A stretch of 63,533 nt of DNA, counting the filler, from Octopus bimaculoides (taxonomy: Eukaryota): NCBI RefSeq assembly GCF_001194135.2. It is 6 parts of 6 records of this genome, joined end to end, with 100 filler letters (N's around TTAATTAATTAA, not from the genome) between each part and the next. Parts side by side here need not be neighbours in the genome. Positions count along the whole stretch, not along the records: positions 35,020 to 51,235 come from NC_069006.1; 5 more parts are not named here. The stretch is one strand, 5' to 3'. The notes under the pieces were generated by a model. That model searched no databases and was not told the origin of the DNA. It worked only from the letters and a program-made list of their open reading frames with translations. Positions 1 to 63,533 of this stretch are shown in pieces (the first letter of the stretch is position 1; the number at the start of each line of letters is the position of its first letter). The translations under genes were made by a program, and so were the position numbers.

Positions 1-380
1 TTTACATTCATACATACATACACACATACGCACACATACACACACACATACATACATACATGCATACATACACACATACATAGATACATAAATACATACA
101 CACATGCATACACACATACATACACACATACACACATACATACATACATACATACATACATACATACATACACACATACATAGATACATACATACATATA
201 TACACACACAGCACACACACACGCATACATACATACATACAAACATACATACATGCATGCATACACATATACATACATACACACATACATACATACATAA
301 ACACACATACATACATACATACATACATACACGCATACATACATACATACATACGTACGTACATATATACATACATGTTC
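1..380. repeat. Compound (CATA)n/(CA)n microsatellite, representative of dozens in the window
   Basis: Direct inspection; similar di- and tetranucleotide tracts flank almost every N gap. Confidence 0.95.
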
Positions 381-1758
381 TAATGTATGCCTGCATATAT
401 GAGCGTATATATTTTGATATGGCAGTATAAATTTATAATGTGAATACTTATATACATATCAAAGCAGATGTGAACATGTTGGTATGTTTATGCCTGTATA
501 TGTGTGTGAGTCTGTCAGCTTGTTTTCCCAAATGCACATCATATCCAAGGGTTCTGGTTTCAATATTCGTTCGCGGCATATAGACATGGTTTTGGGTTTA
601 CTTTATTGTGGTGTACGGTGAAGTACAAACTTGTCAGTTGAATTTATTAAATGAAAACTGTACATGGTTGAATGCATTTAAGTACGTGTGCATGTATGTA
701 TAGTTGCATGTATATATGTATATACATATATATATATATATATATATANNNNNNNNNNNNNNNNNNNNNNNNNNNNNNNNNNNNNNNNNNNNNNNNNNNN
801 NNNNNNNNNNNNNNNNNNNNNNNNNNNNNNNNNNNNNNNNNNNNNNNNNNNNNNNNNNNNNNNNNNNNNNNNNNNNNNNNNNNNNNNNNNNNNNNNNNNN
901 NNNNNNNNNNNNNNNNNNNNNNNNNNNNNNNNNNNNNNNNNNNNNNNNNNNNNNNNNNNNNNNNNNNNNNNNNNNNNNNNNNNNNNNNNNNNNNNNNNNN
1001 NNNNNNNNNNNNNNNNNNNNNNNNNNNNNNNNNNNNNNNNNNNNNNNNNNNNNNNNNNNNNNNNNNNNNNNNNNNNNNNNNNNNNNNNNNNNNNNNNNNN
1101 NNNNNNNNNNNNNNNNNNNNNNNNNNNNNNNNNNNNNNNNNNNNNNNNNNNNNATATGAATAATAACAATAAATGGAGCAAAACGCATATAAATAAAGGA
1201 ACCTTTATTTATATACGTTTTGCTCCATTTATTGATATTATTCAGATCTTCTCAAAATGCATCACTTCAACTTGGTATCCCTACCTATGCAACGGGTGTG
1301 ATATCTTGGTTTTTTGTGTAATTTTTGCTACCTATGGTAACTATTAACATATTTACATTGTCAAAGATTTTTTTAAAACTGAGATAATATTAATATATAC
1401 ATAAACTAATATATATATATATATATGCACATACATACAGCTACATGCACGTATAAATATTGATAGGTAGTTACAAGACCGATATACGTACTGGAGCCGA
1501 TTCGCTCGATTAAGTTCTTCAATTGGGTGCCCCAGCATGGCCGTTGTATAACGACCGAAATAAGATAAAAGATACACACACGCGTGGGCGCGTATATAAA
1601 TATATATATATATATATATATCTTTTTGTATGAGTGTGTATGTATATATATATTTGTATTTGTGTATGTCAGTGTCTATATCGTTGCTAGTATATTAAAC
1701 TATCGTATGTCCAAATTTGGCCAAATGCATTTTTAGACAGACAGACAGACAGACAGAC

Positions 1759-1804
<46 letters not shown>

Positions 1805-3357
1805 ATAGATGGATTTCTTACACATACACACACATGTATGTGTATAGCTTTGAATATCTATTTCTCTATCTGTCTATTTATCTATCTCTTTCTATCTATA
1901 TATTTAGCTAGCTAGATATATAGATAGAAAGAGAAAGATCTGTCTATCTAGACAAATTGACAAATAGATGCATGTATGTATGTATGTATGTATGTATGTA
2001 TGTATGTATGTATGTATGTATAAATGTATGTATACATCTATGTATATATGTATGTTTGTATGTATGTATGTATATATATNNNNNNNNNNNNNNNNNNNNN
2101 NNNNNNNNNNNNNNNNNNNNNNNNNNNNNNNNNNNNNNNNNNNNNNNNNNNNNNNNNNNNNNNNNNNNNNNNNNNNNNNNNNNNNNNNNNNNNNNNNNNN
2201 NNNNNNNNNNNNNNNNNNNNNNNNNNNNNNNNNNNNNNNNNNNNNNNNNNNNNNNNNNNNNNNNNNNNNNNNNNNNNNNNNNNNNNNNNNNNNNNNNNNN
2301 NNNNNNNNNNNNNNNNNNNNNNNNNNNNNNNNNNNNNNNNNNNNNNNNNNNNNNNNNNNNNNNNNNNNNNNNNNNNNNNNNNNNNNNNNNNNNNNNNNNN
2401 NNNNNNNNNNNNNNNNNNNNNNNNNNNNNNNNNNNNNNNNNNNNNNNNNNNNNNNNNNNNNNNNNNNNNNNNNNNNNNNNNNNNNNNNNNNNNNNNNNNN
2501 NNNNNNNNNNNNNNNNNNNNNNNNNNNNNNNNNNNNNNNNNNNNNNNNNNNNNNNNNNNNNNNNNNNNNNNNNNNNNNNNNNNNNNNNNNNNNNNNNNNN
2601 NNNNNNNNNNNNNNNNNNNNNNNNNNNNNNNNNNNNNNNNNNNNNNNNNNNNNNNNNNNNNNNNNNNNNNNNNNNNNNNNNNNNNNNNNNNNNNNNNNNN
2701 NNNNNNNNNNNNNNNNNNNNNNNNNNNNNNNNNNNNNNNNNNNNNNNNNNNNNNNNNNNNNNNNNNNNNNNNNNNNNNNNNNNNNNNNNNNNNNNNNNNN
2801 NNNNNNNNNNNNNNNNNNNNNNNNNNNNNNNNNATATATATATATACATATATATATATACATATATATATATACATATATATATATACATATATATATA
2901 TACATATATAAAATTATATTCGGGGTATACATCAGTATATCTTGAGTTATGTCCCTTGCAAGCAATTGTCTTCGATTAATTAATAAGTCAATTGGTGTTG
3001 TCTTCGGCGATCAGATATCTGGTTGTTTACTAAGCTGAACTTGCAGGGTGTGGGCACGTCAAAGGTGTACTGATATGTGTATTTCCTACGTAAACCTCAG
3101 GTATAATAACAGCACATAAGAACTGTGTGTGACTATGTTAAGGGTCCGGTGAGGGTAAAATAAATTTATCCGATCGGGATGCATATAGTTTTAGTGTTCG
3201 CGATTTCTATTAGCAGTGTGTATATGTATGTGTGCTTTTGTGCGTGTATGTGCATGTGTGTGTGTGCGTGCGCACGGATATATGTGTATAGGTGTGAATG
3301 CATTTATATTGCGGGTGTATGTATGTAAGTGTGTGTGTATGTATGTATATATGTATG

Positions 3358-3398
<41 letters not shown>

Positions 3399-4091
3399 NN
3401 NNNNNNNNNNNNNNNNNNNNNNNNNNNNNNNNNNNNNNNNNNNNNNNNNNNNNNNNNNNNNNNNNNNNNNNNNNNNNNNNNNNNNNNNNNNNNNNNNNNN
3501 NNNNNNNNNNNNNNNNNNNNNNNNNNNNNNNNNNNNNNNNNNNNNNNNNNNNNNNNNNNNNNNNNNNNNNNNNNNNNNNNNNNNNNNNNNNNNNNNNNNN
3601 NNNNNNNNNNNNNNNNNNNNNNNNNNNNNNNNNNNNNNNNNNNNNNNNNNNNNNNNNNNNNNNNNNNNNNNNNNNNNNNNNNNNNNNNNNNNNNNNNNNN
3701 NNNNNNNNNNNNNNNNNNNNNNNNNNNNNNNNNNNNNNNNNNNNNNNNNNNNNNNNNNNNNNNNNNNNNNNNNNNNNNNNNNNNNNNNNNNNNNNNNNNN
3801 NNNNNNNNNNNNNNNNNNNNNNNNNNNNNNNNNNNNNNNNNNNNNNNNNNNNNNNNNNNNNNNNNNNNNNNNNNNNNNNNNNNNNNNNNNNNNNNNNNNN
3901 NNNNNNNNNNNNNNNNNNNNNNNNNNNNNNNNNNNNNNNNNNNNNNNNNNNNNNNNNNNNNNNNNNNNNNNNNNNNNNNNNNNNNNNNNNNNNNNNNNNN
4001 NNNNNNNNNNNNNNNNNNNNNNNNNNNNNNNNNNNNNNNNNNNNNNNNNNNNNNNNNNNNNNNNNNNNNNNNNNNNNNNNNNNNNNNNNNN

Positions 4092-4125
<34 letters not shown>

Positions 4126-4166
4126 TCAGTGCTTAATGGAATCTATGTACATATATATATACATAT

Positions 4167-4221
<55 letters not shown>

Positions 4222-4383
4222 GAATAGAATATATATATATATATATACATGCATACAGACATGCATAAAGCTTACATATATACATATACGCGCCTACACT
4301 AACATACACTCAGATTTATGTGTGTGTGAGCGTGTGTGTGTGTGTGTTTGTACGTGCGTGCGTGTGTGTGTGTGTGTGTAAAG

Positions 4384-4540
4384 CAAGCTGGCAGAATCGT
4401 TACCGCACCGGCCAAAATGGTTAACGGCCTTTCTTTCGTCGTTACGCTCTGAGTTCAATTTCCTCCGAGGTCAACTTTGTCTTCAATCCTTTTGGATAAA
4501 ATAAGTCCCAGTTAAAAACTGGGCTTGATGTAATCAACTT
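4384..4540 (+). mobile_element. tRNA-derived SINE family A (central gcctttcatcctttcggggtcgataaa domain, Nin/Deu-like)
   Basis: gctggcagaatcgtt...ctgagttcaa..tccgccgaggtcgactttgcc. About 17 copies in the window, others at about 13338, 14655, 26868, 38180, 38775, 53835, 54060 and 62300. Confidence 0.8.
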
Positions 4541-4544
4541 GTAT

Positions 4545-4790
4545 AGGGTCGTGTGGCAGAGTTTCTCAAGCACGCCTTCCATTGTGTCTTCTTAGAAGCA
4601 ATTATCTCCAATTGATCCTGCTAGATCCCCAAGCGAGACCAACCGAGCTCATAGATGCTATTCAACTGCCTTGATCACGGTCTACCCTTGGGGTCACCTG
4701 CCTATTGGTTTTGCCCGATGCTTTCCTGGGACATTCTTATCATATGTCTGTAGTAACGGTGCTGTGATCTCTCAGTTCGAAGTAGTGGCT
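4545..4790 (-). mobile_element. RTE-clade LINE 3' fragment
   Basis: HMIRM...KGRP...ELGWSRLGI.QDQLEIIA....WKACL....TRP, with stops. Confidence 0.7.
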
Positions 4791-5009
4791 CTACTTGGAG
4801 CCCCTCTGTAATCTTCGAGCTCTGATCTCCGTTTTACATTCAGGTCTTTTTTAATGCATATTAGTGAAGCCGTTTTTGGTTATGAGAGGTTGTCAGAAAA
4901 AGGATACTTACAGAGAAGCTTACTGTCGACTCTTATGATGTCGTTCTATTCATTTTTTACTACTAGATTTATATATTTATTTTTGCAGCTGATTTTTTTA
5001 GCAGGTGCT

Positions 5010-5275
5010 CTCTAAAAGAGACTATACGACATTCGGAGATTGCCTGCATTGACCTCAAACATCTACCTTATTCATCTCTTAATAGACAGAGCCCACCGAT
5101 ACCGCTATTTCTGTGTTTAAGCCTCCATTTGAAGTCAAGATCTTGCCGGCTTTAACGTCTAAGTAGTGGATTTCTTCTACAGACCAGTCAAGTATCCCAA
5201 CTGATGGTATCAGCGATGTTATTTCGAGCTATTGCTTTGTTGTACGAGAACTCCGAATGCCATTATTTTCTAAGT
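5010..5275 (-). mobile_element. R4/Dong-like non-LTR retrotransposon fragment (post-RT region)
   Basis: IPSVGILDWSVEEIHYLDVKAGKILTSNGGLN. Confidence 0.6.
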
Positions 5276-5289
5276 ATGTATATATGTCA

Positions 5290-5550
5290 TTATTCAGTTT
5301 TATTTCAAAAATTCTGGCCAATAAAGAGCCGGTTTCTAACCTAGATCCAAAGCTCCTTCATAAAAATTTCAACTTCAACAACAGGTAATACAGTTCTATA
5401 TTTAAGAGATGAGGAATTATGTACATTATTTACATTATTTACATTTGACGGATATTTGACACCTGATGAAGGCTGGAGGGTATATCAGCCGAAACGTTGC
5501 GTTAACAACAAACAAGATGAGGACAAATATACGTCAAATGTAAATAATAT
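5290..5550. mobile_element. Penelope-like terminal-repeat remnant with an inverted segment
   Basis: tttacatttgacggatatttg (about 5438-5458) is inverted as caaatatacgtcaaatgtaaat (about 5524-5545), bracketing the hammerhead. Related 5' parts occur at about 35860, 36625 and 36815. Confidence 0.55.
5458..5503 (+). ncRNA. Minimal type I hammerhead ribozyme motif (Penelope-associated type)
   Basis: GACAC-CUGAUGA-A-GGCUG(10-nt loop)CAGCC-GAA-ACGU-U^GCGUU; intact core, 5-bp stem II, palindromic ACGU stem III, stem I with one mismatch. Confidence 0.7.
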
Positions 5551-5871
5551 AAATCAACAGCAGGGTATTTTTGTATGTATGTATGTATGTATGTATGTAC
5601 GTATGTATGCAGATTTGTATGTTTTGTTTACGTAATTATACTTATGTATATAGTTGCATGTCTAGACATGCTCATATATATTTAAATGATAAACTTGTGG
5701 AAAGTTTTAAAATTTTTTACAGTTCCAGTGATGGATTGAATCTGTAGTCTTCGAACCAGCTTTTGTCTTTCTGATTTTGAGAAGCCTAATTTCTCAAGAT
5801 TGGTATTTAGGCAGTATGTTACATATCCCAGGGCCCCAATAATTTACAGGTATAAACCTGAACTTGTAAAT

Positions 5872-5920
<49 letters not shown>

Positions 5921-6339
5921 CGTGCGAAATATATTCACAAATTATCATTTCAAGTGTAAAGAAATCTTATTTTGTATTCTATATTGCGTTTACAGGTTTT
6001 GAAGTCAAAACTTAAGGTCTACCTCTTTAAAACCTATGTCCCATGAAATCTTTCTTTCTCTCTTGCTTTTCTTTTTCTTTCTTTATGTATTTATTTATTT
6101 GTTTATCTATTTGTTTACTCCTACACTTTAGCACTACATCATGACCGTGACCTCTAGAAGATACAACAGGTTTCCATACAAATAATATANNNNNNNNNNN
6201 NNNNNNNNNNNNNNNNNNNNNNNNNNNNNNNNNNNNNNNNNNNNNNNNNNNNNNNNNNNNNNNNNNNNNNNNNNNNNNNNNNNNNNNNNNNNNNNNNNNN
6301 NNNNNNNNNNNNNNNNNNNNNNNNNNNNNNNNNNNNNNC

Positions 6340-6389
6340 CATTCAGTCATTACTCCATCACCACCATCACCACCACCACCACCACCACC

Positions 6390-6435
<46 letters not shown>

Positions 6436-6850
6436 GTAACAATAGATACAACATTTACTGCTACCACACACAACGAAAGCCACCACCACCACCACCACTA
6501 CCACTACCATTACCATCATTGATCATCCCTGATCCTCCATCATCGCCACCAACGCAGTCACCATCGCAACCGTCAATTCCCCTCCATTACTTCTGCCATT
6601 CGAACCCCCCACCACCACCACCACCTCGTTACATTAACTACACTGCTAAGTAGAGAGGTAAGAGTGACTGGTTGAAGATGATTACAACTACTACTACTAC
6701 TACTATTACAGCGACTACTACTACTACTACGACTGCTACTACTACTATAATTAACGTTGCCATCACCATCACCATCATCATCATCATCATCCTCATCACA
6801 ACCACCACTGTCGTCATCATCCGCCACCTCACCCACCCACCCACCGATCC
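6340..6850. repeat. Trinucleotide low-complexity tract (CAC/CAA/CTA/CAT)n
   Basis: Direct inspection; similar tracts at about 10370-10540, 54890-55290, 57600-57740 and 57915-58035. Confidence 0.95.
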
Positions 6851-7715
6851 ACTTTTGCTTCCTTCCTTTCTCTCTTCATCTTTTTCGACTTCCTTGATCT
6901 CCTTCATAAATATACACGACATACGAACAACAGCCATATACAGAGTACACACAGAGACTTACACACGCACACATACACACGCACACACGCACACACACAT
7001 ATGCATATATATTTATATGTGTGTGTGTGTAAATGTGTATGTGCGTGTGTGTATGTATACATACATATATACATATATATACACACATACATACATACAT
7101 ACATATACATATATATATATATGTATATATATACATATATACACACATATACATACATATACATATATATATCTTAGACCGGATGTGTAGTACTACAGAC
7201 ACGCTCACATGCCCAAAACTCAAACTCTTTAATACACAGACACTGACATAAATATACACATATAATTGACCCATATGTATATACTGTTATATACGTGTGT
7301 AATACATACATATATACAAACATGCGAATATTCTACATGAGATTACTTGACTTGGCCAATAACAACATAGAAAGATAAATATGCGTCAAGTTCAAGGAGC
7401 GTCGCTGTTTCGACGTTGTTGGGTTTCATCAGTTAGAGCTTCAACTGTTCAAAGGCGTCTTATGTTATCTAACCCGTATACACTTATGCATTTACGTGCA
7501 CGCACACACACAAATGTATATTTGCACACATACACATACACACAGTCACACACACTCTCTCTCTATCTCTCTCTCTCTCACACACACACACACGCTAATT
7601 CTGGCTTAACAGGACAAATAGCCAGCTTTTGGAATTCAATGTGCCTATAATGCACGTTAGTTCGAACTTCCGGCTACTGAGTAGCGTGAATTTCCCGAAA
7701 TCTTCATGCGTACAT

Positions 7716-7782
<67 letters not shown>

Positions 7783-8729
7783 NNNNNNNNNNNNNNNNNN
7801 NNNNNNNNNNNNNNNNNNNNNNNNNNNNNNNNNNNNNNNNNNNNNNNNNNNNNNNNNNNNNNNNNNNNNNNNNNNNNNNNNNNNNNNNNNNNNNNNNNNN
7901 NNNNNNNNNNNNNNNNNNNNNNNNNNNNNNNNNNNNNNNNNNNNNNNNNNNNNNNNNNNNNNNNNNNNNNNNNNNNNNNNNNNNNNNNNNNNNNNNNNNN
8001 NNNNNNNNNNNNNNNNNNNNNNNNNNNNNNNNNNNNNNNNNNNNNNNNNNNNNNNNNNNNNNNNNNNNNNNNNNNNNNNNNNNNNNNNNNNNNNNNNNNN
8101 NNNNNNNNNNNNNNNNNNNNNNNNNNNNNNNNNNNNNNNNNNNNNNNNNNNNNNNNNNNNNNNNNNNNNNNNNNNNNNNNNNNNNNNNNNNNNNNNNNNN
8201 NNNNNNNNNNNNNNNNNNNNNNNNNNNNNNNNNNNNNNNNNNNNNNNNNNNNNNNNNNNNNNNNNNNNNNNNNNNNNNNNNNNNNNNNNNNNNNNNNNNN
8301 NNNNNNNNNNNNNNNNNNNNNNNNNNNNNNNNNNNNNNNNNNNNNNNNNNNNNNNNNNNNNNNNNNNNNNNNNNNNNNNNNNNNNNNNNNNNNNNNNNNN
8401 NNNNNNNNNNNNNNNNNNNNNNNNNNNNNNNNNNNNNNNNNNNNNNNNNNNNNNNNNNNNNNNNNNNNNNNNNNNNNNNNNNNNNNNNNNNNNNNNNNNN
8501 NNNNNNNNNNNNNNNNNNNNNNNNNNNNNNNNNNNNNNNNNNNNNNNNNNNNNNNNNNNNNNNNNNNNNNNNNNNNNNNNNNNNNNNNNNNNNNNNNNNN
8601 NNNNNNNNNNNNNNNNNNNNNNNNNNNNNNNNNNNNNNNNNNNNNNNNNNNNNNNNNNNNNNNNNNNNNNNNNNNNNNNNNNNNNNNNNNNNNNNNNNNN
8701 NNNNNNNNNNNNNNNNNNNNNNNNATATG

Positions 8730-8775
<46 letters not shown>

Positions 8776-9739
8776 TGTATGTGTGTGTGTGTGTGTTTGT
8801 GTGTCTGTGTTTGTCCCCCTACCATCGCTTGACAACCGATGCTGTTGTGTTTACGTTCCCATAAATTAGCGGTTCGGCAAAAAGGACGCGATAGAATAAG
8901 TACTAGGCTTACAAAGAATAAGTCCTGGGGTCGATTTGTTCGACTAAAGGCGGTGCTCCAGCATGGCCGCAGTCAAATGACTGAAACAAGTAAAAGAAAG
9001 AAAAGAATACCAGTCCTAATTAGTGAATTAAAACTACTGTGTATNNNNNNNNNNNNNNNNNNNNNNNNNNNNNNNNNNNNNNNNNNNNNNNNNNNNNNNN
9101 NNNNNNNNNNNNNNNNNNNNNNNNNNNNNNNNNNNNNNNNNNNNNNNNNNNNNNNNNNNNNNNNNNNNNNNNNNNNNNNNNNNNNNNNNNNNNNNNNNNN
9201 NNNNNNNNNNNNNNNNNNNNNNNNNNNNNNNNNNNNNNNNNNNNNNNNNNNNNNNNNNNNNNNNNNNNNNNNNNNNNNNNNNNNNNNNNNNNNNNNNNNN
9301 NNNNNNNNNNNNNNNNNNNNNNNNNNNNNNNNNNNNNNNNNNNNNNNNNNNNNNNNNNNNNNNNNNNNNNNNNNNNNNNNNNNNNNNNNNNNNNNNNNNN
9401 NNNNNNNNNNNNNNNNNNNNNNNNNNNNNNNNNNNNNNNNNNNNNNNNNNNNNNNNNNNNNNNNNNNNNNNNNNNNNNNNNNNNNNNNNNNNNNNNNNNN
9501 NNNNNNNNNNNNNNNNNNNNNNNNNNNNNNNNNNNNNNNNNNNNNNNNNNNNNNNNNNNNNNNNNNNNNNNNNNNNNNNNNNNNNNNNNNNNNNNNNNNN
9601 NNNNNNNNNNNNNNNNNNNNNNNNNNNNNNNNNNNNNNNNNNNNNNNNNNNNNNNNNNNNNNNNNNNNNNNNNNNNNNNNNNNNNNNNNNNNNNNNNNNN
9701 NNNNNNNNNNNNNNNNNNNNNNNNNNNNNNNNNNNNNNN

Positions 9740-9766
<27 letters not shown>

Positions 9767-9773
<7 letters not shown>

Positions 9774-9858
9774 AAGGAGACCACTAGGTGGACTGTTAAT
9801 GTGCTATGTGATCTTCTTCTAGCACATTAACAATCCACCTAGTGGTCTCCTTTATATA
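9767..9858. repeat. Near-perfect inverted repeat (about 38-bp arms, 13-nt loop)
   Basis: ataaaggagaccactaggtggactgttaatgtgcta / tagcacattaacaatccacctagtggtctcctttat; one mismatch. Confidence 0.9.
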
Positions 9859-10269
9859 TACATATACAATAATCCTTTCAGATATTTTTTCTGAATCTCC
9901 TTGATTCTTTCAATGTGCTTGTTCCCTGGTATTAAATTGATATTAATTAATAGCCAATTTTTTTACCCTACTGTTTTAATTTATGTGTGTGTGTGTGTGT
10001 ATTCATATATAGATATATATATTCATATATATATGCATGTGTGTGTATGTATACGTATACATCATCAGGCGTACTCATCCGCTCAAATATAAACAGACAG
10101 CTTATTCTTATTTCGGTTTGTTCGTAGAGATATGCGTGGGTGTAATATTGGGTGGGACTAGACGGGGGCAGACACTCCTCACCTTTATTTTTTGTGGGGG
10201 GTGGGTTCTTTGTTTTCTTCCCTTCCCGTCACTTCAATGCTGAGTACCTTAATGTCAGTTCTTTAGATG

Positions 10270-10287
10270 GAGCGCCCCCTAGCGCCC
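10270..10287 (-). promoter_or_regulatory. CTCF-like motif
   Basis: GGGCGCTAGGGGGCGCTC matches the CTCF core CNCYAGGGGGCGC, in an otherwise AT-rich region. Confidence 0.35.
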
Positions 10288-10461
10288 GACCGACCCAGTC
10301 TCTTCATTTTCCCACGATGAAATTACGTGACCTTTCCCCGTCTTAGCGACTTCATTCAGATAAATTCGACAGTGTCATCATCGTCATCATTTTCCCTATC
10401 ATCATCATCATCATCATCATCTTCATCAACGTCGTCGTCATCATTATCAACATCGTTGTCA

Positions 10462-10535
<74 letters not shown>

Positions 10536-11020
10536 TTCAGACTGTTACCACTACAAATATGAGCGCTACAACTTCATTTAATACAACGACTAAAACCACA
10601 TGTACGAACGCCATCACACCGATACTACTGACATTGTTTGCATACACACACGCGCACACATGCACACACGAACACATACACACGCGCACACACTCACATA
10701 CACGGACAGACATACATACACACGCACGCACGGACACATGCACGCACACAAATACTGCATATATACACACAAACATGCATAAGGTATACACACATACATA
10801 CTTACACACATATATGCATACGTTCATATGTATGTTCATACATACACACATACACAATGCATACACACATACATACGTGCATACGTACATACAGACGCAC
10901 ATACATATACTCATACATACATACATTCATACGTACATAAACACATTGGCTTGAAGTCTCTTAAGCAGAACTTAACCCTAATATATATATATATATATAT
11001 ATACATACTGCTTACCCATA

Positions 11021-11120
11021 NNNNNNNNNNNNNNNNNNNNNNNNNNNNNNNNNNNNNNNNNNNNTTAATTAATTAANNNNNNNNNNNNNNNNNNNNNNNN
11101 NNNNNNNNNNNNNNNNNNNN
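11021..11120. other. Artificial scaffold-join spacer (44N-TTAATTAATTAA-44N)
   Basis: The same 100-bp construct occurs at about 24409, 34920, 51236 and 60944; the 12-mer gives stops in all six frames. Confidence 0.9.
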
Positions 11121-11319
11121 TGTTCGTACAACGAACACACAAAAAACTCGCCAAGGAAAGCGAAGATGCCACACCGCTGGACAACAATTTACTAAAAAAT
11201 AGAAGCAATAAATTGCTGCCCAGCTGAGCAACAAAAACGACTTACCCCGGCGAATTCTTCAATTTTTCCTTCTTTAGACAGAGCCGAAACCCATGTCTAT
11301 CTTCGTTCACAGCAAGTAG

Positions 11320-11395
11320 CCAGTCTGACGCACATGCGCAGTGAGCAAACCGGAAGTAAGCGAGCTACTTACCACACAGCCAATCCTACGTCAAT
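11320..11395 (-). promoter_or_regulatory. Candidate TATA-less housekeeping promoter (NRF1-like, ETS, CCAAT, CRE half-site)
   Basis: gcacatgcgca (about 11330-11340), CCGGAAGT 11350-11357, CCAAT 11380-11384, TACGTCA 11387-11393; locally CpG-rich; minus-strand donor GGG|gtaagtc at 11246. Confidence 0.5.
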
Positions 11396-13109
11396 AGATG
11401 TGGACTGTATAAGAGAGACATAAGTGTTAGAGATGAAATCACGAATGTGTAGTTGATATGCTACAATGAGTAATATTTACAGCAGTTTTGACTTTAAGAG
11501 AAAAAAAAATATTTTACAAATGTGTCAACCTTAGAAAACTATATCAGCAAAGCAGAGCATATAACAGACACATTTAAATGAGTAAGACGAGATAAGGTAA
11601 ATTTGCCTAAGTTATCCACAATTACATTTCGTAAAAAGACTCACACATATCAATATCCATCCTTAGACATTAGGAAGATCAGGAATGCAACAAAAATTGA
11701 AGATATTTAGATAGAATCATTGAAAAATTCCACATGATATGAAATTGACGGAATTCTACTAAATCTGGAAACTTATGACAAAATATTCTCAATAGCTTCA
11801 TCATGATCTGCTGGAGTAGCTCACTTCTTCATATATTCACGCAGCATGCAGATAAAAAGAAGTTATTGAAATAAGTCATTGCTCACTCTATTCCATTTTA
11901 GACATGATTTTTTGAAAACTATCAAATTAGACATTAATGCTGCAAAAATGGACTCCAAGTTAAACAGAGCAAAGAATATTGAGTGTGAAACATAAAAAAG
12001 TATCCAGATATAAATATCCTCAATTACAATTGGGTCAAAGTTGAATAAAACTTCTGGAAAAAAAAAATACCATTCACCTGACTATGTTTCAAACTCTCTC
12101 AAATTACAACAACAACTATGCTGACCAATATTTACTTCTCCATAAGACGATGCAACAATACAAAATGAAGATGAAATACTTACCATGTAATCGTTTCAAA
12201 CAAGTAGGGAGAAAATAAGAAATCAGAAGTTACTCATTTTGCCCCTTTACCAATTTGAGGAAACTAAAGTCTCATTCTGTCGAATAGTTACTCACAATAA
12301 GCAGAGCAAAGATCCAAGGTCTAGATCAACACACAGACACAATATACGCTACAAGTAAAACCATTCCCCTAGCCATACACAAAAACAAAACGTTAATCTC
12401 CCACATACTAACGGAAGCATTACATAGGGATCTACTACTTTCAATATATATAAACTTTCACAGAACAAAATACAAAAGAACACAAGACGAATGATCACAC
12501 ATACCATAAAACAGTCACATATATATTCACTGGAAATAGTACATACCCTAATACCTTCGACATTGCAACGAAGTAAAAACACACTGAGTGGAAAATTGCA
12601 AAAAGAAAATTAAATAAAAATGAATATCACATACGTCCCCGTGGAAATAATCGAGAAAATAAAACAAAAATTTCTGTATAACAGTTAAATTACAGAAGAA
12701 AAAAACAACGCATGCGACAAAAACATTCGATTATAAACACGAAAATGAAATAAGAGAAATTAACAAAAGAGTAACAATAAGCCATATAAACAAACTATAC
12801 AGTCTATCTCATGTAATCCATCCAAAACTAAGAAAAAGAGAAGAAAGAATATAACAATTTATATTAAACAAACCCAAAAACCTCAGTCCCAAATTTTCCG
12901 AAATTTATCGTGAGAGAACTAATACGAGAAAGTAGAAGATAAAACTCAAATAACTGAAATATATACAATCTAAAAATAACATATCACATTGCAATAAAAT
13001 CAAATCATGTTTGCAGAATGAGGCCACATAAAACAATTCCGAAAGCGAGAGCTCTTCGTTCATCAGAATAACATAAGAACGCTTTGCAGGGACATTAACT
13101 TTACCGAAC

Positions 13110-13203
<94 letters not shown>

Positions 13204-14795
13204 CAAGCACACCAAATAATTAAATATGATACTCGATAACACAACAACATTGAAATGAGAATCGGAAAGAACGAATAAAAAGGTTTTGTTGGAAATAATG
13301 TGTACTTTGTACTAAAGTAGGGTATTTAAATATTAATTAAAAATTTCGGCTCAGAGTCATCATTAAGGGGAGGGTTAAGTCGATTACGTCGACCTTAGTG
13401 CGTAAATCGTACTTATTTTATCGACCCCAAAGTATGACAGGCAACGTCGACCTTGGCGGATTTGAACTGAGAACGTGAAGATAAACGAAATACCCTAAAA
13501 ACATTTTCCCCGGTGTGCTAACGAAGGGCTAATTCACTGCCTTAAAAGTAGGGTTACATTACAAATCAAAAACAGTGGATGTTTAGGAAACACATAGCTA
13601 ATAGCAAAAATTATGAAAATGGAAAAAAATTTAGAAAGAAGTAATTATAAACAAGAAGCTAACTACACCGAGGAATGACTTACATTAAAATCAAAACGAC
13701 AGAAATGTTTTCTCTCAATATACGATAAACTCAAAAGGAAAACAAATTAAAGTGAAAGAAGATACTACCAAAAGGGTTCTCGAAAGGTTTTTAAAGAAAA
13801 CAAATGGTCGCAAAACTACTCTTTATTAAATAAATTACTAAACTCAATCGAAAGAATGTTGGAAATCACAATAGCTGAAAGGTTGTGAACAAAAGCTAGC
13901 AACAAAATCCAGCTTCTAGCTGTACAATATTAGCCCCTAACTAAGAGTAATATAGACCACCATACAGAGACTGACACCAACTTCACACAATGGAATAAAC
14001 ATTCAAGTAACGCTTGAACATGTTATTTCTGGTTACCTAGTTCCCATAAAGACAGCACATGCATAAGACATGGCCGAATAGACAAACCGGCAAGAAGACA
14101 ACAAACAAGCTATGATACCTCGAGGCGGTCCAGATTGACACGGAGATTAAGGTAAACATTTCAGATATAATTATAAGTAATTATAAAACAGAGATATTTA
14201 ATGTTATGTGAACTGAGAAACTTCAATTAATTTTACCGCAATTGTGAAGAGAATAAAACTTCTTTAAAGAAAAACGGGCGTGACATACCTAAACTTACAA
14301 TAATTGGAATTAAATGTATAATGATGTGCCAGTATGCTGATGATGTTGGACAGATATGCTGAAGTTCTAATGGACCTAATCAGTGAAACGTAGTCAAACC
14401 ATTATTGTAAAATAATTAGAGGGAATAAAATTTGTAAATCGCTTAATCAGGAAGTATGGGTAGCACGCATTATTCTTTTCAGGGTTTCAGAATTTGTGTG
14501 TGTAGGCAAATTCTGACAAAGTGGAGATGTAGTATGAATGACTTGAACAGAATAAAGTCTACGAAATATACGCAAGGGTCAGGCAAGGATGTTAAACCAA
14601 GTGACAGATTAAGTCCGCTTCCCAAGTCTGTCACACTGATTAAAACAGTATCAGTGCTTAAATGGTACTTATTTGATTCACCCCGAAAGGATGCAAGGCG
14701 AAGTCGACCTAGGCGGAGTCTCATCTCAGACAGTAGAGGCGAACGAAATACCGCTAAACATTTTGCTCGGCATGCTAACGATTTTGCCAACTAAT

Positions 14796-15823
14796 AATTA
14801 TAACGATGTTAAAAATAGAGACGCAATGATCACCAAAAAGGAGTTGCAAGAAGATTTGTTAGCTTCAGGGACTAGTGTTACACTATGAACAATCAGCAAT
14901 GAACTTCATAGGAATGAACTGAAGTCATGCTCTCCTAGAAAACCTCAACTGTTGACTAGAGATGCCCGTTTAAAATTTGTTTATGAACATAAAGATAAAT
15001 CTGATACATTCTGGGAAAATGTTCTTTGGACAGACGAGTCGAAAATTGAATTGTTTGGACGAAATTCGCGTAGCCATGTTTGGAAGAAAGATGGTACCAC
15101 CTATTCGCCGAAAAACACAATTCCTATTGTAAAGTTTGGAGGTGGCAACATCATTGTGTAGGAGTGTTTCTCTGCAAATGGCACTGGCAATTTACATGTC
15201 ATGGATAGTAGAATGAATGCAAAGATGTACCAAAATATTTTGAACAATAATTTATGGGACTGTAGAAAAGCTCCAGCTTTGTAAAGGGTGGGTTTTACAA
15301 CAGGATAACGAACCTAAGCACACGGCGAAGTCTACCAAAAATGGATTGTCAATCACAATATAAAATTATTAGAATGGCCAAGCCAGTCATCTGACTTGAA
15401 CCCCATTGAGAATTTGTGGCGTTATTTGAAAATTAAAATTCATTCAAGAGCCCCAATGTACATTCCAGATTTGAAGAAAATTTGTCAAGAAGAATGGGAA
15501 AATATTTCCTAAAGAAACATGTGAGTCATCGATTAAGAACTACAAGAAGAGATTGGTTGAAGTGGAACTGAATAATAGTTATGCTACGAAGTATTAAATC
15601 AGAATTATCAGTTAATTATGTTCTGTACGAATACTTTTTTCACCCCAAAATATTTATATTTGTATATAAATTCATTGGTTACTATAATTTATTAGTTTCT
15701 TTTGCACATTCTTAGTTTATGTATGTGTATGCAAGTATAGTGTTGGTATACCCCATTTATGTTCATTAGAAATTAAATGAATAAAGAATTTTGCCATGTA
15801 CGAATATTTATTTCCCCCCAATG
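14796..15823 (+). mobile_element. Tc1-family (DD34E) transposon, 5'-truncated, transposase pseudogene, 3' IR/DR end with TA
   Basis: VLWTDESKIELFG, KFGGGNI, QQDNEPKH, EWPSQSSDLNPIENLW with stops and frameshifts; terminus tgtacgaatatttatttccccccaatg|TA. Confidence 0.92.
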
Positions 15824-16134
15824 TATATACATTTCCAAGAGTTAAGGAATGGAGTAGGAAAAAATCCGGGCTTCATGTTTCATAGCGTGCGGATTTTAGT
15901 TAGATTTCATTTCATTCCATAACTCTTTGATTTTCAATCGCATACCTGACAACCCTGACTGCCTACCGTGAAATATAACAATTCTTTTTCGATACGGAAA
16001 AAATTCACAACCTTCCTCCCCAGTAAATTATTATTGTTCCTCAAGGTTGTCTTTTTTTGTATATTTTCTATGAGTTGCTTGAAGCTCATTTTCTTCCTAT
16101 ACTTCGATCCTTGGATCTTACATTTATATATATG

Positions 16135-16175
<41 letters not shown>

Positions 16176-16180
16176 ATATA

Positions 16181-16216
<36 letters not shown>

Positions 16217-16421
16217 CGTATGTATGTATTCGTGTATTTAGGTGTTCGTGTGTATCTTCAAAATTCCTAGTTTTTCTCCCTGTCCATAACGTTTCTTCCC
16301 ACTCTCTATGAAATTCTAAACCCTTATTATTGACACTTCACGTTTTTCTTTCTTTCTCTCAAACCCAAAGTGAGAGATTCATATTTTTTGCATCTATTCG
16401 AGCTCATGAACATAATGAAAA

Positions 16422-16454
<33 letters not shown>

Positions 16455-17239
16455 CGTTGCTGACAATTGTTTTATTACTACCAGTACTATTACACTCAAT
16501 AATATTACATCTGATACGAGAAATCAAAGAAAATTGAATTACAAAAATGGAACGTGGCATATCCGTAACCCATAATATTGATATGGTGTTATTTACAAAG
16601 GATATCGTATCCGAAATTGAAATAACAATATTCATATAATAAACTAGTAAACTGGAGCATAATAATATAAAAGAAATATGAAGTAGTGGTATGTAATAAT
16701 TTATAATGATTCTAGTTGCATATGACATAATAAATGTTGATTATTATGTGTTAAGGCAAGTTTTATTGATAATAACACGGATGTCTAGCATATTTTGGAG
16801 TATAAAGTTGTTCATTATGTCTCTGATTTATTTCAATAAGACCTGAATAGTATTAAGAGAAAAAGAAATACAATATCAATTGCTGTTTAATATATACACG
16901 GACTCATATATGTAACGCTGTCTTGATATTACTATACAAAATATATTATATATTGACTTCTAACAGTTGCATCAGTACAGGATTTTGTATTGAGTGGTGT
17001 TTAGTCAGTGGGTTGAACTTCAAAGTACTCATAATTTACCGATGATCAGAGTGATGAAAAGAAAATTAGACAGCATTGTATTCCCTACGAAGAGGTGAAC
17101 GATGTTCGAGAATCATTTATAAAACATAATGAAATAACATTTTGACACTGCTTTTGCAATCTCCGCAATAAATTCTCTCCTCGCAGATAAATTGGTTTTT
17201 CAATGTAATGAAAGCTAATCCAAACAAAATGTTTCTCTG

Positions 17240-17283
<44 letters not shown>

Positions 17284-17664
17284 TTATACACGCACACACA
17301 CACACACATATATATATATGTGTGTGTGTGTGTGCGCGTGTGTGTGCGCGCGTGTGCGTGACAGTGTATCAATGGTTGTTTATATGTCACATGATATTTA
17401 AAAACAATTTAACAGTAAATCAAAGAATTACTCAATACTATTTTTGTCGAGTACAAGTTTCATAAGCTTTTACAAGTAATTGGGTGACTGTGACTTCGGC
17501 GTTTTGGTCTGAAAACCTTCGTCAACTTAGTTTGAGGTACACCGCATCCATCTACTCATGCATACGTGTGTTTTTGTGTGTACATTTATGTATACGTATA
17601 CAAGCCTCCGCATATATACCTATCAATCTACCAATGAATTTCTTTCTGTCCTTCCTCCTCCCTC

Positions 17665-17703
<39 letters not shown>

Positions 17704-18609
17704 GTATATATGTATATATACTATGCTTGTATTAATATCTGTTTTTATGTTCAGTTATAATAAAAACAAGTTTATTTTTAATTTAATGTGTTACTTTGTA
17801 CTTTGGTAGAGTACAAATTTATTATTCTTAAACAAGAATGTTTTGCTGAGAGTGACTTTGAAATTTCGGCTGACTAAAGCATGCATGTATGCATATATGT
17901 GTGTGTGTCTGTGTGCGTGTATACGTGTGTGTATGTGTGTGTATACATGTATAAATAAATATATAAATATATGCATGTATATATTTATATATTTATATAT
18001 AATTTAATTAATGTATAATTAAATGCGCTGAAGAGAATTCAAATATATTTGTTAGATATTTGGTGGCGCCGTGAATATTAAGACCTGCTTGAGCTGATTT
18101 AAATCATCTACATTAGGGTCAGATATGTGGTACATTACGGTGTTACAGTTGAGATAGGCAATCTGTTGCCTGGTGGACAGAGGTAGTTGTCATCACTCGT
18201 ACTTAATAATGGTGGTTTCTAAAGCAACTTTCTAAAGCAACGTTATATCTCGTGCAAATTGTTTCCTACTTAATAATACTCAAATATGGGCATTTATAAA
18301 ATCATATACGCTGAACAGCTTCATAATTTTTTTTATTTGATATCGGTAAAACTCTAGATTCTCAAGTTCAAATTTTAAAATACTTGCAAAAGTTATATAT
18401 CTATTGATTATTCGTAGTGAACTAATCATATGTAAATTTCTTTAAAAAGGGACACAAAACTGAATTCTCCGTAGCAGGTAGAGCTTTCAATCAAAGAAAT
18501 CAGTGTACAGAGAATTAAAGATAAGAACTAAGAAATATTCTCCGAAATAAAGTATTTCCATTATTATTAAGCCTACTTATTATTTCATTATTCTACAATA
18601 CACTCATAT

Positions 18610-19112
18610 TTTCTACTCAAGGTACAAGGGCCGAAATTTTGGGGGAGGGGGCAGTCGATTAGATAGAGCCTACAACATAACTAGTACTTTATTTATCGAC
18701 CCCGAAAGGATGAAAGGCAAAGTCAACCTCGGCAGAATTTGAACTCAGAACGTAAAGACAGACGAAATAACGCTAAGCATTTCGCCCGGCTTGCTAACAN
18801 NNNNNNNNNNNNNNNNNNNNNNNNNNNNNNNNNNNNNNNNNNNNNNNNNNNNNNNNNNNNNNNNNNNNNNNNNCAGCTCGCCGCCTTACAATACACTCAT
18901 AAACCGTTCTACTCTAGGCACAGGGCCCGAAATTGTAGTGGGGGGGGGGGCAGTCGATAGACTCCAGTATGCAACTGGTACTTAATTTATGGACCCCGAA
19001 TGGATGAAAGGCCAAGTCGACCTCGGCGGAATTTGAACTCAGAACGTAAAGACAGACGAAATAACGCTAAGCATTTCGCCCGGCTTGCTAACAATTCTGA
19101 CAGCTCGCCGCC
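18610..19112 (-). mobile_element. Two head-to-tail SINE A copies
   Basis: Two copies spanning a small gap, separated and flanked by TACA(A/G)TACACTCAT. Confidence 0.8.
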
Positions 19113-19191
19113 TTACAGTACACTCATAATGGATTATAAAAGACAATGATAATTCGTATAACTCGTTTGAGTTATTATTATGTTATACATA

Positions 19192-19408
19192 CGATGAGGT
19201 ACTGAAAAGTTCCTAGCTTTAACTGTGTCGCGAAAGGCCTGCTTGTAGGCCCTACCTTCCGAGTTATTTTACAGGGTTTGAAAACATTAATGGACCGCTG
19301 CAATAAGTATGTAAATCTGAGAGTAGAATATATTGAATAAAATAATAATCAACTGATCCTTCTTTATTTTCCTTTACTCAAATTCAGGAGCTATTCAGCA
19401 TACCCTCG
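19192..19408. mobile_element. Mariner-derived MITE
   Basis: TA|cgatgaggtactgaaaagttcct ... aggagctattcagcataccctcg|TA; homologous to 27230-27445. Confidence 0.7.
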
Positions 19409-19701
19409 TATATGGGAAAGGATATGAAAGTATTGTTAGAGCATCCGATATTTTTTTCGACTATTTAATTTTGGAGTTCAAATCACTACTACGTTAGCAT
19501 TGCTTCTCGTCATTTCGGTAACGAAACAATGAAGTGCAAGTTATCTACTGGAGTCAGTATAATTTACTATTTTCTCATCTCAAATGTGTTAACTTTGTAT
19601 CTATGTTGAATTACGGTTACGTGAAACATAAAAATAGCCTCTGCTATACAGAGTATTTTTAAGGCACTCTCATACACGCTCGCGCGCACACACACACACA
19701 T

Positions 19702-19735
<34 letters not shown>

Positions 19736-21704
19736 GCATGAATCTGTATACAACTGTGTACGAAACACAAATGTACACAAATTCGCACACAAATTACATA
19801 TACACCCAACCGTCCATATTGGTACATACATTCCACAGGCCATCAACAATTCAGAAATTCTGTGTCTACCTTTTAATAATGTAATTCAATATTTATAATG
19901 CAATCTGGCGTCAATCGCTTACATGTAATAGCAGATTTTATACGATAGATTTATGTGTAATTATGGCTGATACATCTAATTGTTTCCAGTCAATACTTTG
20001 ACTTTTGCACAGCTAATAAATTCCATTCTCTCTTGCTGCTATCTTTCCTACATGTTGGGCATTGCTCAAAGCCATAGCTATTTTTAATTGGACGAAACTC
20101 ATAACTGTATTCATTCATTCCTCTTCGTTATTCCTATGTTGATAATCACAGTCATCAATGTTTAACATTTCTTTACAGATTAATCATATTTCTGATTTCC
20201 CATTGTTCGAATTATTATTAAATATCCAGTGAGTGCTTCCTCATAATTAGACACGCAAAAATAATCACCAAACTCACCTGCATGCAAATGCATGTACACA
20301 CACACAAACACACACATACATACACACATACACACACAGACTTACACACACGTGTATATTTTATACTACGTATTACAGTTTTGTATTAATAGAGTTTAGC
20401 CAACGCTGTGTAATACACACAAGTAAACATCTAAATATTTATATCTTCTGTTTATACACTTATAACTAAAATCAAGAAGATGGATTTCAATGTTAGGCAC
20501 ATTTCGGCTGTTAAATTGCAGACGTACTCACTGTATTTATTTTGCATACAAAAGATTGGTATGTGTTATACCCTAACATTTTAGCTGTGACTGCTTTCGT
20601 AAATTAATTAAAGCCTATTCTGCAGAGACATCAGACATAAGTAAGTGTCTATGATATTTGTTATACAATCTTACTGTGGACAAGAACATAGGGAGCAATA
20701 AGTACAAACTGGACAACGTCGCTTCTCCGTTATCAACTATCACCAGCCATCAAGTACTTAATATTTGAAAGTTACTTTATTTTTTGTATTTGTAGCTGCT
20801 ATTGTTAAGTTTACAAGTAAATCAACATGACCGTTTTGAATATTAGGCACGTTTTGGGCTGTTCTGAACGAATTTCTTGGTGAAGCGGGCTGGATTTATT
20901 GGGTTGTGTGGTAGAACTAAAGCTATAAACGACAAATGTCGCGAAAGATAAAGGAATTAGGGGCCCTAGATTGCTGGATCCGAGAACCTAAAAGACTTAT
21001 CAGCTCAAACCGGAAGAAAAAGGCGATTACTATTGTGGTAGAAAAGAGAGAGAGTGTGTGTGTGAGAGACGGACAGACAGATAGACATGCAGACAGACAG
21101 AGAGATAGGGAATGCATTAAGAACACCAAGACTACAATATAAATACAATTAATATTCATGTAAAACATAATATTATTTGTTATCTTTCACGATTAAGCAT
21201 TAACGAATTTCACACTCATACAGCAAGATATCGAATACCATTACCAAACCTTCCGAAAAACCTATCATTCATAATTCTACTGATTTAACGAGATTATAGC
21301 TGTCACTGACTAAGCAAATGGCTGTGTTAAATTAAGTTAAGAAAGTTCATATATTTGGCATTTGGTGGAGGATATTAAGAGTCTCCGATCAAAGTATGTA
21401 TGAAACCAAAGCTGTTCTTTTACAGGGAACGTGGCATAGTACCACTATGAATAATTACTGTACTGGAGTAGAATCCTCGTAGATAGAGCCAATTCTTATA
21501 GACTGGTACTCGTACATACGCAAAAGTACAGATTCATATATAGTGGTCACCTTCAGATATAAATATGCAGGCAAGTATATATACATGGGAGTGTGTATGC
21601 GCATGCATGTAGATTTATCTCTGTGTATGCGTGTGTGTGTGTATACACGCATTTGTATTTATGCGTATATACATATAGAAATGTATATACACACATACAA
21701 TTAT

Positions 21705-22002
21705 ATATAAACCCTCACCATATCGCTGTTCACCTATCACGGTTCACCTATCGAGGTTTATCGTTTAAGCTTACGTCGATTCCTCCGTGGTGTTGTTTTG
21801 CATTTATAATAAAATAAATGTATCCAAATTATAAGAATAATAAAAAATATATATAGTACTGTTTCTACTTCGCGGATTTTCTCCTTTCGCGGATTTTCTC
21901 ATTTCGCAGATTTTCTCCTTTCGCGGATTTTCTCCTTTCGCGGATTTTCTCCTATGGCGGGTTTTTTAGAACGTAACACTCGCTATATTCGAGGGATTAC
22001 TG
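21705..22002. mobile_element. Tigger/pogo-like MITE with an internal 5x17-bp tandem array
   Basis: Terminus cgagggattactg|TA; (ttcgcggattttctcct)x5 at 21869-21953. Confidence 0.6.
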
Positions 22003-22788
22003 TACACTCTAAAACGAGCTAATATACACGCACTCACACATATCGGAGTGCAGGACTGTATATCTACTTACAGTAGGGACAAAATGAAAGGTGTTTGGTT
22101 GTATTATTGAGAAGCTAATATTCAATAAGTTTCTGTTTCAAGGACAAAATATTAATCGCTTCGGCTGTCATTTTACTTGGAAATATTCCCTTCAAAATAT
22201 AAGGGTGTCTGTGTTTACAGAAAAATAGAAAGAAACTTCAATAACAGATTGCTTAATCTATTATGAAATGAAAGCACTTTAAGTCACTCCATTGTACAAA
22301 TCTTGCAGTCATTTTATTTTCCGTGTACACAGGGTAATGATTATGATGTACAAGATTTTCAACGTTGTTCTTTTCCTTAGTAAATATATGTTACCAAATA
22401 ATTGTTACTTAAAGTATGTCAATGCACAGTATAGCAGTGTTTAAATTTGCTTGATGCGAAGGTAGTATCAGAATATTGCATTGCGTAACAGGCATTTCCA
22501 GATATGGGGTTTCTTGGTTGAAATATTCGAGATTTATAAGGGTTTCAGTAAAGAAGAATTTTTTCTGCTATTACCAAGTATTTTATTTTGTTCATGTATG
22601 TTTACTATTTTATTATTACAATGATCGAATTTACTTTTAGTGTTCATGTGAATAGAATTACTCTCAATATTGGCTTTGCTTTCCTATAATGGAAATGAGA
22701 TCTTCAATAAAGTTGAGTACGGTGTTGACCCTAATAATTATGTGCCTGACGTTAGTAAATTTTATTTCAGCTATTTCTTCGTTTACAG

Positions 22789-22809
22789 AATAGATATTTG
22801 ATACTCCAG
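22789..22809 (+). other. Candidate 21-nt microexon (NRYLILQ if phase 0)
   Basis: ctgac branch-like motif at about 22746, pyrimidine tract ctatttcttcgtttacag, donor CAG|gtgag. Confidence 0.3.
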
Positions 22810-22938
22810 GTGAGAATTAATCGTTTCCCTATTATTAATTCCATTTTGGTGTGTTTAAGAAATTGTCAAGTGTATTCACATTAATATGATATTCTGTCAT
22901 AAGTTGCCATTAGCATTCTTATGTACATTAGGCTTGTG

Positions 22939-22977
<39 letters not shown>

Positions 22978-23075
22978 ATAGAAAAGGTGAGACAACGAAA
23001 GAAATAAAGAGACCTCGATATTATGTAAATAGAGGAATTTATCTGTAAATAATGTGACAATTATTCGGTAGCCAT

Positions 23076-23135
23076 GATAAAACTCCGATTTCGGATGTCG
23101 GGGCGGAAACCCAGGCCGCCATCTCTTCAGTTATC
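23076..23135 (-). ncRNA. Type I hammerhead ribozyme-like motif in a Penelope-like terminal repeat
   Basis: GAUAA-CUGAAGA-GAUG(GCGG...CCGC...)CAUC-C-GAAAU-CGGA-GUU^UUAUC; perfect 5-bp stem I. Confidence 0.55.
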
Positions 23136-23434
23136 TGGCCATCGAAAAGATGCTATGAAAATGACCGTTAAACAAAGGGAAATTACTGTGTGATTGACCG
23201 TTATTAAGACAAAAGAGCTATTGGAATGACCACGAAGTGAGGGGAGGGAATAAAGGTAAGGGAGAACAATGTCCATAGTATTCGCGTAAGCGCACCAGTC
23301 CATACATACACATGCTCGCCCGCACACCCACGTATATGCGCCTATATGTATATCCTCATCCACTCGCACTTGAAACATACACATGCTCACCCACACATTC
23401 ATCAAAAAATATATACATACCCATAGACACGCTG

Positions 23435-23484
<50 letters not shown>

Positions 23485-23823
23485 GCACGCGCGCAACGCG
23501 CAGGCACACATACACACGCGCGCAAAAAGGGTTCATACACACGTCCATATACGCACAAGCACAAGAAAAAACAGGGCTGAAAGCAAAATACAGAAAAAGT
23601 GTAAAAAATGATTAGTTATTCCCGTACTTTGAATTTTTGATCTTAATCAGTAAATACACTAATTAATCAAATTGTCCTGCCCGCCTACATTCAACGTGCT
23701 AAACTAAAAATAGCTTTTCCGTGATTTGGGATTTAACTCCTATTTCTAGCGTGTTGGAAAACCACTTAGTGGCTTTCCCTTCGTGTATAATTTCTATACA
23801 CATATACAATATAATATAATATA

Positions 23824-23854
<31 letters not shown>

Positions 23855-23940
23855 GGGAGAAATCACAAAAAAACAAAAGACGAAGACAGGTGGTGTAGAA
23901 AAGAAACAGATGTATTAGTATAACGCTCGGGAATTGAATA

Positions 23941-23976
23941 AGTCTAACGTTTCGAGTCTACGCTCTTCCACAGAAA
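23941..23976 (-). ncRNA. Degenerate or variant hammerhead-like motif
   Basis: CUGUGGA-A-GAGC-GUAG-ACUC-GAA-ACGU-U; the core deviates from CUGANGA. Confidence 0.3.
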
Positions 23977-24288
23977 GGAACATCAGAGAAAAAAAATGCG
24001 TGTAGTGGTTAGCGATCTATCATGGCCAGTGTATAATAATAATAATTGTTTTACATAAAGTTCAAAAAGTTCAAAGGCTTCAGACGTCGTGGTGTATTGG
24101 AGCGATTTTTCATCAACAGAAGAGTCCAGAGTAATCCATAGGCAGGAGAGGTGCAGCCAGAATGTAACACACATACCTCAATGTGTGACATTGTTTTTCT
24201 TCAAACGATGGAGCTTCTGTTGTCTCAAACCAACGCCGGATTTGCAGGTAAACGTCAAATAGTTAAAAGTAGATGAATACGCACACAC

Positions 24289-24326
<38 letters not shown>

Positions 24327-24508
24327 CACGCATAGACAAATACACACACGCATTCACTCACACTCACTCACACATACACACATATATACATATATATATA
24401 TATATATANNNNNNNNNNNNNNNNNNNNNNNNNNNNNNNNNNNNNNNNNNNNTTAATTAATTAANNNNNNNNNNNNNNNNNNNNNNNNNNNNNNNNNNNN
24501 NNNNNNNN

Positions 24509-24541
<33 letters not shown>

Positions 24542-24932
24542 TCCTCCCTCCCATAGAATCGGTTACATTACACTGTAAGATGGTCGTGGGGAACTATTTA
24601 GTGTCCTTTGTCTCCAAGAAATAGAGAATGTTTGAACATAGGGTTAGCATGCTAGAAAACAAAAACCTTCACAGAAACGAAAGATAGCTCGTGATCAGAG
24701 ATGCACATATTGTCATCCACGACGGGACATGCTCAACTGGTTAAGGTCAAACAACTGACAAGCAAATCTGTGGTATTGAGCAGAATATTTGCTGTAGCCC
24801 ATCTTTTATACCAAGGCAAAACATGTACATGATAACACTTCCAATTAGTTAAGATCAGAAGCCATGAGCGCCAGTGCCTAATACTGCATCAAGCCATGAG
24901 AGCCAGTGCCTGGTACTGCATCGTCATCATCA

Positions 24933-24961
<29 letters not shown>

Positions 24962-24966
<5 letters not shown>

Positions 24967-25180
24967 AGTGGCGAGTTGACAGAATCGTTAGCACTCCGGA
25001 CAAAATGCTTTGCGGCATTTCGTCCATCTTTATGTTCTGAGTTCAAATTCCGCCGAAGTTCGACTTTGCCTTTCATCCTTTCGGAGCCGATAAAGTAAGT
25101 ACCAGTTGAGTACTTTGGTCGATGTAATCGATTTAACTCTTCTCCCGGACTTGTTGACTTTGTGTCGAAATTTGAAACCA
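24962..25180 (+). mobile_element. SINE A copy
   Basis: Full-length match, flanked by trinucleotide repeats. Confidence 0.85.
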
Positions 25181-25183
25181 TTG

Positions 25184-25217
<34 letters not shown>

Positions 25218-25914
25218 GATGATGATAAGGAGGAGGAGGAGAAGAAGTTTTAAATTTTGGGAACTTACAGGCATTGACAACACTTGGAAAGGTGTGCAGA
25301 TTTTGCCGAAACGAGCCATTTGTTTCGTATTGATGTCACCATATTGTTGTCTTCGGTCACAACGATCTTGTCTCCTTCTCTGAAGATCGCACAGGACCTT
25401 AGCTCCTAAAAATGGCTTAAATCAAAAGATATACAGAAATATTAAATATAGGACCAACAAATTAAGATAGACAAAGCAACATAACTCTAAGAATCATATG
25501 TTTAGCCCCTCTGTAAAATTAGATGCATGCCTCTGTCTCTCTCCCACCTCTCTCTNNNNNNNNNNNNNNNNNNNNNNNNNNNNNNNNNNNNNNNNNNNNN
25601 NNNNNNNNNNNNNNNNNNNNNNNNNNNNNNNNNNNNNNNNNNNNNNNNNNNNNNNNNNNNNNNNNNNNNNNNNNNNNNNNNNNNNNNNNNNNNNNNNNNN
25701 NNNATATATATATATATATATAAATTCAAATTACGATAAACGTAAACAAACAAACGAAGTTTGCTTTTAGAAGCGTTGAGATGTTTTAGAAAGTTAAAGA
25801 AGTGATTTTAAATTCGCAAACGCAGGATAATGCTAATAATATAGCCTGAACAGGATAAACTACCCCTATTTTGCAGAAAAAAGTGTAGGCGGCCAGCCAT
25901 GAGACTCGAACTCA

Positions 25915-26265
25915 CACCTCCGTGATTACGCGTCGCGGTGCTCGTGACGTTTGGAACAGTGCAGTGGCATCTAGTTCAGAGATACTAAAGTTTGAAGCCA
26001 GCCCCTCCCGGATCTTCCATACGCATATCACTGCATATCTTTCCCCCGTCTTCGCTCCAGCAAGGAAAGTCGTAGCTCTTTCAGTCCCTCCCAGTAGCTC
26101 AGCTGTTTCATTGATGCAATCTTCCTGGTGTAGCACTGCTGAACTGCCTCAAGTCCCGCTAATAATTTGATACTGTAGAGTGATCGCAGCTGAGAGCACT
26201 AGTCCAGACGGCTGACGACAAATGTCCTCCATAGAGCCAGCATAGTTTCCTGGTCCTTTTCTGTG
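25915..26265 (-). mobile_element. CR1/L2-group LINE ORF2 3' fragment
   Basis: RDQETMLALWRTFVVSRLD..SQL...IKLLAGLEAVQQCYTRKIASMKQLSYWEGLKELRL.LLERRR. Confidence 0.75.
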
Positions 26266-26405
26266 CATGAGCATGCAAGTGGCTTTTGAATCCCGAGAGC
26301 TGTTTGAAATTTGTATTACAAATAATGCAAATATGTCTCACTTAAGTGGCAGTATTGTTTGTCCTTTCTGAGTCATGGATATTTATATGCCTTTTCACCG
26401 CAGCA

Positions 26406-26451
<46 letters not shown>

Positions 26452-26682
26452 NNNNNNNNNNNNNNNNNNNNNNNNNNNNNNNNNNNNNNNNNNNNNNNNN
26501 NNNNNNNNNNNNNNNNNNNNNNNNNNNNNNNNNNNNNNNNNNNNNNNNNNNNNNNNNNNNNNNNNNNNNNNNNNNNNNNNNNNNNNNNNNNNNNNNNNNN
26601 NNNNNNNNNNNNNNNNNNNNNNNNNNNNNNNNNNNNNNNNNNNNNNNNNNNNNNNNNNNNNNNNNNNNNNNNNNNNNNNNNN

Positions 26683-26718
<36 letters not shown>

Positions 26719-27229
26719 AATGTAGCAATTGAATGTTTTACGTGAATACCACCAATCAGAATAAATATGTAAACATTGCAGTTGAAAAAAAAAATGTACC
26801 AAAGGATTTAAACCACATCCATAACTTTAGGTTTAGCATACTTATGTCTGACATATTTACTGAGTAAGGCTGTGAGGTGGCAGAATCGTTAGCTCGCCGG
26901 GTAAAATGCCTGGTGGTATTACATTCTGAGTTCACAATGACACCGGGGTCGACTTTGCCTTTCATCCTTCAGGGCTCGATAAAACAAATACCAGTTGAGC
27001 AGTGGGGTCCATGTAATCGACTTACCCCTCCACCAAAATTGCTTGTGCCAAAATTTAATACCAATAGACTGACCGAGACTGTTTTGTTTATCGTTTCATG
27101 AGTCATGTAGTCTTTGGACAGCAAGTTAATTCTGCGCACAGATCAAGTTACATAACTCCATCTTTCTTACATAGCAAGATATTACATCTTGATTGATTTT
27201 TATTGACCAGAATTTTCACTCCATAGATA

Positions 27230-27445
27230 GCAAGGGAGCTGGAAATTTCCTGGCTTTAAGAGTACCACGAAAGACCTGGTCGGAGACTCAATATTCCGAG
27301 TTCTGTTACAGGATTTAGAAAAACTGAAGGACCGCTGCAATAAGTGTGTGACTCTGAAAGGGGAATATGTTGATTAAAATCATAATTAACTGATCCTCCT
27401 GTATTTTCTTTTACTCAAAGCCAGGGACTTTTCGGCATCGCCTTG
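27230..27445. mobile_element. Mariner-derived MITE (same family as 19192-19408)
   Basis: Shared internal ggaccgctgcaataagt...aactgatcct; TIR-like ends, TA flank. Confidence 0.7.
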
Positions 27446-28396
27446 TATATGTTAAGTTATACAGCATTAGTCTTAATTTTGCTTTTGTTTTTATAATCTT
27501 CCTTTGTCAGTTTTCGTTTCNNNNNNNNNNNNNNNNNNNNNNNNNNNNNNNNNNNNNNNNNNNNNNNNNNNNNNNNNNNNNNNNNNNNNNNNNNNNNNNN
27601 NNNNNNNNNNNNNNNNNNNNNNNNNNNNNNNNNNNNNNNNNNNNNNNNNNNNNNNNNNNNNNNNNNNNNNNNNNNNNNNNNNNNNNNNNNNNNNNNNNNN
27701 NNNNNNNNNNNNNNNNNNNNNNNNNNNNNNNNNNNNNNNNNNNNNNNNNNNNNNNNNNNNNNNNNNNNNNNNNNNNNNNNNNNNNNNNNNNNNNNNNNNN
27801 NNNNNNNNNNNNNNNNNNNNNNNNNNNNNNNNNNNNNNNNNNNNNNNNNNNNNNNNNNNNNNNNNNNNNNNNNNNNNNNNNNNNNNNNNNNNNNNNNNNN
27901 NNNNNNNNNNNNNNNNNNNNNNNNNNNNNNNNNNNNNNNNNNNNNNNNNNNNNNNNNNNNNNNNNNNNNNNNNNNNNNNNNNNNNNNNNNNNNNNNNNNN
28001 NNNNNNNNNNNNNNNNNNNNNNNNNNNNNNNNNNNNNNNNNNNNNNNNNNNNNNNNNNNNNNNNNNNNNNNNNNNNNNNNNNNNNNNNNNNNNNNNNNNN
28101 NNNNNNNNNNNNNNNNNNNNNNNNNNNNNNNNNNNNNNNNNNNNNNNNNNNNNNNNNNNNNNNNNNNNNNNNNNNNNNNNNNNNNNNNNNNNNNNNNNNN
28201 NNNNNNNNNNNNNNNNNNNNNNNNNNNNNNNNNNNNNNNNNNNNNNNNNNNNNNNNNNNNNNNNNNNNNNNNNNNNNNNNNNNNNNNNNNNNNNNNNNNN
28301 NNNNNNNNNNNNNNNNNNNNNNNNNNNNNNNNNNNNNNNNNNNNNNNNNNNNNNNNNNNNNNNNNNNNNNNNNNNNNNNNNNNNNNNNNNNNNNNN

Positions 28397-28457
<61 letters not shown>

Positions 28458-28652
28458 CAGAGTTATATATTCGTGTATACATATATATTCATGTCTACAT
28501 ACATATATAAGTTAATTTGTTAAGATCTTCTTGGTCACCATTGCATTGTGTGCGTGTGTAAGCACATACGTACGTACGTACGTACGCACGCACGCACTTA
28601 CGTACGTATGTATGTATGTATGTATGTATGTATGTATGTATGTATGTATGTA

Positions 28653-28689
<37 letters not shown>

Positions 28690-29400
28690 ACGTATGTATG
28701 TATGTAACGAATAGCTTCCCAGATTCTAAGCCATGGTTCGAAACCGAATCTACAGTCTTCTACAACTTCTCTTACTAGAAGCTAATGAGAACTTGACCTA
28801 ATTTGATTATAAAAAATATAAATACGGAACCCTAAATCGCTTCTACCACTTCTTCACTAGACCGACCGTTGAAAAATATCCCTCTTTCTTCCTTCACTCA
28901 TGAGTTATCAAAGAGGGAGCATACAATTTTCAACCTCTCTACTTGTCTAGACACTTTTATTCTTTCTCTCACCTTCTTCTATCACTTCTCCTAGCAGTTA
29001 ACAAAAGATGAATTTAACTACCTACAGAATGGATAACAAAACTGCAAATAATCCATGTACTACAACGACTCGAAGAAATTATATTTTACATTGTAACGAT
29101 ATAATAGAGGGTCATAGCAATTAATATTATTTTTCTTCCTCTCATTTATTCGCTATATAGAAATCGTTACACGCGTACACATATCTTCATAACAGCTTGA
29201 TTCGGCTCCATACAACTTAAAGTTTCGTGGGCTCTTAAAATGAAACTAGCTCGTTGGGTTTATGTTAGATTGACGAGCTAGCTTCGTAAGATGAAACGAG
29301 CTCGTCAGGTTATGGTATAGAACCGAATCAAATTGCTATAAAATAATAATTCCTACCAAATGTATTGCGCGCCACTTTCTTTCGTTTGTTCACCCACTCG

Positions 29401-29434
<34 letters not shown>

Positions 29435-30717
29435 GAGACAGAGGGAGAGGGAGAGAGAGAGAGGGAGAGGGAGAGAGAGAGGGATAGGNNNNNNNNNNNN
29501 NNNNNNNNNNNNNNNNNNNNNNNNNNNNNNNNNNNNNNNNNNNNNNNNNNNNNNNNNNNNNNNNNNNNNNNNNNNNNNNNNNNNNNNNNNNNNNNNNNNN
29601 NNNNNNNNNNNNNNNNNNNNNNNNNNNNNNNNNNNNNNNNNNNNNNNNNNNNNNNNNNNNNNNNNNNNNNNNNNNNNNNNNNNNNNNNNNNNNNNNNNNN
29701 NNNNNNNNNNNNNNNNNNNNNNNNNNNNNNNNNNNATATATATATATATACGTATACACACACACACACACACACATGCACACACAATAAGATATTATAA
29801 TAGTATATTAATATATTAATATATATTAAATACATTATAATATACATGGCTATAGCAATTAAAACCAAAAAAGTAAAATTAATAAATAGCACTTGCAATT
29901 GCTAGAAATGAGAGTCAAAAATATAAGGCATGCAGGCAGCACGATATACCAATGTAATCGATCGACTTAGATCGACTTTGCCGTTTGTCCCCTTCTGAAA
30001 TCAATAAAAATAATTGTCGGTCAAAGCACTAAGGGTGATAGAATCGATTAAAATATTTGAAGGTAGTGTCCCAGTCAGATCACAATCCAATAACTGAAAC
30101 TAGTAAAAGAATATAAGAATATGTAACTAAAAAAATGATTTTTTTTCACACAGCCTTTTCGTTTATTCAGTTTTTTCCCCCTATATCAAGGCTCTCTGAA
30201 AATAGGTGAGATTCACTTATGGCTTTTTAGTGTGAAAACAGTGTGACTTCATAATACAAAGAAATGTATTACTCGTTTGTGAAACAACATAAAACAAATA
30301 AATCAGGTTAAAAGAAAAATTATTGTACTGTATTTATTATTATTATTATCATCACTATTTTGGAAATGTGGTTTTTAATGTATCCATTAGTAATAATGTT
30401 TGCTTTTAGTTATATTACTGTTCTAAATATATCACTCAATAAAATGCTGGTGAAATTTGGATATATGTATTAACAAATTAAGTAAAAGGACAAAAAGCCT
30501 CTGGCACTGTAATTTCCTCAAATTCAGTGAAAGAACATAAACTAAAAATTACATAATATAATAATTATGTAGAATATTTGATAAAAGTGTTTTGTAAAAT
30601 GTTAAGTGACTTCATTTTTATTTTAATTCATCGTCTGACGGAAATCTGTCTTTCTTATAAAAGCTGAACGCCTTCATCGAGCTGGTGTAGGGTAGATTAA
30701 TTCGATTAATCCAGAGA

Positions 30718-30925
30718 TTAGCGAGCTGGCAGAATCGTTAAGCACGCCGGGCGAAATGTTTAGCGGTATTTCACCAATCGCTACGTTCTGAGCTCAGATT
30801 CCGCTGAGGTCAACTTTGCCTTTTATCCTTTCGGGGTCGATAAATTGAGTACTCGGGTCGATGTGATCGACTGTCCCCACCTCCCCACAAAATCCAGGCC
30901 GTGTATTTATAGTAGAAATGATTAA
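30718..30925 (+). mobile_element. SINE A copy
   Basis: Full-length match to the other copies. Confidence 0.85.
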
Positions 30926-31140
30926 ACAGCCAAATCTCTTTCAGCAATCTCCTTACTAGTTTGAAGATGGAGACATGCTTTCAATCTCAAGCTATTGGGC
31001 ATTTTTTCGTTTTAAAAAATGGCGAGTGTCAGTTGTGCCAACTGTTTTCCCAACACATTGTCATTCTCGGCAGTTTACAGAAATACATAAAAATAAGGGA
31101 ATCGTAAAAAATACACAAAAAGGATGTATAATGTACGTGA

Positions 31141-31212
<72 letters not shown>

Positions 31213-31648
31213 AAGAGATCCGTTTNNNNNNNNNNNNNNNNNNNNNNNNNNNNNNNNNNNNNNNNNNNNNNNNNNNNNNNNNNNNNNNNNNNNNNNNNNN
31301 NNNNNNNNNNNNNNNNNNNNNNNNNNNNNNNNNNNNNNNNNNNNNNNNNNNNNNNNNNNNNNNNNNNNNNNNNNNNNNNNNNNNNNNNNNNNNNNNNNNN
31401 NNNNNNNNNNNNNNNNNNNNNNNNNNNNNNNNNNNNNNNNNNNNNNNNNNNNNNNNNNNNNNNNNNNNNNNNNNNNNNNNNNNNNNNNNNNNNNNNNNNN
31501 NNNNNNNNNNNNNNNNNNNNNNNNNNNNNNNNNNNNNNNNTATATATAAATGACTGTGTAGGTGCTCAATAAATTACATGGAATGTGCAGAATATAGACT
31601 ATCAATAGAACAAAGGTTATGAAAACACACACAGACACACACACACAG

Positions 31649-31680
<32 letters not shown>

Positions 31681-32401
31681 ACACACACACACACACACAC
31701 GCACCCAGAGTGAGAGAGAAAGACTCATAGAGACAGTTGATGATGAGGAGAGAAGGAAGTAAATGAGAGAATAGTCGTAGGAGGAGTTATTCAAATGAGA
31801 AATTTGTTTTATTTAACGCTATTTTAATGCAACAAATATTTTTCTCCTGAAAATTAGTATTCATTTAATCATTTTTGTGTTAGTACCAAGAAATTGCATA
31901 AATGTTGAATTCTAATTATATTATGTATGCTTTGTTTCCTGGTATTATTCATGGTGACAAAAGTATACTTCCAAGCTACGTGCCACGTGACATTGCTTGT
32001 ACATGGGTACTGCATACCACTTGTCAGATGTCTAAGGGATCGCAGGATGGTCAAGAACACAACGCACCAACCGGTCCGCGACTTGAAACCGCGATTGTAA
32101 CAGCTTAACCACTAGGCTATAACGAATACACACACACAACCTAACCATTAGGTCATATATGTATGCATGTATGTATCTATGTATGTATGTATCTATGTAT
32201 GTATGTGGTTTCGATTCCTGGGCCGGGCAAAGTATTGTGTTCTTGAGCAAAACACTTCATTTCACGTTGGTCCAGTTCACTCGGCTGGCAAATATGAGTA
32301 AACCAGCAACGCACCGGCATCCTGTCCAGGAGAAAAGATATATGCGCCAAGGAAACCAGGAAACCGGCTCTATGAGTCTATAATTCAGAAGGATCTTCAT
32401 C

Positions 32402-32453
<52 letters not shown>

Positions 32454-34016
32454 AATGATAAATAATCAAATAAGTCCATATACCACCATTTCCTACAGTT
32501 TATTTTAATTTGTCCCAATGGCTTTGTGTCGAAACTGGCCGAATAGAAAAGGTACTGCACTATTAGTGGAATGGTCTAATTCATTGAAAGTGATAGATAT
32601 AGATGTGTTCATAAACAAGTCAATATCAACCCATTCCTGGGTCACTTCAACAAGCAGTAAATAAACCCCATGATCAAATTGTTATGAAACGTTTACTCGA
32701 TCCACTGTGTGATTCTTTGTGTGTTTTCTGTTATAGATGCGGGTTGTCTTAAGTCTTGTGAACGAAATGAGACAGACGGAAACTACACCTGTAATTCAAA
32801 GACTTAGCTTTGCTAATTACACTGTTATGGCGAGCTTGCATCATAGTTACATTAAATGGACGTGTTTATGGAATATTCAGCCACAATACAGTAGTTTCGT
32901 TGTTCGAGCAACCGGAATCCTCATTCGTCGTATTTAAAGCAAGGCCATTTCAGTTACTATACGAGTATATATAAATAAAATTTTAAATCTGCAGCACAGA
33001 AAAACCAACAAACTGCATTCAAAAGGCTAGAAGCGTTTGAGGAGCACAGAAGATATTTCAACTCTGAAAGAAATCAACTCACATATCTAGGAAATTCATT
33101 CAAACTGGTGATATTTTGCTTGGGTAAAAATGGAAGTTAGAAGAAGGAAACCAACGATTTGAAAATGATACAAAAAAAAAAAAAAAGAACCCATTACCAC
33201 CAACAACAACAATAAAAACAAAAATAAACAAACAGAAAATGCTACATTCTGGTCTGCATCCAAAAGAATGGCGTAGCAACTAATACTTTTTTAACAAGCA
33301 GGCTGAGTATCCTGTTATGCTCTATCTTTTATCTTTTACGTTTTAGTCACTCGACTGCGGCCATGCTGGAGCATCGCCTTAAGGAGTTTTAGTCGAACAA
33401 ATCTCTCCCAGTACTTGTTTTTTTTTTTTAAATTTGGTACTTATTCTATCGGTCTGGTTTTTTTTTTATTGTTAAACCGATAAGTTATGGTAACGTAAAC
33501 AAAACAACATCGGTTATCAAGATGTGTGGAGGAACAAACACAGACACAATGACACACACACATACCCCCACCCCCACCCCCACCCCACGCACCCACACAC
33601 ACACATACGACCGGCTTCTACACAGTCTCCTTTTACTAAATTCACTAACAAGACATTGGTTGGGGTGGGGACTATAGTGGAAGATACAAGCCCAAGTGTC
33701 ACTGAATCCTCAACCACGCGGTTGCAAAGCGAGTTTCTTAACCACATAGCCTTGCATGCGCCTAATACATCCTTGAATCAATGCACAGGAGGCAAGAAAG
33801 TATCTTTCAACGAAAGACTTAATTTCTTTGAACAAGACGCACTTTTTTTTCTAAAAGAATGGCTACTCGCGGGTTGGTATTCAAATTAATTAATGAAGCT
33901 GAGTTACTGTGACAATAAATGGTTTCGACTTCCGCAGTGCTTAAATTTCATTGGCTAAAATTACATAACTTTAAATGCGTCTAATTTCTTAGTTATGAAT
34001 TTTCCAAAATAATAAT

Positions 34017-34355
34017 GGTACGTTTTGGTTATCTCACCCCCATTAAAAAATTACCATTAAAAAATTGGGTTATCTCCCCACTAAAAAATTGAGTTTGTGG
34101 CGACAAGAAATTGGATAAAAAGTGTTAGATCCTTTTGATTCAATACTTCAACGCATTGTTGACGTTATTAGATTCAATAAGATTATTAAGTTTTTCAGTT
34201 TTCATGTTTATTGATTTTTTCATTTTTGTTTTTGTTTTATTGATAGTTAAACAATTTTTTTAGGTGGGGAGATAACCAAAAGTACCAATATTTTTCATTA
34301 AAATGGTAGGAGATAACCCAGTTTTTTAATGGGGGTGAGATAGCCGAAAAGTACC
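34017..34355. mobile_element. MITE with nested inverted repeats
   Basis: ggtacgttttggttatctcacccccattaaaaaa / ttttttaatgggggtgagatagccgaaaagtacc; flanks ataataat / ataataac. Inverted partial copy at about 34626-34790. Confidence 0.7.
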
Positions 34356-35057
34356 ATAATAACTACGATATTTGTAAACAGTATGTAAAACTATATCGAA
34401 ATTACTGTTTTGAAAATTTTCAGATTAATATTTAAGTTTGAAAGGAAACGAAAAAGATCCAACGAACTTGCACCACATATCAGTCTTGTATTTCTCCATC
34501 ATGGACAACACACCTCTAAAATTTTTCATATCGCTACAAATAGAGACGGTCTCTCACGGTGAGCTTCCATTAACATAACTTACATCATAAAGATTAGCCT
34601 TTTTTAAGGGCTAGAAAATACTTTGAGTACTCTTTGGTTATCTCACCCCATTAAAAAATTTGGTTATCTACCCCAACTAAAAAAATTGTTTAACCCTCAA
34701 TAAAACAAAGCAAAAATGAAAAATTAATAAACATGAAAAGTGAAAAGATTAAACATCTTAATGAATCTGATAACAGGATCTAGTTCAAAACGGGGGCACC
34801 ATTTTTCATTTATGTTTTATGTAGTGTTTTTGGTACCGAAAGACTTTCAAACTTTGTATACTTATCTATTTTGTGTTATAGAACAGAAAAAATTTTTTGT
34901 ATTCGGGGTTATTTCATGTNNNNNNNNNNNNNNNNNNNNNNNNNNNNNNNNNNNNNNNNNNNNTTAATTAATTAANNNNNNNNNNNNNNNNNNNNNNNNN
35001 NNNNNNNNNNNNNNNNNNNCACACACAAACACTCACAAACATATACACATACACAGT

Positions 35058-35090
<33 letters not shown>

Positions 35091-36004
35091 TACGCACGCA
35101 CGCATACACCCAAGCATACACATATAAAACGTGGTCAATTACATTAAAACAATTCACATATTATATAGCAAAGAGGCTTAAACTCATTACGAAGATGAAA
35201 TAGCTAAGGTCAGAAAATAACAAAGTTCACAGGAACGAAAATCTTAACGGCGCTCGGCACTAAAAATGACAACATTGAATTGAAGGCTCCGGGCCGCAAT
35301 GCTTACAGATGTCGACGTAAAGGCGGGACGAATATACTTAAGATAATAAAAGTGAGTTTAATGCTTGAAGCATTTCAAATATAAAGAAGAATCTAAAGTA
35401 AGATCAAATAAACGGTAAAAATAAAATAAAATAAAATTAAATTAAATTAAAATGATATTACTCAATGAATAATATCATTTGTTCATCAGTAAACAAGGGG
35501 GAATAACTTCAGGTGTTTTACTCCCGCCACGTTTAGTTTTGTTAGGGAAATAAATACATTATGTTTGATTGTCACTCCATGGTTATATTATGTTTGGAAA
35601 GAGGTAAAATTTATTCAAATTTCAAAAACGATAAGCAAAACTTGTAGAGGAGGGATAGACCTACAAAATGAAAAAATAAAAATATGAATCACAACGATAT
35701 TTTTCGTGTTAATTCAAATAACATAGGGAATCATTAAAATATACTGGAAAACAAAAACCTAGCGAATTTATCTAACCACACAGTAATAGAGATAATAATA
35801 TTACCCTATTTCAATATGTTAGTTATGTTTGGTCTTTTCTTCTTTATATGTTTCGAATTTCTTATCAGGAAAAACAGAACCAGTTTCTAATCTAGAAACA
35901 AGAATCTTTCATTGGAATTTAGACATCAGCAGAATAGTCTTGTATATGTATATATTGATATATATATATATATATTAATATTTAAGTATATAATTATAAA
36001 AATA

Positions 36005-36175
36005 TAATTATAATTAAGGGCTCTGGAATGCTAGGGCCTACGCTAGAAGTAGATATCAAATACCTACAATCCACTTTATTTATAAATATAGAACAAATTT
36101 AGAGTCGATTGTAGGTATTTGACATCTCTTTCTAGCGTAGAGGCTGGCATTCCGGAGACCTTGATTATAATTATA
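36005..36175. repeat. Imperfect inverted repeat (about 67-bp arms)
   Basis: taattataattaagggctctggaatg...tacctacaatc versus gattgtaggta...cattccggagaccttgattataatta. Confidence 0.85.
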
Positions 36176-36329
36176 TACTTAAAAATTAATTTTACCGATA
36201 CAGTCATTTTTATACGCTAGGCCACTGATATAACCACATTTATGATTATACCCTTAACTTCTAAGTATATATATATTATTATATATATACACGCACACAC
36301 ACATATACATACATACACACACACACACA

Positions 36330-36389
<60 letters not shown>

Positions 36390-36719
36390 GTATATGTCCA
36401 CATGCATGAGTGATGCTTGCACTGGTATACGTATACGTGACTTTTTAGAGCTTAAACATTAATGAACATGTATGTATAGATATAAATATGCATATATGTA
36501 TGTGTGTATGCATTTGTGTATACGCATATGTGTATATATACGTGTATGTATGCATTCATGTATATATAAGTTTGTACATACTTGAATGCATGTACGTACG
36601 AATGTATGTATATATGTATGTCATTGTTCAGTTTTATTTCAAGATTTCTTGCCAATAGAGAAAGAACTGGTTTCTAACCTAGATCCAAGGCTCCGTATAC
36701 ACATATATCTGTATTGACG

Positions 36720-36774
<55 letters not shown>

Positions 36775-37668
36775 TCGTGTGTTTGTGTCTATCTGTTTTT
36801 TTTTTTCAAATCTTTCACCATTATTGAAAGAACCGGTTTCTAACCCAGAAACAAGCCTCTTTCATTAACTAAATTGTCACACATACATTTACATATTTAT
36901 ATATTATGAATACATGTATGGATGGATGGATGGACTTATTTATTTTTATATGTATGTCTGTATGTATGTATATATGTATGCATGTAGTTGTGTTTGTCTC
37001 CCCCACCACCGCTTCACAACCACTACTGGGTTGTTTACGTCCCCGTAACCAAGTGGTTCGGCAAAAGATACCGATAGATTAAGTATCAGGCTTTTTTAAA
37101 AAATAAGTACTGGGGGTCGATTCCTTCGACTAATCTGATTCCTGCGATGTCCCCGGCATGGCCGCAGTCCAATGACCGATGCAAGTATCAGGTAACAGAT
37201 ATCAATCTTTATACAAGGGTTTCCTGAAGTATGGAATGTCCTGCAACGGTTCCCCTCAACAGCAACACGGTTGGGAAATTGATGTAGAAGCTAGGGAAAA
37301 GAAACTCTTAGACCAGTATAAAACGACACGAAAAGCAAAACGAAAAGAAAAGCATGAATAATGTAGACATAATTTAGTTGATAACAAACAGCAAAAAAAA
37401 AAAAGATCTTGTACGTGTTTGCCGCACAAGTCGGTCAGTAACAAGACATATTCAGAGAAAGTGAGAACAGAAGACTTACCTACAAAAACGCGTGTAAGTG
37501 GTATGTTTGCCTTATCTATTTGACAGAATGTACAACATTTGGCAGTTTAATCTCTGCAAGAGTGTTTGTCACGTGATAATATGATAGTTTCAGTGATAAT
37601 ACAACGGGTGGCTTCTACAAATATTTATCATCCACTTAAAGATGTACATACATACATGCATATGTATA

Positions 37669-37711
<43 letters not shown>

Positions 37712-38587
37712 ACACTTATATTTATATACTTACATTTATATACATATGCATATAAATATGTGGAGGCACATGGTCTAGTGGTTAGCGCAAAGGACTCTTG
37801 GTCGAGGGATCACGGGTTCGAATCACAGACTGGGCGATGTGTGTGCTTATGTATTGTTTCGTTATGCACGTGATCCCCCGGTCCGTGAGATGAAATTGGT
37901 CTATGGCGCAAAAGAGGTCGGGAACCGCTGCTCCTACGAAATTTCAAAGCAAAAACAGCATACATGGCATTTCCAACAGCAAAAGTAAAATCATACACAT
38001 ATAGAAGATAATATGTAGACGTTAACTAATTGAATAATTACAATAAATGTTCCAAAATGGCCTCATTTCCTGTTTATTAAAGCTATCCTCATGCATTTTA
38101 ATTGGTTTCCCAGTTTGTTTTACTCTTCCAAAAACTATTTGCTGAATTATTCATTACTTTAAATTATGGTGGTGGTGAACAAAATTGTTAACATACCGAA
38201 CAAAATGCTTAGCAGTATTTCTTCCGCCCATTACTTCTTAGTTCAAATTCCACCGAACTAGAATTTGAATGTTTATCCTTTTCGGAGTCGATAAAAGAAG
38301 TAACAATTTGGGCCCAGGGATCGGTGTACTCGACTTGCCCTCTCCCCGAGATATTTTAGGCCTTGTCCCTTTTGTAAGGCGGAATCTTGGCTATCTTTCG
38401 ATGAAGGTAGATAGATTATGAAAGATTTGTTCGGTAATTTTCGTACAAAATTTTTATTTCTTTCATTTTTTTCAGCTAAATCGCTTATGCTCATATATCT
38501 TTTGTGTACGTATTATGGATTTATGTGTGCGCGTGTATTCATATTTGTGTATGCATCTGTACACAAATACACATACATATTCAATAG

Positions 38588-38618
<31 letters not shown>

Positions 38619-40152
38619 CATACATACATGCATGCATAAACATAAACGATTCAGCAGGAAAAAAAAAAGCGGTCTGAAGAAATAAAAAAAAAGTTACGGA
38701 AATTGCCGAACAAATGCTTTCATTATCCGTCTACCTTTATCGAAAGATAAGCAAAATTATTTATTAATTCAATTCAGGAGGCGATATGACAGAATCATTG
38801 GCATACTGAACACATTACTTAGCGGCAATTTTTCCTCCTCGTTACATACTAAGTTCAAATTCCATTGCGGTCGACTCTGCCTTTCATCCCTCCAGGGTCT
38901 ATAGTATTAGTCAAGCACTGGAGCCGATGTGATCAAATGCCCCGCCCCTAAAATTACTGATCTTGAGCCATCATTGTAAAGAATTATTTATGGCTTTAAG
39001 TATCAGGTTTCTACGCCAGATTGTATTAATTATTGCACTCTAAAACAGGTCAGTGTAACGCATATAAATAGATTTTAAGTTCTTAATGCTGATTTGACCC
39101 ATTTCAGCTTTGTAATTCAAGGGAATCAACTGTGAGCTTGCGTGTCCAAGATCAAGGACATATACAGTTTACGAAAATGAAGATATTCACAGGATCCCAC
39201 GTTTCCCCACCTCATAACTTTCTGGAAAATAGGTATTTTTTAATGAAATTTTATACAAATACCTTTCAAACTGTGTTGATTACGATTACAAAGAGACTTG
39301 TATGCAAAATTTTTGGAATGGGCGGGTGGAGGAGGCGGAGTTTCTGGAAAACGGAGATTCGGATCAGANNNNNNNNNNCCACCCCGTCACTATCCCATGC
39401 CGAAATGATTTTGGCCATTTTTTTTTTTTTTTTTCCACACTACACACTTTTAAAACCCGTGAGAGAAACATTTTCTCTGTCCATAGAGAAATACTTCACC
39501 CTCGAAGTATGGTCGTGACAACGTTTGGAGAATTCAGTTTGTATGATGTATGTGTTTGCGTTGATTTATGGTATAAATGCATACTTATAGTGAAAAAGTA
39601 TGTATGTATGTGTGTGTTTGTGTGTATATATGTGTATGCATGTATATATGTTTGTCTGTGTGTATGTACAGATATAAATGTACCGATTCTGAGTTGTATG
39701 CATTTATACAATTTATATATCGGCTCGTTATTGCTATTTTCACTGAAATCATGAGTTTTTAAAACAAGTGGACAACTACTGTAGGCGTGGTGGGGAGAAG
39801 TGGCTGATAACAACAGGTGGCGGGGTAGTAAGGAGACTGCAGATAAAGATGGTGCAGAAAAAACGCGAAGTGTAAAAATTTATCTTGCGCACAAAAGCGA
39901 GTCATTAAATTATAGTAGGATTTCAAGGGAGATAACTTTGTTGCAACTTTTTATAATAGCATGCCGTAGCTATTTCCCTTGTAAAGCGCCTCCGCATTCG
40001 GATCAACGCTTAGGCTATCAAAAATAACCGGCGTATCTGTGAAGTAAGAAGTTTTCTTCCCAACCACACGCTAAATTCTTGTAAGCAGAGTTGGTAGACG
40101 AAAACTTAAAGAAAGGCGATCTATCGATATATATTTATATTATTATTATTAT

Positions 40153-40350
40153 CAAGGCGGTGAGCTGGCAGAATCGTTAGCGTGCTGGACAAAATGCTTA
40201 GCGGCGTTTCGTCCGTCTTTACGTTCTGAGTTCAAATTCCTCCGAGGTCGACTTTGCCTTCCATCCTTTCAGGGTCGATAAAATAAGCACCAGTTGAGTT
40301 CTGGGGGTCGTTGTAGTCAACTGTCCCCTGCCCCAAAATTCCAGGCCGGT
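40153..40350 (+). mobile_element. SINE A copy (CpG-retaining)
   Basis: Full-length match to the other copies. Confidence 0.85.
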
Positions 40351-40483
40351 GGTAATAATTATGAAACACACATACTCAATGTCCCTCCTTTGCTTGTTTG
40401 CTGGTAGGCTGCGATTTGATGCAGCGGAGATGACTGTCTCAAAATCCAGAGTGTTAAAGTTATGGACAGATGAGACAACTCAC

Positions 40484-40592
40484 TCCAAGTCCCATCCAGG
40501 AGAGATGGACATCGATGTTTTGCCATTTCTGTGGCTTATCAGCATCACGCACCTGAACCAAATTGGAGGTGAATTGAATAGCCCATCCATGG
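40484..40592 (-). CDS. Candidate orphan coding exon of an unidentified gene (HGWAIQFTSNLVQVRDADKPQKWQNIDVHLSWMGLG)
   Basis: Acceptor ctctcttgcatatag, donor GGA|gtgagt; 109 nt, open frame, non-repetitive composition. Product not recognised. Confidence 0.4.
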
Positions 40593-41114
40593 CTATATGC
40601 AAGAGAGTGTAAAAATCATTTGTTGGCCTGCCTCGACAATGAATATGTAGGAATAAATTCAAATATGAATTACAAGCAATGCTACTGTTGTAAATATTAT
40701 CAAACACATGTTCAATAAAAAATACTGAGGTTGATTAACTCAACTAAAATTCTTCAAGGTGGTGCTCCAGCATGGCCACAGTCTAGTGACTGAAACGTGT
40801 AGAAGATAAATGACAATGGTAGTGTTTGAGCAAGGTGCTTGAAATTATAGTTAAAACAACACAACAAATAAAGGTTTTAAAGTTTATTTTTAATTCAATG
40901 TGAATCTCTGTTTGATACTCCACTACATGAATTAAAATAAAATATCTTAAGAAGTTGATGAGTGTGACTTTGGCCCTGGCAGCATTATAATTTCCTGGTT
41001 CCAAATGAGTCAGGTACAACAACAAAAGTTGTAATTGACTGCTACACTTTTTTCAAATGCCTAAATGAAAGATGGAACATCTTGAATGAACTTTTCAGAA
41101 AAAAATATATATGT

Positions 41115-41372
41115 TGGTACATAAAATACACCGTTTTGAGCGTGGTCGTTGCCAGTACCACCTGACTGGCCTTCGTGCGGGTGACACGTAAAAGCACCCA
41201 CTACACTCTCGGAGTGGTTGGCGTTAGGAAGGGCATCCAGCTGTAGAAACTCTGCCAAATCAGATTGGAGCCTGGTGTTGCCATCCGGTTTCACCAGTCC
41301 TCAGTCAAATCGTCCAGCCCATGCTAGCATGGAAAGCGGACGTTTAAACGATGATGATGATGATGATGATGA
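41115..41372 (+). mobile_element. RTE-tail-like interspersed repeat ending in (GAT)n
   Basis: Near-identical copy at about 42150-42470; others at 47295-47445 and 49712-49995 (-). Confidence 0.75.
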
Positions 41373-41766
41373 TGGTCCCTCATGCAGTTGGAACTTGATG
41401 ATGTGTTCTGGATGGAACCAAACAGTATGTCAAAGCTCTCTGCTGAATAACTCTCCTGTCTCCATATCAAGATCTGAACTGAATCATGCATTGCACCTCA
41501 CAGAAGAATAGCGGAAAAGATTCTTCTTTTTAAAGCTGAAGGTGGGCTCCAGTGAACAAACATAATTTGCCTGCACTAGGCTGGTCTATCACCTGATGGG
41601 ATTGGATAGCCCGCATAAAGCCCAGAAAAACCCAACCATCAAGTGACCAGGTCATGTGACCACTTGTAGAAAACACACGTATGAGCTGGTGTTGGGGGTA
41701 TTTAAAGCAAAACAGCCGAATGATAAATAAACTTCTGCTGCAATATAATCGTAAGCAATATTAACA

Positions 41767-41966
41767 TCAAATTAGCTTTTTAATTGAATATAGATATTTA
41801 ATTGCTTGAAAACACTCAGCTTCTTCCAGAGCATCTCTCAGGGGACAACATGATTTACAACCCTTAAACCACTTCTTTAACATTCGGTAACTCTGTTCTT
41901 CGGGATCACTAGGAAAGTTATTCTCAATTGTTGCCAGTACATCCTTTTCAATTCTTAAGAAAATAC
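41767..41966 (-). CDS. Exon 7 (terminal): rest of death domain (GIFLRIEKDVLATIENNFPSDPEEQSYRMLKKWFKG...LRDALEEAECFQAIKYL...)
   Basis: Acceptor catcttttacag; contains the 'I..I....P....EQ...ML..W' death-domain signature; TGA at 41769-41767. Confidence 0.83.
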
Positions 41967-44565
41967 CTGTAAAAGATGCATGAAAAAGAAACTGTTACAA
42001 CAACAACAATAACAACATTAATGCACCAAGACAGCAGTCCCCAACATTTTTTGCACAACGGACTGATTTCAGGCAAGAGTTTTCCTACAAGCCCTGGGAT
42101 CACATGCATTACAAAACAAAAAGTACGCCCGTGACATGTGTAAGGATTTTCGAGCGAGATCGTTGCCAGTGCTCCTGGACTGGCTCTTGTGCGGGTGGCA
42201 CATAAAATGCACCATTTTGAGCGTGGCCATTGCCAGTACCGCCTAACTGGCCTTCGTGCAGGTGACACGTAAAAGCACCCACTACACTCTCTGAGTGGTT
42301 GGCGTTAGGAAGGGCATCCAGCTGTAGAAACTCTGCCAAATCAGATTGGAGCCTTGTGTTGCCATCTGGTTTCACCAGTCCTCAGTCAAATCGTCCAACC
42401 CATGCTAGCATGGAAAGCGGACGTTAAACGATGATGATGATGATGATATATAATGATGATGATGATGATGATGCATATATAATACATATGTAATACATAT
42501 ATAATACACGTACACATATATAACTTATTTAATGCATATATATCCCATATATGAGGGTCGACTGAAATGTTCAGAGGTTGATCAAGATACACTCCTGATA
42601 TATGACCAAATGAGGTTTTTATTTTTCAACATTAGTCCCTCTTGCTGTTCATACACTTCTTCCATCGGCTTTGCAGTACTTGGATGCTGTTGGTGAAGAA
42701 GCTTTCACTGTGTTGCACAAAAAAGTCATCAACAGCATACATGAAGTCGTGTCATCAACAGCAGACATGAAGTCGTGTCATCAACAGCTGACATGAAGTC
42801 GTGTCATCAACAGCTGACATGAAGTCGTTATCACTGTGATATCGGTTCCCAGCCAAGTGGTTTTTTTTTCAAGTTGGGGAACAGATGATAGTCAGACGGA
42901 GCTAAATCAGGAGAATAGTAAGGCTGATCAACCATTTCAAGCCACAGCCATATACAGCAGCCATTGAAACCAAGTACTCATGTGCTGTAGCATGGTCCAG
43001 ATGAAACAAGACTCCTTTTGTCAGTTTTGCTGGCAATTTGGTCTTGGTAGCCTTTCATAACTGTCTTAGCAAGTTGATATAGTACTCTCCATTGATGGTA
43101 TGGCCCCTTTGAAGATAGTCAATAAACACAATGCCTTTTACATCCCAAAAACTGAGAGCATTACCTACTCTGCAGATGAGTCAACCTTGGCTTTCTTTGA
43201 AGCAAATGACGAGGGGTGTTTCCACTTCATGGATTATCTCTTTGTCTCTGGCTCAAAATAATGAACCCAACACCCATTCTGGGTTAGGAAACGTGCAAGG
43301 AAACCAGCTGGATCTGCCTCAAACAATGTCAGTTTTTCCCCATGATGTGATCAGCCTGGTGCACTTTTGATCAGGTGTCAGATGTGGCACCCATCGAATA
43401 GAAACCTTCATCAGGCCAAGTTCATTGTGCAGAATACTCTAAACTCTCTCACAGGATATGCTCATATCATCGGCTATTTGCTTTAGAGTGAATTGCCTGT
43501 TACCCATCACCATGTGATGAACGCAATCAATGCTTTCCAAAAGCTTGGTTAAATGTAAAATTCACAGAAATAAGCAATGTGCTGTAATTTTCTACTTACC
43601 AACTTGCTGCCATTTAGTTGGTAACACTTTTGCTATCTTTAGCAAGTCCTTTTCCTCCAGTTTTTGATAATCTGCAAAAATATTTCGAAGTCTTTCACAT
43701 TGTATTGATTTCAGATTTTGGCACAAGGCCAGCAATTTTGGAGGAGGGTGTAAATCAATTACATCAACACCAGTGTTGTAAAAAACTGGCACTCTGTTTG
43801 ATGAGGATTCCAGTTGGTTCGATTGCCAGAACAGCATGCTAGTGGCTGAGCATTCCACAGGCAAGGCGTAGCCTTCATGTTGCTCTCTAGGAGTTTCAGC
43901 ACAACACAGAATATAACAAGACTGGCCAGTTGAATTACAGCTACAACTCATTTTTGCCAGCTGCGTGTACTGGAGCAACGAGAAACAAAGCGTTATATTC
44001 AAGAAAACAATAAAACGATAAACGTCGCCCTTTTAAAGCCTAGCTAGGCTCATGGGCCCAGTTTCTATGGCGTATGTGTTCCCCCCAGCTGGACGGGATG
44101 CCAGTCCATCGCAGCGTTACTCAAGAAACAGGAAGAAAGAGTGAGAGAAAGTTGGGGCGAAAGAGTACAACAGGGGTCGCCACCACCCCCTGCCGGAGCC
44201 TCGTGGGTCTCAGGTGTTTTCGCTCAATAAACACTCACAATGCTCGGTCTGGGAATCGAAACCACAATCCTCTGACCACGAGTCCGCTGCCCTAACCACT
44301 GGGCTATTGCACCTCCGCCAAGAAAGCAATGTACCACTGGAAATTTTGCCAGATTATGGCAAAACCGGAATTAAAGCAAAACATAAACCACGTTATTTCA
44401 TACTGTAGCTGTGTGGTTAAGAACCTTGTATCCCAACCATGTGGTCTTGGGTTCCATCTCACTACACTGCATTTTAGGCAAGTGAATTCCACTATTGCCC
44501 TAGGCTGACACCAAAACCTTCTGTGTAGATCTGGTAGATGGAAACTGAAAGAAGCGTATCAAGCA

Positions 44566-44600
<35 letters not shown>

Positions 44601-47600
44601 CTTTATTTTTCTATTTGGCCCTCACCATCACTTGACAACTGGTCTTGGTTTGTTTGCATCCCTGTAACTTAGCAGTTCAGTTGAAAGAAGACCAACAGAA
44701 TAAGTATTAATCTTAGAAAGCAAGCATTGCGGTCAATTTGTTCAACCAAACTCTTCAAAGTGGTACCCAAGTATGGCCGCAGTCCAATGAAAGAAACAAG
44801 TAAAAATCGAAACCAATGCAGAAGATGTACGATTCAGTCGATGACCCACACAGACTGATCATAAAATATTTCCTTACCGAATACATTTTTGGTTGTTACT
44901 GGTTGTCGACACTGGGGACATTTTTTCAGTCTAATTTTAGAGCATTCCTTACATGTTCTTTTGTGTCCACATGGAAGGAATTTCACAGTGACCTGCTTAT
45001 CTCCACACAGCACACATTTATCCCTGTAATAGTGTAACATAGAATAAAATATAAGAAGAATAGAACTTACATATAAGTAATTTAAGTAAAATTATATGAT
45101 TTCTTATTTTTCAGTGTGTGTGCTTAAGAAAATCATGGCTTATTTTAGAATGCTTTGAATTTATAGGGTATTATTAATTCAGTTTACTTTAGTGCCATAT
45201 ATCTGTCTCCCAAGTGAATTAATTTTACATTATTTACATTTTGAATAGAAATATACAGTTTGTATGCCTTATTTGAGTAATACATCCCCAATATAACAAC
45301 CACCTTACGTCACTGGTGAGCACTTACTCAGGTGAGAAAAATCCATTTATTTTCTTCTTAAAATCTGGATCTTTTATGATGTCAAGTGGTGTCACATTGC
45401 TGTAGTTTTCATAAACTTTTTTTCTTCGATCTGTTAGAAAGCATTCCACTACTTTTCCAGGAACTTTGTCTTCCTTGCTCAAGCCAAGTTCAGAGCAGAA
45501 CTATAATAAAAAATGAAATATAAAACAATGGGTATTAATTAGGCCACAATATACAATTAACCTTTTAGCATTTAAATGGGTAACACCTGGCCTAAATATT
45601 CTACCTGTTTTACATTCAAAGAAACTAGATCCAGCTTCTCACACCTAACCTACAATGTCATTCTAAGAATACAAAAACAATCACATCATTAAAATCTCAA
45701 AGCTACAAGTTAATGAATGATTAATTTGAAACAACATGAATAAATAAGCATTATTTGATTGAATAATCTGAATGCTAAAAGGTCAAACTAACCTTATCCA
45801 GCCCAGATATTCCTGTTTTATGTTCACCCTGGCCAGATCTGACCTCATGATTGTGAGCCTGATGCCCTAACTGCTAAGGCATGTGCCTTCACTGTGGACA
45901 ATACTTTGTTTATAATAATATTGAAGGACAGTGAATAAGATCAATAAATCTATAAAATCACATAAATCTAGAGAGTGTATGTGTTAACTAACCTGGGAGA
46001 GCATCAAAGCCACCACATCATAGTGTTGCCTGAAAGTTATACAGAAAGATAACATTAAAACTAAAAGTTACGTTTTTACAAATATTCAGATAATTAATTG
46101 TTAAATTAGTAATTGATGAAAGCAAACATAAACCCAGAGAGTGCAAACCTCCGCCAAGGCAACACCTACACCGTCTCAACAATTCTATAGAGATGACTTT
46201 TAAAATAAGAATATCTGAAATAAACTTGACTCCTCTCATAAATGAGAATATTAAATATGAACCTGACCACTCTCAAAAATTTTTTAAATCAGAAAAATAA
46301 TCCAGAATCCTTGTCCAGTACTGGATTGATCCCAAAATCTCATTAGTTTGTGCCAGTCACAAGGCCAAACATCTCAGAAAGTTTCATCCGAATTCATCTG
46401 GCGGTTCTTGAGATATCTTGTCCACAGACAAACAAATAAACACGATTGAAAACAATACCTTTGCTTTCACTAAGATGGAGGTAAGAAGTAAAATCTCTCT
46501 AATTACAACATCAATAATTTCTACAATATAATTCTGTATATACACTCTATATAGAACTGTATCAATGAAGGCATGTGGCTTAGTGGTTAGGGTAACCGGC
46601 TCATGACTGTAAGGTCATGAGTTTGATTCCCGGCAGCACATTGTGTCCTTGAGCAAGACACTTTATTTCACAGTGCTCCAGTTCACTCAGCTGGCAAAAA
46701 TGAGTTGTACCAGTAATTCAAAGGGCCAGCCTTGTCACATTCTGTGTCACGCTGTGGAGTGCTCTGCCACTTGCATGTTAATTTCACAAGCAGACTGTTC
46801 CATTGATCGGGTTAACCACTAGGCTATGTGCCTATAATAATAATCCTTTCTACTATAGGCACAAGGCCTGAAATTTTGTGGGAGGGGACTAGTCAATTAC
46901 ATCAACCCCAGTGCTTGACTGGTACTTAATTTATCAACCCTGAAAGGATGAATGGCAAAATCGACCTTGGCAGAATTTGAACTTAGAAAATACAGATGAA
47001 ATGTTGCTAAACTTTTAGTCCTGAATGTTAATTACTCTCCCAGCTTGCTGTCTTAATGATGATGATGTTGATGATAGTAATATTCCTTTCTACTATAGGC
47101 ACAAGGCCTGGATTTTGTGGGGAGGGGAACAATCAATCACATCGACCCCAGTTTGCAACTGGTACTTATTTAATTGACCCCAAACATATGAAAGGCAAAG
47201 TTGACCCTGGCAGAATATGGACTTTGAATGTAAAAATGGATGAAATGCCGTTAAGCGTTTTGCCCGGTGTGCTAATCATTCTGCCGGCTAGCCACCTTAA
47301 TCATCATCATCGTTGTTGTTTAACGTCCACTTTCCATGCTGGCATGGGTTGCACGGTTTGACTGAGGACTGGCGAGCCAGAAGGCTGCACCAGGCTCCAA
47401 TCTGATCTGGCAAAGTTTCTACAGCTGAATGCCCTATCTAGTGCAGCTTTGATGTCGCATTTTTAATTCATCAGCAACATGGAAAATATTTCTGCAGCGA
47501 AGTAAAATTCTGTTAATTGTTCATGAGTGTTGTACATTCATTATACACAGCCAGAACCCAACTCAATTACCAGTGTCTCATATCCTTCATCCTATATCCA

Positions 47601-50278
47601 TCTTGACAACAGAAACAAAGGCAGTATATTTGAACAGAAATATGGTAACAAAAGGATTAATGACTCTACAAAAACAAACATTATTGAAAATATGCAATTA
47701 AAGATAAAAGAAACAGATGTGAATATTCCAGATTATTGTTGACTTACCCTAAAACTGCCAGATGTAGAGGTGTGCTACCATCATTATTCATCACATTGAC
47801 ATCAGAAGTAAACTTTATCAACATCGCCACTGTAGCAATGCGACCACCCCTACAGGCCAGGTGTAAAGGAGTGTTACCTTTACTCGTCAGCACATTGATA
47901 TCAGGTTTAAACTCCATTAACCACTTTGCTATGAGATTATCTCCATGGTGACAGACCAGATGTAAAGGTGTATTGCCTTGCTTGTCTGCTACATTGATAT
48001 TAGGTCTAGATTGTAGAAACACCTGTACAGTATCACTGTGTCCACAATGACAGACCACATGTAGAGGTGTGTGACCATACTTATTCATTAGATTAACATT
48101 AGGTTCTGAAAGTATTAACTCTCTAACTGTGTCACTATATCCACCTCGACAAGCCACATGTAGGGCTGTATCACCATATTTATTCATCGCATTGACATCA
48201 GCTTTAAACTGCATTAATACTTTCAGTATGTCACTGTGCCCACCACAGCAAGTCACATGTAGGGGTGTATTACCATTTTCATCCACCATATTGACATCAG
48301 GCTTAGAGGAGGTTGTCAACCACTTTACTGTGTCGGTGTTTCCACTACCACAGGCCATGTGCAGAGGTGTGTAGCCAAACATATTCTGCGCATTGACATC
48401 AGGGATAGACTTCATCAACAGTTCAACCAAATCACTGCATCCACCACCACAGGCCAAATGTAGAGGTGTGTTACCATTATTGTTCTTTGCCCTAACAGCA
48501 GGCTTAGATGCTAACAACATTTTTACCATGTTGTGATGTCCTCCTAAACAGGCCAAGTGCAGAGGTGTGTTACCATCATTGTTCTTCGCCTTAACATCAG
48601 GTTTAGATGCTAACAGCATCTCTACCATATCATGATGTCCTCTTAAACAGGCCACATGCAGAGGTGTGTTACCCTCTTTGTTCACCACATTCACATCAGG
48701 TTTAAATTGCAGGAACATTTTTACTGCACTATTGTGCTTGTCACGGCAGGCCGCATGTAGAGGTGTGTCACCATAAATATTTGCTACATTGACATCATGT
48801 TTGGACTTCAACAACAACTCCATTATGTCAATTTTTTCGCCATCAGAGGCTACATGAAGTGGTGTGTTACCATACTTATCCCCCACATTAATGTCAGGTG
48901 CTGACCTCAACAACATCTCCACCATTTCGATTTGTCCACCACCACAAGCCACATGTAGAGGTGTTCCTCTATACATTTTATCCACCAAATTGAGATCAGC
49001 TCCACCTTGCAGCAACAGTTCTACCATGTCAACATTTCCAACACTAACAGCCACATGTAAAGCTGTTCTACCTCCAGGGTCTTCTTTATTGATCTGAAAA
49101 AGATACATTGAAATGGTGTGTACAACAGGGGAGGAAAAGTGTGAGTAGACGGGAAATGGGAGTGAGAGTCTCTAAAGGAAGCAGGTGCAGACAGAGAAGA
49201 GCAGGTGAGAGAATTAGATTAACAGGAGGAAACAAGTGGTAGGAGAGAGAGAGAGAGAGAGAGAAGGAATGTAAGGGGGAGAGTGAGATAGATCTTCCCA
49301 GGGGCACAGTGAGAAGCGGCCGTGATTTAAACTGAAGGCAGCTCCTGGCCATAATCTAGTTGATAATTTCTGATTTTTAAAATACTGTTATTGTTGGATG
49401 GGGATCTATCCTTTAATGCAAACTGTCAAATTTAGCCCAAACACCCTGTGTGCGTGTGCGTGTGTGTGTGTGTGAAGGTGCGTGACCTAATGGTTAAACT
49501 GTTGCACTCACAATCACTAGATTGTGGGTTTGATTCCCTGATTGGGTGGCATATAGTGTTCTTGAGAAAAACACTTCATTTCACACTGCTCCAATCCTGA
49601 TCACCTAGCCAGCAGGGTGGCATCATTTGAAGGCTAAAACAATGCAAAATGCATTGTGACTAGTGATGTGTAACAACATCTAATAGCCTGGTTGGTCATG
49701 TGATATATATATCATCATCAGCATCATTTAACGTCTGTTGTCCATGCTGGCATGGGTTGGATGGTTTGACCAGGGCTGGCAAGGCTGGAAGGCTGCACCA
49801 GACCCCAGTCTGATTTGGCATGGTTTCTACACCTGGATGCCCTTCCTAATGCCAACCAGCCCAAGAATATAATGGGTGCTCTTACGAACCACCAGCACGG
49901 ATAACATATGCATGGCACCGGTATCTGCCACGACTGCAGTTTTACTTGGCTTGATGGGTCTTCTTCTCAAGCATGGCATAATGCCTCCGTGAGGCCCAGT
50001 GCTCGAAGCCCAGCATAATGTTACACACACACACACACACACATATGATGATGATGATGATGATGATGCTGTCACTGATGAGGATTTGATGGGAGGATAT
50101 AAATGAAGATGGAGGACGATATGAAACTTCACACTGGTTTGACATTGACTAATATAAAAAGACATATAAGTGGAAATGTGAAAAGATAACTTACTGTTTG
50201 TTGATTTTCTGCAATAAATTGTTCAACATGTTTCATGTCCCCTTTCATAATCTCACATAAACTCTTGTAAAAGGCCAT
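41767..50278 (-). CDS. Spliced gene encoding an ankyrin-repeat (about 14) + C3HC4 RING + death-domain protein, 685 aa; join(50278-50195,49093-47748,46029-45993,45500-45328,45023-44878,43671-43600,41966-41767)
   Basis: Exon lengths 84+1346+37+173+146+72+200=2058 nt (686 codons including TGA). All six introns are GT-AG and their phases (0,2,0,2,1,1) match with no internal stop. Domain motifs were recognised in the translation. MIB-like putative E3 ligase, but no MIB/HERC2 or ZZ domain is seen, so no symbol is given. Confidence 0.85.
42550..43575 (-). mobile_element. Mariner (DD34D-type) transposase pseudogene in intron 6
   Basis: Degenerate WVHYFEPETKRQSMKWKH, VMLSVFWDVKG, GHTINGEYY, YSPDLAPSDYHLFP; TIR-like tatgagggtcgactgaaatgttc at about 42550. 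Confidence 0.85.
42725..42828. repeat. 4x26-bp tandem repeat inside the mariner remnant
   Basis: (gtcatcaacagcWgacatgaagtcgt)x4. Confidence 0.9.
43600..43671 (-). CDS. Exon 6: start of death domain (DYQKLEEKDLLKIAKVLPTKWQQV)
   Basis: Acceptor atatttttgcag, donor G|gtaagt; L..IA..L...W..(V/L) helix 1-2 pattern of death domains. Confidence 0.8.
44025..44315 (-). mobile_element. tRNA-derived SINE (distinct family) in intron 5
   Basis: ggaggtgcaatagcccagtggttagggcagcggactc...ggtttcgattccc head. Confidence 0.7.
44405..44810 (+). mobile_element. SINE family B/C: tRNA-like head + internal (TG)n microsatellite + conserved tail
   Basis: ctgtgtggttaag...ggtagatggaaactgaaagaag-(TG)n-...ttgacaac...ggccgcagtccaatga. 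The same architecture occurs at 50375-50665 (+) and 33325-33760 (-). Tails alone occur at about 8800, 36985, 56895 and 60690; heads alone at about 53560, 55595 and 59375. Confidence 0.75.
44878..45023 (-). CDS. Exon 5: C3HC4 RING finger (IAP/MIB-type)
   Basis: CVLC-x11-CGH-x3-CxxC-x7-CPQC; acceptor tattacag, donor G|gtaagg. Confidence 0.92.
45328..45500 (-). CDS. Exon 4: linker with a degenerate capping ankyrin-like motif (FCSELGLSKEDKVPG...NVTPLDIIKDPDFKKKINGFFSP)
   Basis: Acceptor ttttttattatag, donor GA|gtaagt; open only in the frame required by the flanking exons. Confidence 0.8.
45561..45782. mobile_element. piggyBac-like MITE in intron 3
   Basis: TTAA|ccttttagcatt ... aatgctaaaagg|TCAA. 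Confidence 0.6.
45993..46029 (-). CDS. Exon 3 (37 nt): completes ankyrin repeat 14, (G)QHYDVVALMLSQ
   Basis: Acceptor tatctttctgtataactttcag, donor CAG|gttagt; phase 2 to 0 fits the neighbouring exons. Confidence 0.8.
46125..46484 (+). mobile_element. Non-autonomous element with subterminal inverted repeats (Helentron/HINE-like)
   Basis: acctccgccaagg near the 5' end and ctaagatggaggtaa at the 3' end; family assignment is inferred. Confidence 0.45.
46570..46830 (+). mobile_element. tRNA-derived SINE family D
   Basis: ggcatgtggcttagtggttagg...gtttgattcc (A/B boxes)...tccttgagcaagacactttatttcac; other copies at about 32095, 37760, 49475 (+) and 54255-54530 (-). Confidence 0.75.
46845..47300 (-). 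mobile_element. Two tandem SINE A copies in intron 2 (CpG-decayed)
   Basis: Match to the family with many CpG to TpG/CpA changes. Confidence 0.8.
47748..49093 (-). CDS. Exon 2: 13.5 tandem ankyrin repeats
   Basis: Repeating GxTPLHxAC...G..D.V..LL....DVN motif at about 33-aa period; acceptor tctttttcag|ATC, donor GG|gtaagtc. Confidence 0.97.
50195..50278 (-). CDS. Exon 1 (coding part): MAFYKSLCEIMKGDMKHVEQFIAENQQT
   Basis: ATG at 50278, donor ACA|gtaagt. An acceptor ttctatctctttctag lies at 50313 and the frame is open from there to the ATG, so the N-terminus could be longer. Confidence 0.7.
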
Positions 50279-51341
50279 GTCTTTGAATGTATCAAAAAAT
50301 GAGTAAAATATGCTAGAAAGAGATAGAAATAAACAATAATAATAAAAAAATTAGTTACAGCAAATTATGTAATGAAGGCTGTGTGGTAAGAAGCTTGCTT
50401 CCTGACCACATGGTTCTGGGTTCAGTCCCACTGCATGGCACCTTGGGCAGATGTCTAGGTGTCTTCTACTATAGCCTCTGGCTGACCAAAGCCTTGTAGG
50501 TGGATTTGGTAGATGGAAACTGAAAGAAGCCCGTCGTATATATGTATATGTATGTATCTATGTATGTGTCTCTTTGTGTCTGTGTTTGTCCCCCAATCAC
50601 CGCTTGACAACTGGTGTTGGTATGTTTATGTCCCTGTAACTTAGCAGTTTGGCAAAAAGATACATAGACACAGGTGTGACTGTGTGGTAAGAAGTTTGCT
50701 TCCCAATCACATGGTTCTGGGTCCTGTCCCACTGCATGGCACCTTGGGCAAGTAAAGATAAAAGAAACAGAAGACATTGACTCTAAAAACATCCCATGAA
50801 ATATTCTGGGTGAACACTTGTGTGATGAAGATGCTGATGTTCTCTTGAAGTGTTTCAGTTTGTAAGACAGTGTACCAGGAGAAAGTGTGATATTGTTGGA
50901 AAAAAGTATATTTGCATGGATGATGGTTCACTTGCAGTTAGTGAATCTGCAAAGAAAGAAGCTTGGAAGGGCCTCATCTTCGAAACGCCTAGTTTAGAAT
51001 AGAGGCAGCTGATGAAGGAATAATTCCATAAGTGGCCCGTCTGTTTTCCTATGTGTTTGTTCGTCTGTAAACAAAGTCCATTTTTGTGCTTTATGTTCCC
51101 CCATTCATTTTTATGACGTCCTGTACCCGGATATGCATCTATATATACATGTAGATGTAGGTATGTACATATATGTATGTATACATGCATATGCTCAGAT
51201 ATCAATTGTATTATATATATATATATGTGTATATANNNNNNNNNNNNNNNNNNNNNNNNNNNNNNNNNNNNNNNNNNNNTTAATTAATTAANNNNNNNNN
51301 NNNNNNNNNNNNNNNNNNNNNNNNNNNNNNNNNNNTATATA

Positions 51342-51877
51342 CAGGGTGGCAATAAAGTCACTATACAGTTATTTACAATACCATTTAAGACAAAGCAATT
51401 AAAGCTCATGGAAATCATCTTATTTTTTTGTTAAACAGGAACTGCGGCAGTTTGTAATGTTTTTAAGTAGTTAGTTGCGGTAACTGTTTCGTCAAAGATG
51501 ATTCCATCCCAATCGGTTACTCCTGGTTGGTTCAACTGATGAGGATTCTCTGAAGCCTAGTAAGAGCAATAGTTTACACTTCCTGATAGCTTCAATTGTG
51601 CTTCGTCAGACCACAATATCTTATCGAGTAGAATAGGTGTATAAACGACACTCGAGAACAAGCCGACAGGTATAACGCATTAAGTTAGATGTTAGGTTGC
51701 GTAAACTTCTCTCATTGGTCAGGTTAACTTCTGATAAGCTACAATTATAAACCATCTTTGATGATCCATAAGTTACAATCGTGAACCTGTTTCTGCGTCG
51801 TGTGTATTGCTTCGCTTTTTTTGTTAGTTTTGCTTTATTATTATAAGTAACTCTATAGTGACTGTATTGCCACCCTG
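51342..51877 (-). mobile_element. Internally deleted Tc1/mariner-superfamily element inserted in a TA repeat
   Basis: TIRs CAGGGTGGCAATAAAGTCACTATA / CTATAGTGACTGTATTGCCACCCTG flanked by TA; internal remnant ILWSDEAQLKLSGSVN...ASENPH. Confidence 0.85.
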
Positions 51878-53429
51878 TATATATATATATATATATNNNN
51901 NNNNNNNNNNNNNNNNNNNNNNNNNNNNNNNNNNNNNNNNNNNNNNNNNNNNNNNNNNNNNNNNNNNNNNNNNNNNNNNNNNNNNNNNNNNNNNNNNNNN
52001 NNNNNNNNNNNNNNNNNNNNNNNNNNNNNNNNNNNNNNNNNNNNNNNNNNNNNNNNNNNNNNNNNNNNNNNNNNNNNNNNNNNNNNNNNNNNNNNNNNNN
52101 NNNNNNNNNNNNNNNNNNNNNNNNNNNNNNNNNNNNNNNNNNNNNNNNNNNNNNNNNNNNNNNNNNNNNNNNNNNNNNNNNNNNNNNNNNNNNNNNNNNN
52201 NNNNNNNNNNNNNNNNNNNNNNNNNNNNNNNNNNNNNNNNNNNNNNNNNNNNNNNNNNNNNNNNNNNNNNNNNNNNNNNNNNNNNNNNNNNNNNNNNNNN
52301 NNNNNNNNNNNNNNNNNNNNNNNNNNNNNNNNNNNNNNNNNNNNNNNNNNNNNNNNNNNNNNNNNNNNNNNNNNNNNNNNNNNNNNNNNNNNNNNNNNNN
52401 NNNNNNNNNNNNNNNNNNNNNNNNNNNNNNNNNNNNNNNNNNNNNNNNNNNNNNNNNNNNNNNNNNNNNNNNNNNNNNNNNNNNNNNNNNNNNNNNNNNN
52501 NNNNNNNNNNNNNNNNNNNNNNNNNNNNNNNNNNNNNNNNNNNNNNNNNNNNNNNNNNNNNNNNNNNNNNNNNNNNNNNNNNNNNNNNNNNNNNNNNNNN
52601 NNNNNNNNNNNNNNNNNNNNNNNNNNNNNNNNNNNNNNNNNNNNNNNNNNNNNNNNNNNNNNNNNNNNATATATATATATATATATATACACTATACCCA
52701 CAAAGAAGCACACATACATAGATACACACACACATATACACACTCATTTACGGAGCAATCTTCTTAACCGCTCAAATATGCCTTCACTCATTTCCTACTT
52801 CATATTTCACTTGCATATTGTGAGTTAGAACACCACCAGATCATCTGAATTCACCCCCAACAAGGGCTCCCAAAATGTAGTACGGGTGAAGTTTCGGGAT
52901 CAACTTAACAGACTATATACCTCCCCTCAAATCTTTGGCCTTGTGCCAATGTTAGACACGAGTACGAGCCGGTTGAATAGCAGAAAAAACAGAACATCAG
53001 GCTAAATAGCATCTTAGCATGAAGTTTTGTTGCTGCGTTCTGATCCTTCGGGATCAACTGTACCTTTAATTCGTTTGATATCGGTAAAATAAATATGCCA
53101 ATTGTATTTGGATATCGCCTCAGTTAACTATACTTATTTTGTTGTACATATTTGGCAACATATTAATAGATGAAACAGGGTTATAAGTATAAGAATTCAA
53201 ATACTGGTTTACTTGTATCAGGCATTGGACTACGGCTATACTGGAGCTCCGACTTGCAATGTTAGTCGATCTTAGCGACCCTGCTTATTTTAAGTCTGGT
53301 AAACAGGTACTTACTCAGTCTTTCTTTTTGACAAATCACGAAGTTTCGAGATTAACAAACTGACACCGTTTGTTAAACGGTGAGGAGAGGATCGTCACAC
53401 ACGCGCGCATACATACATACATACATACA

Positions 53430-53462
<33 letters not shown>

Positions 53463-53513
53463 GCATGCATACATAAATAAATACATGCATAGATAGATAG
53501 ATAGATACATAGA

Positions 53514-53549
<36 letters not shown>

Positions 53550-55138
53550 CACGGCACGTTTCTACACAGTTTCTGTCTATCAAATTCACTCATGAGGCAT
53601 TGATCGGCCCAGAAACTATAATAGAAGACACATGCCCAAGGTGTCATGCAGTGAGACTGAACCCGTAATTACGTGGTTGCATGCGTGCGCTAATTGTTAA
53701 ATTTTTTATTATTATTATAGTATAGAAGAATGAATTTTCTTTGTGCGCGCGACTGAGTGCGTGTTGAACTATTATGTGTTATGTTATTTTTGATAAAGCT
53801 CTATCGGATATCCATAATTCTATTCTCTATAGTGAAGTTGGCGAGCTAACAGAACCGTTAGCACGCTGGAGAAAATGTTTAGTAACCATTTCGTGTCTCC
53901 TCTTTACGTTCTGAACTGAATTTCCGCCGATGTCGACTTCGCCTTTCATTCTTTCGATAAAATGAGTGCCGGTTGAGCACTGGGCTCGATGTAATCGACT
54001 TACCTACTCTCCGGAACCTGTTGGCTTTGTGCCAAAATTTGAAATCAATAATTTAGCTGTCTCTAGGTTCTGAGCTCAAATTCCACCAATATCGACTTCG
54101 CCTTTTATTTTTTTCGGGATCTTTAAAAAAGTACCAGTCAAATACTGGAGTCGAAATAATCGACTTCCTTCTCTCTTCAAAAACTGCAGGCCATGTGCCG
54201 AAATTTGAGACCAATATTCTCTCGTGTTTCAGTTTTATTTAACATGCGCGGTAAAGGGTAATGGGTGAAGACCCCTTCGGTCATGAATGACCATGGGATT
54301 GCACCAAGGAAGTTCCCTTCCGTGGAACAAGTCCGGACAAGGTTGTTTATGGAAAGCCAGCAGTCGCCCATGCGTACCAACCTCCTTTCTCCACGCCACT
54401 GATGTTACCCAAGGGAAAGGCAAACGCCGATATAGTTTGCCACCAGTGACGTCGCAACTCATTTCTACAGGTGAGTGAACTAAGCAGCGTGAAATAAAGT
54501 GTCTTGCGCAAGAACACAACACACTGTCAGGTCCTCATGTATACGGAATAACGATGACATTAATCCTAACTTCTTCGTTACACAGGCCGAAAATAATACG
54601 AGAACAAAAATAATTACAACTTTACGCTGGTGGCAGATTTGTTTGTTAGTTCAGTCAAGGTGTCGAGTTAATGAATATGAAAGAAATGCACCAATATTGC
54701 AATCCCCTTTGGACTGATTTCATCTTTCAGCTTCAAAGCTTTTCTAAATTAAGTGTTAGTAACAATCTTGGATATGTGCTTCTATTTGAAACTACGAGAT
54801 TCTTTCTTAGCGTTCGAGTGGATAATCATCTTCTGAGAGGTGATTTCTTAACTTGCAGGGAATCATCTAATACTATCAAGATTTTCTATCACCGCAACCG
54901 CCACCACCGGCACCACCACCATCACCACCACTTACACTACAACTGTCACCATCACTATTACAAGAATATCACTATCAGCACCAGCAGCACTTCCCACAAC
55001 CCCGACTACCAAACTACCACCAACAAAATCACCACCCACCTGCCAGCGCTATCACTAGCAGCACCATGACTGTGGCCGTTGTTGGAGTCACGAGCAGTAC
55101 CACCATAACCATCACCACCGCCTCCACTACGCTACCAT

Positions 55139-55195
<57 letters not shown>

Positions 55196-56007
55196 AATCA
55201 CTTCAACCATGATCACCGCCGCCGATCCACTCCTGCCACCACCACCACCACCATTCCCATTACCATAACCGTCACTACGACCAATATGAGTTGCTGCACT
55301 GGGTTCAAGTCTTAATGTGGTTAAGTTTGCCTACCAACCTTCCGAAGTCAATAAGATACAGTCAAGTACTGGGATCGATTTAATCGACTGATACAGGCAT
55401 CTCACTAACTTATTCTTACAAAACAACATTACCGTTGAAGAACGTAGACAAATAATCTCAGTGATACATGCGCTTTGAGTGCAACAGAGCGTGAGCACCC
55501 TAACAATCTCTGAGACAAAAGCAACTTTAAGCATTATTAGTCTTTTGAAAGACATTGTTTGTGTCCAGTACTAGTATAAGTTGTACTTCAAAGGTGGTAT
55601 AGCTGTGTACCTAAAAAGCTTGCATCCTAACCATGTGGTCTTGGGTTCAGTCCCACTGTACAGTACCCTAGGCAAGTGTCTTCCTCTGCTATAGCCCCAA
55701 TTGACCGAAGCCTTCTGGGTGGATTTGATAGACGGATCGTGTAAGAAACCTATTACACACACACGTAATGAGGAACGATGAAAATGAATGCTCAACACCG
55801 CATTGGTAGATATAATTTCTTCATTTGTGAATTAAAGCTACCATTGGTTTCATGTTAAGAAAAGTAGGAAAATATCCTAATGTCTTGAAAATTTTTCTAG
55901 CCAATCAGATGGAGAAATGCGTTCGCCTCCATTCTGTAAAACACTCGTTTAGTTTACTTGGCCTCGTATACGAGTTCTATTCCGTTGGGGTGCGTGATCT
56001 TGGCCTT

Positions 56008-56479
56008 GTATACCAGAAACACCCCGAAAGCCATTACGACTGTAGATCTCCAAACTGCAGCCCTCTAAGCAACAACTGTCTCGAGAAAGAACTTGTATAC
56101 AAGGCCAAGATCAGAGACCCCCAACGGAATAGCAAAGACGCATATCGGAATGCCGGGCCACTCGTTCAAGGAAAGGTATACCCAACATCTGGCGCCATTC
56201 AGAGACAAGCAAAAACATGCAATCTCCCTGTTAAATACGATATGGATATTGAATGAAGGTGGAATAAGCAGCCCCCAGGTAGAATGGAAAATTATTGCTA
56301 AAGCCAAAAATTACAGAGGACGGGGTACTAAATGTGAACTCTGCATTACTGAAAAATTAAACATTATACAATCAACAGGTAACATCCTAAACATTAGGGA
56401 CGAAGCCATCGCTCCCTGCATACACGAGAAATATTTTACGCTCAAATATTTCAAAGAAGAGCACTATCTGCGACAGTAA
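56008..56479 (+). mobile_element. Penelope-like element remnant, GIY-YIG endonuclease (frameshifted)
   Basis: CRSPNCSPLSNNCLEKELVYKAKI / KTHIGM...SFKERYTQHLAPFR...IWIL...VEWKIIAKAK...CELCITEK...LNIRDE...CIH: CCHC-extended GIY-YIG typical of PLEs; frameshift near 56115. Confidence 0.85.
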
Positions 56480-57695
56480 ACCCACCCGGATAGCCACTTT
56501 CCTTAACCTGAACATACATAGCACATAATTTCTACACAAAGAAGAAATATGCGCCAATGACCGAATGCCTCAGCGCACAAGTATAAGAAGACTGCCCAAA
56601 CCCAAAACAAAATAATGCAACAAACTGACGACACAAATATTTTCCCAAAAGATAAATCCAAGGGAGACAAACATCCGAAAGCTTCCACTCATGAGTAATA
56701 TCCCTTGATTCATTGATGCAAATATTTTATTCACGTGAATTTACGACAATTCCCGTGAACTAAACGAGACTGTTTACCAAAATAGAGGCGAACACCTTTC
56801 GCCATGTGATCGGCTAGAAAATGTTTAAGATACTAGGATGTGTGTCAATGTGTGTATGTGTGTGTGTATATGTATGTGTGCACATGCGTGTGTGTACTTG
56901 TCTTTGTGACTGTTTCTCGCTACCGTTTTTATAACAGGTGTCAGTTTGTACAGGTCCACGTAGCTTCACGTTTCAGCTCCACTGACTGACACAATGTATA
57001 CCAAACTTAATAAGAAGAAAAATGAAACACTGGGGTTGATTTGTTCAGTTAAAACGCAGCCTGATCGCAGTCCAATGAGAGAAACAAGTAAAAAGTAAAT
57101 GATAAATAGAGGAGAAAGTATAAAAATGTTAGATAACAGGGAGTAAGGAATTTTTACCATTTACTCTATTGTTGAGTGAGTGAAGAACGGTAGAACCGAG
57201 GTTACAGTAGCAATACCATTCTCTTATCCAGGTCACGCATTTTACAGAGCTAATGCCCTTGTAAATGAATGAATGACGTAATTCTTGCCTTTTATGTTTT
57301 TACTGAAGGTTATACATCTAATTAATTATCGTTTGATAAGGATGGGTGAGGCTGATTACAAGGTATGAAACATAAACAACGATGTCTTCACTACTATTTA
57401 TATTTTATAAGTGGGTAGAGTAAAATATTTTATCTGCTCATCAGTTATCCTGATTCAACCTATTTTAACAAGCTGTGAAGAAAAAGGAAGAAAATAAACA
57501 AGTAAACAAACAAGCAAAATAAACATAAACAATAATTTTGGTGATGATGATTATTTTAAGAATGTAAGTTGTAGCAGAGATGGTGATAACCATGACATTG
57601 GTGCTGATAAGTGTGAACAGGACGACGACGACGACGACGATGATGATGATGATGACGACAATGATGAACATGATGATGGTTACGATTGTGAGGAT

Positions 57696-57730
<35 letters not shown>

Positions 57731-57915
57731 AGTGAAAGCATTAGCAACAACATTTACATGTTCCACCATTGTGGTTGCAGTTATGAAACTGTGACAAACG
57801 TTAAATTAGCGAGCAGTGTTTAGAGACAGCTGGCTGCAGACACCAGAGTGCATCCAGTACAAGAAAGCTTCTATTAATCTATCCTTATATGATAATACAC
57901 ACTCACACACGCACA

Positions 57916-57970
<55 letters not shown>

Positions 57971-57980
57971 GTTATTATTA

Positions 57981-58034
<54 letters not shown>

Positions 58035-60899
58035 GTATTAGTAGTAGTATCTAAAACATTTTGATTCGGCCCTATGCGACTTAAAGTTTCGCAGGCTTCT
58101 ACCAGAGATCTGTCTTTTTCAACCTTAAATTACCGAATCTAACCCTGATAGAGACATGTAACTCCTACTAAATGTGTTGAAACCAATGGTTGCTTTAATT
58201 CACAAGTAAAGAAATTATATCTACCAATGCGGTGTTGTGCACTCATTTTCCTCGTTCGACATTAATCCTAACCCTAACCCTACCACTTTAGAAAGAAACA
58301 ACAGAACAAAAAAAAGCGAAACAATGTATAATATAACCTTTTTAAATATATCGTTATTGGAGGAATGAGAGGCAGGATGATCCTACTTGGAATGCTTTAG
58401 ATCTTATGCCAAATAGTGCAGCAACAAACTAGTCTGAGTATATTTGGACGACGAAAGAACAGAGAACGTAGAACAGAAGTGGGTGAATTGCGTATCATGC
58501 AAAAATAAAAAAAGAAGAAAAAATGTTCAAGTATTTCCTGGAGAATATATATTCCTTAATTTCTAATCATCATCATTAACATCATCATCATTGACACCAA
58601 TTACGACGTCTGTAACTATCATCCAGCCGTACGATTNNNNNNNNNNNNNNNNNNNNNNNNNNNNNNNNNNNNNNNNNNNNNNNNNNNNNNNNNNNNNNNN
58701 NNNNNNNNNNNNNNNNNNNNNNNNNNNNNNNNNNNNNNNNNNNNNNNNNNNNNNNNNNNNNNNNNNNNNNNNNNNNNNNNNNNNNNNNNNNNNNNNNNNN
58801 NNNNNNNNNNNNNNNNNNNNNNNNNNNNNNNNNNNNNNNNNNNNNNNNNNNNNNNNNNNNNNNNNNNNNNNNNNNNNNNNNNNNNNNNNNNNNNNNNNNN
58901 NNNNNNNNNNNNNNNNNNNNNNNNNNNNNNNNNNNNNNNNNNNNNNNNNNNNNNNNNNNNNNNNNNNNNNNNNNNNNNNNNNNNNNNNNNNNNNNNNNNN
59001 NNNNNNNNNNNNNNNNNNNNNNNNNNNNNNNNNNNNNNNNNNNNNNNNNNNNNNNNNNNNNNNNNNNNNNNNNNNNNNNNNNNNNNNNNNNNNNNNNNNN
59101 NNNNNNNNNNNNNNNNNNNNNNNNNNNNNNNNNNNNNNNNNNNNNNNNNNNNNNNNNNNNNNNNNNNNNNNNNNNNNNNNNNNNNNNNNNNNNNNNNNNN
59201 NNNNNNNNNNNNNNNNNNNNNNNNNNNNNNNNNNNNNNNNNNNNNNNNNNNNNNNNNNNNNNNNNNNNNNNNNNNNNNNNNNNNNNNNNNNNNNNNNNNN
59301 NNNNNNNNNNNNNNNNNNNNNNNNNNNNNNNNNNCCTCCTCCCCTCCTCCTCCTCCTCCTCCTCCTTTAAACAGCAGTTCGCTTTGCAGTCACATGGTTC
59401 CAGGTTCAATCCAACTGCGTGGCACCGTTAACAAGTTTATTCTGCTGTAGTCTTAGTATTATCAATAACCTGTGACCAACTTTGGTGCCAGATATCAATT
59501 CATGTATGTGTGTGTGTGTGTGTGTGAATGAAATCATGTATATATATATATACACACAATCATACGTCTTCGAACGCTACAATAATTTGAGGAAGCGCAT
59601 TGTGACCAGTGGCGTATAAAAAACATCTGAGAGTCTGGTCGGTACAGTGATATGTACATATGCATACATACATACACATAAATAAATACATACGCATACA
59701 TACATACACATAAATAGATACATACGCATACATGCATACACATAATTAGATACATACGCATACATACATAAACGTATACATACATACATACATACATACA
59801 TACATAAATACATACATACATACATATATACATACATACATGTGTGTGTGTGTAGGTCTCTAAATAAAAACAAATTCTCTGCATTAAAAAGAGAAACAAA
59901 TAAAGTAGAAATTTACTGACTAAATAGAGATCGATAAAATAGTACCAGACTGAAATAAGTGCTAAAATCGATATCGACTAAAAAGCTGTTGAAAGTTCAA
60001 TGACTGAAACCATTAAGAGAGTAAAATAATATACTGGAAGCGAATTGGTCAAATAGACAATGTTCTGTACTGGCACTACGTAGATCAGGACTTCATATCC
60101 ACTGCATGCAAATCTTTCGTCCTGTATTTTACGTATTTAACGCTTTTCGGTGTAGCTGGTACAAGTGTGTGAATTATAAGTGACATCCATTTGTCCTATA
60201 TACATAGGAAGAAATTCGTCTATCATTCGTTTAGAATGGGAAACTATACACCGGCCCTTTAAGACTTCATGGTAGTTCTTGCGAGGAGAAGAATGACATA
60301 TACAAAATATCAAATTAGAAGATTTAAGACCTTAGTAATAAGTAAGCAAAAAATAACAAAATGCATACGTATATTCTGCGCATCTTATGTCTTAATTTCA
60401 AATTCAAACTTTAATCCCGCCAAAATTATGTGGAAATGAAAATCTCCTTTATATTAAATGGCCACTAGCGGACACTGCATGTTTTGCCAAAATGTCTAAC
60501 TTCGTAAACTTCATAAAATACTGAATTTATCTTATATTTATATTATTTGTCTCAAGTTATGCTGTGCTGACGATTCAAAAGAAGGATGAAATAGCGTTAT
60601 ACAAGGCTACCAGTGACTGAAAACTTTAAGAACTTTATAATGTGTAGAAAAATATCAAATATGAATACTCTATAGACCTCTTTCTTTTATTCTTTTATTC
60701 TTTTACTTGTTTCAGTCATTTGATTGCGTTCATGTTGGAGCACTGCTTTTAGTCGAGTAAATCGACCGCAGGACTTATTCTTTGTAAGCCTAGTACGTTT
60801 TCTATCGGTTTCTTTTGCCGAACCGCTATGTCACGAGGACGTAAAGACACCAATATCGGTTTCAAGCGATGGTGGGAGGACAAACACAGGCACACAAAT

Positions 60900-60941
<42 letters not shown>

Positions 60942-61121
60942 CANNNNNNNNNNNNNNNNNNNNNNNNNNNNNNNNNNNNNNNNNNNNTTAATTAATTAAN
61001 NNNNNNNNNNNNNNNNNNNNNNNNNNNNNNNNNNNNNNNNNNNATATATGTACACGCACACATACACACACATATCTATTGCTACTCATCATGAAGTAGC
61101 AACAGAGGAAAACTTCAGCTA

Positions 61122-61206
<85 letters not shown>

Positions 61207-61837
61207 CACCTACCTACTTACCTACCTACCTGCCTGCCTACACACATATAAAAATATATAGACGCATATATACATATATACACTTACATATGTATATATA
61301 CATATAGATATATGTTATGTATCCGCATATACATACGTATATAACATTTATATATACATGACCACACACACTTATACATATATACATACATACATATATA
61401 TGTATGTTTATTTACATATACATATATACATATATATATTACATATATGTATTATATATATATATTATATATATATATTTATATATATACACACACACAC
61501 ATATTTACTCATAATTATATGTGCAAATAAAAAGAACGTTCCAGATATGAGAACGAAATAGGGAAAATTCCCCGAGGGCCGTTAATAATAAGTTCTTCGC
61601 TTGTATATTACTGCCCCCCCCTTCACGTCCGGCACCACAGGTAGCGGGGATGGACGGAAGTTCGTCTCTGCAGGATTCATGTTTCGATATGCTAAAAACA
61701 ATAAATTCTCTCTAACTTTCATTGCTGTTCTGAAAAATATATCTGGAAAGAAATTATTAGAAAAGAAAATCTCAATAAAATATAATGAGATAGTTCAGAA
61801 TATGTAAAGGTATAAAAAAAAATGCAACCACTATGAT

Positions 61838-61874
<37 letters not shown>

Positions 61875-62829
61875 TTAATAATTTTACTTATTTGCCACAA
61901 GGGTGAAGGAGGAGGGAGACAGTACTGAGACAGAGATAAAATGTGGAGGTTTACATATAATAATGAAATGATAAAAATAGCGAAAGGTAAGTATATTCGA
62001 TATAGCATACAAAGGTAAAAAACAAAAAGGCGAGAAGGATGATAGAGGTGTCGCCCTCCTGACACAGGAAACCTTCTAGGGATAATCAAGGAACCCTACT
62101 GTCTGAGATTTCCTTTTCTCCAACTCACAGGTCAACGTTTTTGCCATTTTCGCAACTTCTACCCCACCTTTCAATAAACTCACCCGAGGACAGCATTTCC
62201 CTCTCCACTCTCAATTTCCTTGCCTACACACACATATAAAAACATGTAGACGCATATATACATATATACATTGAAAAAGTCAATGATAATAATGATAATC
62301 TTTTCTACTCTAGGCACAAGGCCCGAAATTTTTGGGAATTGGGCCAGTCGATTAGATCGGACCCAGTACGCAACTGGTACTTAATTTATCGACCCCCGAG
62401 AGGATGAAGGGCAAAGTCGAATGATCAGTAAACAAGTGTCACCTTAGTCTGGTGGCTGTGGACAGCTGACACTTTCCATCATACCCAGCAAAATAAGCAG
62501 TGAGTTTTCATATAATGATAGTAATTATGATGATTATTTCATTTATTCGCCCCAGGGGTGAAGAATGCGGGGGACAATAGAAAGACAGATATAAAGTTTT
62601 GGGTTTACGTATAATGAAAGAAATTAAGTATACAGGGTATACACTAAAAAAAAGGGAACATAGCATAGAAACGTTAAAAAGAATGGTGGGGAGCATGATA
62701 GAGATGTGGCCCTCCTGGTAGAGGAAGGCCTCTAGGGATAATCGAGGAACCTTACTGTCCGGAATTTCCCTGAAACCCCAAGAGCAAATGCGCTCTCCAA
62801 TTCATTCTCTCCAAATCACAGGTCTACAA

Positions 62830-63280
62830 TGATAATGCAAAGATCCTGTGGGATTTTAGGATTCAGATAGAGAATAGGAAACCAAACATTGTGTTTATTG
62901 AGAAATAAAACAAACTATGCTGGATCATAGACATAGCATGCCCAGCTGACAACAAGGTATGCGATAAGGAAGAAAGAAAAGGCGATAGATATGACAGGTT
63001 AGCTTGGGAGGTTAAGCAGTTGTGGTCGCTGAAAAAGGTGGTAGTAGTACCAATTATTGTCGGAGCCCTGGGAACTGTGGGTAAAAATCTCAAATAAGGG
63101 CTGCAATAAGGGTGGAGCATTTACAGAAAACAGCACTGCTTGGAACCGCTCGAATACTCCAGAAGGTGCTCGAAAAATAAGAGGTGTTACCTTAGTTCAC
63201 TGGTAGTGAACAGCTGACATCGTAGTACATTTCCACCGTTAGAAGCTGTGCAAAGAGAATAAGATAACAATAATAATCCT
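62830..63280 (+). mobile_element. R4/Dong-clade retrotransposon 3' end (restriction-like endonuclease) with TAA-repeat tail
   Basis: KILWDFRIQ..NRKPNIVFIEK..LCWIIDIACPAD...KEERK.DRYDRLAWEVKQLW.LKKVVVVPIIVGALGTV...HLQKTALLGTARIL. Confidence 0.85.
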
Positions 63281-63489
63281 TTCTACAATAGATACAAGGT
63301 CTAAAACTTGGTGGGAGGCGGCCAGTCGATTAGATCGTCCCCAGTGCGTAACTGGTACTTAATTCATCGACCCCGAAAGAATGAAAGGCAAAGTCGAACT
63401 CGGTGGAATTTGAAATCAGAACGTAAAGACAAACGAAATACCGCGAAGCATTTCACCCGTCGTGCAAAGGATTCTGCCAGCTTACCACC

Positions 63490-63490
<1 letters not shown>
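63275..63490 (-). mobile_element. SINE A copy
   Basis: Full-length match, followed by (TAA)n. Confidence 0.85.

Positions 63491-63533
<43 letters not shown>

What the first reader, a model, noticed from the sequence alone, without database searches (positions are those of the whole stretch)
41767..50278. Intact hidden gene with an unusual ankyrin-RING-death domain architecture
Seen: seven exons splice in phase into 685 aa, ANK x~14, then linker, C3HC4 RING and death domain. Five exons are largely invisible to the ORF track. Known: Mind bomb ligases pair ANK with C-terminal RINGs, plant XB3/XBAT proteins are ANK-RING, and ANK+DD occurs in ankyrins, DAPK and ANKDD1. I know no characterised protein with ANK, a single RING and a terminal DD in this order. 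Inference: a self-contained adaptor E3 in which the DD docks on a death-fold signalling complex (TLR/MyD88-, IMD/RIPK- or PIDD-like), the ankyrin array selects substrate and the RING ubiquitinates. It could be a lineage-expanded cephalopod immunity or cell-death regulator derived from MIB-like genes by DD exon capture.
Basis: partly seen in the sequence, partly recalled or inferred. Interest (0 to 1): 0.78.

Follow-up and report, generated by a model that had tools for sequence, protein, structure and literature searches.

The report
Octopus ankyrin-RING-death-domain ligase gene
The seven-exon gene is real and does encode ankyrin repeats, one RING finger and a death domain, but it is one more copy of a large family that Octopus genome annotations already list as "MIB2-like" and nobody has studied, so it is not a one-off invention.

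Summary
Observation confirmed. On the minus strand, seven GT-AG exons (50278-41767) join in phase into 685 aa. The protein has 14 regular 33-aa ankyrin repeats, a degenerate capping repeat, one complete C3HC4 RING (Pfam zf-C3HC4_3, E 5e-12) and a C-terminal death domain (Pfam Death, 27 bits, above cut-off).

The model does not rest on phase alone. Annotated Octopus paralogues have the same exon plan: an 84-nt first exon, a 37-39-nt mini-exon, a RING exon, then 72-nt and 200-nt death-domain exons, with phases 2/1/1.

The architecture is not unique. An exhaustive HMMER search found at least 26 clusters, each under 50% identical to the others, with the same linker-RING-DD module. Every one I looked up comes from O. 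bimaculoides, O. sinensis or O. vulgaris, under names such as "MIB2-like", "PSMD10-like" or "ankyrin-3-like". The closest is 38% identical overall, so this paralogue itself is not in the protein databases.

The RING is of the Mind bomb/IAP type. The death domain is closest to that of RIPK1.

Most likely function (inferred): a RING E3 ligase docked by its death domain onto death-fold signalling assemblies. I found no functional study of this family, and expression of this copy is untested.

Verdict: a new member of an Octopus-expanded, uncharacterised family. Moderate interest.

The parts
50195..50278 (-). Exon 1, coding 84 nt (28 aa: MAFYKSLCEIMKGDMKHVEQFIAENQQT). It forms the N-terminal cap of the ankyrin array. 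The ATG is at 50278.
   Evidence: The start context is AAAGACATGG, with an in-frame TAA 25 codons upstream. The donor is GTAAGT. Paralogue P0003 has an 84-nt, 28-aa first exon with its junction at the homologous place. Met1 of P0173 aligns to this Met.
47748..49093 (-). Exon 2, 1346 nt: 14 ankyrin repeats, with the last one completed by exon 3.
   Evidence: Pfam Ank, Ank_2 and Ank_4, E 1e-90 to 1e-132. There are 14 GxTPLH motifs at 33-34-aa spacing and a 99-nt DNA periodicity (D3). Acceptor TTTTTCAG, donor GTAAGT.
45993..46029 (-). Exon 3, a 37-nt mini-exon encoding (G)QHYDVVALMLSQ, the second helix of the last regular ankyrin repeat.
   Evidence: It is the only candidate that restores the frame and also matches the family: tblastn of P0006 gives 87% identity over 15 aa. 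The homologous mini-exon 'NNYDVVALMLSQ' lies in the same place in the O. vulgaris locus L002, at 43983-44021. Acceptor AACTTTCAG, donor GTTAGT.
45328..45500 (-).
   Evidence: It is conserved in 38 of the 150 best library hits and aligns with the family motif RLSGVVVAxYLAxxGAxFYxKNxxxTPLDLIKxxxLKEKL. It is helical in the model of the proxy protein. tblastn of P0173 gives E 1e-8.
44878..45023 (-). Exon 5, 146 nt: a single C3HC4 RING finger of the Mind bomb/IAP type, with the tail ...TTKNVF.
   Evidence: Pfam zf-C3HC4_3, E 5e-12. The best solved relatives are the RINGs of cIAP2, XIAP and cIAP1, E 5e-9 to 5e-8. All family-invariant Cys and His residues are kept. The exit phase (1) matches P0003.
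43600..43671 (-). Exon 6, 72 nt: the first part of the death domain (DYQKLEEKDLLKIAKVLPTKWQQV).
   Evidence: The length (72 nt) and phases (1 in, 1 out) are the same as the corresponding exon of P0003 in O. bimaculoides and of the P0173 gene (L002 64529-64609). tblastn gives 61-65% identity.
41767..41966 (-). Exon 7, 200 nt including the TGA stop (41769-41767): the rest of the death domain.
   Evidence: The coding length (200 nt) is the same as the last exon of P0003. Pfam Death scores 27 bits for exons 6+7. All nine family-invariant DD residues are kept.
40883..40888 (-). First AATAAA after the stop codon. Tentative polyadenylation signal, implying a 3' UTR of about 0.9 kb.
   Evidence: Pattern search only. 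Not otherwise supported.

Best explanation
This is an intact protein-coding gene in an octopod genome. It is a previously unlisted paralogue of an Octopus-expanded family. Family members combine an ankyrin-repeat array, a degenerate capping repeat, one Mind bomb/IAP-type RING finger and a C-terminal RIPK1-like death domain.

Shown: the gene structure, the domains, family membership and the expansion.

Inferred mechanism:
- The death domain joins oligomeric death-domain assemblies by homotypic contacts. RIPK1/IMD-like adaptors, FADD/TNFR-type platforms, or the Octopus DD-tailed receptors that carry the same DD subtype are candidate partners.
- That brings several RINGs together. RINGs of this class work as dimers, and this one keeps the hydrophobic E2-contact positions and the aromatic tail residue.
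- The clustered RINGs recruit an E2~ubiquitin and ubiquitinate proteins in the complex, or proteins held by the ankyrin array.
- In effect the death domain would replace the MZM region through which mammalian MIB2 reaches RIPK1.
For: Gene model: seven in-phase GT-AG exons give 685 aa.

Exon lengths and phases shared with annotated paralogues: an 84-nt exon 1; a RING exon leaving phase 1; a 72-nt and then a 200-nt DD exon; and the mini-exon.

Domains: Pfam Ank, zf-C3HC4_3 and Death, all above their cut-offs.

Family:
- 755 library hits, 43 at E<=1e-10.
- At least 26 representatives carry RING+DD and 38 carry the capping repeat.
- All those looked up are Octopus spp..
- The closest full-length relative, P0173, shows 38% identity over 99% of the query with the same termini.

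Death domain: the family profile against PDB gives RIPK1 DD at E 2e-14, then ankyrin-G, PIDD, Fas, FADD and CRADD. In an AlphaFold model of the proxy P0173 C-terminus the DD has pLDDT 88-95. It superposes on FADD, ankyrin-G, PIDD and RIPK1 DDs with TM 0.7-0.85.

RING: the closest solved relatives are cIAP2, XIAP and cIAP1. The best RING-only library hits are true Mind bomb proteins. All zinc ligands are present, as are the C-V-L-C and C-P-x-C positions and the ...NVF tail, which aligns with the IAP tail region (and read from the sequence).

Precedent: MIB2 ubiquitylates RIPK1, including its DD, and reaches it through the MZM region (PMC5912950). cIAPs (established knowledge of the IAP family) and oyster IAPs (PMC8917759) combine a death-fold domain with this RING type.
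Against: There is no transcript evidence for this locus. No identical or near-identical protein is in the databases, so it may be unexpressed.

Its DD departs from the family at two places. It has Pro where most members have Gly in the 'LG..W' motif, and a 4-residue deletion in a loop of the second half of the domain. Its own Pfam Death score is only modestly above the cut-off (27 against 22.6).

It lacks the 210-nt cassette exon, encoding two degenerate repeats, that the closest paralogues have.

E3 activity, RING dimerisation, DD partners and ankyrin ligands are all inferred.

Confidence: 0.72

Rival explanations
1. The copy is a young, unexpressed or decaying paralogue (a pseudogene-in-waiting). 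Its reading frame is still open, but it no longer makes a working protein.
For: No matching protein model exists in three annotated Octopus proteomes. The cassette exon is lost. The DD has a 4-residue deletion and a Gly-to-Pro change at a well-conserved position. The introns are full of SINE-like and mariner insertions. The family is large, and large families shed copies.
Against: There are 2058 nt of uninterrupted spliced frame, six canonical intron pairs, a good start context, all RING ligands and all nine DD invariants. Other annotated paralogue models also join the mini-exon directly to the capping-repeat exon (P0005, P0015). Transposon-rich introns are normal for octopus genes.
Confidence: 0.15
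2. The locus yields separate products and the full ANK-RING-DD protein is not the main one. One product would be an ANK-RING protein that ends 14 codons into retained intron 5 (...NVFGKEIFYDQSVWVID*). The other would be a small DD-only transcript that uses exons 6-7.
For: Reading through the exon 5 donor reaches a stop after 14 codons. DD-only genes of the same subtype exist, one of them next to a family member (L001 3196-6013). Several database models lack the DD or skip the first DD exon (P0005, P0010, P0016, P0017, P0020). The frame upstream of exon 6 stays open with internal ATGs.
Against: The RING-to-DD junction has the same position, phase and exon sizes as in the P0003 and P0173 models, which do join RING to DD. 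The exon 5 donor, G|GTAAGG, is strong. The open frame upstream of exon 6 is repeat-derived sequence (D10, I4). This reading would add isoforms without removing the full-length one.
Confidence: 0.1
3. The protein is real but works without catalysis. It would act as a death-domain decoy or scaffold that caps or sequesters DD assemblies, with the RING serving only for dimerisation.
For: DD-only and DD-plus-repeat proteins often act as regulators of DD oligomers (established knowledge of the family). Nothing here measures ligase activity.
Against: All eight zinc ligands and the usual E2-contact positions are conserved across paralogues that are otherwise only 35-50% identical. That pattern argues for selection on a working RING.
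Confidence: 0.12
4. It is simply the Octopus orthologue of Mind bomb 1 or 2, as the database names of its relatives suggest.
For: Relatives are named 'E3 ubiquitin-protein ligase MIB2/MIB1-like'. The ANK-then-RING order and the RING subtype match Mind bomb.
Against: Pfam finds no MIB_HERC2, ZZ or SH3_15 (REP) domain in this protein or in P0173. Both have one RING instead of the three found in the Mind bomb proteins, and both carry a death domain. True Mind bomb proteins with all those domains are separate hits in the same search (P0039, P0041, P0064).
Confidence: 0.01

Closest known systems
Octopus predicted ANK-RING-DD proteins. Examples: O. sinensis 'ankyrin repeat, PH and SEC7 domain containing protein secG-like isoform X2' (P0173, 668 aa); O. 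bimaculoides XP_014782788.1 'PSMD10-like' (P0003); XP_014776763.1 'MIB2 isoform X2' (P0006); O. sinensis XP_029652081.1 'MIB1-like' (P0012).
   Same: The domain order is the same: N-terminal cap, ankyrin array, degenerate capping repeat, one RING, C-terminal DD. So is the exon plan: an 84-nt exon 1, the mini-exon, the RING exon, 72-nt and 200-nt DD exons, phases 2/1/1. The invariant RING and DD residues are shared.
   Different: Identity is only 38% overall and 33-50% in the RING-DD part. All 14 regular repeats sit in one exon. The 210-nt cassette exon is absent. RING and DD abut with no spacer, whereas some paralogues have up to about 125 aa of tandem 'CPKSEEKAVQAVVES'-like repeats there. The DD has a 4-residue deletion. 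No database entry corresponds to this copy.
Mind bomb E3 ligases (MIB1, MIB2)
   Same: Ankyrin repeats are followed by C3HC4 RINGs of Pfam type zf-C3HC4_3. Mind bomb proteins are the best RING-only matches. MIB2 acts on the death-domain protein RIPK1 in TNF signalling (PMC5912950).
   Different: There is no MIB/HERC2-ZZ-MIB/HERC2 (MZM) substrate-binding region and no REP/SH3_15 domain. There is one RING instead of the three seen in the Mind bomb hits, and a death domain is added after the RING.
Inhibitor-of-apoptosis proteins with a death-fold domain: vertebrate cIAP1/2 (BIR-CARD-RING) and oyster IAPs (BIR-DD-RING, PMC8917759)
   Same: The RING subtype is the same; the closest solved structures are cIAP2, XIAP and cIAP1. 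One chain combines a death-fold module with that RING.
   Different: There are no BIR domains. The death-fold domain follows the RING instead of preceding it. The recognition module is an ankyrin array.
RIPK1 death domain, and the IMD-type DD-only adaptors related to it
   Same: RIPK1 is the best solved relative of the family's DD profile (E 2e-14). An Octopus 300-aa DD-only protein named 'RIPK1-like' (P0056) carries the same DD subtype, 42% identical.
   Different: There is no kinase domain or RHIM. Here the DD is attached to an E3 module.
ANK + DD proteins without a RING (ankyrins, ANKDD1, DAPK1) and plant ANK-RING ligases (XB3/XBAT)
   Same: They show partial architectures, ANK...DD or ANK-RING. 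Ankyrin-G and ankyrin-B DDs are the next-best DD matches.
   Different: Ankyrins have ZU5-UPA before the DD and no RING. The XB3/XBAT RING model scores 11.8 bits against a cut-off of 50, and those proteins have no DD.

Membership tests
Octopus ANK-RING-DD ('MIB2-like') paralogue family | C-terminal module of capping repeat + single RING + death domain that aligns over its whole length | tested here: met
   phmmer of the 196-aa C-terminus gives single stretches covering residues 2-190 in P0003, 5-191 in P0008 and 4-189 in P0011, with E 1e-23 to 1e-31. Alignments A2 and A4.
Octopus ANK-RING-DD ('MIB2-like') paralogue family | Shared exon plan and intron phases | tested here: met
   Exon 1 is 84 nt in both. 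The DD exons are 72 and 200 nt in both. Phases 2/1/1 are identical to P0003. The mini-exon is conserved in locus L002.
Octopus ANK-RING-DD ('MIB2-like') paralogue family | Family-invariant residues: seven invariant RING ligands plus a nearly invariant eighth Cys, and nine invariant DD positions | tested here: met
   C10 C13 C25 H27 C31 C34 C42 (and C45), together with L, W, L, L, W, L, A, C, L of the DD, are all present in the window protein.
Octopus ANK-RING-DD ('MIB2-like') paralogue family | Expression as one ANK-RING-DD transcript | not testable with these tools
   No RNA data are available.
Mind bomb (MIB1/MIB2) | N-terminal MIB/HERC2-ZZ-MIB/HERC2 region and REP (SH3_15) domains | tested here: not met
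   Pfam finds none in the window protein or in P0173. It finds them in the true Mind bomb hits P0039, P0041 and P0064.
Mind bomb (MIB1/MIB2) | Ankyrin repeats followed by two or three zf-C3HC4_3 RINGs | tested here: inconclusive
   ANK followed by a RING of the right subtype is present, but there is only one RING, here and in all 27 family members checked.
RING-type E3 ligase (zf-C3HC4_3 / IAP-MIB subtype) | Complete C3HC4 cross-brace ligand set and a Pfam score above the cut-off | tested here: met
   C-X2-C-X11-C-X-H-X3-C-X2-C-X7-C-X2-C. Pfam gives 45.8 bits against a cut-off of 27. PDB cIAP2, E 4.6e-9.
RING-type E3 ligase (zf-C3HC4_3 / IAP-MIB subtype) | E2-dependent ubiquitin transfer | not testable with these tools
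   This needs a biochemical assay.
Death domain (DD subfamily of the death-fold superfamily) | Pfam Death match above the gathering score | tested here: met
   27.0 bits against 22.6 for the 90-aa C-terminus. 23 of 25 family DDs match, best E 9e-15.
Death domain (DD subfamily of the death-fold superfamily) | Death-fold helical bundle | tested here: inconclusive
   Met for the proxy P0173: pLDDT 88-95, with TM 0.7-0.85 to FADD, ankyrin-G, PIDD and RIPK1 DDs. The window protein itself could not be modelled and carries a 4-residue loop deletion.
Inhibitor of apoptosis (IAP) | At least one BIR domain | tested here: not met
   No BIR hit in Pfam.
Plant XB3/XBAT ANK-RING ligases | XB3/XBAT31-type RING | tested here: not met
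   PF24921 scores 11.8 bits against a cut-off of 50.
Ankyrin / ANKDD-type ANK+DD proteins | ZU5-UPA supramodule before the DD (ankyrins), and no RING | tested here: not met
   No ZU5 or UPA hit, and a RING lies between ANK and DD.

The most novel reading that the evidence does not exclude
The Octopus ANK-RING-DD family could be a fast-diversifying innate-immune or cell-death module specific to that lineage. Variable ankyrin arrays would recognise ligands or substrates. Polymerisation through a shared RIPK1/IMD-like death domain would switch on the built-in RING. The family would be wired to Octopus proteins that carry the same DD subtype: a DD-tailed LRR-GPS-7TM adhesion GPCR, an IMD-like 300-aa adaptor and stand-alone DD genes. 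Together these would form a self-contained death-fold ubiquitin network with no counterpart in model animals.
Probability: 0.2. Interest if true: 0.7.

Novelty: new member of a known kind. Interest (0 to 1): 0.4.

Why it matters
For genome annotation, this is a complete 685-aa gene of a multi-copy family that has no matching database protein. Automated names for its relatives ('MIB2', 'PSMD10-like', 'ankyrin-3-like', 'secG-like') hide the fact that they share one architecture. Some models drop the first death-domain exon.

For biology, the family puts a ubiquitin ligase and a RIPK1-like death domain on one chain. Vertebrates achieve the same pairing with separate proteins: MIB2 or cIAPs acting on RIPK1. 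If the family is active, it offers a compact natural system for studying how death-domain assemblies recruit and activate E3 ligases. It would also be a candidate component of the poorly known cephalopod innate immune and cell-death machinery.

This single gene is not a new principle. Domain shuffling of death domains is already well documented in marine invertebrates (PMC8195603, PMC8917759).

Tried and rejected
- The word-indexed protein search with the 196-aa C-terminus found nothing. That was a limit of the index; the exhaustive HMMER search found the family.
- Exact look-up of the 454-aa ankyrin ORF found nothing on record. P0173 is also not on record.
- I searched both introns between exons 2 and 4 for a relic of the 210-nt cassette exon. 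tblastn at E<=10 gave no credible hit.
- I looked for a second paralogue or other family exons elsewhere in 35020-51235 and found none.
- Six other 37-nt exon-3 candidates were discarded, because only 46029-45993 matches the family.
- A tRNA scan for tRNA-derived SINE heads found nothing.
- A more sensitive family DD HMM, run over the 150 best hits to look for RING+DD proteins outside the family, added only one truncated Octopus-like hit.
- Seven full-text literature searches found no paper on this architecture or on the Octopus family.
- Rejected on domain content: Mind bomb orthology, IAP membership and XB3/XBAT membership.

Full report
**1. What is in the sequence**

The feature lies on the minus strand of the piece 35020-51235. 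A three-frame translation and inspection of the boundaries give seven exons:
- 50278-50195
- 49093-47748
- 46029-45993
- 45500-45328
- 45023-44878
- 43671-43600
- 41966-41767

Each intron starts with GT and ends with AG behind a pyrimidine tract. The phases fit, and the joined 2058 nt translate to 685 aa plus TGA.

The start codon has a good context (AAAGACATGG) and an in-frame stop 25 codons upstream. The first AATAAA lies 878 nt beyond the stop.

**2. Domains**

There are fourteen G-x-T-P/A-L-H motifs at 33-34-aa spacing, with a 99-nt DNA periodicity. Pfam reports Ank families at E 1e-90 to 1e-132.

It is conserved in relatives (family motif RLSGVVVAxYLAxxGAxFYxKN...TPLDLIK) and helical in the model of a relative.

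Exon 5 encodes one RING with the full ligand set C-X2-C-X11-C-X-H-X3-C-X2-C-X7-C-X2-C. Pfam zf-C3HC4_3 scores 45.8 bits against a cut-off of 27. The closest solved sequences are the cIAP2, XIAP and cIAP1 RINGs.

Exons 6 and 7 encode 90 aa that match Pfam Death at 27.0 bits against a cut-off of 22.6. The score is 24.4 bits within the longer construct.

**3. Is the splicing model right?**

No RNA data can be reached with these tools, so I tested the model against relatives. An exhaustive HMMER search of 1.84 billion representatives with the 196-aa C-terminus gave 755 hits. Of these, 43 had E<=1e-10. Several cover linker, RING and DD in one stretch.

I mapped O. bimaculoides XP_014782788.1 (P0003) onto its own locus L001. 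It has:
- a first coding exon of 84 nt (28 aa);
- a RING exon entered in phase 2 and left in phase 1;
- a 72-nt DD exon left in phase 1;
- a 200-nt last coding exon.

These are the same lengths (84, 72, 200) and phases as in the window. The junctions fall at homologous residues...WWQV|GIFLGV there against ...WQQV|GIFLRI here.

The 37-nt mini-exon is also conserved. In the O. vulgaris locus L002, 'NNYDVVALMLSQ' lies as a separate mini-exon between the large ankyrin exon and the next exon.

tblastn with ten family members hits the window's exons in collinear order and nothing else credible in the piece. The model therefore rests on homology of the whole exon plan, not only on open frames.

**4. 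One structural difference**

The closest paralogues have a 210-nt, phase 0/0 cassette exon encoding two degenerate repeats. It sits between the mini-exon and the capping-repeat exon. The window has no trace of it.

Other family models also join 'MLSQ' directly to 'CC.EL.L' (P0005, P0015). The shorter form is therefore a known variant.

**5. How common is the architecture?**

Among the 150 best library hits, 26 representatives carry both the RING and the DD of this family. Representatives are under 50% identical to one another. Another 17 carry the DD only, and 38 carry the capping repeat.

Every RING+DD representative I looked up comes from O. bimaculoides, O. sinensis or O. vulgaris. Their names include 'E3 ubiquitin-protein ligase MIB2/MIB1-like', '26S proteasome non-ATPase regulatory subunit 10-like', 'ankyrin-3-like' and 'secG-like'. 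A profile search returned only Octopus proteins, some with precomputed Pfam Ank + zf-C3HC4_3 + Death.

Weaker relatives from a bryozoan, a beetle and a tardigrade match only the stretch up to and including the RING, not the DD. A family DD HMM found no RING+DD protein outside the family among the 150 hits.

'Octopus only' remains provisional. Nine of the 26 were not looked up, and squid or nautilus proteomes may be thinly represented.

The closest full-length relative (P0173, O. sinensis, 668 aa) is 38% identical over 99% of the query. No near-identical protein exists in the collection. Interspersed repeats in the window match repeats in an O. bimaculoides locus at up to 95% identity, which fits an octopod source. 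This copy is most likely an unannotated paralogue, or it comes from an unannotated octopod.

**6. What kind of RING and DD?**

The best RING-only hits are genuine Mind bomb proteins with MIB_HERC2, ZZ, SH3_15, ANK and three RINGs, followed by an IAP. The window protein and P0173 have none of the Mind bomb N-terminal domains and only one RING. They are MIB-like in the ANK-RING part but are not Mind bomb orthologues.

A profile of 25 family DDs finds the RIPK1 DD first (E 2e-14). Ankyrin-G, PIDD, ankyrin-B, Fas, FADD, CRADD, TNFR1 and TRADD follow.

Mean pLDDT was 78, and 88-95 across the DD. Foldseek placed the DD on FADD, ankyrin-G, PIDD, ankyrin-1 and RIPK1 DDs (TM 0.7-0.85, rmsd 1.5-2.5 Å). 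It placed the RING on cIAP2, IDOL, XIAP and cIAP1 (TM about 0.6-0.7). The Foldseek E-values are only about 0.01.

**7. How it most likely works**

Shown: an intact gene with an ankyrin array, a RING with all ligands and a DD with all family invariants.

Inferred:
- DDs assemble into homotypic oligomers, and RINGs of the IAP/MIB class act as dimers.
- A DD that joins a RIPK1/IMD-, FADD- or receptor-type platform would cluster the RINGs. They would then ubiquitinate platform components or proteins held by the ankyrin array.

Precedents:
- Mammalian MIB2 binds oligomeric RIPK1 through its MZM region and ubiquitylates it, including in the DD (PMC5912950). Here a DD could replace the missing MZM.
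- cIAP1/2 (established knowledge of the IAP family) and oyster IAPs (PMC8917759) combine a death-fold domain with the same RING type.
- FADD and CRADD exist in molluscs, including a cephalopod (PMC11463336).

Possible partners with the same DD subtype are visible in Octopus:
- a 300-aa DD-only 'RIPK1-like' protein (P0056);
- an LRR-GPS-7tm_2 adhesion GPCR with a C-terminal DD (P0067; one such sequence is noted in PMC6408891);
- stand-alone DD genes, one of them beside P0003.

I put the identity of the gene and its family membership at about 0.95. I put expression of a functional full-length protein at about 0.7, and the docked-E3 mechanism at about 0.5.

**8. Reasons for caution**

This copy's DD has Pro in place of the usual Gly in 'LG..W' and a 4-residue deletion in a loop of the second half of the domain. 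Its Death score is only modestly above threshold. The gene has no database counterpart and may be silent.

Reading through the exon 5 donor gives a stop after 14 codons, so an ANK-RING isoform is possible. Several database models of relatives lack the DD or skip its first exon.

**9. Novelty**

Seven full-text searches found no description of this architecture or of the Octopus family.

That is half met: common in Octopus databases, but not characterised. Lineage-specific shuffling and expansion of death domains is well known in marine invertebrates (PMC8195603, PMC8917759).

I therefore rate this gene as a new member of a known, computationally catalogued kind, with moderate interest. The family as a whole is the more interesting object.

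Noticed in passing
window 42834-43561 (-), inside intron 6: A decayed mariner/Tc1-type transposase broken by stops and frameshifts. Pfam gives Transposase_1 (E 4e-12) and HTH_Tnp_Tc3_2 (E 8e-5) on the fragments.
   Followed up: yes
window 41115-41347 and 42196-42428 (94% identical); related copies at 47300-47444 and 49711-49932; another family at 43709-43775, 46847-46913 and 47087-47153: Several SINE-like interspersed repeat families sit in the introns and the 3' flank. One copy ends 38 nt from the exon 6 acceptor. It accounts for most of the misleading 136-aa ORF 43592-44002, which ends in exon 6. Copies match repeats in an O. bimaculoides locus at 67-95% identity.
   Followed up: partly
window 35050-37800 and 38570-38640; N run at 39369-39378: Dense TA/CA/CATA microsatellites and low GC (27-31%) downstream of the gene, plus a 10-N assembly gap. 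No coding signal was seen there.
   Followed up: no
L002 64529-64609 (O. vulgaris OX597821.1), compared with protein P0017 (CAI9726805.1): The O. vulgaris gene model skips the first death-domain exon, although that exon is present in the locus. It also truncates the RING. The O. sinensis isoform X2 (P0173) includes both. Even so, Pfam does not report Death on full-length P0173 at E<=0.001. The shared architecture is therefore easy to miss in automated annotation.
   Followed up: partly
proteins P0067 (O. bimaculoides XP_014788728.1, 1283 aa) and P0056 (XP_052833014.1, 300 aa): The same death-domain subtype (about 40-42% identical) sits at the C-terminus of an LRR-GPS-7tm_2 adhesion GPCR and of a DD-only 'RIPK1-like' protein with an IMD-like layout. 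Both are candidate partners of the ANK-RING-DD family.
   Followed up: partly
proteins P0007, P0015, P0004, P0019 (between RING and DD): Some paralogues carry 50-125 aa of tandem repeats of about 17 aa (CPKSEEKAVQAVVESVV-like, or CPRCREKTVKTVAESFE) between RING and DD. The window gene and P0173 have none. The spacer length therefore varies greatly within the family.
   Followed up: no
L001 3196-6013 (-) (O. bimaculoides CM046630.1): A stand-alone 117-aa death-domain gene of the same subtype lies about 4 kb from the ANK-RING-DD gene P0003, on the opposite strand. Several family members share scaffolds, which suggests clustered duplication.
   Followed up: partly
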